Notes under the pieces: generated by a model | Databases searched by the model: none | Seen by the model: the letters and a program-made list of their open reading frames with translations, nothing else | What the model was told of the DNA's origin: nothing | IMG/VR virus record: IMGVR_UViG_3300033067_001335 | Coordinates: 1-46,229 of that record | Direction: 5' to 3' (one strand) | Source: a virus | Taxonomy: Duplodnaviria; Caudoviricetes | Length of the DNA: 46,229 nucleotides | Part shown: piece by piece, positions 1 to 46,229 of the stretch | Layout: each line of letters begins with the position of its first letter | Position numbering within the stretch: the first letter of the stretch is position 1 | Made by a program: the position numbers and the translations under genes

Positions 1-1
1 C

Positions 2-616
2 CCGCGCCGCTACTGCTGCCGCGATTGCAGAAACACCGCCAACAGCCGCAACGGCAACCCGGTGCGCGTGGCCAAGGTGATGCAGCGCGTAGCCGACGGC
101 CAATGGACAAACCCGCGCGCCAACATGACCGCCGAGGAGATCAGCGCGATTCAGTCCCTCGCCTCGCGGAAAGGTCGTCTGCGCGAGGTTGCTGAGGGTC
201 GCTGGCGCAATCCTGGCCTGAGCGACGAGGCTCGCGCCACCAACCGCGCCAAACAAGCCGCGCGATTTAGCGACCCAGCCGCGCGAGAGGCCGTGCGGCA
301 ACAAAACCTCTCACGGCCACTCCCGGATGCGCGCAACAATCGCATGCAATTCGCGCTTCACGCCGACTTGTGGCCGCGCAATTGCAACGCGGCGTTTTGC
401 TGTGTCGAGGATGGCCGCGTCGTGATCACGCCAGTGGAATATCAATTCAACGAAGCCGAGCATGCCATGCCGCGACGTGATAACCAGCTGCCATACTCTG
501 CAATGCGGCGCGGATCGCGCCGGATTGCGATTGAGTGCCGAGCGTGGCTGCATCATGCGCCAACGACTTGGCGCTGCGTGGCGCGTGGCGAGACGCTGGT
601 GTTTGAGGCGAACTAA
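2..616 (+). CDS. Partial (5'-truncated) putative Zn-finger/NUMOD-like DNA-binding protein
   Basis: Frame open from base 2 (PRRYCCRDCRNTANSR...), CxxC motif, two copies of VA(D/E)G(Q/R)WxNP; ends at a terminator hairpin. Confidence 0.5.
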   Translation, partial: PRRYCCRDCRNTANSRNGNPVRVAKVMQRVADGQWTNPRANMTAEEISAIQSLASRKGRLREVAEGRWRNPGLSDEARATNRAKQAARFSDPAAREAVRQQNLSRPLPDARNNRMQFALHADLWPRNCNAAFCCVEDGRVVITPVEYQFNEAEHAMPRRDNQLPYSAMRRGSRRIAIECRAWLHHAPTTWRCVARGETLVFEAN

Positions 617-641
617 AGCCGGAGTTCATCACTCCGGCTTT
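615..641. terminator. Bidirectional intrinsic terminator
   Basis: Perfect 11-bp stem AAAGCCGGAGT-tcatc-ACTCCGGCTTT between convergent genes. Confidence 0.8.
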
Positions 642-646
642 GCTAT

Positions 647-931
647 TTACCCCGCGCCCCCAATGACAACGGCCATTACCCGCCCACCATTGCCACGCCA
701 CAACCAGCGCGCTGGCCAGCGCGTGAATGGATCAATCACCAGCGCCTGCACCGGGAAGCGCCCGGCCAGCTCCACCCACAGCTCCTCGGTGGTCGTGGCC
801 AAGGATCGCGCACGAGACACGGCAATATCGAGCCGAAGCCTGGTGAGCACCTCGGCCAATTTCTTCATACTGGAGTGTCGTGGCTGCAATGATCCCCAGT
901 CGTCGTTCGATGAACGGTAATACTGACTCAA
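647..931 (-). CDS. Small hypothetical protein (start TTG 931 or ATG 868)
   Basis: 3' part of ORF 647..1225; purine-rich GAGAGGGGGAG just upstream of TTG; stops at the terminator. Confidence 0.45.
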   Translation of the reverse strand: MSQYYRSSNDDWGSLQPRHSSMKKLAEVLTRLRLDIAVSRARSLATTTEELWVELAGRFPVQALVIDPFTRWPARWLWRGNGGRVMAVVIGGAG

Positions 932-1079
932 ACCACTCCCCCTCTCTCCGACGGTGTGACCCCGTTGGAAGAGGGGTGATATTACGAGGGCGTTGTTTTC
1001 GCGTTGATTGCAATAGTGTTCGATGGGATATGGAGAGTGCGGTGGGACATATCGCAGGGACACGGGGTTGAGGTTGGGA

Positions 1080-1655
1080 TTAGGGGGCTGTTGTCGGTTC
1101 GAGCTTGGGTGGAGGCGCAGCCTCGGTCGGCGGGGCTGGTGGTGGTGGCGACGTTGGCGGATTCGGCGGGGCGATAGTGGGCATGGGTTTTGATGGCGTA
1201 GATGTTGGCGATGCAAGTGGATCAAGCGTTGGCTCCGGTGTCGGCGTTAGCACTAAGCACCACACATACAGCGATGCGCTATTACCACCAACCACACTTA
1301 TCGCAATTGTGAACGGCACATCCGGGAATCGGCTTGCCTCAGACCACCCAGCTCCCGCTGGGACATCGTAGACATAGGTCGACCTGTCATCGGTGAATCG
1401 TATTGTGTTGCCAGTCGTGTTGTGGATATGGAATGCAGCGGTTCCGTGTCGCTCGCCGGAGTCATCCACCCCATAGCCGCAATCGGCCCATATGATTAGG
1501 CCGTTTATTTCCTTACGATCATAGATAGGCGGGTTGGTGTTTCGGCTCACCGATGGCAGAAACAGCACGTGAGTGTATTCAGCTGCGATAGCGCGAGCGA
1601 TAGGGATTGCGAGCAATAGGGTCATCAGCAACGCAAGGCGCAAAGGCTTTTGCAT
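1080..1655 (-). CDS. Secreted/surface protein with Pro/Thr-rich C-terminus
   Basis: Start MQKPLRLALLMTLLLAIPIARAIAA (signal peptide), VLFLPSVSR motif, PT-rich tail; follows upstream stop at 1663. Confidence 0.75.
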   Translation of the reverse strand: MQKPLRLALLMTLLLAIPIARAIAAEYTHVLFLPSVSRNTNPPIYDRKEINGLIIWADCGYGVDDSGERHGTAAFHIHNTTGNTIRFTDDRSTYVYDVPAGAGWSEASRFPDVPFTIAISVVGGNSASLYVWCLVLTPTPEPTLDPLASPTSTPSKPMPTIAPPNPPTSPPPPAPPTEAAPPPKLEPTTAP

Positions 1656-1662
1656 GATGACT

Positions 1663-2070
1663 TTATTGCTTGACGATGCGAGCCTCAAGCAACTCCCACT
1701 TATGCAATCGCCACCCAACAGTGCAGTCGGCCAATGATCCTCGGTTTCTGCCGACGACGCGACGCACATGCCAATAGCCAGAAAAGAATTCAGAGTGCGC
1801 TCGATTGTCTTGGTGCACCAATATCTGATCGCTTTCAAGCCCTAATTGTTTATCCAACGCGATCAGGCAAATGCTTTCTGCATAGGCCATTCCAGTGTCG
1901 CCATCTGGGCCAGGGGCGGGGCCAACCGGAATTTGCACTTGCGCCTCAACGGTTTCGAGTGGGCCTGCATTTTTAATCCGATATCCAAGAAGCAGGGATA
2001 GCGCCAAGCATGCAAATACCAACGAACCAACAACCAGTGCCGTCACAGGATGGCGTTTGACGAATAACAT
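1663..2070 (-). CDS. Membrane-anchored hypothetical protein (immunity region, possible superinfection exclusion)
   Basis: GGAGG RBS, N-terminal TM helix, downstream of repressor. Confidence 0.75.
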   Translation of the reverse strand: MLFVKRHPVTALVVGSLVFACLALSLLLGYRIKNAGPLETVEAQVQIPVGPAPGPDGDTGMAYAESICLIALDKQLGLESDQILVHQDNRAHSEFFSGYWHVRRVVGRNRGSLADCTVGWRLHKWELLEARIVKQ

Positions 2071-2149
2071 ATGTCCTCCAGTGTTTTAAATGTGACCCCC
2101 TTTGGTATTCAGTTGTTGATGATCTATTGCGACCGCAATAAATTTTTGG

Positions 2150-2623
2150 CTAAATTTTTTTTAGTCTTCTCTGCGATGCGGCCTTGATTTCGGCCTCGCG
2201 CCGCTTTCTAAACGTTTCCAGAATTTCGATGGCCTGTTCCTGCTCCTCTGGGCTGAGCATGTCGATCAGCCTATCAATCTTTTGTCGAGCGTCACTTTTG
2301 CCAGACCTACTTGCTTGCGCTGATCTCGATTTGCCGCGTTCTATCAAGCCCGCAATCTCCATCACGTCTTCCTGCGGCAATTCCAGCGCGTCCGCAATTT
2401 TCCGAGCGGTCTTAATGCCTAGTGATGCCACCTGATTGATCACATTCGAGATGAGTCCGTGAACGGCCTTTGTTCTACGTGCAAAGTCGTCTACGTCACC
2501 CTCGTCTATTCCTTCATTGCGAACAATAGCTCTTGCCAAGTCAGCCACAGTCATTCGCCGATCAAATAGCTCGCGCCGTAGCCAATCCGGGAAACGATTG
2601 CCCTCATCTCGTGTGTTGCCCAT
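2150..2623 (-). CDS. cI-like XRE-family HTH repressor
   Basis: FPDWLRRELFDRRMTVADLARAI...ISNVIN...ARKIADALELP...MEIAG; divergent from the early operon; no peptidase S24 domain. Confidence 0.85.
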   Translation of the reverse strand: MGNTRDEGNRFPDWLRRELFDRRMTVADLARAIVRNEGIDEGDVDDFARRTKAVHGLISNVINQVASLGIKTARKIADALELPQEDVMEIAGLIERGKSRSAQASRSGKSDARQKIDRLIDMLSPEEQEQAIEILETFRKRREAEIKAASQRRLKKI

Positions 2624-2634
2624 TCACCTTGTGG

Positions 2635-2640
2635 ATTATA
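2635..2640 (-). promoter_or_regulatory. -10 element of repressor promoter
   Basis: TATAAT on the minus strand, 11 nt upstream of the repressor ATG. Confidence 0.6.
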
Positions 2641-2645
2641 GAAAG

Positions 2646-2732
2646 TCCTTAGATAGTAAGGATTTTCCTAAAAATCTATTGACAAACGGGTATCGTCCTC
2701 CTAGAATCCTAATTTATTAGGATTATCCTAAT
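2646..2732. promoter_or_regulatory. Operator array of the lysis/lysogeny switch
   Basis: Inverted repeats TCCTTA-N5-TAAGGA (2646-2662), AATCCTAAT-TT-ATTAGGATT (2705-2724), ATTAGGAT-T-ATCCTAAT (2716-2732). Confidence 0.75.
2679..2707 (+). promoter_or_regulatory. Early (lytic) sigma70-type promoter
   Basis: TTGACA-17 bp-TAGAAT, followed by AGGAGGT RBS and ATG 2753. Confidence 0.9.
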
Positions 2733-2752
2733 TTAGAGGAGGTGACGCACGA

Positions 2753-2953
2753 ATGGATTTAACCGCATTCTCAAATGAGCTAAAGCAGTCAGCTGACCCA
2801 GCTGCGAATGTCAGCCTGTCGCTCTCAAAGGATCGCGTTCGCTGGCTCGACGAAAAGGCTGAAGAGTTCGGCGTCAAGCGCAGTGATGTCGTAAAGGCTT
2901 TGATCGATCAAATGCGCAAAGCCGAACAGCCAATGCCAGCAGGAGGGATATAG
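2753..2953 (+). CDS. Ribbon-helix-helix (CopG/Arc-like) regulator in the Cro position
   Basis: NVSLSLS...WLDEKAEEFGVKRSDVVKALID pattern; strong RBS. Confidence 0.8.
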   Translation: MDLTAFSNELKQSADPAANVSLSLSKDRVRWLDEKAEEFGVKRSDVVKALIDQMRKAEQPMPAGGI

Positions 2954-3150
2954 GGAAAAACACGAACGCCGCTTCACGAGGTTGGGCAACACACGAAAGC
3001 AGCGTTCATATCAGACCAACAGGATGAACCCATCGGCCCTAATGCTTTGAGTCTATCACGATTTCTTGGGGGGCCGAGAAAGATGACGTTATTTACGCAA
3101 CCACATTGCCAACTATCTAACTTTCATTCACTCCATTTAGGAGGCCTACC

Positions 3151-3759
3151 ATGTCCGTTACGCCCGATGCCAACCGGCACGAAACCGCTTCAGACATCGT
3201 TCTGCGCAAGTCGCCCACGGTCAGCGCGATCCTTCCGCGCACCCGCATCGCTATCCCAGCCGACTGGGAAGAGTCCCTCACCCATGCCGAGGGCGAGTCG
3301 ATCGAGCTCACCCCCGCCGGTGAGTCCCCCGACGACATCACCTTCAACCCCGATCCCATTGAGGACCTCGACAGCGCCACGATCTTCGCCGACGTAGCCG
3401 CCCGCGAGGTGGCCCTCGATGGCGAGCTACAGGCCACTCAGGTCACCCTCGCCCAGCTGCGTGAGCTGGGGATGAACGTGGTGAACTGGTTCGCCAATTA
3501 CAAGGCCGGATTGGCCAGCGTTACCGAGCTAGAGCGCCAGATCAACAGCCTGCACGAATCCGTGCGCACCACCAACGCGCATGATTTCGGCGCGCACGTG
3601 TTGCTCACGAACGAGCGCCAAACGGTTGTGCTCGAGCAAGCCCGCGCCACGCTCCAATCCTTCATCGATGGCGAGACCACGATGAGCGCTCTCAGCCGCT
3701 TGGCCGATGCAATCAATGATGTATTGCCCGCGACGAAGTTGGTCGGAGGTGCAGCGTGA
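3151..3759 (+). CDS. Hypothetical protein
   Basis: AGGAGG RBS, 202 aa, GTGA coupling to the next gene. Confidence 0.85.
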   Translation: MSVTPDANRHETASDIVLRKSPTVSAILPRTRIAIPADWEESLTHAEGESIELTPAGESPDDITFNPDPIEDLDSATIFADVAAREVALDGELQATQVTLAQLRELGMNVVNWFANYKAGLASVTELERQINSLHESVRTTNAHDFGAHVLLTNERQTVVLEQARATLQSFIDGETTMSALSRLADAINDVLPATKLVGGAA

Positions 3760-4145
3760 CCCTCGCCCGCCGTTCTGCGGTTCAAGGCTTTGGCCGCACG
3801 TTCCACTCGACGACCCCACATCTAGACATGAAAGACGCCCGCTTTCGCCGCGAGATGGCCGATATCCCAGCGGCAACGCGCACACAGATGGGAACCCATC
3901 GCAAGTGCGACGCCATTCGTCGCCACTACAACGCGCGCATCCGCCGGATTGGCCGGATTTACAACCAGATGAGCCGCCAGCTTGAGACCGAGCGCAACAC
4001 CAACCACATCGCCGACGAGACCTATTGGGCCAAAGACGATGCGCTGTGGGCCAAGGTGCAAGGCATGTCGGCCCAGTGTGAAGCGCGCCGCAATGCCCGC
4101 GTGGCCGAGATCCAAGCCGTTGCCAAGGAGGCCGCCCAATCATGA
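3756..4145 (+). CDS. Hypothetical helical protein
   Basis: GGAGGT RBS; overlapping start/stop on both sides. Confidence 0.8.
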   Translation: MTLARRSAVQGFGRTFHSTTPHLDMKDARFRREMADIPAATRTQMGTHRKCDAIRRHYNARIRRIGRIYNQMSRQLETERNTNHIADETYWAKDDALWAKVQGMSAQCEARRNARVAEIQAVAKEAAQS

Positions 4146-4756
4146 CCCAAACCTCCCCCATCGGCAACCGCGTCCGTGGCCAGCGCCACGAGCTGACTCT
4201 ACGAGCCACCGAGGCCGCCATCGACCGACCCAAGCGCCTGCCCGCCTCGCGCCTGCTCAACGACATCGCCCGCGACGCATTGGCCGCCGTGCTCCGCGAT
4301 GACGCCGTGGCGATTGCCAATCTGCCCACCGCTGTGATCTTCCGAGCCTTCGCTGTGAAGAGCCAGCGGCATATGGGTTGCTGGCGATTGGTCATCACCA
4401 CCAAGGCCCACGGCGCATGGGGCCACTGCATGAGCGGCCCGATCGCCAACCACGATCTGGTCGTGGCACTGGCCGAGATGATCAACGGACCGGCATCGGC
4501 ACCGGTGGCCACACCCAATCTCACCAATTCCGCCGAGCCCAACCCCTCGGTCCACACCGCTTCCACACGGTGTGCCGATCGGCTCGGCGTATTGGCCGCA
4601 CTGTTTACCGCGCTCTTTGTTCGGCAAACAGTGCGCGCACCTCGACCGAGCGCAGCGGTTGAGGTCTCCCAATCTCCTGTTCGAGCAACAAATTCGCAAA
4701 GCAAAGCAAACACCACCGCTGGCGGCCTCAACTGCGCGTCGTCGCCAGCGGCTTGA
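4142..4756 (+). CDS. Hypothetical protein
   Basis: AAGGAGG RBS, ATGA overlap. Confidence 0.75.
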   Translation: MTQTSPIGNRVRGQRHELTLRATEAAIDRPKRLPASRLLNDIARDALAAVLRDDAVAIANLPTAVIFRAFAVKSQRHMGCWRLVITTKAHGAWGHCMSGPIANHDLVVALAEMINGPASAPVATPNLTNSAEPNPSVHTASTRCADRLGVLAALFTALFVRQTVRAPRPSAAVEVSQSPVRATNSQSKANTTAGGLNCASSPAA

Positions 4757-4764
4757 AAACAAGC

Positions 4765-4797
4765 GCGAGCGAGTGATCTGATACATCACTCGCTCGC
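4765..4797. terminator. Intergenic hairpin (terminator-like on the minus strand)
   Basis: Perfect 13-bp stem GCGAGCGAGTGAT-ctgatac-ATCACTCGCTCGC preceded by an A-rich tract. Confidence 0.6.
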
Positions 4798-4812
4798 AAT
4801 AGACACAGTGAG

Positions 4813-5247
4813 ATGAACACCATGTCTGCAAACAACAATAACACAACCGACACACCCCAAGCCGTGCTCAACGAATTCCAGACGTATATGACCCTGCGCG
4901 AGGCCGGCGTCGACCCAGATAACGCCCAGCGCGGCGCTGACCACGTTCGTCGCGGGACCAATGAAGGTGGCGACAAAGGTGCGACCACCGCCGCAGTGCA
5001 GGTCCTGCGCTGGCTAGGTTTGTTCACCGTCATCATCGTGATTGTGCTGGGCGTTGCCAGCTACGCGAGTGCGGCTGCCCCGGCCACCGCGGCAGCCAAC
5101 ATGATCCACCTGCCAGTGGTGAGCAGCGACTGCCGCATCAAGTGCTCGAGCTCGATGCCGTATCCGACCCCAACCGCAACGCCATTTGTCAACGAGCCAC
5201 CGATGCCACCGGCACCGGCACCAGTCGCCACCGTGGAGGTGCAGTGA
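4813..5247 (+). CDS. Membrane protein with Pro-rich extracellular tail
   Basis: TM helix WLGLFTVIIVIVLGVA, IHLPVVSS motif, PTPTATP linker. Confidence 0.75.
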   Translation: MNTMSANNNNTTDTPQAVLNEFQTYMTLREAGVDPDNAQRGADHVRRGTNEGGDKGATTAAVQVLRWLGLFTVIIVIVLGVASYASAAAPATAAANMIHLPVVSSDCRIKCSSSMPYPTPTATPFVNEPPMPPAPAPVATVEVQ

Positions 5248-5447
5248 TGCCAACGCCAAAACAAACCTCCGCCGCCATGAGCATCGTGTTCGCATTCTTC
5301 GTGTGCCTGTTGGTCGCCATCGCACTGGCCCTGACCAGCTGCAGCTCCCAGACCTGCGCATCAAATCCCAAGGCTGCGCGAGAGCAGGGGCTGAGCTGCT
5401 GGCGCGACGAGCAAGGAACCACCTATCACGAGGTATCCCAACCATGA
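5247..5447 (+). CDS. Small putative lipoprotein
   Basis: GGAGGT RBS, TGATG overlap, hydrophobic stretch ending LTSC (lipobox-like). Confidence 0.65.
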   Translation: MPTPKQTSAAMSIVFAFFVCLLVAIALALTSCSSQTCASNPKAAREQGLSCWRDEQGTTYHEVSQP

Positions 5448-5983
5448 CCACTCGACTATCCGCACTCACCGCGGGTCGCCGGCAGAGTAAGCCGCGCGCC
5501 CGCACAGTCATCGCTAACGAGATCCCGGCCGGCACCAATCACGGTGCCGGCATCGCCCACACTGAGCACGGCGAGCAGGTCTCACTCATCGCCTGGGCCA
5601 AAGAGAACGAGACACGTTGCCCTGAACTCAAATGGCTCATGGCCATCCCCAACGGGGGGCTGCGCTCGAAGAGCACGGCCCGGAAGTTGCAGCTCGAAGG
5701 CGTCAAGCCCGGAGTGAGTGATCTCTTCCTACCAGTGCCACGCGGCAACTCGCATGGGTTGTGGATCGAGATGAAAGCGGGGCGCAATAAACAGACACGC
5801 GAGCAGATCAATTTCAGGCGCGACATGCTAGCGGCAGGCTATTCCGCTGTTGTGTGTTGGTCATTTGAGGCTGCGCGTGACATTGTCATCAGCTATCTCG
5901 GCGGCCCATTTGCCGAGGAAGTTGATCGACTACCTGCCGAGAAATATTTGGCAGCATCCGACGCATTGGAGGCCCGCTACTAA
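5444..5983 (+). CDS. VRR-NUC domain nuclease (probable Holliday-junction resolvase)
   Basis: EHGEQ...AIPNGG...EGVKPGVSDL...LWIEMK...Q PD-(D/E)xK motifs; ATGA coupling. Confidence 0.9.
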   Translation: MTTRLSALTAGRRQSKPRARTVIANEIPAGTNHGAGIAHTEHGEQVSLIAWAKENETRCPELKWLMAIPNGGLRSKSTARKLQLEGVKPGVSDLFLPVPRGNSHGLWIEMKAGRNKQTREQINFRRDMLAAGYSAVVCWSFEAARDIVISYLGGPFAEEVDRLPAEKYLAASDALEARY

Positions 5984-6388
5984 ATGCAAAGCACAACCCA
6001 AATCATCCAAATCCTCGAAGCCGCCCCAGTGGCACCCGAAGCTCCACAAGATGCCTTCGCCTGCTACAAGGAAGGCCTCGACCTGAGCGCCAACCACTGG
6101 GCGCGCATCAATCGCATTGCCACCCAAGACACCCGCCGGGCCGTCTACGGGGCCTTGTCCACTGTGTGTGGCGAAGGTGCCCCAAAGCTAGTCAACGCGG
6201 TCGCCAAGGCCTTGTTTGGCGTCGACGGCTTCAACATGCTGGCCGATTGCGAGATCCTCGCGCTCTACCACTGGCTGAAGCCTTTCCGCGCTGGCGACCA
6301 CTGGGCCACGGCTGCGCAGCCAGTGTATGAGTGTGTTGGCCGGGTGCGCTCAATGGTGAAGACCGTTCGCGTGGAGGCTGGACGCTAG
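5984..6388 (+). CDS. Hypothetical protein
   Basis: GGAGG RBS; abuts neighbours. Confidence 0.8.
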   Translation: MQSTTQIIQILEAAPVAPEAPQDAFACYKEGLDLSANHWARINRIATQDTRRAVYGALSTVCGEGAPKLVNAVAKALFGVDGFNMLADCEILALYHWLKPFRAGDHWATAAQPVYECVGRVRSMVKTVRVEAGR

Positions 6389-7132
6389 ATGAGCATCCGC
6401 CTGATGTCCGAATGCTGGACTCGGCAGATCCCACGCAGTGAACGCGAGGTGCTGTTAGTGTTCTGCGATCACGCCGATGACCAAGGCTACAACGCCCGGC
6501 CATCAATCGCACGGATCGCATGGAAGACCGATATTTCAGAACGCCATATCAAACGCATTGTGCAGGAGCTGGTTAAGAAGACGGCTCTCAGGATTACACG
6601 CGACGCAACGCATGACCAACCAACGACGTATCGCGTGGTCTTGACTGTCTATCCGCCCAAGCCTCCTTTCACATTCAAAAAGAGGGGTGACACTGTGTCA
6701 CCCCTGCAAATAGCGTTAGGGGTGACATCTGAGACATCAGGGGTGACATTTTCGACAGGGAGGGGTGACATAGCTATGTCACCCAAACCATCCTTAGAAC
6801 CATCAGTACAACCATCATCTTCTTCTTTTTCTTGCGCCGATGGCGCAACGAATGATGCGGATGATGCCGATCCGGTCAAACGAACACATTCTTTTTTGGT
6901 GCAGCGTGGAATCAACGAGCCGGTGAGAAGTGAGTTGGCCGACAAATTCGGCAGCGTGAAAGATGGCCCTTTGTGGCTGGTCATGGAATACACCCGCTGT
7001 GTCGATGAGACGAAATACAAGCACAAAACGCTCGACCAGCGCATCGCAATGTTTATCAACCGCGCTCGCACCAAGTGGAACGCAATTTCTCAGTCAGGGC
7101 AATCGGCTTTGACTGAGTTCATGAGGGAATGA
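6389..7132 (+). CDS. Phage replication initiator (N-terminal wHTH, HTH_36-like)
   Basis: MSIRLMSECW...VLLVFCDHADDQG...PSIARIAWKTDISER; iterons in the central linker. Confidence 0.88.
   Translation: MSIRLMSECWTRQIPRSEREVLLVFCDHADDQGYNARPSIARIAWKTDISERHIKRIVQELVKKTALRITRDATHDQPTTYRVVLTVYPPKPPFTFKKRGDTVSPLQIALGVTSETSGVTFSTGRGDIAMSPKPSLEPSVQPSSSSFSCADGATNDADDADPVKRTHSFLVQRGINEPVRSELADKFGSVKDGPLWLVMEYTRCVDETKYKHKTLDQRIAMFINRARTKWNAISQSGQSALTEFMRE
6683..6816. repeat. Iterons of the putative replication origin
   Basis: AGGGGTGACA at 6683, 6718, 6739, 6761; inverted copies at 6696 and 6777; then AACCATC x3 at 12-bp spacing and a T-rich tract. Confidence 0.85.
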
Positions 7133-7311
7133 TGACCCAAGAGCAAGAGATCGAGGTCTTTGATGCAGTAGTGCGCCAAGCAATGCTCGAAGGGGATAAG
7201 CCCGATGAGGCTCGTCGGCGCGCCAATCGACTGCTCAGTGTGATGTCTACCGAAACCGATTACGTGTGGACCGCTTGGTGCGGCAAGAAGCATCAGGAGA
7301 AAGACCAATGA
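7129..7311 (+). CDS. Hypothetical protein
   Basis: ATGA overlaps on both sides. Confidence 0.7.
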   Translation: MMTQEQEIEVFDAVVRQAMLEGDKPDEARRRANRLLSVMSTETDYVWTAWCGKKHQEKDQ

Positions 7312-7706
7312 CCCCAACCCAACCCGGTGACGGTGCCGTGAATATCACCGTCGATTCGACCGACCTGATGACCAACCCCACGACTGTTGGTCTCAACAAC
7401 GCGATACAGCGCATTGTTTCGTTCTATCGCGAGTTTGAGCTGATGCGGCGCGAACTGTTGATTACAAAGCAACTGTGCGCGTTTGATAGTGACGATTACA
7501 CGAAGCTACTCGCGGAGTGCGAGGCCGAGAAAGAGTTGCGCACCAATATGCAGATCGAGCGCGATGCGCTGTGGCTGAAACTCAAGGCGCACGACGTGCT
7601 GTTGCAGCGCGTGCTCGATGTCGATGCGAACTGCACCGGCGATGCGTATGCGCAGCTCATCAACGATATTTGCGCGGCATTGGGCGTGACCACGGAGGGC
7701 CACTAG
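7308..7706 (+). CDS. Hypothetical coiled-coil protein
   Basis: AGGAG RBS before ATG 7308. Confidence 0.75.
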   Translation: MTPTQPGDGAVNITVDSTDLMTNPTTVGLNNAIQRIVSFYREFELMRRELLITKQLCAFDSDDYTKLLAECEAEKELRTNMQIERDALWLKLKAHDVLLQRVLDVDANCTGDAYAQLINDICAALGVTTEGH

Positions 7707-7707
7707 C

Positions 7708-8685
7708 ATGGGTGAGAACACCAAGATCGAGTGGTGCCACCACTCGTTTAATCCGTGGATCGGCTGCACCAAGGTCTCGCCCGGCTGCGCACACTGCTAT
7801 GCCGAGGTCGAAACCTTTGCGCGTGTGCAGCGCAAGCGCGGCAACGAGCTTTGGGGCAAAGATGCCAATCGGCATGTCACCTCAGACGCCAATTGGCGCA
7901 AGCCCTACAAGTGGAACGATGCAGCCACGGCAGCAGGCGAGCGCCATCGTGTCTTTTGCGCGAGTCTGAGCGATGTGTTCGAGGATCGCCGAGATCTCGA
8001 CGAGCCACGCCGCAAGCTGTGGGATCTCATCGAGACCACGCCGAACCTTGACTGGCTGCTGCTCACGAAGCGGCCAGAGAACATTGCGCGATTGATCGAT
8101 CAGCGATGGCTTGAGCACCCACGCCACAACGTGTGGCTCGGCACCACGTGCGAGGATCAGAAGCGCGCCGATGAGCGCATCCCTCACCTGCTGCGTGTGC
8201 CGGCGGCGGTGCGATTCCTAAGCTGCGAGCCATTACTCGGGCCAGTGGATTTGGATTTTTGGATTGATAGCTATTGGGATGCCAGCCTCAAAGACCTGAT
8301 GGGCAATAAAGGCAGTTGGGTAAGAGTCGAATTGCGACATGAGCGTGCATTGCATTGGGTCATTGCTGGCGGTGAAAGTGGTCTACAAGCACGCCCAATG
8401 CGTCCCACTTGGGTGCGCTCCGTCCGCAATCAGTGTGCGCGTGCTGGCGTCCCATTCCTATTCAAACAGTGGGGCGAATGGGTTTATGACGATTCCCCTG
8501 CAAATGAAACGCCTGACGCTTATTTGGGCAAGCCTTGTCTGACGCATGTTGGTGGCCAACGCTTGCCGGATGTTGATGGGCATCGAACGCAAATGGTGCG
8601 CATCGGCAAAGAGGCCGCCGGACGCTTGCTCGATGGCCGTGAGTGGAATGAATACCCAGTGGTGGCCAGTGAGGCCATCGCCTAA
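7708..8685 (+). CDS. Phage Gp37/Gp68 (DUF5131) family protein
   Basis: TKIEWC...FNPWIGCTKVSPGCAHCYAE; LLTKRPEN; RFLSCEPLLG; WVIAGGESG; PFLFKQWG. Confidence 0.95.
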   Translation: MGENTKIEWCHHSFNPWIGCTKVSPGCAHCYAEVETFARVQRKRGNELWGKDANRHVTSDANWRKPYKWNDAATAAGERHRVFCASLSDVFEDRRDLDEPRRKLWDLIETTPNLDWLLLTKRPENIARLIDQRWLEHPRHNVWLGTTCEDQKRADERIPHLLRVPAAVRFLSCEPLLGPVDLDFWIDSYWDASLKDLMGNKGSWVRVELRHERALHWVIAGGESGLQARPMRPTWVRSVRNQCARAGVPFLFKQWGEWVYDDSPANETPDAYLGKPCLTHVGGQRLPDVDGHRTQMVRIGKEAAGRLLDGREWNEYPVVASEAIA

Positions 8686-8710
8686 CCCTTAGTTTCAGGA
8701 AACACCAAAC

Positions 8711-9166
8711 ATGAGCTTTATCCACGTATCTACCGAATCGGGCGATCACATCGCCACGATCGCATCATCGACCGACCCGAACATCAAATCAATCGTCGGC
8801 GAGCTGGTCATGGATCTCATCAACAAAGGCTTTGTGGTCAGCACCCAAGCCCGACCGCAACTCGCCAAGCCAACTGCGCCGGTACCGGCAGCCCAGGACG
8901 CGCCCACCACTCGCCCATGGAAGCGCAAGGAACCATTCGCAGTCGCGCCCGATGCCGAGGCACATCAGATTGGCGACCGGGTGCGTGTGGAGTGGGACTC
9001 GTTGACATTCAACCGACAGCAACTCATGCAGTCGTATCGTGCGCAGCAGGGCGTGATCACTGATGTGAAGCGCGGCAAAGGCGTACGGCAAGGAATCGCC
9101 GTCGAGTTCCCTTCTACGGGCGAATCGATTTGGTTCGGGCGCAATGAGTTGGCCAAGGTCGAGTAA
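8711..9166 (+). CDS. Hypothetical protein with possible C-terminal SH3/KOW-like barrel
   Basis: IGDRVRV...GVITDV...VEF...WFGRNEL. Confidence 0.7.
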   Translation: MSFIHVSTESGDHIATIASSTDPNIKSIVGELVMDLINKGFVVSTQARPQLAKPTAPVPAAQDAPTTRPWKRKEPFAVAPDAEAHQIGDRVRVEWDSLTFNRQQLMQSYRAQQGVITDVKRGKGVRQGIAVEFPSTGESIWFGRNELAKVE

Positions 9167-9168
9167 GC

Positions 9169-9420
9169 ATGGCCCCCATTCCCGACCTCTCTCGCCCCGA
9201 GCTCATCCTGTCGGCCATCCGCACCCACATGAAAGCCAACTACTGCATGCCGACGATCCGGCAGCTGGTGAGCATCACTGGCATCCCGAGCACAAGCGTT
9301 ATTCGGCACCACCTGAAGCGGCTGGTTGCCGACAAGGCGCTCGTCGAAGTGCGACCGGACCATGGTGCCTATGGCCGCTATCAACTGCCCGAGGTAGTGG
9401 AGGCGATCCAAAAGCTATGA
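9169..9420 (+). CDS. LexA-type N-terminal winged-helix DNA-binding domain protein
   Basis: ILSAIRTHMKANYCMPTIRQL...GIPSTSVIRHHLKRL; no peptidase domain. Confidence 0.8.
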   Translation: MAPIPDLSRPELILSAIRTHMKANYCMPTIRQLVSITGIPSTSVIRHHLKRLVADKALVEVRPDHGAYGRYQLPEVVEAIQKL

Positions 9421-9701
9421 GCAAACCAAGCGCCAAACAACAGACCGCCCACAACCGCACACTCGCGGCACTGCCCCTGCCCAGCGAGGAAGTGTTGACG
9501 CCGCGCCGGCGCGTATCGGCCCAGCGCCACGATGCCGAGCTGTATGCGATCCGTCTGAGCAACTTCAAACTAGCGCTCAGCAAGAGCCACATCAAGATCG
9601 AGACGGTGCGTGAGATGTGGCTGGAGTGGTATGGGCAGGATTGGGACGAGGTGGCCGGGGCAACTGAGACGACCGAGCCGGCGGCACCGGCGCAATCGTA
9701 A
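9417..9701 (+). CDS. Hypothetical protein
   Basis: ATGA overlap at 9417. Confidence 0.7.
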   Translation: MSKPSAKQQTAHNRTLAALPLPSEEVLTPRRRVSAQRHDAELYAIRLSNFKLALSKSHIKIETVREMWLEWYGQDWDEVAGATETTEPAAPAQS

Positions 9702-9707
9702 GAAGTT

Positions 9708-9769
9708 GGCAGCGTGTTGGAGCCACGCTGCCGTTGGCATTGGGTACGGAGAAACACCGACCCAATGCC
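9708..9769 (+). other. Tandem RNA hairpins in an intergenic leader
   Basis: GGCAGCGTG-ttggagc-CACGCTGCC and GGCATTGGGT-a-CGG-agaaaca-CCG-ACCCAATGCC. Confidence 0.7.
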
Positions 9770-9796
9770 GCTGGAGATTATTAAACGGAGAAACCC

Positions 9797-10183
9797 ATGA
9801 AGCAAGCTAGACGTTTTATCGCCCTAGTCTTGGTTGTGTTGCTGGCTGCATGCAGCAATGGCAAACAAGGCAGTAATACCAGCGGCATCAACCGCATTCG
9901 GGCGACGGCATTGGCGGCCCAGCAACGCGAGGCCGAACAGCCCACCCCGCCGCCCGCGCCAGTTGAGATTGTCGTTCAGCCGACGCAGCCGCCAATTGAG
10001 CAGGCGCAACCTGCCCCAGCGAGCGGCGCACACTTTGTTCAGGCCGATGTTGATCGGCTTGAGTTCGGCGTGGCGTTGCTCATCATTCTGGCGGCGTTTT
10101 TTCTCGGTTGCGTTGTGGGGTCAGTGACGACGACCTATTGGCTCGGCCCAAAGGAGGTCAAGCGTGAACCAGCAACCCGATAA
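9797..10183 (+). CDS. Lipoprotein with C-terminal TM helix
   Basis: MKQARRFIALVLVVLLAAC lipobox, Pro/Gln linker, TM FGVALLIILAAFFLGCVVG. Confidence 0.8.
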   Translation: MKQARRFIALVLVVLLAACSNGKQGSNTSGINRIRATALAAQQREAEQPTPPPAPVEIVVQPTQPPIEQAQPAPASGAHFVQADVDRLEFGVALLIILAAFFLGCVVGSVTTTYWLGPKEVKREPATR

Positions 10184-11411
10184 ACCCCCCATCACCCCCT
10201 CAGTCGTCAAAGGCGGGGCTTACGCCCTGCTGACGGCGGGCGCGTTGATGTTCGTCGTGATTGTCGTCGGCTCGTGGCTCACCATCAACCGGCTGGGTCA
10301 GGTTTATTTCGCGCCGATGATCCCTGAAGAGACGCGCGCGGCCTATCGTCTCATCGTCTACTTCGTGGCCACAACGACGACCGGCATTCCCACCCTACTG
10401 ACGCTCGTGCTGACTTTCCAAAACAACACGCTGCGCAACGGGGCCAAGGCCATCATGCGCATCATCACCATGATTTGGGCCATCATCGTGACGATCCTCT
10501 GCTTGTTTTCGTTTGCCATGGACTTTGGCAACGACATGTTGACCGGCTTCGAATCGGTGCTAGGCATCGCGCCGGTGATCTTCGCGGGGATTGGCGGTCT
10601 CAACCTGATCGCCGTGGTCAGTGTGATTTTGGTGAGTTTCACCGGCAGCGAAGAACATTCGAGCGTTAGCGGCGCAGTGGGCGGCATTATGGTTTGGATG
10701 TCCGAATTTGTCTTGGCGCTGGCTGGGTTCGGCTTCGAGGCTTACTACGGCCTGTCGATTGGCATCCAAGCGCTAGTGGCTTCATTGGCTGCCATGCTGA
10801 TGAGCGGCGGCTTTGTCATGTCGCTGGCCAAGCTGCACGATGCCCGCCGCCGCCATGACGACTTTGATAAGCGCGTTTGGGGCGCGGTGTCGGTGATCTT
10901 CGTGGCCTACATCGGCATCGTCGGGGCTACCGCTGGCGCTCACCTATCGGGCCGTGAAGACCTGATCCCCGGCTTCATTCTGGCGATCGGCGAACGCGCC
11001 TTTTTCTTCAGCCAAGCCCTACTCGCTGTTGTTATGTGGATTGCCAAAATCTACACCGACAACATCGACTGGATTGATGGCAAGCGACCTGAGCCGGTGA
11101 CGGTGACGCGCCCGCCGATGACTGATCGGCTGTTGGGCGCGGCCAAAACGGTGCGCGACTTTCGGGACACTTTGCGCAATGGCGGGACACGTGTCCCGGA
11201 ACTGCCAAGTGGGGGGAGTGTCCCGCCGAGCACCGCGCCGCATGAGGGTCTGCCGATTGTGGCTGGCAATGATGGCACTTGGCGGGAAGCAGGTATCCCT
11301 GCTTCAGCTGGTGTCCCGCTGAATAGCGAACAACAGGACTCGGCGGGACACATTGCCGACGCGGATGTTGAGAACGCTGGGACACCTGACCCAAAAGCAC
11401 CCGGCCCATAG
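10164..11411 (+). CDS. Polytopic membrane protein (about 8 TM) with low-complexity tail
   Basis: AAGGAGGT RBS, GTG start, multiple hydrophobic segments. Confidence 0.85.
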   Translation: MNQQPDKPPITPSVVKGGAYALLTAGALMFVVIVVGSWLTINRLGQVYFAPMIPEETRAAYRLIVYFVATTTTGIPTLLTLVLTFQNNTLRNGAKAIMRIITMIWAIIVTILCLFSFAMDFGNDMLTGFESVLGIAPVIFAGIGGLNLIAVVSVILVSFTGSEEHSSVSGAVGGIMVWMSEFVLALAGFGFEAYYGLSIGIQALVASLAAMLMSGGFVMSLAKLHDARRRHDDFDKRVWGAVSVIFVAYIGIVGATAGAHLSGREDLIPGFILAIGERAFFFSQALLAVVMWIAKIYTDNIDWIDGKRPEPVTVTRPPMTDRLLGAAKTVRDFRDTLRNGGTRVPELPSGGSVPPSTAPHEGLPIVAGNDGTWREAGIPASAGVPLNSEQQDSAGHIADADVENAGTPDPKAPGP

Positions 11412-11528
11412 ACAGCGAGACACCCAGCAACGACTTCGGGACACCTGAAACCGGTCGGGACACGTGTCCCGACGCCGAAAACAGTGTCCCGAAGTCGGAA
11501 GATGGGCCGGAAGACGACGATGTGTCCC
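11164..11528. repeat. Array of 12 exact GGGACAC/GTGTCCC motifs including two palindromes
   Basis: Copies at 11164, 11184, 11191, 11218, 11311, 11345, 11379, 11438, 11457, 11464, 11484, 11522. Confidence 0.9.
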
Positions 11529-11734
11529 GCGACGACGAGATCAGGATTCGATCAAAGGGTGATGGACGATTCGCGTTTTTTAAGGGCAGACGACGTATCC
11601 CGGAGATGGGATACATGGCCGAGGGAGACCTAACCGATGAGCAGTTCACAAGACATAAAGACAACGCCGAACAGCAGCGCCGGTGGAAACGGGCCGCAGC
11701 CGCTCGGCATGCAGGGGGCAGTGTTGGCGCATAG
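11390..11734 (+). CDS. Probable -1 frameshift extension of the membrane protein (acidic linker plus basic domain)
   Basis: Slippery C-CCA-AAA at 11390-11396; -1 frame open from exactly 11390 to TAG 11734. Confidence 0.65.
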   Translation, partial: PKSTRPIDSETPSNDFGTPETGRDTCPDAENSVPKSEDGPEDDDVSRDDEIRIRSKGDGRFAFFKGRRRIPEMGYMAEGDLTDEQFTRHKDNAEQQRRWKRAAAARHAGGSVGA

Positions 11735-12077
11735 CCTGCGTCAGCTAGAGAAGGCGGGATACCCATTTGTGGTCGAGGACACGCCGGACGGCGTGGTGAT
11801 CAAGGTATCCCGCCTACACACGACAACCAGTAAGAATGGCAATCTGGTATTCGATGGCGTGAAGGGGAGTGCGCCAATTGCGGCCAAAGCTGCGCAGCCA
11901 AAGCCTCAATATGAAATCAGGCAAGTCGAGGCTGGGCCAATTGGGCCGGGCAATAAAACAATGGAGCGGCTGTTTGCCGATGGCTGGGAGTTGGTGCAGT
12001 CAGTGGACATGCATGGCAAGAGCAATGGGGTGCCGGTATGGATGCACACCATTCGGCGTGAGGCGGTGAACCAGTGA
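11709..12077 (+). CDS. Hypothetical protein with DUF4177-like C-terminus (start uncertain)
   Basis: QYEIRQV...MERLFADGWELVQ...IRR. Confidence 0.65.
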   Translation: MQGAVLAHSLRQLEKAGYPFVVEDTPDGVVIKVSRLHTTTSKNGNLVFDGVKGSAPIAAKAAQPKPQYEIRQVEAGPIGPGNKTMERLFADGWELVQSVDMHGKSNGVPVWMHTIRREAVNQ

Positions 12078-12274
12078 CCGTAATCGAAGTCGCCGGCACC
12101 AGCGCCGCGCCCACTGTCCCAAACGACAAGGCGCTCGACGAGGGCTTTTTTGTGGCCGTGCTAGACAAGCTGGAGGGCTGGTTGACCAACAACCAGCCCG
12201 GCACCCAGCTCCGGCTCGCATTGCTGCGCACCAGCCAGACGGCATTCGCAGCCGCCATCAAGGAGACCGATTAG
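12074..12274 (+). CDS. Hypothetical protein
   Basis: GTGA overlap; ends 3 nt before the ATPase gene. Confidence 0.7.
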   Translation: MTVIEVAGTSAAPTVPNDKALDEGFFVAVLDKLEGWLTNNQPGTQLRLALLRTSQTAFAAAIKETD

Positions 12275-12277
12275 CCA

Positions 12278-13360
12278 ATGTTTGTCACAATCACCGACGA
12301 CATCCGGCGCAAGGTCAACGAGGCCTTCGCCGACCTAGTAGGGCAGGGGCTGGCCATCAATATGCTGAAGCGCAAGCTCGCCACGGCCCTCGCCCAATCC
12401 CCGCCGACCCTCGGCGAGACGATCCTATTGGCCGGGCCGCCGAGCACCGGCAAGACCACACTCGCGAGCCGCATGGCCTCAGTGCTGGGGTTTCCATTCG
12501 TGGAGATCGATGGCAAGACCATCAAAACCCGCGAGCAGATGTTCGCCATGCTGGAGACCGCTGCCAATGCCTCAGACATGGCCTTCAGCCGCCAAGGTCA
12601 GGATAAGGGCGGCCTGCCGGTCTACGCGGTGCCCTCGATCATGATGTTCATCGACGAGGCCCAGCAGGTCTCCGAGGATCTCCAGAACGCGCTGTTGGCT
12701 GCCTTGGAGCCCAAGCAACGCCGCGTGGTGATCAACCATCCCGAGGGCAAACGGGTGATGCTCACACACAGCCTGTGCATGGTGCTGGCCACGACCCATG
12801 TCACCGAGCTGGGCGATGCCTTCCGCTCGCGGTGCACCGAGATTCGCCTGCAGAGCTACACCATCGACGAAGTGGCCGAGATGGTGACACGCACAGCGCC
12901 GATGGTGGGCGGCACCGTGGCTACCCTCATCGCTGGCGTGAGCCGAGCCATTCCCCGGCAGGCGCTGATGTATCTGCGCGATGCATTCGACGAGTCAGGG
13001 TGGAGCGGGGACGGCAACCTTGAGGCCTGCGTCAAGCGCGTGGCCAAGGAGCGCGGCATCACGAGCACCAATGGGATCAGCCTCAACGATGAGCGCTACA
13101 TGGAGGTGCTGCATGCCAACCGCGCCACCTCCACGATGGGCGGTAAGCCGCTTGGGCTGAATACCGTGATCGCCACGCTGTATGACCTAGAGCGATCCGA
13201 GGTCATCGATGAGATCGAGGCGTGGCTGCTGAAACTCGGCTACATCAACATCGTGCAGGGTGGGCGCGTGTTGACTGGGCAGGGATCGCGCTATGTGCAG
13301 AACATGTTGGCCGATCGCGACGAGTGCCGAGATGGGCGCGTGGCCGCGGCGGGGAAGTGA
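12278..13360 (+). CDS. ruvB: RuvB-like AAA+ ATPase
   Basis: GPPSTGKTT Walker A, MFIDE Walker B, ATT sensor 1, FRSR Arg finger, SRAIPR sensor 2, C-terminal wHTH GLNT...IEAWLLKLGYI...GR. Confidence 0.85.
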   Translation: MFVTITDDIRRKVNEAFADLVGQGLAINMLKRKLATALAQSPPTLGETILLAGPPSTGKTTLASRMASVLGFPFVEIDGKTIKTREQMFAMLETAANASDMAFSRQGQDKGGLPVYAVPSIMMFIDEAQQVSEDLQNALLAALEPKQRRVVINHPEGKRVMLTHSLCMVLATTHVTELGDAFRSRCTEIRLQSYTIDEVAEMVTRTAPMVGGTVATLIAGVSRAIPRQALMYLRDAFDESGWSGDGNLEACVKRVAKERGITSTNGISLNDERYMEVLHANRATSTMGGKPLGLNTVIATLYDLERSEVIDEIEAWLLKLGYINIVQGGRVLTGQGSRYVQNMLADRDECRDGRVAAAGK

Positions 13361-13372
13361 GGTTAGGCAATT

Positions 13373-14071
13373 ATGGGAAAGCAATTCTTTTCATACGACC
13401 CAAGTGAGGGGTTCGACCTGTGGAACACAGAAGAGGCGGCGCGCAGCGCAGCTCAACATCACCTTGACTCAAGCCTTCAGGATGGGTGCTGGTGTTTTGA
13501 GGAAAGCGAGATGCAAGAGATCAGCTGGGGGCGCATCACTGAGTCAGCCCAAGTCACAATGCGAACACTGCGGCCTGCCGATTTGGATGAAGAGGGCCTG
13601 GATCGAAATGGCAACTATTGGAGCCCCGGCATCGACGAGAAAATTGACTACAAGATGATGCCACCATCAAGCAAGCCCATGCCGCGCATCGTTTGTCTGT
13701 GTGGATCAACGCGATTCTGGCGCGACTTTCAGCGTGCGAGCCTGAGCGAGACCATGGCCGGGCGCATCGTGTTGTCGATCGGCGCGGCCAGTGGCACCGA
13801 TGACGAGCATTTTGGCAATCTGCCACCCGGCGAATACGCTCGCATCAAGGCCAAACTCGACGAGTTGCACAAACGCAAAATCGATTTGGCCGACGAGGTA
13901 CTCGTGCTCAACGTCGGCGGGTATATCGGCGAGAGCACGCGCAGCGAGGTGGCTTACGCAATTGAGCACAACAAGCAAATAAGGTGGCTCGAACCATACG
14001 TTGCACCGTTGGCCGTAACGCTTTCGAGCTCGGTGATTGATGCGTTGCGCGATAGCGTAAGGGGGGACTAG
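13373..14071 (+). CDS. Two-domain protein; C-terminal nucleoside 2-deoxyribosyltransferase-like (DUF4406-like) domain
   Basis: IVCLCGSTRF...HKRKIDLADEVLVLNVGGYIGESTRSEVAYA. Confidence 0.75.
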   Translation: MGKQFFSYDPSEGFDLWNTEEAARSAAQHHLDSSLQDGCWCFEESEMQEISWGRITESAQVTMRTLRPADLDEEGLDRNGNYWSPGIDEKIDYKMMPPSSKPMPRIVCLCGSTRFWRDFQRASLSETMAGRIVLSIGAASGTDDEHFGNLPPGEYARIKAKLDELHKRKIDLADEVLVLNVGGYIGESTRSEVAYAIEHNKQIRWLEPYVAPLAVTLSSSVIDALRDSVRGD

Positions 14072-14078
14072 CGCAACT

Positions 14079-14447
14079 ATGAAACAACCATCAATTGCGC
14101 CCGCTTACGCGTTTCTCTATCCAATCTTATGCGAGGCCGCACGGGCCAAAGGCTATGCACTTGGTATGCACGGGACATTGCAACGCGACCTAGATGTGAT
14201 CGCAGTGCCGTGGACGGAAGACGCGGCATCGACGGACGATCTTGTTGCCGCCATTAAACAGGCATGTGATGGGTTTATTTTTGGCGCACCCGAAGACCCT
14301 AACGATGTGGGTGCGCCCTACGTCAGCCCAGCGCATCGACCTCATGGCAGATTGGCATGGAGTATTTACATTACCGATAGAGTCTATGTTGACCTGTCGG
14401 TCATGCCGCGTCTACCGATCAGCGGCGAGGAGGTCAGCCCCCAATGA
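14079..14447 (+). CDS. Conserved phage protein, possible minimal nucleotidyltransferase fold
   Basis: GYALGMHGTLQRDLDVIAVPW...VDLSVMP (GS/GT..DxD..D pattern). Confidence 0.7.
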   Translation: MKQPSIAPAYAFLYPILCEAARAKGYALGMHGTLQRDLDVIAVPWTEDAASTDDLVAAIKQACDGFIFGAPEDPNDVGAPYVSPAHRPHGRLAWSIYITDRVYVDLSVMPRLPISGEEVSPQ

Positions 14448-14833
14448 AATGCATCTCCATCCGCCAGCCATGGGCGAGCCTCATCATCCACCACGGCAAG
14501 GACATCGAGAACCGCAATTGGGCATCGTCCTATCGCGGCCCATTGCTCATCCACGCCTCGAGCACCAAGCGCGCCGATGAGTGGTGGCCAGCGATTGAGT
14601 TGTGCCGGCGCATTGGGCTTGAGTTCACACTCAGGCCCAGCCAAGTGCCCTACGGCGCAATCATCGGCGTCGTCGACATAATCGGCTGTGTGGACCAGTC
14701 GCCATCGCCGTGGTTTGTGGGCCGCTTTGGGTTTGAGTTGGCCAAGCCGCGCGAGCTGCCGATGCTGGTGATGAAGGGGAAGCTGGGATTGTTTGAAGTG
14801 GCATATCAGATGCCGGAAGGGGTTGCAGCATGA
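14444..14833 (+). CDS. ASCH domain protein
   Basis: SIRQPWASLI...GKDIENR.W...RGPLLIHAS; GAIIG; KGKLGLF. Confidence 0.92.
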   Translation: MKCISIRQPWASLIIHHGKDIENRNWASSYRGPLLIHASSTKRADEWWPAIELCRRIGLEFTLRPSQVPYGAIIGVVDIIGCVDQSPSPWFVGRFGFELAKPRELPMLVMKGKLGLFEVAYQMPEGVAA

Positions 14834-15288
14834 ACCAATTCAACGTCAAAAACTACACCTCAAGCGTGCCACCGGCGCGCACTGCCGAGCGCATCGAGGC
14901 ATTCTTAGCCAGCGCTGGCGCGACACACATCTCGAAGCGCTATGACAACGGACGGATCACCGGCATCGACTTCATGATCGAGGCCGAGCCGGGTGTGCCG
15001 CTGTCGTTTCGCCTGCCGGTCGATGTGGATGCGGTCCGCGATTACATGGTGCGACAGCGCAAGACACGCATGACACAGGTGCAGCTGCGCAACATGAAAG
15101 AGCAAGCCGAGCGCACGGCATGGCGACTGATGCAAGACTGGGTTGAAGCCCAGCTCAGTCTGGTGGTCACCAAGCAAGCTGAGGTGGCACAGGTGTTCAT
15201 GCCGTATTTGCTTAGTGGCGAGCGGACGTTCTATTACGCGGTCAAAGAGCGAGGCTTTGCGCAGTTGGCCGCGCCGAAGGGGGAGTGA
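14830..15288 (+). CDS. Conserved phage hypothetical protein
   Basis: KNYTSSV...QAERTAWRLMQDWVEAQ...FMPY; ATGA coupling. Confidence 0.85.
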   Translation: MNQFNVKNYTSSVPPARTAERIEAFLASAGATHISKRYDNGRITGIDFMIEAEPGVPLSFRLPVDVDAVRDYMVRQRKTRMTQVQLRNMKEQAERTAWRLMQDWVEAQLSLVVTKQAEVAQVFMPYLLSGERTFYYAVKERGFAQLAAPKGE

Positions 15289-15292
15289 AAGG

Positions 15293-15538
15293 ATGCTGAC
15301 AGAAGAACAATATCAAGAGTGGCTGGCATCACTGCCAGAGCCTCAGCAGAAGGTGATCCGTGCGATCAATGCTATCGGGACCGCAGCTGAAGCAGTGCTG
15401 GAGGTTGAGCCAATCCCATATGCCGAGGCTACTTGGTGGACCGATTGGTTGGTGGTCGTCGCGGATATCAAGAAGCTCAACGCATACGCGAATTCGTATT
15501 GCATGCCGCCCGATACAAGCGGGGAGGGAGGTCAATAA
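15293..15538 (+). CDS. Hypothetical protein
   Basis: GGGGAG RBS before ATG 15293; fills the gap. Confidence 0.7.
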   Translation: MLTEEQYQEWLASLPEPQQKVIRAINAIGTAAEAVLEVEPIPYAEATWWTDWLVVVADIKKLNAYANSYCMPPDTSGEGGQ

Positions 15539-15540
15539 GC

Positions 15541-16035
15541 ATGAAACTTTCCACACTATTTTCGGCCTACCAAGAAGCGGCACAGGCATGTGAGCAGCTG
15601 CGAGCGGCGCGATGCATGAATGGGCGAAACAAAAGCATTGGCGCAGCGACCGATGTGGCTGCCCGGCAATGGCAACGACGCCATCGGCAAGCCGAGACAT
15701 TAATTGTCGAGATCGAGGAACGAATATTGGATATAGAAGAAATCCCAGCACACGGCCCAATAGGGTCGATGTTCAAGCGCATTCATTACGAGGCCACGAC
15801 GGGAATGGAATCATATCCAGACCCCAGCGGCTTAGTGGTCGCACTCATGGAGGAAGTCGGCGAACTCGCGCGAGCCATGATGAGTGAGCCGCGCGAAAAC
15901 ATCCGAGCCGAAGCCGTGCAGGTGGCTGCGCTGGCCATTCGGATTGCGATTGAAGGCGATCCGACCTTGGATGGGATTCGGGAAAAGAACGATGCCGACT
16001 TCCCATTGCCGCCAATCTTGGTATATGGGCCTTAG
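15541..16035 (+). CDS. Protein with C-terminal MazG-like NTP pyrophosphohydrolase domain
   Basis: GGAGG RBS; ALMEEVGELARAM...AEAVQVAALAIRI. Confidence 0.75.
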   Translation: MKLSTLFSAYQEAAQACEQLRAARCMNGRNKSIGAATDVAARQWQRRHRQAETLIVEIEERILDIEEIPAHGPIGSMFKRIHYEATTGMESYPDPSGLVVALMEEVGELARAMMSEPRENIRAEAVQVAALAIRIAIEGDPTLDGIREKNDADFPLPPILVYGP

Positions 16036-16078
16036 TGCATTTGATGACGCGACCAATTGGTCGCACTAAAGAAACAAT

Positions 16079-16393
16079 ATGAATGACGACTTGAAGTGGC
16101 AAGAGAGCGTGCAGAACTTCCGAACCACTCGCACAGTCAAGCTGCTCACCGGCGAGGTCAAGTTTGAAGTGGCGATGGTTGAGCAGCGAGTTTGGGAAGC
16201 CAAGCTGGACCCATTCACCCTGTCAATCATTGAGGGCGATCTGTATTACGCAGCGCGGGCCTCCGTCTTGATGAAAGATGGCAGGTATGTCTATGGCCCA
16301 GATATGGAGTCGGCCAAAGAGGCGCTGCTGACCTATATGGTCGACGCATTCGAGTCCTATGTGTCAGTGTTGCAAGAGGCAATGAATCAATGA
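16079..16393 (+). CDS. Hypothetical protein
   Basis: 104-aa ORF in operon orientation. Confidence 0.7.
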   Translation: MNDDLKWQESVQNFRTTRTVKLLTGEVKFEVAMVEQRVWEAKLDPFTLSIIEGDLYYAARASVLMKDGRYVYGPDMESAKEALLTYMVDAFESYVSVLQEAMNQ

Positions 16394-16644
16394 TCACCCC
16401 AATCTCGCCTGAATCCGTCCAATCGCTACAATGGCAATCAGACCCGTATTGCTTGGGGTTTATTGAGGCTATCTCAAAAGGTCTTATCGAGGCATGGCAG
16501 GAAGAACACGCTGGAAAATCTATCTCCGTCGATCCATCGTTCGGCGCGCCCGCGATACCGTCAGCATTGACAAACAACGCCACTTTGCCGAGCAATGGCT
16601 CGAAGAGAACCATATCCCAGCCGATCAAGTCGATTGGTTTGTAG
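16390..16644 (+). CDS. Small ORF overlapping the serine recombinase start
   Basis: ATGA coupling to upstream gene; 151-nt out-of-frame overlap with the recombinase. Confidence 0.45.
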   Translation: MITPISPESVQSLQWQSDPYCLGFIEAISKGLIEAWQEEHAGKSISVDPSFGAPAIPSALTNNATLPSNGSKRTISQPIKSIGL

Positions 16645-18077
16645 ACGCGCAGGGCCATCGCTCGGCGCGCTGGGAGACCACGCGCCCTGAGTGGATGCGC
16701 GTTAAGGCCGAGCTGCTGCTGCCCTCAACCGCAGGCCTGTGGTGCTTTGAGATGGACCGCACGCACCGCAATGTGCGCGCCACTGCCGAGCTGGTTGAGA
16801 CCGCACAGAACACCGGCCTGCGCCTTGTCTCATACAAAGACAACATCGACACCGCCAATGGTCTCAACTCAGATGACTTGGTGGTGATCATGCTGAAGGC
16901 GGCATTGGCCCAGCGCGAGAGCAGCAAGGCCTCCGAGCGCATGACCGATGCCATCCATGAGCGCGTGCGAGATCTCGGCCCGTGGGGCACACCGCCGTTT
17001 GGCGCGATCTACACCGGCGAGGGCAAGACCATGCGCCAGATCGTTAATCCGCCCCACGATGCAACGATGCGCGAGATGTGCCGTATCTACGCCGCCGGCG
17101 CATCGTATGGCGAGACTGGTGATGAGATGAACCGGCTTGGCTTGCTCAACCTCAGTCGCGGCAAGGCCATGGTGCCGTGGAATCGTGAGACGGTGCGCAG
17201 CGCCCTGCACAACGTCCTGAGCCTCAACGGGTGGCGCACACCGCTGAAGTTCAACAAGGATGCCAAGATCATGCTTGGGGAAGGGCAGGGGAGTGCAATC
17301 GAGAAATATGCTGAGTCGGTGAAGGCCGAGCGATCGAGCAAGTTTGATGCGGTTGTTGATGACGCGCTCGCCAGCGCCGTCGTCGAGCGCCGCGCTCGTG
17401 CCCAGCGTGGCCAGCGCCCAACCATCTACGCGATGCTCACGCCCATTCTGTGGATGACCGGACACAACCGCCCCATGTATGCCAACAAGGGCCATCTCTA
17501 CAAGACCCATGGCAGGCCAGTTCGCCAGATCGAGGTCACATTCGTCGATGAGATGTTAGTCGCTAAGTTATCTGATCTGCAATTCCCGATAGAGATGCGC
17601 GAGATGATTAAACGCAACGTGTCCAGCGCCACCAACAATCAAGACACTGAAGCGGCAGGCAAGGAGATGCAGCGGTTGATGCGTAAGGCCGCCCGCCTGC
17701 GCGAGCTGTATGCAGATGGGACCATTGAGGATCGAAATGACTTTGACCGGCAGTATGAAGCGACCAAGACCCTGATCCGCGATGCCGAGAAGCGCATGAG
17801 CGTGTCGCCTGAGGTGGATGGCATCATGCAGCATCTCACCATGATGGCCGACACATTGATGCGTGTGGCGCCGCTCAGGCGCAAACAGGCCATTCAGAAT
17901 CTGTTCAGTAGGGTAGAAATAAATGAAGCGGGTGAAATCACCCGCCTCTTTATGCGCGATTGGGCCCGGCAAGCCTTTGTTGCTATAGCCACGTATGGGC
18001 TACAAAATGCGCTGGACAGGAGTCCAGCACCAACCGTAGCCTCATTGGATTGGTTGATGCAGAGGATGGCGGCGTAG
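16494..18077 (+). CDS. Large serine recombinase (integrase)
   Basis: IYLRRS catalytic motif, S.DKQ, G.RSA...RP, DRTHRN, ES...SER, G..PFG, C-terminal coiled coil. Confidence 0.9.
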   Translation: MAGRTRWKIYLRRSIVRRARDTVSIDKQRHFAEQWLEENHIPADQVDWFVDAQGHRSARWETTRPEWMRVKAELLLPSTAGLWCFEMDRTHRNVRATAELVETAQNTGLRLVSYKDNIDTANGLNSDDLVVIMLKAALAQRESSKASERMTDAIHERVRDLGPWGTPPFGAIYTGEGKTMRQIVNPPHDATMREMCRIYAAGASYGETGDEMNRLGLLNLSRGKAMVPWNRETVRSALHNVLSLNGWRTPLKFNKDAKIMLGEGQGSAIEKYAESVKAERSSKFDAVVDDALASAVVERRARAQRGQRPTIYAMLTPILWMTGHNRPMYANKGHLYKTHGRPVRQIEVTFVDEMLVAKLSDLQFPIEMREMIKRNVSSATNNQDTEAAGKEMQRLMRKAARLRELYADGTIEDRNDFDRQYEATKTLIRDAEKRMSVSPEVDGIMQHLTMMADTLMRVAPLRRKQAIQNLFSRVEINEAGEITRLFMRDWARQAFVAIATYGLQNALDRSPAPTVASLDWLMQRMAA

Positions 18078-18175
18078 GGTGGGGTAGCGATTAGGACTTT
18101 TGCAATGAAGATTAACAACAGGGCGTAATATCAATACAAAGCAACGTGGTTTATTCTGCTACGTGCTTTAAAACT

Positions 18176-18397
18176 ATGGCAATTCTAGCACCCAGTTGGG
18201 AATCAGAAATAACCTGTCCCGTCTGTACCCATGTGCAAGTCGAATTAATTCCACCGGATACATGAATGGCGTTTTATCGATGTGCCAGTTGTGGCACCGT
18301 CCTGCGCCCGCTACCGGGCGATTGTTGCGTATTTTGCTCGTATGGCTCAATCGATTGTGATGGGCAACGTAATTCGACCAGTGAAAAGGGAGATTGA
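18176..18397 (+). CDS. GDCCVxC-domain selenoprotein (73 aa; TGA 18263-18265 read as Sec)
   Basis: MAILAPSWESEITCPVCTHVQVELIPPDT-U-MAFYRCASCGTVLRPLPGDCCVFCSYGSIDC...; not in the ORF track because TGA splits it. Confidence 0.85.
18279..18301 (+). promoter_or_regulatory. Putative bacterial SECIS element
   Basis: gat-GTGCCA-GTTG-TGGCAC-c-gtc hairpin; apical loop starts with G, after a 22-nt spacer from the in-frame TGA. Confidence 0.7.
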
Positions 18398-18425
18398 TAA
18401 CAGTGCCAATACAAATGTTGAGTTA

Positions 18426-18453
18426 TTTACTATCTAAACAAAGTTGATATAAT
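18426..18453 (+). promoter_or_regulatory. Promoter of the tyrosine recombinase
   Basis: TTTACT-16 bp-TATAAT with TGn extended -10. Confidence 0.65.
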
Positions 18454-18469
18454 GCACCTTATAGTAACT
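18442..18469. other. dif/lox-like tyrosine recombinase core site
   Basis: AGTTGATATAA-TGCACC-TTATAGTAACT: 11-6-11, arms 9/11 inverted match, 16 nt before the recombinase ATG. Confidence 0.75.
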
Positions 18470-18485
18470 TATTGCAATTCTGACT

Positions 18486-19406
18486 ATGAGTAAAGCTATT
18501 TCAATCCGACAGAACACCGTAAATCCTGCTGCGGCGTATCTCGCGAGCCTTCGAAGCGAGGTTGGCCGCCGATCAATGCGATCGCGACTTAGCGCAGTTG
18601 CGCGGGCGATGAATGCATCAAGCATTCGCACGATGGATTGGGCAACGCTCAATGCTGCGAACGTGCAGGGCATCATCAACAAGATCGACGGCGCGCCAGC
18701 CACGATTAACACTACCCTTGCGGCGTTGCGCGGCGTGGCCAAGAGCGCGTGGCGACTGGGGGTTATCTCGCGTGAGACGCTGGATCAGATCAATGATGTG
18801 AAAGGCGCGCGTGGATCTCGGCTGGCCGCTGGGCGGGATGTGCCAATCACTGAGCGCGCTGCGCTCTTGGCGGTGTGCAAAGCGGGCGAGCGCGCCATTG
18901 ATCGGCGCGACGCTGCCATGTTGGCTATGGTGATGGCCACTGGCATGCGGCGCGAGGAGCTCGTTACGCTGTCCGTGGGAGATCTCACCTATGAGGATGA
19001 TCAGATCACGGTGAGAGTGCAGGGCAAAGGCAATAAAGAACGTGAGGTTTATGTGAGTGGTCCAGCCATGCGTGCAATTGAGATTTGGTTTGATTCACGC
19101 GGTCGCGGTGCCGGCGCTCTATTTTGCTATGTGACTCGAGGCAATCGCGTGGTGACCGATCACCAGATCAGCACCACGGCAGCAAGCAAGCGCCTTGATC
19201 GGCGCGCCGAGGCCGCTGGCATCAAGGATTTGGGTTGGCATGACTTCCGGCGCACTTACGCCGGCGACATGCTCGACAGTGGCGCCGATATTTCGACCAC
19301 GGCGGCGTTGATGGGCCATAGCGATGTGCGCACCACTCAGCGCTATGATCGACGGCCCAAGGCTACACGCAAGGCTGCTGCAGCACGGGTTAAGGTGCCG
19401 TTTTAG
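18486..19406 (+). CDS. Tyrosine recombinase (Xer/Cre-like, no arm-binding domain)
   Basis: TGMRREEL, KGNKER, HDFRR, LMGH, TTQRY catalytic set; 306 aa. Confidence 0.95.
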   Translation: MSKAISIRQNTVNPAAAYLASLRSEVGRRSMRSRLSAVARAMNASSIRTMDWATLNAANVQGIINKIDGAPATINTTLAALRGVAKSAWRLGVISRETLDQINDVKGARGSRLAAGRDVPITERAALLAVCKAGERAIDRRDAAMLAMVMATGMRREELVTLSVGDLTYEDDQITVRVQGKGNKEREVYVSGPAMRAIEIWFDSRGRGAGALFCYVTRGNRVVTDHQISTTAASKRLDRRAEAAGIKDLGWHDFRRTYAGDMLDSGADISTTAALMGHSDVRTTQRYDRRPKATRKAAAARVKVPF

Positions 19407-19410
19407 GAAC

Positions 19411-19626
19411 ATGACCAATTACCCGCTCCCCACTCCTCACATGTTTGCGGTGCACCGCAGAGTTGTGATCCTTACCCAATTCCGTTGGCAAGTTGCGATC
19501 GAGACAACTCAGGCCATGACCCAGCTTCAGCGCCTCATCGGAGATGCGGTACTGCCTGCGCTGCAGCGATTTGCCGATGCGCTGGGATCAATGGACCTAG
19601 AGGGTCTCGATGGCGAACAGGAGTAG
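19411..19626 (+). CDS. Hypothetical protein
   Basis: ATG 4 nt after the recombinase stop; converges on the late arm. Confidence 0.55.
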   Translation: MTNYPLPTPHMFAVHRRVVILTQFRWQVAIETTQAMTQLQRLIGDAVLPALQRFADALGSMDLEGLDGEQE

Positions 19627-19632
19627 CCCCAA

Positions 19633-20100
19633 TCACCCCGGCGCATTCACCAGCGCCTCGAGCTCAGCATCCACTGCATTGGCCGCCTGATAGTGAAGAT
19701 TGCCAACGATGCCGCGCTTCTGGGTGATTGACTGTACCTGTGCCTCAAGCCCGCGCATATATTGCTCAAGGAAACTCGTCACAATCCGCTTCGCATTCTG
19801 CCCGCCGGCGTCGATGATGGCTTGCATGGCGGCATCATCCATATCATCGATCTGGTCACGCAGTTCCACAAGTGTAGCCGTCGCCTTGTCGTATCCGGCA
19901 TTGGCCACATCGATGGTCTGCTGTGCGCTTGTGCGCATGACGCCCGCCTCTTCGGCAAACCCAGCCGCATCAAGTGCATCGGCGGCCTCTAGCCTGCGCT
20001 GAAACGGCGCGAGCGCAGCTGCGCGCTCGGCATCGCTGTCATTGATTTGCCCTTGCGCCAAGGCCTGCGCACCGGCGCGTAGTGATTGAACTGTGATCAT
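19633..20100 (-). CDS. Hypothetical helical protein (end of tail operon)
   Basis: AGGAG RBS before ATG 20100 (MITVQSLR...). Confidence 0.8.
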   Translation of the reverse strand: MITVQSLRAGAQALAQGQINDSDAERAAALAPFQRRLEAADALDAAGFAEEAGVMRTSAQQTIDVANAGYDKATATLVELRDQIDDMDDAAMQAIIDAGGQNAKRIVTSFLEQYMRGLEAQVQSITQKRGIVGNLHYQAANAVDAELEALVNAPG

Positions 20101-20110
20101 GTAATTACTC

Positions 20111-20512
20111 CTATAACTCAAACCAAACTGAATCAAAGCTGATGTAAGTGTTATTGCCAGTCTGCGGGATGATGTCGCCGGCGGTCGTGACATCCAATTC
20201 GCCGGATCCGCCAACCGTGCGATGCAACAGGCGGCGGCGCTTGCTGGGGCGAGCGGCGGTGGGCAAGTTACCGCAAGCTGTATTGATCACTCCATTCTTG
20301 ATCAACCCACGCAGGTGAACGTATTTGCCGTCGATGCGATATGCCAATTTGTCGTCACTGCCGCTGAAATCAACCCATGCAAAGAGTAGCGCGATGTTGG
20401 TCCAAGCACCATCGCCTGAGCGATACTGCTCAATGCGGTTGAGCTCGTTGACTTGCCGCTGCAAGTCCGCTACACGGTCAACAAGCTTTTGGGTTACATC
20501 TTCCGGCGTCAT
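20111..20512 (-). CDS. Small tail fibre/receptor-binding-like protein
   Basis: N-terminal coiled coil then YRIDGKYVHLRG...LPTAARP beta domain typical of siphovirus RBP heads; ATGA coupling. Confidence 0.7.
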   Translation of the reverse strand: MTPEDVTQKLVDRVADLQRQVNELNRIEQYRSGDGAWTNIALLFAWVDFSGSDDKLAYRIDGKYVHLRGLIKNGVINTACGNLPTAARPSKRRRLLHRTVGGSGELDVTTAGDIIPQTGNNTYISFDSVWFEL

Positions 20513-21609
20513 ATCGCTACACACTCCACGGCCACATCTTCTGCGCCGTCCTCGTTGTGCGAGATGGTCACTCGCTGAATCTTCTGCGTCGTCGTCACGC
20601 CGCGATATTCTGCACTCACCAAGTCGCCCAAGAAATAGTGCACGCCATACGCTGTCGATTTAGTTTGCAGCGGCTTGAACGCGAGCGATGGCCGCGCCTG
20701 CCGGTCGTAGAGTTCACCGTCGCCCACCGCCTCAAGGGCCGTGACGGTCTTGTAGCTTGAGCCATTCACAAACGTTTCAATGTTGTTGGTCGATGAGTTG
20801 AACGCGGCAGAGCTACGCACCACCACCACGCGGTCAGCGCCCTTCCCCTCCCCGCCGACGATTGCCACCGTTTTCTCTTCGGTGTAATCCACGACATAGT
20901 GTGGCTCGGTCATGTTGCCATTGGCAAGGCTAAATACAACCGTGCCGGTTTTGTCCGTCCCAAGTTGGCCGGGATAGAACCTAAATTCGAAGGTTTGAGG
21001 CGCGGTCTTCACCAGCGCGAAGTCACCACCGGCACCAGCTGCAACAAGATTCTGCAACGCCTCCAGTAGATTGTCTTCGGGCGCACAGCTCCAGCTCTTG
21101 GTATTACCACGTGCGCCGTCTGCCTCGGTGGTGATGCCGGTGATCACAGCATCGCGAATCCGACCATTGCTGGCTAGCGCCAAAGAACCCGCATTGTATT
21201 TAACGAGGTTCTTCATGATCGTCTCGGCCTTGACGCTCGCAAACTCGGATCGATCAGCAACGCCGGTGTACCACGCAATGGTTCGCCATGCGAGCTGGCC
21301 GAGGATGTCCATCGCCCCAAACGTGGCAACGGTCTTCCCATCTGAGTCGGTTGCAAAATCTTGGGGCTTGCGCAGGATACCTACAAAGTCGCAATACCAG
21401 TCAATGCCATAGTCAAGATTGCGCTTGTAGACCTCGATTTGGGCTTTGTCCACCAAATCACTCATCGCAATATGGTTGTCGGGCAGCTGGAACACGCAGT
21501 AGTCAAATGTATTGACCGAGCGCGTATAGACCAGCGTGAGATAGTCGCTGATCAAGCGCTTCTCGACGCCGGCGGCGGTCAGGACGGAGATGTAGAACTC
21601 AGCACCCAT
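20509..21609 (-). CDS. Tail tip/hub protein (ReqiPepy6 Gp37-like)
   Basis: VFSLANGNM, AIVGGEGKGADR, YGVHYFLGDLVS; position after Dit. Confidence 0.8.
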   Translation of the reverse strand: MGAEFYISVLTAAGVEKRLISDYLTLVYTRSVNTFDYCVFQLPDNHIAMSDLVDKAQIEVYKRNLDYGIDWYCDFVGILRKPQDFATDSDGKTVATFGAMDILGQLAWRTIAWYTGVADRSEFASVKAETIMKNLVKYNAGSLALASNGRIRDAVITGITTEADGARGNTKSWSCAPEDNLLEALQNLVAAGAGGDFALVKTAPQTFEFRFYPGQLGTDKTGTVVFSLANGNMTEPHYVVDYTEEKTVAIVGGEGKGADRVVVVRSSAAFNSSTNNIETFVNGSSYKTVTALEAVGDGELYDRQARPSLAFKPLQTKSTAYGVHYFLGDLVSAEYRGVTTTQKIQRVTISHNEDGAEDVAVECVAI

Positions 21610-21615
21610 GCGCGT

Positions 21616-22677
21616 TTATTCACCAACGATGTAGGCAAGGCAGGTGACAGTCGTGTTTAGAAATGAACCATCGGAGCTGTATGCGACAACGGTATATTGC
21701 GTGCTTGAAATAGCCCGCATCATTACGCGCAGGCCTACCAAAGATGCATCCATCATGATCGGCACAACCATTGCTTTCTTTGTAAAGGACGCGGGGAAAT
21801 TGCGTGTAACGATGGATTGAGGTGAGGATGAAAATGTCATGCCAAATACATCCACGTAAGCGCGTTGTGATCCGGGTGTGTATTGGTTATTCCCCGGCAC
21901 GGTCCAGTCATTTGCGTCACCACCGACGCGGGCAGCAATGTTGAGAATGCCGCCGGCGATCTTTGCGCCTGTCACCGCGCCATCGCCAATCTTGGCAGTT
22001 GTGACCGCGCCGTCAGCAAGCTCGGCGTTGCCCACGGATCCGTCCGCAATCTCGCTCGCCCCCACTGCGCCCGCTGCGATCTTCGCGGCAGTCACTGAGT
22101 CATCAGCTAACTTTGCGGTCGAGACCCCGCCGTTTTTGATGCTCATGATGTTGGAGACCAATTGCAGCGACGTGTTATCTGCGGAGACGACATTGGCCAA
22201 GGCGTCTTTCAGATACTTGCGCTTATCAGTGAGTGTGATCGTCCCACCCACTGCCATCCACACTTCCCATAGCGCAATCTCCCATGTGCTGCCCGCCTGA
22301 GTCACGCCCGGCACTGCCCCGCCCTCTGAGCCCGATTTGTAAGCAAGACGGATGGTCTGCGCGGTGGTATCGAGGCGCAGCACAACGAGGTCCTTGCGTG
22401 TGGACAGCGACACACTGGCTACAGCAAAATTGGTGCTACTGGGCTCGTCATACCAGTAGCCATTCACAATGCCGCCACCGCCGCTGACGGTCACTTGGTT
22501 CGCGCCAGTGATGGTGCAGTTGCAATCGCCCGTGGCGCCATAGCCCTGCACCAGCGCCTCAGTTGTTGGGTCACTGAGGTAAAGCATTTTGAGCATGCGC
22601 TGCCAGTCGGATAGGCTGTAGCCCGTGCTGGCATCGCCCGTGCCGTTGGTGGTAAAAAAACCTGATTTTGGAGCCAT
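21616..22677 (-). CDS. Minor tail/baseplate-fibre protein
   Basis: NGYWY, RKDLVVLRLD, WEIAL, LTDKR motifs and VT(T/A)AK(L/I)ADG 10-aa repeats. Confidence 0.8.
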   Translation of the reverse strand: MAPKSGFFTTNGTGDASTGYSLSDWQRMLKMLYLSDPTTEALVQGYGATGDCNCTITGANQVTVSGGGGIVNGYWYDEPSSTNFAVASVSLSTRKDLVVLRLDTTAQTIRLAYKSGSEGGAVPGVTQAGSTWEIALWEVWMAVGGTITLTDKRKYLKDALANVVSADNTSLQLVSNIMSIKNGGVSTAKLADDSVTAAKIAAGAVGASEIADGSVGNAELADGAVTTAKIGDGAVTGAKIAGGILNIAARVGGDANDWTVPGNNQYTPGSQRAYVDVFGMTFSSSPQSIVTRNFPASFTKKAMVVPIMMDASLVGLRVMMRAISSTQYTVVAYSSDGSFLNTTVTCLAYIVGE

Positions 22678-22680
22678 GGT

Positions 22681-23583
22681 TTAGAGTCCTATATATCGCT
22701 TGTTGAATTGCAAATAGATGCGCGTGTTGGAGTCAATTCCGGCCATAAAAAACCGCAAACTGTTTTCGCCCGGCGCGATCTTGAACGTCGCCTTATCGCC
22801 TGCCCACTTGTCCAGCACGCTTGCGCCCGCCTCATCAAGAAACGACTTCGCCCCATATCGAAAATCGATCGTGATGGTTTTGCCTGCCGCGATCGCAATG
22901 CCGGAATTGATTACCCCGTTCCCGCTTGGCCAATCGATGGTGCCCTGATTGGCGATCTGGCAATTTGTGTATGGGCCTTTAATCGTTGCGACTGGGTAAA
23001 TGTCCCATGCGCCGGGATCCGAGTGATTGAACACAATCGTTTCAAGGATGCTGGTTACGCCAAACGATGTCGGTACCACTGTCGGCACGGTGAATCCAGC
23101 CGCCGAATAGAGCGACGTCGGCAATACCGTGGTCAGCTCTGGGTCGTAAAACGTTGGGTCAGGCGCATACAGTTGCACCACATCGTTAAACGCCTGTTGA
23201 ATCATGCCCGAGGAAGGCAGCGATAACCCGCCTGTGCAATGGCAGTCAATGCAACGTGTGCGCGCCCCGCTTGATGTGGCAAATATCCACTTGAGCGTGA
23301 TCGTCTTGCCGGGCTTGAGGATTTCAATGAGCTCTTGGCGGCGGTCATGGAATTGCGCCGGCGTAGCGGCATAGGCCATGATCGACAGCAGGATGGTGCG
23401 CGGATCCAGACGATAGCCGACATCTGTCACGCCGTCCTGCATTGGCCCGCGCTGGCCGATGCGGTGCAACGGCGCCATGCCGAGGCCGTCGAACTCAATC
23501 ACATGGTATTTCACCATGTCGCTGATTTCGAGCGTTTTGCCGCCTCGGATGATGTAGATGTATTCGCCGTTTGGATGTGCCAT
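22681..23583 (-). CDS. Distal tail protein (Dit-like)
   Basis: Immediately after TMP; QDG...PRTI, APDPTFY, N.G, YP..I.GP, IAPGENSL. Confidence 0.8.
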   Translation of the reverse strand: MAHPNGEYIYIIRGGKTLEISDMVKYHVIEFDGLGMAPLHRIGQRGPMQDGVTDVGYRLDPRTILLSIMAYAATPAQFHDRRQELIEILKPGKTITLKWIFATSSGARTRCIDCHCTGGLSLPSSGMIQQAFNDVVQLYAPDPTFYDPELTTVLPTSLYSAAGFTVPTVVPTSFGVTSILETIVFNHSDPGAWDIYPVATIKGPYTNCQIANQGTIDWPSGNGVINSGIAIAAGKTITIDFRYGAKSFLDEAGASVLDKWAGDKATFKIAPGENSLRFFMAGIDSNTRIYLQFNKRYIGL

Positions 23584-23584
23584 G

Positions 23585-26134
23585 TTATTTTGTCAACATC
23601 TGCAACTGCTTTACCGCCGTCTTAACGTCCGTGGTCGTCTCTTTCGTGCTGACATTCAGCGTAAAGTTATTCACCGTTGATTTCGTCGGCGTGGTAGATG
23701 TGGCCGCTTTTGTCTTCGGCGTGGTGGATGTGCCGGTGCTGACCACTTTGCCGTTCACCGTTACCGGCCCGGTGGTTGTCCCTGTTACAACAATCCCTTT
23801 AGGCGCAGTTGTGCCTGCGCCTGCGGCCATGCCGCCCGACGAACCAGCAAGGTTGAGCGCTTGCGTGATGGTGTTGATAAAGTCGGTTGCAACGCTGATA
23901 GCACGATCGAAGAAACTAATCAGTGACCCAATCGCGCTAATCACCGTCCCAATGACTGACGCAATTAGTTGCATGACGCGCACCACGGCGGGGCCGTGAT
24001 TGGCCCAAAACTCATTCAAAGTTTTGTATAGGTCTTTGAATACCGGAATCATGTCTTGGCCGAGTTGCAGCCAAAGATTTTCGAAATTCTGTTTAACCTC
24101 ATTCTGTTCCTGCTGGAATGCCTTAGCCGCGTTCACCCCGTCTTGGTCAAGGATGCGGTTGGCGATTGATTGTTGCCGTTGCCATTCTGGGAGCGTCTTG
24201 GTTGAGTAAAGCTCAGCTAGATCGTTGAGGTCCTTCCCTGCCCGCCCAAATAGCACCGTCGCAATTGCACTGCGCTGCATCGAGTCCGGCATCTCGGCAA
24301 GTTTGCGCAGGATGAGGTCAAGTCGCTCATCTGGCGCGAGTTTATTCAGGTCATCGAACTTGATGCCGAGATCCGCGAGCGCCTGTACCACCGGCGGCAA
24401 GTTTTGCGCCGACTCCTCGAGGAACTGCTGCAGCCGCTCATTGACGGCCTGAATTGCATCAGCTGAGCGCTTCTTTTCATCCTCAATTCGTGCAGCGGTA
24501 TCAGCGGCGATCTGTGCCTGTGCTTTCGCGTTGGCCGCGACTTGTTGCGCGAGATTCTCCTCAATGGTCTTGATGCGTTCGGCGTAGGCTTTGTTCTCTT
24601 TCTCGACCTGCTTGGCCCGCTGTTCTTCAAGGTCGGCAATCTGTTTGGCGTATTGCTTGTTCTCGCGGTCAATCGACTTGGCTAACTCCGCCTCACGCTC
24701 ATCGTAGTTCTTTTGCAGCTTGGCCAGCTGCTTATTGAGTGACAGCTCTAAATCGCGCTCGCGCTCAGCCTCCTGCGCCTTGAGTTTCTCAGTTTGCTTG
24801 GTGTAGACGGCATTCTCTTTGTCGATGCGCGCCTGCAGCTTGGCCAGTTGCTTGTCATCTTCTTTTTGCTGGGCCTGTTCCTCAGCCGCCGCCGTGTCTT
24901 GGATGGCCTTCTTCTTGGCCTCAATGCGCTTGTTGTAGCCGTCGAGCTCGGCACGCAACGCCCGCTCCTCAAATGGGTTTTGGGCGTTGTTAATGCGTGA
25001 CTGAATGGACTCACGCTTGGCCTCAGCATCCTCCTCGATGCCGAGAATCTTGTCAGCAACCTGCTGGGCGCGCCGAACGCGGTCCGTCTCAATGGACTCG
25101 CGAAAGTCGGAGAGCTGCTGCTCGAGCTCAGTGATGCGGTCGGTATGGGATTCTTCGAGCTCAGCTAGGCGCTCAGCTAACGCCGTTCGCACATCTGCGA
25201 TCGCATCGTTAGCGCCTTCTTCAAGCTCGATCCGCCGCTCTTGGTAATCTGATTCAGTCTTGGCTTTTTGATCTGCAAGGTTGGCCAGCGCCTCGGCGTG
25301 CGCATCCTCAATGTTTTCTCGTCGATCGGCAGCCTGTTCGGCGATTTCAGTGAGACGCTCTTGGTGCTGCTCTTCTGCGCGCTGCTCTTCTCGTGCCGCA
25401 TTGGCTCGCGCCTGCGCGGTCTGTTGAGCGATTGCGGCGCTTCGCGCCGCGCCTTGGGCCTGAATATCGGCAATCCGCTCAGCTGAGTCTGATTGAATTT
25501 GCTCGATTTGTTTGGCCGCGTTCGCTTGTGCCTTCGCCTGACTCGCGGCGATGGCTTCCATCTGCTGGCCAGCGGTGTAGATGTTGCGCGCCAGTGCGCC
25601 AAATGATTGTTCAATGGACTGAGTAGAAACGCCCGCAATCTGCCCAACAGCGGCAAGCGTCGATGCGAACTCAGCCGTTGCGCCCGTCGCCTGTTGGATG
25701 CCATCAACCGCCGCACCCCAATCAGCGGCGGCGTTGGCCGCGGATAGCCCGATGCCAATAAGCACCGCAAGCGCAGCTGTCAGCGCCACAACAGCAGCGA
25801 TTGCAATCCCTATCGGCCCACCAAGTGCGGCAAATCCAGCCCCAATCCCCGCCGCTGCCGCTTCGCCTTCTGCGCCTGCGGCAACCATCGACTTACCAAG
25901 CAACCCAACTGCTTGCACTGGGTTTTGAATTGCATTCTCAAGTTGCCCAAAAAGCCCGCTCAGTCCGCTGAGCGATTGGCCGAGTTGCTCTAAGCCAACC
26001 CCGCTCTTGCCAATGTCCCCAACCGCGTCTTTCGTCTGCTGCGCTTGTTCACGGACGCGGCGCAGCGCAGCCTCACCGCCGTTGTCACGGCCAGTGATGA
26101 CAATCTGTAATTCGCTGCGTCCCTGTCGTCCCAT
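23585..26134 (-). CDS. Tape measure protein
   Basis: 849 aa; ELQIVITGRD N-terminus, hydrophobic GGPIGIAIAAVV segment, long coiled coil, LFGRAG. Confidence 0.9.
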   Translation of the reverse strand: MGRQGRSELQIVITGRDNGGEAALRRVREQAQQTKDAVGDIGKSGVGLEQLGQSLSGLSGLFGQLENAIQNPVQAVGLLGKSMVAAGAEGEAAAAGIGAGFAALGGPIGIAIAAVVALTAALAVLIGIGLSAANAAADWGAAVDGIQQATGATAEFASTLAAVGQIAGVSTQSIEQSFGALARNIYTAGQQMEAIAASQAKAQANAAKQIEQIQSDSAERIADIQAQGAARSAAIAQQTAQARANAAREEQRAEEQHQERLTEIAEQAADRRENIEDAHAEALANLADQKAKTESDYQERRIELEEGANDAIADVRTALAERLAELEESHTDRITELEQQLSDFRESIETDRVRRAQQVADKILGIEEDAEAKRESIQSRINNAQNPFEERALRAELDGYNKRIEAKKKAIQDTAAAEEQAQQKEDDKQLAKLQARIDKENAVYTKQTEKLKAQEAERERDLELSLNKQLAKLQKNYDEREAELAKSIDRENKQYAKQIADLEEQRAKQVEKENKAYAERIKTIEENLAQQVAANAKAQAQIAADTAARIEDEKKRSADAIQAVNERLQQFLEESAQNLPPVVQALADLGIKFDDLNKLAPDERLDLILRKLAEMPDSMQRSAIATVLFGRAGKDLNDLAELYSTKTLPEWQRQQSIANRILDQDGVNAAKAFQQEQNEVKQNFENLWLQLGQDMIPVFKDLYKTLNEFWANHGPAVVRVMQLIASVIGTVISAIGSLISFFDRAISVATDFINTITQALNLAGSSGGMAAGAGTTAPKGIVVTGTTTGPVTVNGKVVSTGTSTTPKTKAATSTTPTKSTVNNFTLNVSTKETTTDVKTAVKQLQMLTK

Positions 26135-26156
26135 GATGGTCTATGCGGCGTGCGCC

Positions 26157-26519
26157 CTACTCTTCTACTTGGGCCACTGCATCAAGCTGTTCTTGTTGGG
26201 CTTCGATCTGCTTATCAATCAGCTCTTTGCCCTCAGCCAACAAGCGCCCCACGCTGACAAACGCGTCATTCATTTCAGGAAATGAGAAATCAAGAATTGT
26301 TTCGCGTGCGGCGTTTTTATCTTCGGGTGAAGTGGCTGGCACAAAAAGCAAGATGATGTCAATCAGGCGGTCAATGTTTTGCGCGGTCGCCTTCCACTGC
26401 CCCGATTGCATTTGCTTGCCAATCGTGGTCAGGTCTTTGCGCACGCCGTCAATCTCACGCGAGAAACGAACCCAGCCGGGGCCATCGGGCGAGGGAAATT
26501 TGAGGGTCAATTTGGCCAT
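26157..26519 (-). CDS. Probable tail assembly chaperone
   Basis: Position between tail tube and TMP; 120 aa. Confidence 0.7.
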   Translation of the reverse strand: MAKLTLKFPSPDGPGWVRFSREIDGVRKDLTTIGKQMQSGQWKATAQNIDRLIDIILLFVPATSPEDKNAARETILDFSFPEMNDAFVSVGRLLAEGKELIDKQIEAQQEQLDAVAQVEE

Positions 26520-26527
26520 ATGTCAAA

Positions 26528-26557
26528 CAGGCGAGGCGCAACAACACGCCTCGCCTG
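26528..26557 (-). terminator. Hairpin after the tail tube gene
   Basis: CAGGCGAGGCG-8 nt-CGCCTCGCCTG, short TTT tail on the minus strand. Confidence 0.6.
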
Positions 26558-26574
26558 AACTCCACAAAAGAGGA

Positions 26575-27258
26575 TTAGTAAGCGCCGCGAGCGGGCGAGC
26601 CGCTGCCTTGCGCTTGGAACTCAAACGACCATGCGCCGTTGACGGGCGCATCCAAGTTCACCGTTTCGCGCACCACGTAGCCGGTGAAGTACGGCCGCTT
26701 GCTGCCCGTGCTGCCCTTGCCCGCGGGCGAGAGCCGCACGGCGATCTTTTCAGCGGCGAACAGTGGCCAATCGAATGCATCGCTGTATTCGTTGATGGCC
26801 GTTGTAGCCGTCGCCTGCGTACCAGATCCCGGCGCGGCGATGCTCACGGTCGGGGCTGATGTGTAGCCGGTGCCGAAATTCGTCATGATGACGGCCACCA
26901 CATTGCCCGCCGTGTTGATGATGGCGGTGGCCGCTGCGCCCGCACCGCCACCGCCTGAGAACGTCACGGCGGGCGCGGTGGTGTAGCCGGTGCCGGGGTC
27001 GGTAATGTTCACTGTAGTGACGCGCCCTGTGGTGAGGTCGACAAAGGCCTTGCAAGCGATGCTGAACTCAGCATAACCGGCAAATGAAACAGGGGCTGCG
27101 CCATACACCGCGACTTTGGCGATGTCGGCCTTGTTGCCCATTTTTGCTTCGGACGATCGTCCGCTGAAGTTGTAATACGGGATGGTCGCAGGCATGATCC
27201 AATCGGCTGCGCTCGGACACATCTCAATTACGCAATCTTTGGTGGTAATTAAACCCAT
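26575..27258 (-). CDS. Major tail (tube) protein with inserted G.GYT.AP repeat domain
   Basis: Position; C-terminal SP.G...YFTG...WSFEFQAQGSG typical of TP901-like tubes. Confidence 0.75.
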   Translation of the reverse strand: MGLITTKDCVIEMCPSAADWIMPATIPYYNFSGRSSEAKMGNKADIAKVAVYGAAPVSFAGYAEFSIACKAFVDLTTGRVTTVNITDPGTGYTTAPAVTFSGGGGAGAAATAIINTAGNVVAVIMTNFGTGYTSAPTVSIAAPGSGTQATATTAINEYSDAFDWPLFAAEKIAVRLSPAGKGSTGSKRPYFTGYVVRETVNLDAPVNGAWSFEFQAQGSGSPARGAY

Positions 27259-27300
27259 TTTGAAAACTCCATGCGCATGAATGCTCGATGCACCATGCGT

Positions 27301-27792
27301 TTAGCTTGCGCCTGCGCGTATGAATACCGTGATGGTCATGCGCTCGCGCCGATACTCTTGCCCGCCCAGTCTCTCAGCCTGTAATAGCGAGCCTGTTGCA
27401 CTACGTTCGTTAAAGACAAGATCAAACCAACTGGTTTGGCCTTGTTCGCTTCTGCTTAGGCCATCCGAATTGGTCATTACCCAATCCGCGATCACTTGCT
27501 CAATGTCGTCAATCGCGTCTTCCGCGTTTTGTTCGGTCCAGTTTGATGCCTGATCCGCATACAGCACAAAGACATCGATGGCGAACATCAGCGAGGTCTC
27601 GGCATCGACTGAGCTGGTGATCTCCTGCCGTCGGTCACTGCCTGCGCTGGTGAATGTCACAACAGGCGATTGCCCATTGAAGTTCCCCACGCGGAATGGA
27701 TAGACTGCCTGCACCACGCCGGCGCCGGTCAGCGCTTGGCCAATCTCGTTGGCGAGCAGCTGTCGGTAGGTCTTGCGATTCACTGCCGCCAT
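27301..27792 (-). CDS. Probable tail terminator
   Basis: Position after HK97 gp10-like gene; AEDAIDDIEQVI helix. Confidence 0.65.
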   Translation of the reverse strand: MAAVNRKTYRQLLANEIGQALTGAGVVQAVYPFRVGNFNGQSPVVTFTSAGSDRRQEITSSVDAETSLMFAIDVFVLYADQASNWTEQNAEDAIDDIEQVIADWVMTNSDGLSRSEQGQTSWFDLVFNERSATGSLLQAERLGGQEYRRERMTITVFIRAGAS

Positions 27793-28187
27793 TAAGCCCC
27801 CAGAATCTCCACGCTCAGCGTATTGATCGCCTCAGTGGCGATGTAAGCCTGCGCATAGTCCGCCCCGATGTCGTAGAAGGCATGCGAACCACCACGCCGA
27901 TTTTCATAGACGCCATACTCAGCTGGGTATTGCCCCTTCGGGTTCACCGCTGTTGGGTCAACGAAGATGATCGCCGTCGCCTCGTTGCCAGATTCGATGA
28001 AGTCGATCCGCTGTGAGGCGCGTAGCGCACCGGTGTCAACGTGCACCACCCCATCGATCCAGCGCAGCGTCGCAAGGCCCACCCGCTTGACGACGCGGCC
28101 CAATGCGCCACTAGGCCGGATCGCCCGCGTCGCGCGCAGGCTATCGGCCATCAGCTCTTGGATGCCTTGAATGCTTACGTCGATCAT
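27792..28187 (-). CDS. HK97 gp10-like neck/tail completion protein
   Basis: IQGIQEL...VDTGALRAS...YGVYE; ATG 28187 overlaps upstream stop. Confidence 0.75.
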   Translation of the reverse strand: MIDVSIQGIQELMADSLRATRAIRPSGALGRVVKRVGLATLRWIDGVVHVDTGALRASQRIDFIESGNEATAIIFVDPTAVNPKGQYPAEYGVYENRRGGSHAFYDIGADYAQAYIATEAINTLSVEILGA

Positions 28188-28513
28188 GGTGCGGATGCGT
28201 TTAGCAATTCCTCGACGATCAACTTGCGCCCCATCTGCCACACTTCGTGCCAACGCACTGGATATTGATTGCCATCGATCACCAGTACATCGCCGGGGAG
28301 AATGTCAGTCAGTGAATCCACGTGGGTTTGAAACATTCGCAAAGGGGTCTCAAGCCCGGCGCGCCGAGCATCCTCGCTAGAGATGGGAAAGAGGCGAGAG
28401 CAGCACACCTGCGTGAGATGTGCCACCGGCTCGCCTCGCTTCCCGCCTGACACTGAGGGGGGCCTAAGTGTTGAGGCCGAAACACTGCGGATGCGGTCAC
28501 GCGATGCGCTCAT
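28184..28513 (-). CDS. Head closure (stopper) protein
   Basis: DILPGDVLVIDGNQYPV; position. Confidence 0.7.
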   Translation of the reverse strand: MSASRDRIRSVSASTLRPPSVSGGKRGEPVAHLTQVCCSRLFPISSEDARRAGLETPLRMFQTHVDSLTDILPGDVLVIDGNQYPVRWHEVWQMGRKLIVEELLNASAP

Positions 28514-28950
28514 AGCGTTTCTTGGAAGTTCAGCAGGATTTCGCCGCCGCTGATGCTGCTCAGGCTCGATCCATACGTTGCTTTCATGTAGCGATCCTTG
28601 CGCGCGATTGCTTCCTCAAGCCGCAAACGAAACTGATTGAACGATTCGCTATGTGGGCCTTCGGTCACATCGACCAGCGCAAAGTTTTGCAAGACGTTGT
28701 TGAGCAAGCGAAACTCGGCATAGTCGAGCAGCTTGTCGGCATCAGCATCAGGCACAGCGGCCACTTCAGCGGCAGAGGCATCGGCAATGCTGGCTACGGT
28801 GTAGCCGCACTGACGAATCGCCCATGAGATCGGCTCAGCCAAATCGCGATTGGTACCGCTGACTGTTGCGCAATCCATCCTCACCTCGGCCATCCATAGC
28901 CGAGCTCGACGAATGAGCACCGTCTCCACTGCGCTGCGCGTGATCGCCAC
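28510..28950 (-). CDS. Head-tail adaptor protein
   Basis: Position after capsid; helical; coupled. Confidence 0.65.
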   Translation of the reverse strand: MAITRSAVETVLIRRARLWMAEVRMDCATVSGTNRDLAEPISWAIRQCGYTVASIADASAAEVAAVPDADADKLLDYAEFRLLNNVLQNFALVDVTEGPHSESFNQFRLRLEEAIARKDRYMKATYGSSLSSISGGEILLNFQETL

Positions 28951-29246
28951 TACTGGCCTCCGTCGGTCCCAGCGGGCGGCTGCTCTTCGGCCTTGGTCTT
29001 CTTCTTGCTGGCCGGCTGAAGGCCTGCCAACGCCTCAAGCACCAAGTCCAGTTTGGCGTTGAACTCGACGAGCAGCGTGCCGATGTCGAGGACGGGCGTC
29101 TCTGGCGTCTCGCCAGTGAGCGGCGCGCCCTCGCCCTGCTCGGCAGCAGGCGCCGGTGGGGTGAACATGGCCAGCAGCCGGTCCATCTTCTCGTCGAGTG
29201 ACTGCTGTGCTAGGTGGGTGCGGCGAACCGCGTTTGCTAGATCCAT
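28950..29246 (-). CDS. Hypothetical protein after capsid
   Basis: 98-aa ORF coupled to adaptor. Confidence 0.7.
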   Translation of the reverse strand: MDLANAVRRTHLAQQSLDEKMDRLLAMFTPPAPAAEQGEGAPLTGETPETPVLDIGTLLVEFNAKLDLVLEALAGLQPASKKKTKAEEQPPAGTDGGQ

Positions 29247-29265
29247 AGTGATTTCTGAATGATGA

Positions 29266-29289
29266 ATGGGGCAGCCTGTGCCGCCCCAT
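29266..29289 (-). terminator. Hairpin after the major capsid gene
   Basis: ATGGGGCGGC-acag-GCTGCCCCAT; no U tract. Confidence 0.55.
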
Positions 29290-29301
29290 CACTCATGTGG
29301 A

Positions 29302-30381
29302 TTACTGATACGCGGCTGGCGTGGTGTAGGTGGTCGAAGCCACGAACTGCAACGCAACGCCGTTCAGGCGGTTGGCCACGCCGAGACCAAAGCGGTGTTC
29401 CCAGTAGCTCTCGCTGATTGGGTAATCCGTCTCATTGGCGACAATCATGTTCAGGCCTTGTGGCAGACCGGTGTCGGCGGGGTCGACGCGCTCTTTCAGC
29501 GGCGCAGGCGCATCGAGATGGATGGCAAACGCATAGTCAGCTGGAATCCAGCGCCACTCGCTCACCCACACGCCCGAGTCGGTCTTGCCGAGAATGCGCC
29601 CCGGCGCATTGGGCAGCCCATTCACGGTGTCCGTATTCACGCCGGGGGTGACGTTGTTGGTATTGGTGCGATTGAACTCGGTCAGCGCCGTGACTTTGGC
29701 GGTCTGCGCATTATTGATGAACATCACCACATTACTGCCACCGGTCGGCGCACCAAAGTGCGATTCCAATTTATCGCGTGCCGTGACGCACGGGTTGTTG
29801 GTGTCGCTGATGGCCGAAGACACATAGTTGGTGCCGACATAGCAGTTTTCCTGCGCCTCGGATTCACTGCCGAGCACCGGCGGATACAACACGCCGTCTT
29901 GGTTGGCCAGCGGCTGAATCGTCAACGAGCCCTTGCGCGCATCCACAAACGCGCGCGATCCCGAGTTCAGCAAGGCCTTCAACATCTCAAACCGATACGT
30001 GTTCATATCGGCGGTGAGAATGGTGTCGATGTGGCGGTCCAACTCGGTGACGGACATATAGGACATGTCCACGCGGGTGCCACTAATGGCATCGCCGAAG
30101 CCTTCGAGAGGGAATGCGACATCCCACTGCCCGCCGCGCTTGCTGAATGCCGGTTTGGCATTGTTGCCCAAGCGCTGCAGACGACCGCCGCCGGGCAGCT
30201 TATAGCGCTCGGTGTGATCGGTGGTCGTGGTTTCGACGAAGATAGATTTGGCCGCGTTCAGGTCGGCGTTGTATTGCGCCACGAGCTGCGTGATCGCATC
30301 GTAAACAATGCGCTGGCCGACGGTATTAACATACTCACGGTCCGAGTCGGCTACGTTAAGAGCGCCAATTAGTTTTCCCAT
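29302..30381 (-). CDS. Major capsid protein
   Basis: 359 aa, GAGGT RBS, after scaffold and decoration genes, followed by a hairpin; C-terminal RFGLGVANRLNGV. Confidence 0.8.
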   Translation of the reverse strand: MGKLIGALNVADSDREYVNTVGQRIVYDAITQLVAQYNADLNAAKSIFVETTTTDHTERYKLPGGGRLQRLGNNAKPAFSKRGGQWDVAFPLEGFGDAISGTRVDMSYMSVTELDRHIDTILTADMNTYRFEMLKALLNSGSRAFVDARKGSLTIQPLANQDGVLYPPVLGSESEAQENCYVGTNYVSSAISDTNNPCVTARDKLESHFGAPTGGSNVVMFINNAQTAKVTALTEFNRTNTNNVTPGVNTDTVNGLPNAPGRILGKTDSGVWVSEWRWIPADYAFAIHLDAPAPLKERVDPADTGLPQGLNMIVANETDYPISESYWEHRFGLGVANRLNGVALQFVASTTYTTPAAYQ

Positions 30382-30390
30382 GATTACCTC

Positions 30391-30801
30391 TTAGAACTGC
30401 GTCTCCCACGCAAAATCGACGTAGACCACCTTGGTCTTGCTCGAATCAGCCAACGGCATCACGCGCCCCGCAGGGACGCTTAGTAAGCCAGCGGCATCGG
30501 CGATGGCGCCAAGGGTGTTCGACACGAACAAGCGGGTGTCGTAGGCCTGCGAAATGGTGAAGCCGGCCACGAATCCGCGCTTGATATACGAGAAAGCTTG
30601 GCCAATGCCAGCGTTTTCGAGCGCCACGCCGCGAGCCTGTTGCTTGCCGGCGACGTTTGCGCTGGCAATGCCCAGCGTTCCAGAGCTTGTGAGATACACC
30701 ACCTGCCCGGCGGCGATCGCCTCGGCGGCGAGGCCGTTGTAGATCTCCGCATTGTCATGGGCTCGAGCCACCTGCGTTGCGGTAACGGTTAAATCAGCCA
30801 T
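30391..30801 (-). CDS. Capsid decoration/cement protein
   Basis: AAEAIAAGQVVY...GVAL...G motif; between scaffold and capsid. Confidence 0.8.
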   Translation of the reverse strand: MADLTVTATQVARAHDNAEIYNGLAAEAIAAGQVVYLTSSGTLGIASANVAGKQQARGVALENAGIGQAFSYIKRGFVAGFTISQAYDTRLFVSNTLGAIADAAGLLSVPAGRVMPLADSSKTKVVYVDFAWETQF

Positions 30802-30812
30802 GATTTATTCCT

Positions 30813-31442
30813 TCAAAACTTGATCGTTGATGTCGGTTGTGGTTTGGCTGCATTCGCGCCACTCTGCCGCGCGTTCTGGGCCGCGGGTGTCCCCTTCGGC
30901 TTATTTGGCGGCGGATCGGCTGGGCGCTCAAACAGCTCAGGCATGTCTGCCTGAAGCTTCTTGATGGCCGCATCGATCCCAGTCACCTCGCCATCGTCGC
31001 CAATCTCAATCTTGAGACCTGCGGCGGCGATCAGTGCGTGCACGTAATGCGCCGGTTTTGCAAACTTCGCATCCTTCGCAGCCATCTCGACTGCGTGGCG
31101 CTTGGTCCGCTCGGCGGCGTCCGACTGCGCTTTATCAAGTTCGGCCTTGTAGCTATCGCGCTCTTTGGTGAGCTTCTCGGTCTCGCTCAGCTGCGCTTGT
31201 TGGCGCTCTGCCTCGGCCTTCTCCAGCTCATCTAGGCGTTTGCGTCGCTTGGCACTTTCAGAATTAACTTCCTTCAACGCGGATTGCGTCTTGGCCAGCT
31301 CTTCCTGAAGTTGCTCCAGCGTGGGGGCATTGGTAGTGGTGCCGCTTGTGGCACCACCTGCGCCGCCGCCCGTGCCATTAGCCGTGGTGGTGACGTTCGG
31401 TTTATCTTGATTTTGCGTATCGGTATTGCCGTCTTGTGGCAT
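30813..31442 (-). CDS. Scaffolding protein
   Basis: MPQDGN start; ESAKRR, LSETEK coiled coil, PELF; position. Confidence 0.85.
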   Translation of the reverse strand: MPQDGNTDTQNQDKPNVTTTANGTGGGAGGATSGTTTNAPTLEQLQEELAKTQSALKEVNSESAKRRKRLDELEKAEAERQQAQLSETEKLTKERDSYKAELDKAQSDAAERTKRHAVEMAAKDAKFAKPAHYVHALIAAAGLKIEIGDDGEVTGIDAAIKKLQADMPELFERPADPPPNKPKGTPAAQNARQSGANAAKPQPTSTIKF

Positions 31443-31497
31443 CTCGCCTATCCCTTGCCCATCTCGGGCGATGCGGCTGCGTCTCCATCGCGGAGGG

Positions 31498-31579
31498 AAA
31501 ACAAAAACGCGGGCTACCGGTGAAGGTAGCCCGCGCGATTTGTTGATCACGTAGCCGTGTTTAATTGATCGGGATTCTA
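31498..31579 (-). promoter_or_regulatory. Late promoter plus leader/attenuator, copy A
   Basis: TAGAAT (31579-31574), leader, terminator CGCGGGCTACC-ttcacc-GGTAGCCCGCG-TTTTTGTTTT. Confidence 0.75.
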
Positions 31580-31786
31580 CACCATCAAAGTCAGCAGTAT
31601 CTGATCCGGTGGCATCTCGGCATCGAGTAAAACAGGCAGGCCAACACACTCTTGCAACTGCGCGGCAGTCTCTTTGCTGCAAAGTGCAGGCGACAAGGCA
31701 ATGCGCCTGCACTTAGTTGGGATACTGTGCTCGATTGCTAAATCAATGAGGCGCTGCGCGAGTGGTTGGAGTTCGTCGATGGTCAT
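31577..31786 (-). CDS. Hypothetical protein
   Basis: ATGA coupling; 69 aa. Confidence 0.6.
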   Translation of the reverse strand: MTIDELQPLAQRLIDLAIEHSIPTKCRRIALSPALCSKETAAQLQECVGLPVLLDAEMPPDQILLTLMV

Positions 31787-32181
31787 GGGCTTACGGGAGA
31801 AAAGCTAAATTCAACTTCTTGGCCAGCGACGGCATCGTTTAAGGCATAGATATACGGCGCGTATTGGATTGGTAGGGCTGGATTACATAGGAGTTCCCAT
31901 GTGGCAGGTCGATATGCTCCCTTGAAATACACGATGCGCTCGCCCTTCTTAATTGGCTCACCGGCGAGAGGGCCTATCTGCATCCGGTTGTCTGTTTCGC
32001 GAAACTCAAAGTGTCGCTTGACGCACTCGGGCTGGTAGTTGATGCCCGCGGATCGAAAGGTCCCTGAGTCGTTTGGATTTTTAGCCCAATAATTGGTTTG
32101 TGCCGCAAATATCGGGAGAAGTAACGCCAGCTCGTAGGTCGTTATATCTTCTTTGGGCTTGTAGATATAGGGTGGTCGCAT
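31783..32181 (-). CDS. Hypothetical protein
   Basis: YKPKEDITTYELALLLP...VKRHF; ATG 7 nt after upstream stop. Confidence 0.7.
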   Translation of the reverse strand: MRPPYIYKPKEDITTYELALLLPIFAAQTNYWAKNPNDSGTFRSAGINYQPECVKRHFEFRETDNRMQIGPLAGEPIKKGERIVYFKGAYRPATWELLCNPALPIQYAPYIYALNDAVAGQEVEFSFSPVSP

Positions 32182-32188
32182 TGGGTTG

Positions 32189-32395
32189 TTATAGCGCGTT
32201 CGCGCTGTCAATGTGGCTTTCACCTACATGCCACTCGTTAGATTCTTCGATTTGTATGTGTAATTGCTCATTTTCCATTCGGAGCCTTTCTACCTCAGCG
32301 ACAAGAATACCAAGCTCGCGTCGAATAATGTATGCGTCAAATTGCCCACGCCCATTTGCATGCTCTTTGATAGTCGCAAATTCCTCTTCCGTCAT
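32189..32395 (-). CDS. Small hypothetical protein
   Basis: MTEEEFATIKE...LVAEVERLR pattern common in phage proteins. Confidence 0.65.
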   Translation of the reverse strand: MTEEEFATIKEHANGRGQFDAYIIRRELGILVAEVERLRMENEQLHIQIEESNEWHVGESHIDSANAL

Positions 32396-32402
32396 GCACT
32401 CA

Positions 32403-33293
32403 TTATCCAACCAACTCCCCACGCCGACTAAATGCATTCGCCGGATGGATCTCTTGCCTGCTCCCATCCACGCGCGCCAATAACTCAGCATCTGCCGCCG
32501 CACGCATCCGCTGCGTCATGTGGTCATGGGCCTCACTCATCAAAATCAGCGCTAGTGTATCGCGGCACCACCAATGGAATGGTGGCTGTTTGTTGCTGAA
32601 CCCGTAGAACTGTGCTTGATCCCACGGCTTGCCGCTCAGCTCGAATGGCTCATCAAATGGCTTGACCTGCCCATGCACAAGTAGGCACGTCTCAGTTGTG
32701 CGCTCATCGATGGCGGCGATGGCCTGTTTGCCCCAGTCTTCTGGCCGCTCTCCAGCGTCGGCCAGCGTTTGATTGATAACCTCCTCGTGGGCGTGGTTGG
32801 CCACCACCACCAGCCAGCGCGCAATCTCGCGCACCATCGGCCCCGGCGCGAGGATGCCGGGCCGTGTGATATCACCAAAGATCAGCGCCGGGTCTGTGCC
32901 CAGTTTGGCCAATGCCAGCACGCGCACGGTTTGTGATTTGAGTGCAGCATCAATGGCTTGCTTAGCCAGTTGCATCGCCGGCACCGCCAATGCCAACAGC
33001 GCCGAGGCCACAAATCCGCGGGCACTCAGCTGCTCAGATGCTTGTTCATTGCCAATGCCAAAGGCCTCGTCGAGCCAACCATCTACCATCAGCAGTGCGT
33101 CATACTCGAATCGGCGCAGACGCAGCTCAATGATGCGCGGATCGGCAACGTCAAACAGATCAGCCAGTATCAGGCGATAGAGGTCATAAAGGCCGCCTCC
33201 CTGCTCGGCTGAGCCAAGGGCATCGAACATGCCACCAAGGCGGGCGATGGTGCGCTCGGCGATCGCAACGGCGGTTTCGTGTGGCGTGGGCAT
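32403..33293 (-). CDS. Minor head protein (Mu gpF/SPP1 gp7-like)
   Basis: DERTTETC..VHGQ...PPFHWWCR; after portal. Confidence 0.85.
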   Translation of the reverse strand: MPTPHETAVAIAERTIARLGGMFDALGSAEQGGGLYDLYRLILADLFDVADPRIIELRLRRFEYDALLMVDGWLDEAFGIGNEQASEQLSARGFVASALLALAVPAMQLAKQAIDAALKSQTVRVLALAKLGTDPALIFGDITRPGILAPGPMVREIARWLVVVANHAHEEVINQTLADAGERPEDWGKQAIAAIDERTTETCLLVHGQVKPFDEPFELSGKPWDQAQFYGFSNKQPPFHWWCRDTLALILMSEAHDHMTQRMRAAADAELLARVDGSRQEIHPANAFSRRGELVG

Positions 33294-33296
33294 TGG

Positions 33297-33587
33297 CTAT
33301 TCAGCAAACAGTCGCTTAATCCAGTCAGGCTCAGCGCCTTCGTCAAATTCAAGTATTACCGTGTTCTTGCCACAAGTGAGGGTGTAGCCTTTGACCGACT
33401 TAACAACCTTTGCGATTTTGACAACCACCCCATCAGTTGCAACCCGCTTCATTGTGGCTTGAACGGCTTCGCCCATTGGGAAGTCCAACTGAAGGTCATA
33501 TACATCCTTAAGTCGCTCGCCTGTCTCAAGATCAATGATTTTGGTTTGATGACTTATTCCGGTTTCACTTTCAACACTTATTCTCAC
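33297..33587 (-). CDS. Hypothetical protein
   Basis: AGGAGG RBS, GTGA overlap with portal stop. Confidence 0.7.
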   Translation of the reverse strand: MRISVESETGISHQTKIIDLETGERLKDVYDLQLDFPMGEAVQATMKRVATDGVVVKIAKVVKSVKGYTLTCGKNTVILEFDEGAEPDWIKRLFAE

Positions 33588-35164
33588 GCTCCCCTCCTAT
33601 TAATCTGCGCCCCCGCGTTCAACAACTCTTGGCGCGACTGATAATCCTTCGAAGCCTCAACCTCGCTAATCCGCGCCTGATCCCACCCCTGCCACTTCAA
33701 CCACAGCGGCAATGAAACACCGTTGCGGATTGCCGCTGCAGCGGCATCCCAAAATAGCTTCTCTTCCTCGAGCGCGTCGACCTGATCCACCTCAAACACA
33801 GGTCGCTCGCCAATGGTGTGCTCCAAATCGCCCTTGGCATAGCTCTCAAGGGCAAAGCCTTCATATCCCTCATAGCCGCGAAAGCCGCCAATCGAGATGG
33901 CCATCTTCTGCGCACGCACGAGCGCATCGTCATAGTTGGCGCGTGATTCCACGACCTTGGTGGTCGAGTCCTGCCTGGCAAGGCGCAACGCTCGTGCGGC
34001 CACGTCGCCGCCGGCAGCGAACACATCGGCGCGCAGTTCCGGGTATTCGCGCTCAATCTCATCGAGTAACGCTTGGATGTGCGTCACGGTGGCCGCAATG
34101 TCGAGCGGGGCCACCAGTGGCACCGCCTTGGCGTTGGGGTCGTTGGAGTAAAGCGTGGGCACGCTCTCGCGTCCAGCTTCGGGTTTCTTCACTTGCTCGG
34201 TCGGCGTCGTCGGCACCGTCGCCTTGGTCTGGACGCTGGCATTGGGATTGGTCACACCAGCCAACAGCCATGGCGCATCGACCATCTTACGCACTTGGTC
34301 ACTGAGCTTCGAGGCGATGTCGTCGGCCTCACGGAATTTGCTCAGGTTTGGATACGCCGCGCTCCAGCCCCAGTCTTGGCCAACGTTGTCATGCTGGGCC
34401 ATCACCAGTGGCACAAAGCCATATGGCACGGTCCATTCGGCCTGCTCACCGTCCCATGGGTAAGGCTTGCCGTTGAGCAGCGTGGTGTATTTGACATTAC
34501 CCCCATCGCGCACGGCAATCTCGCCATAGCGCACATCATTGTCGGCCTGCCCTTCGCGCTCGGGCCGCTCCGGGTTATCGCGCCACTCTTCGAGCTCGTA
34601 GCCCTTGACGTTACCGAATTCATCGAGCGTCAGCGACTTGATGATGTCAGGGTGCAGCACTTTGAGGTAAACCCGCTCGCGCACTGGGTCATCGATCACC
34701 TGCAAGCCCACATCACCCAGCACCGGGCCGTGCAGGGTGAAAATGCTCTTGTTGACTTGCCATGCACTTGCTCGCCACAATGCGGCGATAGCAGTGCGAA
34801 TTGTTTCGCTGTCGGTCACAATCGGCAACGCACTCGGCACGGCCTTCCCATCTCCTGCCGCTGGGTCCAGCTTGCCGCCCATGAGGCGCGTGCGGTAGAA
34901 CTTGCCCAGTCGGTGGGATGGGTTGTAAATGCTGCGTGTATAGCGATAGAGGCCGTACTGCGCCTTGTAGGCCTGCGACCATGAGTGGATGTTGCGGTAG
35001 GCCGTGTTCTCAAAATACGCCTGCAAAATCGCGTAGCGCGATCGTCGCCCATCCCACGATTCAAAATCCTCACCCTCGCGCGCATTGGTCGCAAGGTAGC
35101 CCTCGCGAAATCCGCGCACACCGCTGGATATTCCTGCCATAAGTCTGCTCCAAAACGTTGCCAT
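33584..35164 (-). CDS. Portal protein
   Basis: 526 aa directly after terL; PYGFVPLV, YPEL, ARALRL motifs (SPP1 gp6-like). Confidence 0.88.
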   Translation of the reverse strand: MATFWSRLMAGISSGVRGFREGYLATNAREGEDFESWDGRRSRYAILQAYFENTAYRNIHSWSQAYKAQYGLYRYTRSIYNPSHRLGKFYRTRLMGGKLDPAAGDGKAVPSALPIVTDSETIRTAIAALWRASAWQVNKSIFTLHGPVLGDVGLQVIDDPVRERVYLKVLHPDIIKSLTLDEFGNVKGYELEEWRDNPERPEREGQADNDVRYGEIAVRDGGNVKYTTLLNGKPYPWDGEQAEWTVPYGFVPLVMAQHDNVGQDWGWSAAYPNLSKFREADDIASKLSDQVRKMVDAPWLLAGVTNPNASVQTKATVPTTPTEQVKKPEAGRESVPTLYSNDPNAKAVPLVAPLDIAATVTHIQALLDEIEREYPELRADVFAAGGDVAARALRLARQDSTTKVVESRANYDDALVRAQKMAISIGGFRGYEGYEGFALESYAKGDLEHTIGERPVFEVDQVDALEEEKLFWDAAAAAIRNGVSLPLWLKWQGWDQARISEVEASKDYQSRQELLNAGAQINRRGA

Positions 35165-35188
35165 GTTTGTATTGCTCAGCGCCTGCCG

Positions 35189-36628
35189 TTATCCACGGTA
35201 ACCACTGAGTGGGTTGTAGCCATAACCATCGCCGCGCCCGCCGTCGATGTGTTTGACGAGATAGCGCATCGAGTCCATGCCGTGGTCGTATTCCTTCACC
35301 GGCACCTCTTTGACTGCCTTGCCATCGCTGGCCTTGGGCCACACATACACATCCATCTCGTGCTCAGTGCAGGAGGGCTTGCGCGCCTCGATCAACTCAG
35401 GATCCGCCTCGACGAGTGCGTCGCGCAAGAAGAAAAGGCGAGCCTTGCCATCGCCTTGGGTCTTCAGCCGATCCGCCACGCCCTGAATGCCCGTGCTGAT
35501 GTCTTTATCCGCGGGCGTGGTGTAGATGCCGTTCTCAGCCAGTGTGGCGCGATCCTCGGCATCATGATCTGCGATCGTGGCGACATAGCTCTCACCCATG
35601 CTCAGCGAGTTGATCAGCTGCGCATGGGTGGCCACCGTGCGCTTGGTCATGTAGATCTCGCGATAGCGATACAGTCGGCCATCATGATCTGCCGCCCACC
35701 ACTGACACACAAAGGGATTCACATAGCCAAAGTCGATGACGCGGTAGCGTGGCCAATCGCCGGGGATCTCGAAGCGATCAATGAGGTGCACCGCTGCGTC
35801 GTAACCCTCATACACCGTGCCCTCGGCCTGCACCCATTTGCCGAAGCGCAGCCGCTGCAGGCGCACGCCGGTGAGGTTGCCGAGCTTCTCTAATGTGCGC
35901 TTGCCCTGCTCGGTAATGGTGCCGTCCTTGAGAAAGAGCGATGGATTGTCTTCGTGGCGTGATTCGAAGAACGCAAGCTTCTTCTCGTTGCGCCGCTGCA
36001 ATATCCAGTGCGTCGGCGGGCCGGGGTTGCAATCGCCCCACAACTGCGGATAGGGCACGTTGCCGGCGCGCCCAGTGGTGCGTGTGCTCAGTGTCTCCCA
36101 GTCCTCGAGCTCAAGCTCTTCGCACTGGTTGACGTAGACGCCATCCAACTCTTGGCTCAGCACCTTGCTTGGGTTGTCCATGCCGCCCACCCAAATGCGC
36201 GAACCATTGGGATAGTCAAACCATTGGGGCCGCTCGCCGCCGTAAGGCTCGACATCAAAGCCTGCCAGCGTCAGCACCTTGCGCTTAAACGATTGCACCA
36301 CCGATGCCACAGTCGACGCATAGGTCTTGCGCATGATGGCCCACTGTGAGTTTGGGAATTGGGTTGCCAAGTTGTGCAGCTTGACCAGTGAGCCGATGGT
36401 TTTGCCGGTCTCGGCTGGGCCGCTCAACATGGCCTCGCCGGCGGTGCTGGCGAGGAGCTGCGAGGACCCGCCGCGAAAGTCCAATTCGATCAGCGGCAGA
36501 CCCTTGGCGCGCATGCGCTCGCGCGCGGCATCAAGGACCTCGGCCATGAGCTGATTGATCTCGCTCTGGCTGAGGAGTTTGGCGAGTGCACCGAGTGGCG
36601 CGGATGATGCCGGTCTGGTTTGCAGCAT
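35189..36628 (-). CDS. terL: Terminase large subunit (PBSX/SPP1-like)
   Basis: GPAETGKT Walker A, DCNP, DNP, G.W...EG.VY, IDFGYVNP, DHGMDSMRY. Confidence 0.95.
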   Translation of the reverse strand: MLQTRPASSAPLGALAKLLSQSEINQLMAEVLDAARERMRAKGLPLIELDFRGGSSQLLASTAGEAMLSGPAETGKTIGSLVKLHNLATQFPNSQWAIMRKTYASTVASVVQSFKRKVLTLAGFDVEPYGGERPQWFDYPNGSRIWVGGMDNPSKVLSQELDGVYVNQCEELELEDWETLSTRTTGRAGNVPYPQLWGDCNPGPPTHWILQRRNEKKLAFFESRHEDNPSLFLKDGTITEQGKRTLEKLGNLTGVRLQRLRFGKWVQAEGTVYEGYDAAVHLIDRFEIPGDWPRYRVIDFGYVNPFVCQWWAADHDGRLYRYREIYMTKRTVATHAQLINSLSMGESYVATIADHDAEDRATLAENGIYTTPADKDISTGIQGVADRLKTQGDGKARLFFLRDALVEADPELIEARKPSCTEHEMDVYVWPKASDGKAVKEVPVKEYDHGMDSMRYLVKHIDGGRGDGYGYNPLSGYRG

Positions 36629-36631
36629 GTT

Positions 36632-36943
36632 CTAGAAGTTTGACGGCGCAACCTCAAACTGCCCTTCTGCCGCGCCTTCGCCTGTGCCGGTAGATTCGAA
36701 GCGATACAAAAACACACCGGCAAGCGTCGGCTTGTAATCCACGTGAAACGTGCCAAGGCCATCGCGCACCAGTTGTGGATTGGTGAGATACACATACGTT
36801 ACCAATGGCCCATCGGGCGCAATGAGCCTGAAAGTCAATGCCGATGGGTCAATCAACGCGGCCAAATCACTCTTGACCGTAAGCGTCATTCTCACCACGT
36901 CGCCCATTGTGTAGAGCGTTGCTGTATTACAGGTGCAGGCCAT
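36632..36943 (-). CDS. Small Ig-like beta-sandwich protein
   Basis: AAGGAG RBS, TAATG coupling; GD.V, DP, PDG, G.FHVDY...G...YRF. Confidence 0.7.
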   Translation of the reverse strand: MACTCNTATLYTMGDVVRMTLTVKSDLAALIDPSALTFRLIAPDGPLVTYVYLTNPQLVRDGLGTFHVDYKPTLAGVFLYRFESTGTGEGAAEGQFEVAPSNF

Positions 36944-38379
36944 TAGTCGCACTCCTTGATCTCTGTATTGGTTGACAGCGAATTGAGTCGCTGATTGGTT
37001 GCTGATAGGGTTGTTGCTGCATGATCGCTGGCGCTCAGCGTTGTAGTCGCATGGTCCGCCGCACACAGCGTGTATCGCACAATGGCGCGCTCGGTGGTCT
37101 TGCTCGCACTCTCGGCCATGCTCATGCCATCACCGATGACGATGAGCACAGAAAGCTGTGGCAACTCACCAGCGCCAATCGCCTCGCCCGTATTGCCCGA
37201 TATGGGCATGAGTGCAGGCTTATCCGAAACCGTGATGGCCTCGCCGGATGTAATCGGCCTAAAGTAGGCCGCCGCATCAGCCACGCTCGCGCCATCTTTG
37301 ACAACGATGTTGACGACCAGCTGCACTGGATCGACGATGAGCGCAGGCTCGGTGGCTTGGATCTGAGCAGCGAGCGCAGTGCGATCTGAGCCAGTCCCCC
37401 CATCCGCACCATTCGGGTTATTGGTCTGAGTGGCGGTTGCGGCCTCGGCAAGTTGGCCCACGTCTTTGGCCACGAGCTGCACCGCGAGATCGGGCTTATC
37501 GCCACCGCTAACCGCTTCGGCGGCAGTCAAGAGTGCGGCCAGCGCTGTGCCATCTGACCCGGTGCTGCTATCCGTGCCTTGTTGTGGCGTGAAATTTGTG
37601 GTGGCGGTGCTCTCGGCAAGCGTGCCACTGTCTTTGGCCACCACCTGCACCGCCAAATCGGTTTTGTCACTGCCCCCAATCGCATCGCCGCCCTGCAGTT
37701 GCGCTGCAAGGGCCGTGTTCTCTGCGCCAGTGCTCCCGTCGACGTTGCTCGGGTTGTTGACTTGGGCTAGGTTCGACCCTTCTGCGAATGCCCCAGTTTC
37801 CTTGGCCACAAGCTGGGCCGACACCTCAGCGCGATCACCACCGGTGCCGGTATCGCTACCCTGCAACTGGGCGGCCACCTCGCCTCGTTCGCCCTCAGTG
37901 GCGGAATCGCTTAGAGTGTCCAGCGCAGTCAGCGCCATGCCGTCCGAACCACTGCCGCCATCGCCGCTCTGTTGCGGGGTGAAATTGGATGCAGCTGTGC
38001 TCTCGGTGAGTTGGCTCACATCCTTGGCCACGAGTTGCACTGCGAGATCGGTTCGCTCACCCTCAGCTACGGCATCGCTTGACACGACGTTGGCCGCGAG
38101 CGCAGCACCATCTGAACCACTGCCACTGTCGCCACTTGGCCCGTATTGCTGCGTGAGCGTACTGGCCTCACTGAGTTGGACCGCATCATTGTCTACTACC
38201 TGCGCCGACAGGCTGGCTGACTCGCTCCCGGCGAGGGCTTCGGCGGGGATGATGACCGCCGCGAGATCGGTCGCCTCGGTCGTGACTGTCACATCGGCGG
38301 CCTGCGTGTTGGTGGTCGATACGGCAAACTCTTCCGATGACCACGGCAGCACGCCAAACGGATCGAGGCCCGCAATCAT
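36943..38379 (-). CDS. Acidic repetitive (about 18-aa period) fibre-like protein
   Basis: Recurring D-x5-D/E units and DLAVQLVAKD higher-order repeats. Confidence 0.8.
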   Translation of the reverse strand: MIAGLDPFGVLPWSSEEFAVSTTNTQAADVTVTTEATDLAAVIIPAEALAGSESASLSAQVVDNDAVQLSEASTLTQQYGPSGDSGSGSDGAALAANVVSSDAVAEGERTDLAVQLVAKDVSQLTESTAASNFTPQQSGDGGSGSDGMALTALDTLSDSATEGERGEVAAQLQGSDTGTGGDRAEVSAQLVAKETGAFAEGSNLAQVNNPSNVDGSTGAENTALAAQLQGGDAIGGSDKTDLAVQVVAKDSGTLAESTATTNFTPQQGTDSSTGSDGTALAALLTAAEAVSGGDKPDLAVQLVAKDVGQLAEAATATQTNNPNGADGGTGSDRTALAAQIQATEPALIVDPVQLVVNIVVKDGASVADAAAYFRPITSGEAITVSDKPALMPISGNTGEAIGAGELPQLSVLIVIGDGMSMAESASKTTERAIVRYTLCAADHATTTLSASDHAATTLSATNQRLNSLSTNTEIKECD

Positions 38380-39689
38380 AGACTCACCTGACAGGTGCCG
38401 CCTGCCCCGCCGGTCTGACCGCTTCCAAGAGACCCGGCGCTCCCAACCGTTTCGCTTGTAGTGTTATTCCCTAAATCCATGATAGTCACATAGCCGCCCG
38501 CGCCACCGCGCCCACCACTCCCAGTCACGCCAGTGCCTGATTTCGCACCGCCATTGCCACCAGTTGCGCCATTGGCGGCGAGCGCATTTGTGGCGGTTAC
38601 GCCGACAAGGAACAAATACGCGAGATAGACCCAGCCCCCGCCGCCTGCCCCACCGCCACCGCCGCCGCCCGTATTCCCTGCCACACCCGCGCCACCATTT
38701 CCCCCCGTGCCACCGTTGGCCCGAATCGCGCCCACTGCCGTCGAGACACCTCGGTTGATGATGCGGGCCGCAATAAATAAATGCCCGCCACCGCCACCAC
38801 TAGAACCGCCGCCGCCGCCCGAATTCGTGCCGTCGCCTGCGGCAGACGAACCGCCACTTCCTGCCGTCGCGCCGCGCACCTGCGTGGCGCTTTTGATAAA
38901 AATATTCGCAAATTTGCGACGCGCGGGGTAAATGGTCGCCGCCCCGGCGGATGCACCGTTCCCGCCCGCGCCACTGCCCCCGCTCCCCCCCGCGCCCGAT
39001 GCGCCGCCGCCGCCACCTACGGCAGGGTCTATGGATGACGAAAACCCGCCTCCCGTGCCAATACCAGTCCCGCCACTAATCCCCGCAATTCCAGCGCCAC
39101 CACCGCCGACCGTGTTAATAAACGGCGATGTGGGCGCAGTGCCACCCGTTGCCCCTGATGCGTTGTTGCCCGCCGCACCGTCGAATGTGATTGCACCTGA
39201 TGAGTTAGAGGCCGCCGATAGATCGAGAATGCCATTAACAAAAACCTTGAAACCATTAACGGCGATCTTGCCTGTGCCGCTGATGGTCAGGTTGTTGTAA
39301 TACATGTCGCGGGTGAGCGATGTGGTGCCTGAGCTGATCGTCACATCGCCATCCGAGCCATCACCAAATAGAAACGACTCTTGCGCATCGAGTTGCGCGT
39401 CATTCATCACGAGCGCAACATTCTTTGTCCCAGCGGCAAAACTCACCAGCGCATTGCTGTTACTTGAATACAGCACCGCCACCCGCACCAGCGTTGTGGT
39501 CGCTGTGAGTTGTCCGATGCCCACCTCGTAATTGCCCGCGCCGTCATCAATCACATAGTCGAGATAGTCATTGACTGCGAGCAGCGATTGCAACGCCACG
39601 CGATTGGTCACCGCCCCGGCAAGCGTAATGTTGCCGGTGCCGGTCGTGGTGGTTGTCTCTTGGACGCGGGCGTATGAGAGATATGGCAT
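38376..39689 (-). CDS. Glycine-rich fibre-like structural protein, paralog 2
   Basis: RVQETTTTTGTG N-domain, FGDGSDG, GGxGG repeats. Confidence 0.85.
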   Translation of the reverse strand: MPYLSYARVQETTTTTGTGNITLAGAVTNRVALQSLLAVNDYLDYVIDDGAGNYEVGIGQLTATTTLVRVAVLYSSNSNALVSFAAGTKNVALVMNDAQLDAQESFLFGDGSDGDVTISSGTTSLTRDMYYNNLTISGTGKIAVNGFKVFVNGILDLSAASNSSGAITFDGAAGNNASGATGGTAPTSPFINTVGGGGAGIAGISGGTGIGTGGGFSSSIDPAVGGGGGASGAGGSGGSGAGGNGASAGAATIYPARRKFANIFIKSATQVRGATAGSGGSSAAGDGTNSGGGGGSSGGGGGHLFIAARIINRGVSTAVGAIRANGGTGGNGGAGVAGNTGGGGGGGAGGGGWVYLAYLFLVGVTATNALAANGATGGNGGAKSGTGVTGSGGRGGAGGYVTIMDLGNNTTSETVGSAGSLGSGQTGGAGGTCQVSL

Positions 39690-40396
39690 TAAATCATCAC
39701 CGTTGGGAAGAACTGAATACGATGGGCCATGAGTTGAGAAATAACCTGATCGGCTAGATTCGCGACACGTTGCGACCCTGCCTCAGTTAAATGAACCCCA
39801 TCCCGGAAGTAAGTCGTGTCCCACGCGGCATGATCCGCGCCCAGTATTTCATCCGCCCCAATATCAAACACCGCGTCGAACTCATTGGCGTGGTCGCGCA
39901 CCAATTGATTGAATCGGAGCCGCGCTGTCTCATGTCGCCCGTCATCTTCCACCCCAGCGTAAATGATTCGACGATTGATAATTGTTCCAAGGATTGTTGT
40001 CCAACCCGCCGCCTTACGCGCTACGCAATACTGACGATGTTGTTCAAATGTGATATCTGCGTCAAAGTTATTCCCGCCGAGTGAGTTTGTCCCTTCCCAG
40101 AACAAGCAGATGCCCATATCAGCCGTTGGGCGCAATGGATCAACATAGATCGGCGCTCGATTGTTTGCCTGCCCTACGCCATCGCCCGCCACAGCAACAT
40201 TCACGCCCAGCAGGTCATAGCTCTTTGCAACGCTGCCACGCATAAACAATGTTGTCCACGTTGGCGGCAACACTGCATTGTTCAACGCGCTTAGGCTATT
40301 GCCCTCAAACACAATCAGGCATCGCGGGGGATACCCTAGCGCCATTGCTGGCAATGCTGCGAAAGAGAGTTGCAAAAAGGCGCGACGGGTAATCAT
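39689..40396 (-). CDS. Tat-exported SGNH/GDSL hydrolase
   Basis: MITRRAFL signal; FEGNSLS, NVAVAG, EGTNS, DGVH; start 2 nt after upstream stop. Confidence 0.85.
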   Translation of the reverse strand: MITRRAFLQLSFAALPAMALGYPPRCLIVFEGNSLSALNNAVLPPTWTTLFMRGSVAKSYDLLGVNVAVAGDGVGQANNRAPIYVDPLRPTADMGICLFWEGTNSLGGNNFDADITFEQHRQYCVARKAAGWTTILGTIINRRIIYAGVEDDGRHETARLRFNQLVRDHANEFDAVFDIGADEILGADHAAWDTTYFRDGVHLTEAGSQRVANLADQVISQLMAHRIQFFPTVMI

Positions 40397-40398
40397 GG

Positions 40399-41682
40399 CT
40401 ATAACGACACGGAACACGCGCCACCCGTTCCACCTGTGCGCCCTGATGCGGCCCCGCCTGCGCTGCCGGTTGTATCTGTGACCGTGTTTGTGCCGAGGTT
40501 CAGCACGGTGATACGTCCACCCGTTCCGCCCACGCCACCTGTGCCATCCGTGCCAGTGCCAGTCTTTGTTCCAGCTGTGCCACCTGCCCCGCCCGTTGCA
40601 GCAATTGCATTGGTGGCGGTTGTGCCAATGAGGTGCTGATAGGCAAGAAACACCCAACCGCCACCGCCACCACCGCCAGCGCCACCACCGCCACGGTTGC
40701 CCGCCGCAGCATTTGCGCCGTTACCGCCCACGCCACCAATCGCTTGGATTGCGCCCGCAACAGTCGAGCCGCCACGGTTGATAATGCGGGCCGAAATAAA
40801 CACGACTCCACCGCCCCCGCCGCCGCCCCCGCCCGCAGCGCCTGCCGTACCGTCACCACCGCCGCCCGAACCACCGCCGCCCGATGCGCCGCCTTGAATG
40901 AGTGTTACGCCGCGAATGAGATCAGGTGAAAATCTGCGAATGGGGAGAGCGTTTGACACCGACCCGGCAGTAGATGCCGCTCCGCCCGCCCCGCTTGCGC
41001 CAGTACCGCCCGCACCGCCCGTAGCGCCATTACTCCCATTGCCGGGGTTTGCACCACCACCCGCGCCACCCTGTGTGCCTGTTGTCGCGCCACCCGCGCC
41101 ACCCGCGCCTGCGGCAGGCGCACCGCCGAGCGTAGCTGCCGCCAACGCCGCCGTTGTGACGTTCCCGCTGTTGCCCGTTCGCCCGATAGCGTTTGCGGGT
41201 GCAGCCGTGATGTCAATCTCCTCGCTGACAAACACCCTAAATCCAGCGGTTACAAGTGACCCCGTTCCTGAAATGGTCAGGTTCTTGTAATACATGTCAC
41301 GAGTGAGCGTGGTTGTACCTGACGAGATGGTTACGTCGCCGTCATTGCCATCCCCAAACAACACATTGGAGAGCGCGTTGTGAATCTGTGGCGTGGGCGA
41401 AATAAATACATCTTTCGTCCCCGCGCTAAATGTCACTGCCGCATTGCTGTTCGATGAGCCAAGCACCGCCGTTCGCGCCAGCGTGGTCGAGGCAGTCAGT
41501 TGCCCAATGCCATATTCCCACTCAGCCGCCGATTGGTGCTGGATGACGTAGTAGCAGTAGTCGTTGGTCGACAACTGCGAACTAAATACACGGAAACCCG
41601 TCTTGGCACCGGCCAGTGTGAGTGAGCCGGTGCCAGTGGTGGTTGAGGTTTCCGCTACGCGGCCAGCGTGAGCGAATGCCAT
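40399..41682 (-). CDS. Glycine-rich fibre-like structural protein, paralog 1
   Basis: RVAETSTTTGTG N-domain, FGDGNDG, GGxGG repeats. Confidence 0.85.
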   Translation of the reverse strand: MAFAHAGRVAETSTTTGTGSLTLAGAKTGFRVFSSQLSTNDYCYYVIQHQSAAEWEYGIGQLTASTTLARTAVLGSSNSNAAVTFSAGTKDVFISPTPQIHNALSNVLFGDGNDGDVTISSGTTTLTRDMYYKNLTISGTGSLVTAGFRVFVSEEIDITAAPANAIGRTGNSGNVTTAALAAATLGGAPAAGAGGAGGATTGTQGGAGGGANPGNGSNGATGGAGGTGASGAGGAASTAGSVSNALPIRRFSPDLIRGVTLIQGGASGGGGSGGGGDGTAGAAGGGGGGGGGVVFISARIINRGGSTVAGAIQAIGGVGGNGANAAAGNRGGGGAGGGGGGGWVFLAYQHLIGTTATNAIAATGGAGGTAGTKTGTGTDGTGGVGGTGGRITVLNLGTNTVTDTTGSAGGAASGRTGGTGGACSVSL

Positions 41683-41685
41683 GTG

Positions 41686-42036
41686 TTATTCCAAGCGGCC
41701 TAGCTTTGCGTCCTGCAGATTGGACCCTTCGATCTTGGTATAACGCATGTCGGCGTCGGTCATATCGGCACCTGTGAAATCAATGGCGCTGATATCTGCG
41801 CCAACGAGCGAGGCTCCGCGCAGATTGGCCCGGCGCATGTCGACGTATTTGAGATCCACGCCATCGAGCTTGGCCCCTTGCAGATTGGCATCGATGAGCA
41901 CGGCGGTCTTGAGATCGGCGTCTTGCAGGTTCACATCGTTGGCCAGTGCATCGCGAATGGCCTCAGCGATAGTCTCGGCAGTTTGTGAGGTGAAAATGGT
42001 TTTGCCGTTGTTGCGGTTCTTAATTTCAAATGACAT
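41686..42036 (-). CDS. Pentapeptide repeat protein
   Basis: A(D/N)Lxx repeats; AGGAG RBS. Confidence 0.92.
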   Translation of the reverse strand: MSFEIKNRNNGKTIFTSQTAETIAEAIRDALANDVNLQDADLKTAVLIDANLQGAKLDGVDLKYVDMRRANLRGASLVGADISAIDFTGADMTDADMRYTKIEGSNLQDAKLGRLE

Positions 42037-42093
42037 AGGTTGCTCCTATCGATAAATCAATGGACGAACAAATTACTCGGCGAGCTGCTCGGA

Positions 42094-42912
42094 TTAACTC
42101 AGTGTGAGCAACAACTTGAGCGTCCAGCTGCCAGCCGAGGTCTTTGTGCCGAACGAGGTCACCTTGCGGTTGATCATGCGGCCCACGCCGTTGGTGGCTG
42201 AGTTGAATAGCCCTGCCTCTTGCCATGCGAAGTTGGCTTCAGCGTTGGCAAACGTCGACTGATAAACGATGACGTTGTTTTTGGTCGAGATGCCACCGCT
42301 CGTATAAGCGCCGTTGCCGGTGCTGTTATTCAACGAATACGTGTTGGCGTCGATGACGGTGATGATCCACGTGCCGTTTGCGGCGGTATTGCCCACCACG
42401 CCGGTGATGTTCAGTGCATCGCCCGTGCTGTAGCCATGCGTGGTCGAGGTGACGGCAATCGGTGATGCATTCGTGGCCGCCGTGATGGTTTTGGATGCAG
42501 ACCCGTCGGTATGTAGGGGATAGGTAGCATCCATGCCTTTCCGCAGCTTATTGCTCGCCGCGGCAAGGTCGGTTTGTGTGGCGGCCTCGGCGGTCGTTGA
42601 GTCCCCCACACCCAACGCGGCTTGGGCGTTGTTGAGGTAGGTAAGGTTTTGACCGGCGGTCGCGGTACCGTTGCCAGCGGCAAACTCCCATAGCGTCGAC
42701 GCACCACCGAACAGCAAAAGATTGCCCTCGACACGCAGTGACTCATACGGATCTGGGGCAATGCACTTGTTGATCTTGTCCCATGTCCAATCGCCGCGCC
42801 GCTTCTCGACAATCCACTGGGGCATCCAAATGCCCTTCTCAACTTGGCCAAACCCGGCCCCAACCTGCGCCTGCGCGCCACGCTCAAAGAATTGTTCACT
42901 TAGTCCCGACAT
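42094..42912 (-). CDS. Structural protein with inserted FCCH-like beta-barrel
   Basis: AGGAG RBS before ATG 42912; EANFAWQEAGLFN, KTS...W; insert ITAATNASP...HGYSTGD...NG. Confidence 0.8.
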   Translation of the reverse strand: MSGLSEQFFERGAQAQVGAGFGQVEKGIWMPQWIVEKRRGDWTWDKINKCIAPDPYESLRVEGNLLLFGGASTLWEFAAGNGTATAGQNLTYLNNAQAALGVGDSTTAEAATQTDLAAASNKLRKGMDATYPLHTDGSASKTITAATNASPIAVTSTTHGYSTGDALNITGVVGNTAANGTWIITVIDANTYSLNNSTGNGAYTSGGISTKNNVIVYQSTFANAEANFAWQEAGLFNSATNGVGRMINRKVTSFGTKTSAGSWTLKLLLTLS

Positions 42913-42956
42913 TGCTGTATTGCTCCTATCCGGCGTGGCGTCGGTGACGCAACCGG

Positions 42957-43039
42957 AAAATAAAAAAGCGCGGACTACCAATCAGGTAGCCCGCGCGACT
43001 TTCATCACGTAGCTGTATTCAGTTGCGAGCGAGATTGTA
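42957..43039 (-). promoter_or_regulatory. Late promoter plus leader/attenuator, copy B
   Basis: TACAAT (43039-43034), CAACTGAATA, terminator GCGCGGGCTACC-tgatt-GGTAGTCCGCGC-TTTTTTATTTT. Confidence 0.75.
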
Positions 43040-43041
43040 AC

Positions 43042-43338
43042 TCAGCCGCCTGCGATCTTGGGTGGGTGACCCCCATCAACGAGCATCGGCGCGCACACCC
43101 CATTGCCGCCGATGTCCACTGATCGCTTGAGACCGTAATGCTCAGCCACTACATCAGCAGCCGCATATAGCATGCGGCCAATGAGCACCATGGACGCGGA
43201 GCGCCGTAGCTGCCCCACCGCGCGCATCTCACGCGCCACGGCGAGCAAGCCCTCGCGCACAATCAGCCATGTGCGTCGCTCGTTGCCGATTTCAGAATAT
43301 GCTGCTGTGTTTGCCGTTGAGGGTATTGTTTGTGCCAT
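43042..43338 (-). CDS. Hypothetical protein
   Basis: GGAGGT RBS; 98 aa. Confidence 0.7.
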   Translation of the reverse strand: MAQTIPSTANTAAYSEIGNERRTWLIVREGLLAVAREMRAVGQLRRSASMVLIGRMLYAAADVVAEHYGLKRSVDIGGNGVCAPMLVDGGHPPKIAGG

Positions 43339-43356
43339 AGACCTCCAGTGAATGAG

Positions 43357-43959
43357 TTAGGGGTTGTCCTCTAGCCGCTCTTGCGCGGCGCGGACCAGTT
43401 CGTTGAACACTTGCGCCGGGTCGATGCCAGCGGCCTCCAGTTTGTTGCGCCAATTGATTTCGATGGTTTCGGTGAATAGCTTGTGATGCTTGCCGAGGAG
43501 GGCCAAGGCCTCTTGGGCGCTGTAGAGCTCCAGCTCGGTGTAGATCTCAATGCTGGTGTCAGCCAACTTCCGTTCGCGGGTTTTGTATTTCTTGACCAGT
43601 GGACCAAGCCGCCGTCGACGCAGCGCCTCAAGCTCTAACTGTGCCGCCGCCTCTTTGGTTTGCGCTTCCATGAGCTTATCAAGCGCCTCGCGGTCGAAGA
43701 TGTTGACACGCCCGCGCTGGTCCACAAAATCGAGCATATTGGCGCGTGCCTGATGGCTCAAGCGCACCAGCACTTCATCGGCCCCCATCTGCAATTCGGT
43801 CAGCCGCTCTTTTATGGCAAGCTTAATGTCATCATTTGTAAGCAATCGCGCACCAATTTGGCGCGCGGCTTTGACCGAGTAACCAGCAAGACGCGCCGCC
43901 TCAGCTGCATTCCAGCACTGTAGGTAATGCTCCAGAAAGGCTTGTTGCTTTGCGTTCAT
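43357..43959 (-). CDS. terS: Terminase small subunit
   Basis: KQQAFLEHYL..WNAAEAARLAGYS...GARLL; ELYSAQEALALLGKH. Confidence 0.92.
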   Translation of the reverse strand: MNAKQQAFLEHYLQCWNAAEAARLAGYSVKAARQIGARLLTNDDIKLAIKERLTELQMGADEVLVRLSHQARANMLDFVDQRGRVNIFDREALDKLMEAQTKEAAAQLELEALRRRRLGPLVKKYKTRERKLADTSIEIYTELELYSAQEALALLGKHHKLFTETIEINWRNKLEAAGIDPAQVFNELVRAAQERLEDNP

Positions 43960-44267
43960 AAGGGCCGGGCCGTCTCCCCCACCACCAAGCACACGGCGCG
44001 CGTGATTGCCCGCCGGTGGGCGTCGACGAGTGGTATCTGCTCATCAAGGCCATCGCCCAGCCGCTCCAGCTGGGCACAGAGGACCATCATCACGGCCAGC
44101 GAAAGCGTTAACACCTCGTCGCCATACGGTGTGTCGTTGGGGTGCCGGGCGCGATCGAGTGTGTCTGTGGCATAGGCCAAATCGGGCAGGTCATCGCGTG
44201 TGGCGCGATTACGCACGGCCAGCACACGCAATCGATCAAGGGTGGCAGCAGTTAGAACGGGGATCAT
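43956..44267 (-). CDS. Hypothetical protein
   Basis: GGAGG RBS; ATGA coupling on both sides. Confidence 0.7.
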   Translation of the reverse strand: MIPVLTAATLDRLRVLAVRNRATRDDLPDLAYATDTLDRARHPNDTPYGDEVLTLSLAVMMVLCAQLERLGDGLDEQIPLVDAHRRAITRAVCLVVGETARPL

Positions 44268-44467
44268 GGGTGCGTGCCTCCGATGAAGGCGATCACAATC
44301 GAGCCAAGGATGCCAATGGCCACGCCGATGGCCAGATAGGTATAGCGCTGATCATCGAGCGCGGCGATGTAGCTGCGCAACTGCCGCCATTGATCGAGCA
44401 CGGTTGGGCTTGGGTTGGCCTTCAGATGCGCATCGATGGCGGTGATGACCGGCTCGATATCGATCAC
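44264..44467 (-). CDS. Small membrane protein
   Basis: GGAG RBS, GTGA overlap, C-terminal TM helix. Confidence 0.65.
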   Translation of the reverse strand: MIDIEPVITAIDAHLKANPSPTVLDQWRQLRSYIAALDDQRYTYLAIGVAIGILGSIVIAFIGGTHP

Positions 44468-44664
44468 GGCAATAACTCCCGCGCCACGAAGCCCGCGGCA
44501 AAGCAGCCGAGGATCAAGGCGGTGGTCTTGATCCCGAATGCAAAGATTGATGCCACGCCGAGGATGACAGTGACAATGCAAGCGAATGCGATGACGATCA
44601 GGCCTGCGGCCTCGGCGGGTTGCAGGCCTGATCGTGGCTTGGGCTGATTGGGTCGGCCCCTCAT
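44464..44664 (-). CDS. Small two-TM membrane protein
   Basis: ATGA coupling; two hydrophobic segments. Confidence 0.65.
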   Translation of the reverse strand: MRGRPNQPKPRSGLQPAEAAGLIVIAFACIVTVILGVASIFAFGIKTTALILGCFAAGFVARELLP

Positions 44665-44945
44665 ACGCTCGCCCCCAGTTCGCTAAATAGCAAGCCAAAC
44701 AACTCCGCCGGCACCACGATGTGCGCGCCATCGGAGAGCGCGACGATGTAATCACCGGCGGCACCGGGTTGCTCGATTACGGCGGCGGTGTCATCCGCGC
44801 CAATGCGAGTGGCCACGACAAAGGCCTGCATGATCTGCACCGCGGTGTCGACCGGCTTGGGCGCGATCGCCTGCCACGCGCTAGGCGGGATCGCTCTGGC
44901 TTTGCGGTTGACGTAGAGGGTAATTGGGTTGGGGGTGTTGGTCAT
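44661..44945 (-). CDS. Hypothetical protein (PGDYG-like)
   Basis: GAAGDYIV...HIVVPAELF..LF. Confidence 0.7.
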   Translation of the reverse strand: MTNTPNPITLYVNRKARAIPPSAWQAIAPKPVDTAVQIMQAFVVATRIGADDTAAVIEQPGAAGDYIVALSDGAHIVVPAELFGLLFSELGASV

Positions 44946-45250
44946 ACTGATCGCAGCTCCCCGTTGGTTAGATATCCATGCCAGCCGGGTTTGTTCCAGT
45001 TTGGATGGCGGTCAATGGATGGGCTGAGTGTTGGCGCCTCTTTGTTGCCATCCCACTGCCACCCATCACCAACTATTGGGAGGCGGACGAAGTCGCCACG
45101 CGGAGATCCGTCGGGCGTCGATAGCAAGATCGCCACGACGGCATTACCGTCAAAATCAAACGACCAATCGCCCGGCATGTATTGAGTTGCAAACTCGTTT
45201 TGATCCGGGATGTATCGGCCTTTGGCGTTGTCTTTGTTGTAGTCGCTCAT
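44942..45250 (-). CDS. DUF6527-like protein
   Basis: WQWDGNKEAPTLSPSI...WHGYLTNG; ATGA coupling. Confidence 0.75.
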   Translation of the reverse strand: MSDYNKDNAKGRYIPDQNEFATQYMPGDWSFDFDGNAVVAILLSTPDGSPRGDFVRLPIVGDGWQWDGNKEAPTLSPSIDRHPNWNKPGWHGYLTNGELRSV

Positions 45251-45459
45251 ACTTCTATCTGCATTCGCGGTCGATCCCGGCGCATGATGGCCACCAGTTC
45301 GCCCACTCGGTCGCGCCGCTCCATGGCCTCGACGAGGTCCAGTGCGCGCTCGGCTCGGTTCTCTCCGTCTAGGTGTTCCCACGGGTAATCCAACTCGGCA
45401 GCCAGCATCCTCAACTCCCCCTCCGAAAAGTGATCGTCCAGTGCCCGCGCAATCGTCAC
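45247..45459 (-). CDS. Stand-alone effector-associated domain (EAD7-like helical bundle)
   Basis: LDDHFSEGELRMLAAELDYPWEHLDGENRAERALDLVEAMERRDRVGELVAIMRRDRP. Confidence 0.7.
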   Translation of the reverse strand: MTIARALDDHFSEGELRMLAAELDYPWEHLDGENRAERALDLVEAMERRDRVGELVAIMRRDRPRMQIEV

Positions 45460-45713
45460 CCGCCGTGCCCGAGCAAGGCCTGCGCTCGCGCCTTCGCTTG
45501 GGCTAATTCGTTTGGGTAAAACTGATGCAACACAGCAGCGTGTGCAGCAATGTCAGCTTGTAGTGCGCGTTTCTCAGCTTCGAGCACAGCAATCCGATCC
45601 TGGTCGCTTCTGAAGCGGCGAAACAATATCGCGCTGATCACGATGGCTAGCATTGCGATGAGCATTGCAAGCACAACCATCGTTACGAGGAGGGTATACA
45701 GATCAAGCGTCAT
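45456..45713 (-). CDS. Membrane protein with coiled coil (lysis-module accessory)
   Basis: Long N-terminal TM then RIAVLEAEKRALQ. Confidence 0.7.
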   Translation of the reverse strand: MTLDLYTLLVTMVVLAMLIAMLAIVISAILFRRFRSDQDRIAVLEAEKRALQADIAAHAAVLHQFYPNELAQAKARAQALLGHGG

Positions 45714-45758
45714 GATTTGGGTTAGGGCGCGGCTTATGCGTGCTGCGGTGAGACCTCC

Positions 45759-46229
45759 TTACAACCACATGATGGCGCGACGCTGGGCCAATGTCGGGCC
45801 AGGCGCGCTGGTGGCCATGGGCAAGATGCCGCGCGCCCCCTCGCCGGTGTCTACACTCTGATCCACTGCCGTGGCAATAGGAACGGCCACGGTGACTCCC
45901 TCAATGTCGTCGAATGCCCTGAGTTTGTGCAGCTCAGCGAGCAACCCAGCCTTGATCGTGTCCTGGTCAAGATCGATGCCGTAACGGTTTAGCTCGTCGT
46001 CAGCAATGCGAATGGCATAGGCCAGCGCGTCGAATGCGCCTTGGGCCAGCGCCACGCGGATGCGCTCGGCTTCAGTGCTGTGCGCGGCCATCTCCAGCGT
46101 GGCCCTGATGAATGCGCGCTGCGACGCATCGAGCCGGGCGGCGATGAATGCAGTGATCGCCGGTACCAGCTTGCGCGCCACATAGGCGGCGATGGCTGAG
46201 ACCGCGATGGGAATCAGCAGTTGAATCAG
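45759..46229 (-). CDS. Partial holin (LL-H-like), 5'-truncated
   Basis: Frame open to the window edge (LIQLLIPIAVSAIAAYV TM); AAHSTE...L.RYGIDLD...I.A.L.AEL pattern. Confidence 0.6.
   Translation of the reverse strand: MIQLLIPIAVSAIAAYVARKLVPAITAFIAARLDASQRAFIRATLEMAAHSTEAERIRVALAQGAFDALAYAIRIADDELNRYGIDLDQDTIKAGLLAELHKLRAFDDIEGVTVAVPIATAVDQSVDTGEGARGILPMATSAPGPTLAQRRAIMWL

Follow-up and report, generated by a model that had tools for sequence, protein, structure and literature searches.

The stretch of DNA analysed here (the window) is an entire linear virus record of 46,229 bases, 59% complete according to CheckV, which encodes terminases, a capsid, a tape measure, tail genes and both a serine and a tyrosine recombinase (PHROGs); the carrier is a siphovirus-like tailed phage with two recombinases. 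The large serine recombinase and the XerC/D-like tyrosine recombinase stand in tandem on one strand (16494-19406), and the gap between them holds a frame with a single internal TGA at codon 30 and a terminal TGA (18395-18397) followed by TAA (Table 1). The first-pass annotation had read this gap as a region of lower GC hiding a GDCCVxC selenoprotein with an in-frame TGA, and our analysis agrees on both counts. GC is 0.42 in the gap and 0.49 in the gene (GC3 0.41), compared with about 0.58 for the phage, and the read-through frame matches NF041374, the NCBIfam profile 'GDCCVxC domain-containing (seleno)protein', at 83.9 bits (cut-off 40) over profile positions 1-56 of 58, across the TGA. The part after the TGA scores 57.6 bits by itself and covers only profile positions 23-56. 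Aligned with 48 of the 57 homologs (49 rows), the window protein keeps all invariant columns of CPxC...C/U-x5-CxxC-x8-GDCCVxC but deviates at two near-invariant ones, M25 and P62, and in the tree it sits on a long branch. No Shine-Dalgarno motif was found before the ATG of the gene and no plus-strand promoter upstream of it passed the promoter scan; a MerR-type long-spacer promoter seen there by eye has no operator palindrome, is unsupported by the scan and was rejected.

Table 1. Coordinates of the features discussed, in the window unless a contig handle is given.
Feature	Position	Strand	Remarks
Large serine recombinase (integrase-like), upstream of the gene	16494..18077	+	PF00239, phrog_95
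Low-GC variable slot holding the gene	18085..18410		Relatives' contigs match up to its edges and pass there into other sequence
GDCCVxC / GOS_B family gene	18176..18397	+	73 codons; TCPxC-x12-U-x5-CxxC-x8-GDCCVFC; 8 Cys and a predicted Sec
In-frame TGA, codon 30, predicted Sec	18263..18265	+	Cys in homologs, TGA in bacterial relatives
Bacterial SECIS-type hairpin	18282..18297	+	6-bp stem, GUUG loop; overlaps the codons of the second CxxC
11-6-11 imperfect inverted repeat	18442..18469		9/11 arm positions complementary; overlaps the -10 box predicted for the tyrosine recombinase gene
XerC/D-like tyrosine recombinase, downstream of the gene	18486..19406	+	Nearest named homologs Anaerolineae/Chloroflexi
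Membrane-protein loci near Anaerolineae TGA forms	L113:1339-1908(-), L075:220-771(+), L249:2089-2670(+), L192:1414-2259(-), L229:1355-1906(-)		

The locus was recovered in more than one dataset. A 6,033-nt contig of run X1, from which the window itself may derive, spans 16400-20000 in one piece, and in run X2, which belongs to another study (an anaerobic digester by its record), 18229-18454 is covered with no differing letter, the TGA and hairpin being identical; no RNA run was found among the listed holders of the window sequence. Contigs from two other runs (X5 record 7, X6 record 8), which are short, of low depth and 80% alike, match the window as far as 18084 and from 18411 onwards and at these edges pass into different sequence, and the gene therefore likely occupies an exchangeable slot. 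Nothing was found that links the GDCCVxC gene with control of recombination, and an invertible segment with a second recombinase half-site at 18123-18134 was unsupported (4 non-self matches vs 2.3 expected). The gene has the appearance of exchangeable cargo, not of a switch acting on recombination. The inverted repeat downstream of the slot has what we take to be a Xer/dif-like architecture, and in a 92%-alike relative no differing letters are listed for 18449-18484; it is likely the binding or recombination site of the tyrosine recombinase and belongs with the promoter of that gene. No phage relatives reaching the recombinase region were found in IMG/VR, where the close relatives L159 and L160 end in the tape-measure gene. 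The contig has a single tRNA gene, tRNA-Leu(GAG) at 570-645, which is a possible marker of an attachment target.

Recurrence of the TGA codon and of the downstream hairpin

The family corresponds to the 'Hypothetical protein GOS_B' of Table 1 in PMC13188914, which was predicted to be a selenoprotein family in 2008 (Zhang & Gladyshev) from 11 Sec and 125 Cys sequences, with no functional evidence in the GOS_B passages of that paper (PMC2398784). The window gene resembles GOS_B/NF041374 in its full-length profile match, the position of U, the spacing to CxxC and GDCCVFC, a similar CDG ending at the C-terminus and a SECIS-like hairpin, and in the supplementary dataset of the 2008 study the published selenoproteins carry U at the same spacing as the window TGA (PMC2398784). 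It differs in lying within a phage, between recombinases and without MerR/MerT-type neighbours, whereas the published members are marine metagenome reads.

Position 30 pairs Cys with TGA in the family. Cys occupies it in 57/57 protein homologs, a set of called proteins in which TGA forms therefore cannot occur, and in all 36 parsed Cys loci of IMG/VR viruses (TGY; 37 loci, one unparsed), while a pattern requiring TGA recovered at least 120 loci in species genomes (estimate about 150) and at least 117 metagenome loci (estimate about 240). The pairing on which the earlier proposal hinged is thus present, and the possibility that the TGA was unique to this sequence failed, the same codon recurring in over 230 loci. 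By record label, the 120 listed genome loci comprise 87 from Chloroflexota, 3 from Thermomicrobiota, 16 from Pseudomonadota, 1 from Myxococcota and 13 unassigned, and some of these labels look wrong: the genes of L061, L074 and L071, labelled Klebsiella or Ramlibacter, are near-identical to Roseiflexaceae or Caldilineaceae copies. The frame stays open past the TGA in 119/120 of the listed genome loci; a Rhodospirillaceae TGA-form copy (L046:4001-4075) has TAA three codons past the TGA and is a broken copy. Among 301 genomes sampled from the likely host phylum, 19 family matches exceeded the cut-off, 15 of them stop-free, 4 with TGA and 0 with TAA or TAG, and the pattern search returned 0 viral contigs with TAA/TAG in place of the codon-30 TGA. 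In one genome a TGA form is followed in tandem array by a second family match that has no stop, the two being separated by about 80 bases (L180/L184; G304:C21:23550-23962).

The hairpin downstream of the TGA was also part of the first-pass proposal, as GTGCCA-GTTG-TGGCAC lying 22 nt downstream and fitting the bacterial SECIS model, and this description stands. Its six pairs are all Watson-Crick, the stem starts 16 nt after the UGA, the loop GUUG occupies 18288-18291 at 22 nt from the UGA, and the computed energy is -11.1 kcal/mol, within the published limits (loop of 3-9 nt with G within the first two nucleotides, stem of 4-16 bp, spacing of 16-37 nt, MFE <= -7.5), which we scored with our own script of the model in the Fig. 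2 legend of PMC13188914, not with bSECISearch itself. The 4-nt loop with G first, the 6-bp upper stem, the 22-nt spacing and the energy of about -11 kcal/mol resemble the bacterial in-ORF SECIS read by SelB as given in that legend (PMC13188914); unlike it, the window hairpin is phage-borne, predicted and dependent on host trans factors. No Rfam family was found on the window. The hairpin's 3' arm has a 9-nt complement just past the stop codon (18400-18408), probably by chance, which could compete with the hairpin.

The same script passed 124/198 TGA forms, 70 of them at exactly 22 nt. Of the Cys forms it passed 10/40, with no case at 22 nt, and of the synonymous resamples 13%. Phylum-matched Cys forms passed in 4/12 cases, at other spacings, and the loose SECIS model is therefore weak when taken alone. 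A central hairpin pair probability above 0.5 was found in 61/119 distinct TGA forms vs 0/28 Cys forms, and it was at most 0.05 in 12/12 Cys loci of the phylum sample; for the window, the chance of 6/6 Watson-Crick pairs under synonymous resampling is 0.005. The wobble base of Gly40 tracks the first base of codon 37 when that base is G or A (G-C 56, A-T 31 and G-T 7 of 104), and the Ser38 codon is AGT in 84/103 cases. Covariation amounted to 58 double changes vs 23.7 shuffled (0/500), above all slid registers, with 78.7% of cells pairing, in a set of 50 hand-picked TGA rows (33 from the main clade, 17 others) whose relatedness inflates such counts. Folding energy was set aside as proof of the hairpin, the z-scores being -2.6 for a 51-nt window and, in two longer windows, a non-significant -0.6 and -0.3. 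The support for the predicted hairpin comes from its conservation, not from folding energy.

Viral copies of the gene and its apparent status as cargo

Only one further TGA-form contig was found in IMG/VR, the 52.6-kb L038, which carries terminase, portal and tape measure genes. Its GDCCVxC gene is 50% GC in a locus of 64% GC and lies on the opposite strand to both neighbours, and its hairpin (7 bp, GUUG, 22 nt) is in the same register as that of the window. The two proteins are 48% identical and the two phages have one gene family in common; independent capture by the two was not upheld, since a shared origin is not rejected (AU test p 0.30, 45 of 118 TGA rows). Viral Cys-form loci have a structural or integrase neighbour in 8 of the 17 tested (of 37), one of them beside a serine integrase, which suggests repeated retention of the family by phages. 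No family match occurs among 50,697 GenBank phage records, and none of the bacterial or metagenome TGA loci showed a clear further phage context in a Pfam search of 102 selected neighbour ORFs (E 1e-12), a partial and insensitive survey. Two metagenome TGA-form loci, L226 and L230, adjoin an N6/N4 DNA methylase gene and may be further mobile or phage copies.

The first-pass annotation had remarked that phage selenoprotein genes are rarely reported, in keeping with our finding no named phage-encoded selenoprotein in the open-licence PMC and bioRxiv literature, where the term 'GDCCVxC' was not found either. The same literature does contain phage tRNA-Sec genes, in Basilisk-like phages (PMC6145125) and huge wastewater phages (PMC10747093), which likewise show phages touching the Sec system; those reports concern a tRNA with no named selenoprotein, whereas the window contig has a selenoprotein gene and no tRNA-Sec was found on it. 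The family and its Sec site were already known, and it is the carriage by a phage that is new relative to the literature searched.

A genuine Sec-type gene need not serve the phage, and the window copy might be a passive passenger, acquired from a host chromosome at the recombinase locus and silent or drifting in the phage. The lack of a clear ribosome-binding site or promoter, the long branch, the other DNA that relatives appear to carry in the slot, the missing GenBank matches and the single other IMG/VR contig all fit such a passenger, and inheritance alone could account for a perfect hairpin. Against this, all eight Cys and the frame are intact, as is the fully paired hairpin, which synonymous resampling rarely yields, the sequence is identical in a second study, and the family recurs beside phage structural or integrase genes. 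We consider a passenger unlikely, if still a serious alternative to an accessory gene retained by the phage.

Host selenocysteine machinery and the reading of UGA

Searches of the contig (59% complete) found neither SelB nor tRNA-Sec, in accordance with the earlier statement that host Sec machinery would be needed. For the tyrosine recombinase 3 of 120 homolog rows name an organism, and for a portal-like protein 1 of 120; these named top homologs are from Anaerolineae/Chloroflexi, and capsid homologs occur in 3/401 Anaerolineae-class genomes (58, 48 and 36%; there was no control class), all three of which encode SelB. The phage host is thus likely a member of the Anaerolineae (Chloroflexota). 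SelB was present in 42/50 TGA-form genomes tested (of about 117); the eight in which it is missing are MAGs of which the completeness is not given. SelA occurs in 227/301 genomes of the likely host phylum, a baseline that includes four genomes marked unpublished (G077, G209, G212, G305), and co-occurrence with Sec machinery is therefore not discriminating within the Chloroflexota, with the further point that SelB and SelA are different genes. Alphaproteobacterial TGA holders encode SelB in 5/7 cases vs 26/200 in the background (p 0.001), the lineages not being independent.

The TGA could instead be a real stop, whether through a nonsense mutation, through faulty assembly or because the gene is split and an ATG restart yields a 43-residue C-terminal protein. 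An ATG does follow the TGA directly, the 43-residue part exceeds the family cut-off by itself, and TGA is an ordinary stop on this contig, where it ends 24/60 correctly stranded ORFs (from a list of 61). An ATG in that place is nevertheless found in only 4/197 distinct TGA forms, and TGA-ATG coupling was rejected as a conserved design. The recurrence of the same TGA with a continued frame in over 230 loci, the covarying hairpin, the unchanged codon in a second study and the published Sec site largely refute a stop, which we regard as very improbable. Some bacteria and phages have recoded genetic codes or tRNAs that read UGA, but a reading of this UGA as Trp, Gly or Cys is hardly credible where TGA ends many phage genes normally (for which reason genome-wide TGA recoding was rejected), where Leu(GAG) is the sole tRNA, and where the site pairs with Cys, is followed by a SECIS-type hairpin and is held mostly by genomes encoding SelB.

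Selenocysteine coding is the reading we retain. Because of the Cys/Sec pairing, the identity with the GOS_B site, the covarying hairpin and the presence of SelB in most TGA-form genomes tested, the UGA is very probably a Sec codon by design. SelB-GTP-Sec-tRNA of the host would bind the GUUG loop and insert Sec at codon 30, giving a 73-residue protein that is predicted to bind thiophilic metals; without selenium or Sec machinery, translation would end after 29 residues.

Metal-related neighbours and the proposed role

Metal genes (MerR, MerT-like, MerB, ArsR, P1B-ATPase, Acr3-like and ArsP-like) lie within 3 kb of 40/140 distinct TGA loci (at least 1.5 kb each), a count lowered from 42 by dropping a 'MerA-like' neighbour cluster that has no C-terminal Cys pair. 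MerR is directly upstream in 19 of the 140, and in 100/140 no metal gene was found within 3 kb among the labelled clusters, many contigs being short. Near Anaerolineae TGA forms, in the same metal-related clusters, five loci hold a second likely selenoprotein, a membrane-protein gene with a TGA stop after GFG/GFS that continues as TGPILxGL (Table 1). The family is also found on plasmids (352 records), and the three hits inspected show merR-merT-merP-GDCCVxC on Pseudomonas pRA2, ArsR-merTP-oxidoreductase-GDCCVxC on a Hymenobacter plasmid and MerR-hypothetical-GDCCVxC; the description of Tn5563 in PMC4785139 lists merRTP and no GDCCVxC gene. The Cys-form genes of these mer-type modules (pRA2, Hymenobacter plasmid) share with the window gene both the family and a location on mobile DNA. 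The window gene differs from them in its TGA and hairpin and in standing alone between recombinases, mer neighbours being found only in relatives, and the plasmid matches are annotated as whole genes whose codon 30 was not read out. The neighbours of the relatives (MerR, MerT/P, MerB and P1B ATPases) point to a possible role in mercury or copper handling.

In a structure model (pLDDT 78, from the 49-row alignment with Cys read at the site) the protein forms a beta-hairpin bearing CxxC knuckles, together with a short helix. Its zinc-ribbon matches are weak (Foldseek E 0.077 at best; VIA Z up to 3.2, with rmsd 2.4 across 43 residues), and it is therefore only by inference that we describe a scaffold held by structural metal in which a free Sec/Cys would serve as ligand for Hg/Cu-type ions. 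The eight Cys (two CxxC knuckles, CCxxC and the last Cys) would likely coordinate structural metal within a small fold of zinc-ribbon type. The Sec or Cys at position 30 would then act as the reactive ligand, accepting Hg/Cu-type ions or passing them on; the place of the family at the end of mer-type operons suggests such a part.

A Chloroflexota host is the likely source of the GDCCVxC (GOS_B) gene, which in the phage would most likely act as an accessory 'moron' expressed in the lysogen. That the UGA encodes Sec and that the phage has in this gene an active accessory function related to metals, as proposed, is probably correct. The wider proposition that phages repeatedly recruit the gene as a lysogen fitness factor, that the Sec form and a functional SECIS are retained by phages whose hosts use Sec, and that host selenium switches on a selenoprotein trapping Hg/Cu is speculative and, at present, doubtful.

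The case is unusually well anchored, since both the family and its Sec position are published, the hairpin covaries and the Sec form occurs in two different phages. Idle cargo is nevertheless a possible status for the gene. At 73 residues its product is a test object for the function of GOS_B, together with a mercury/copper hypothesis. If the reading is true, selenoprotein genes can be carried by phages from one Sec-using bacterium to another, and such genes are missed by gene callers.
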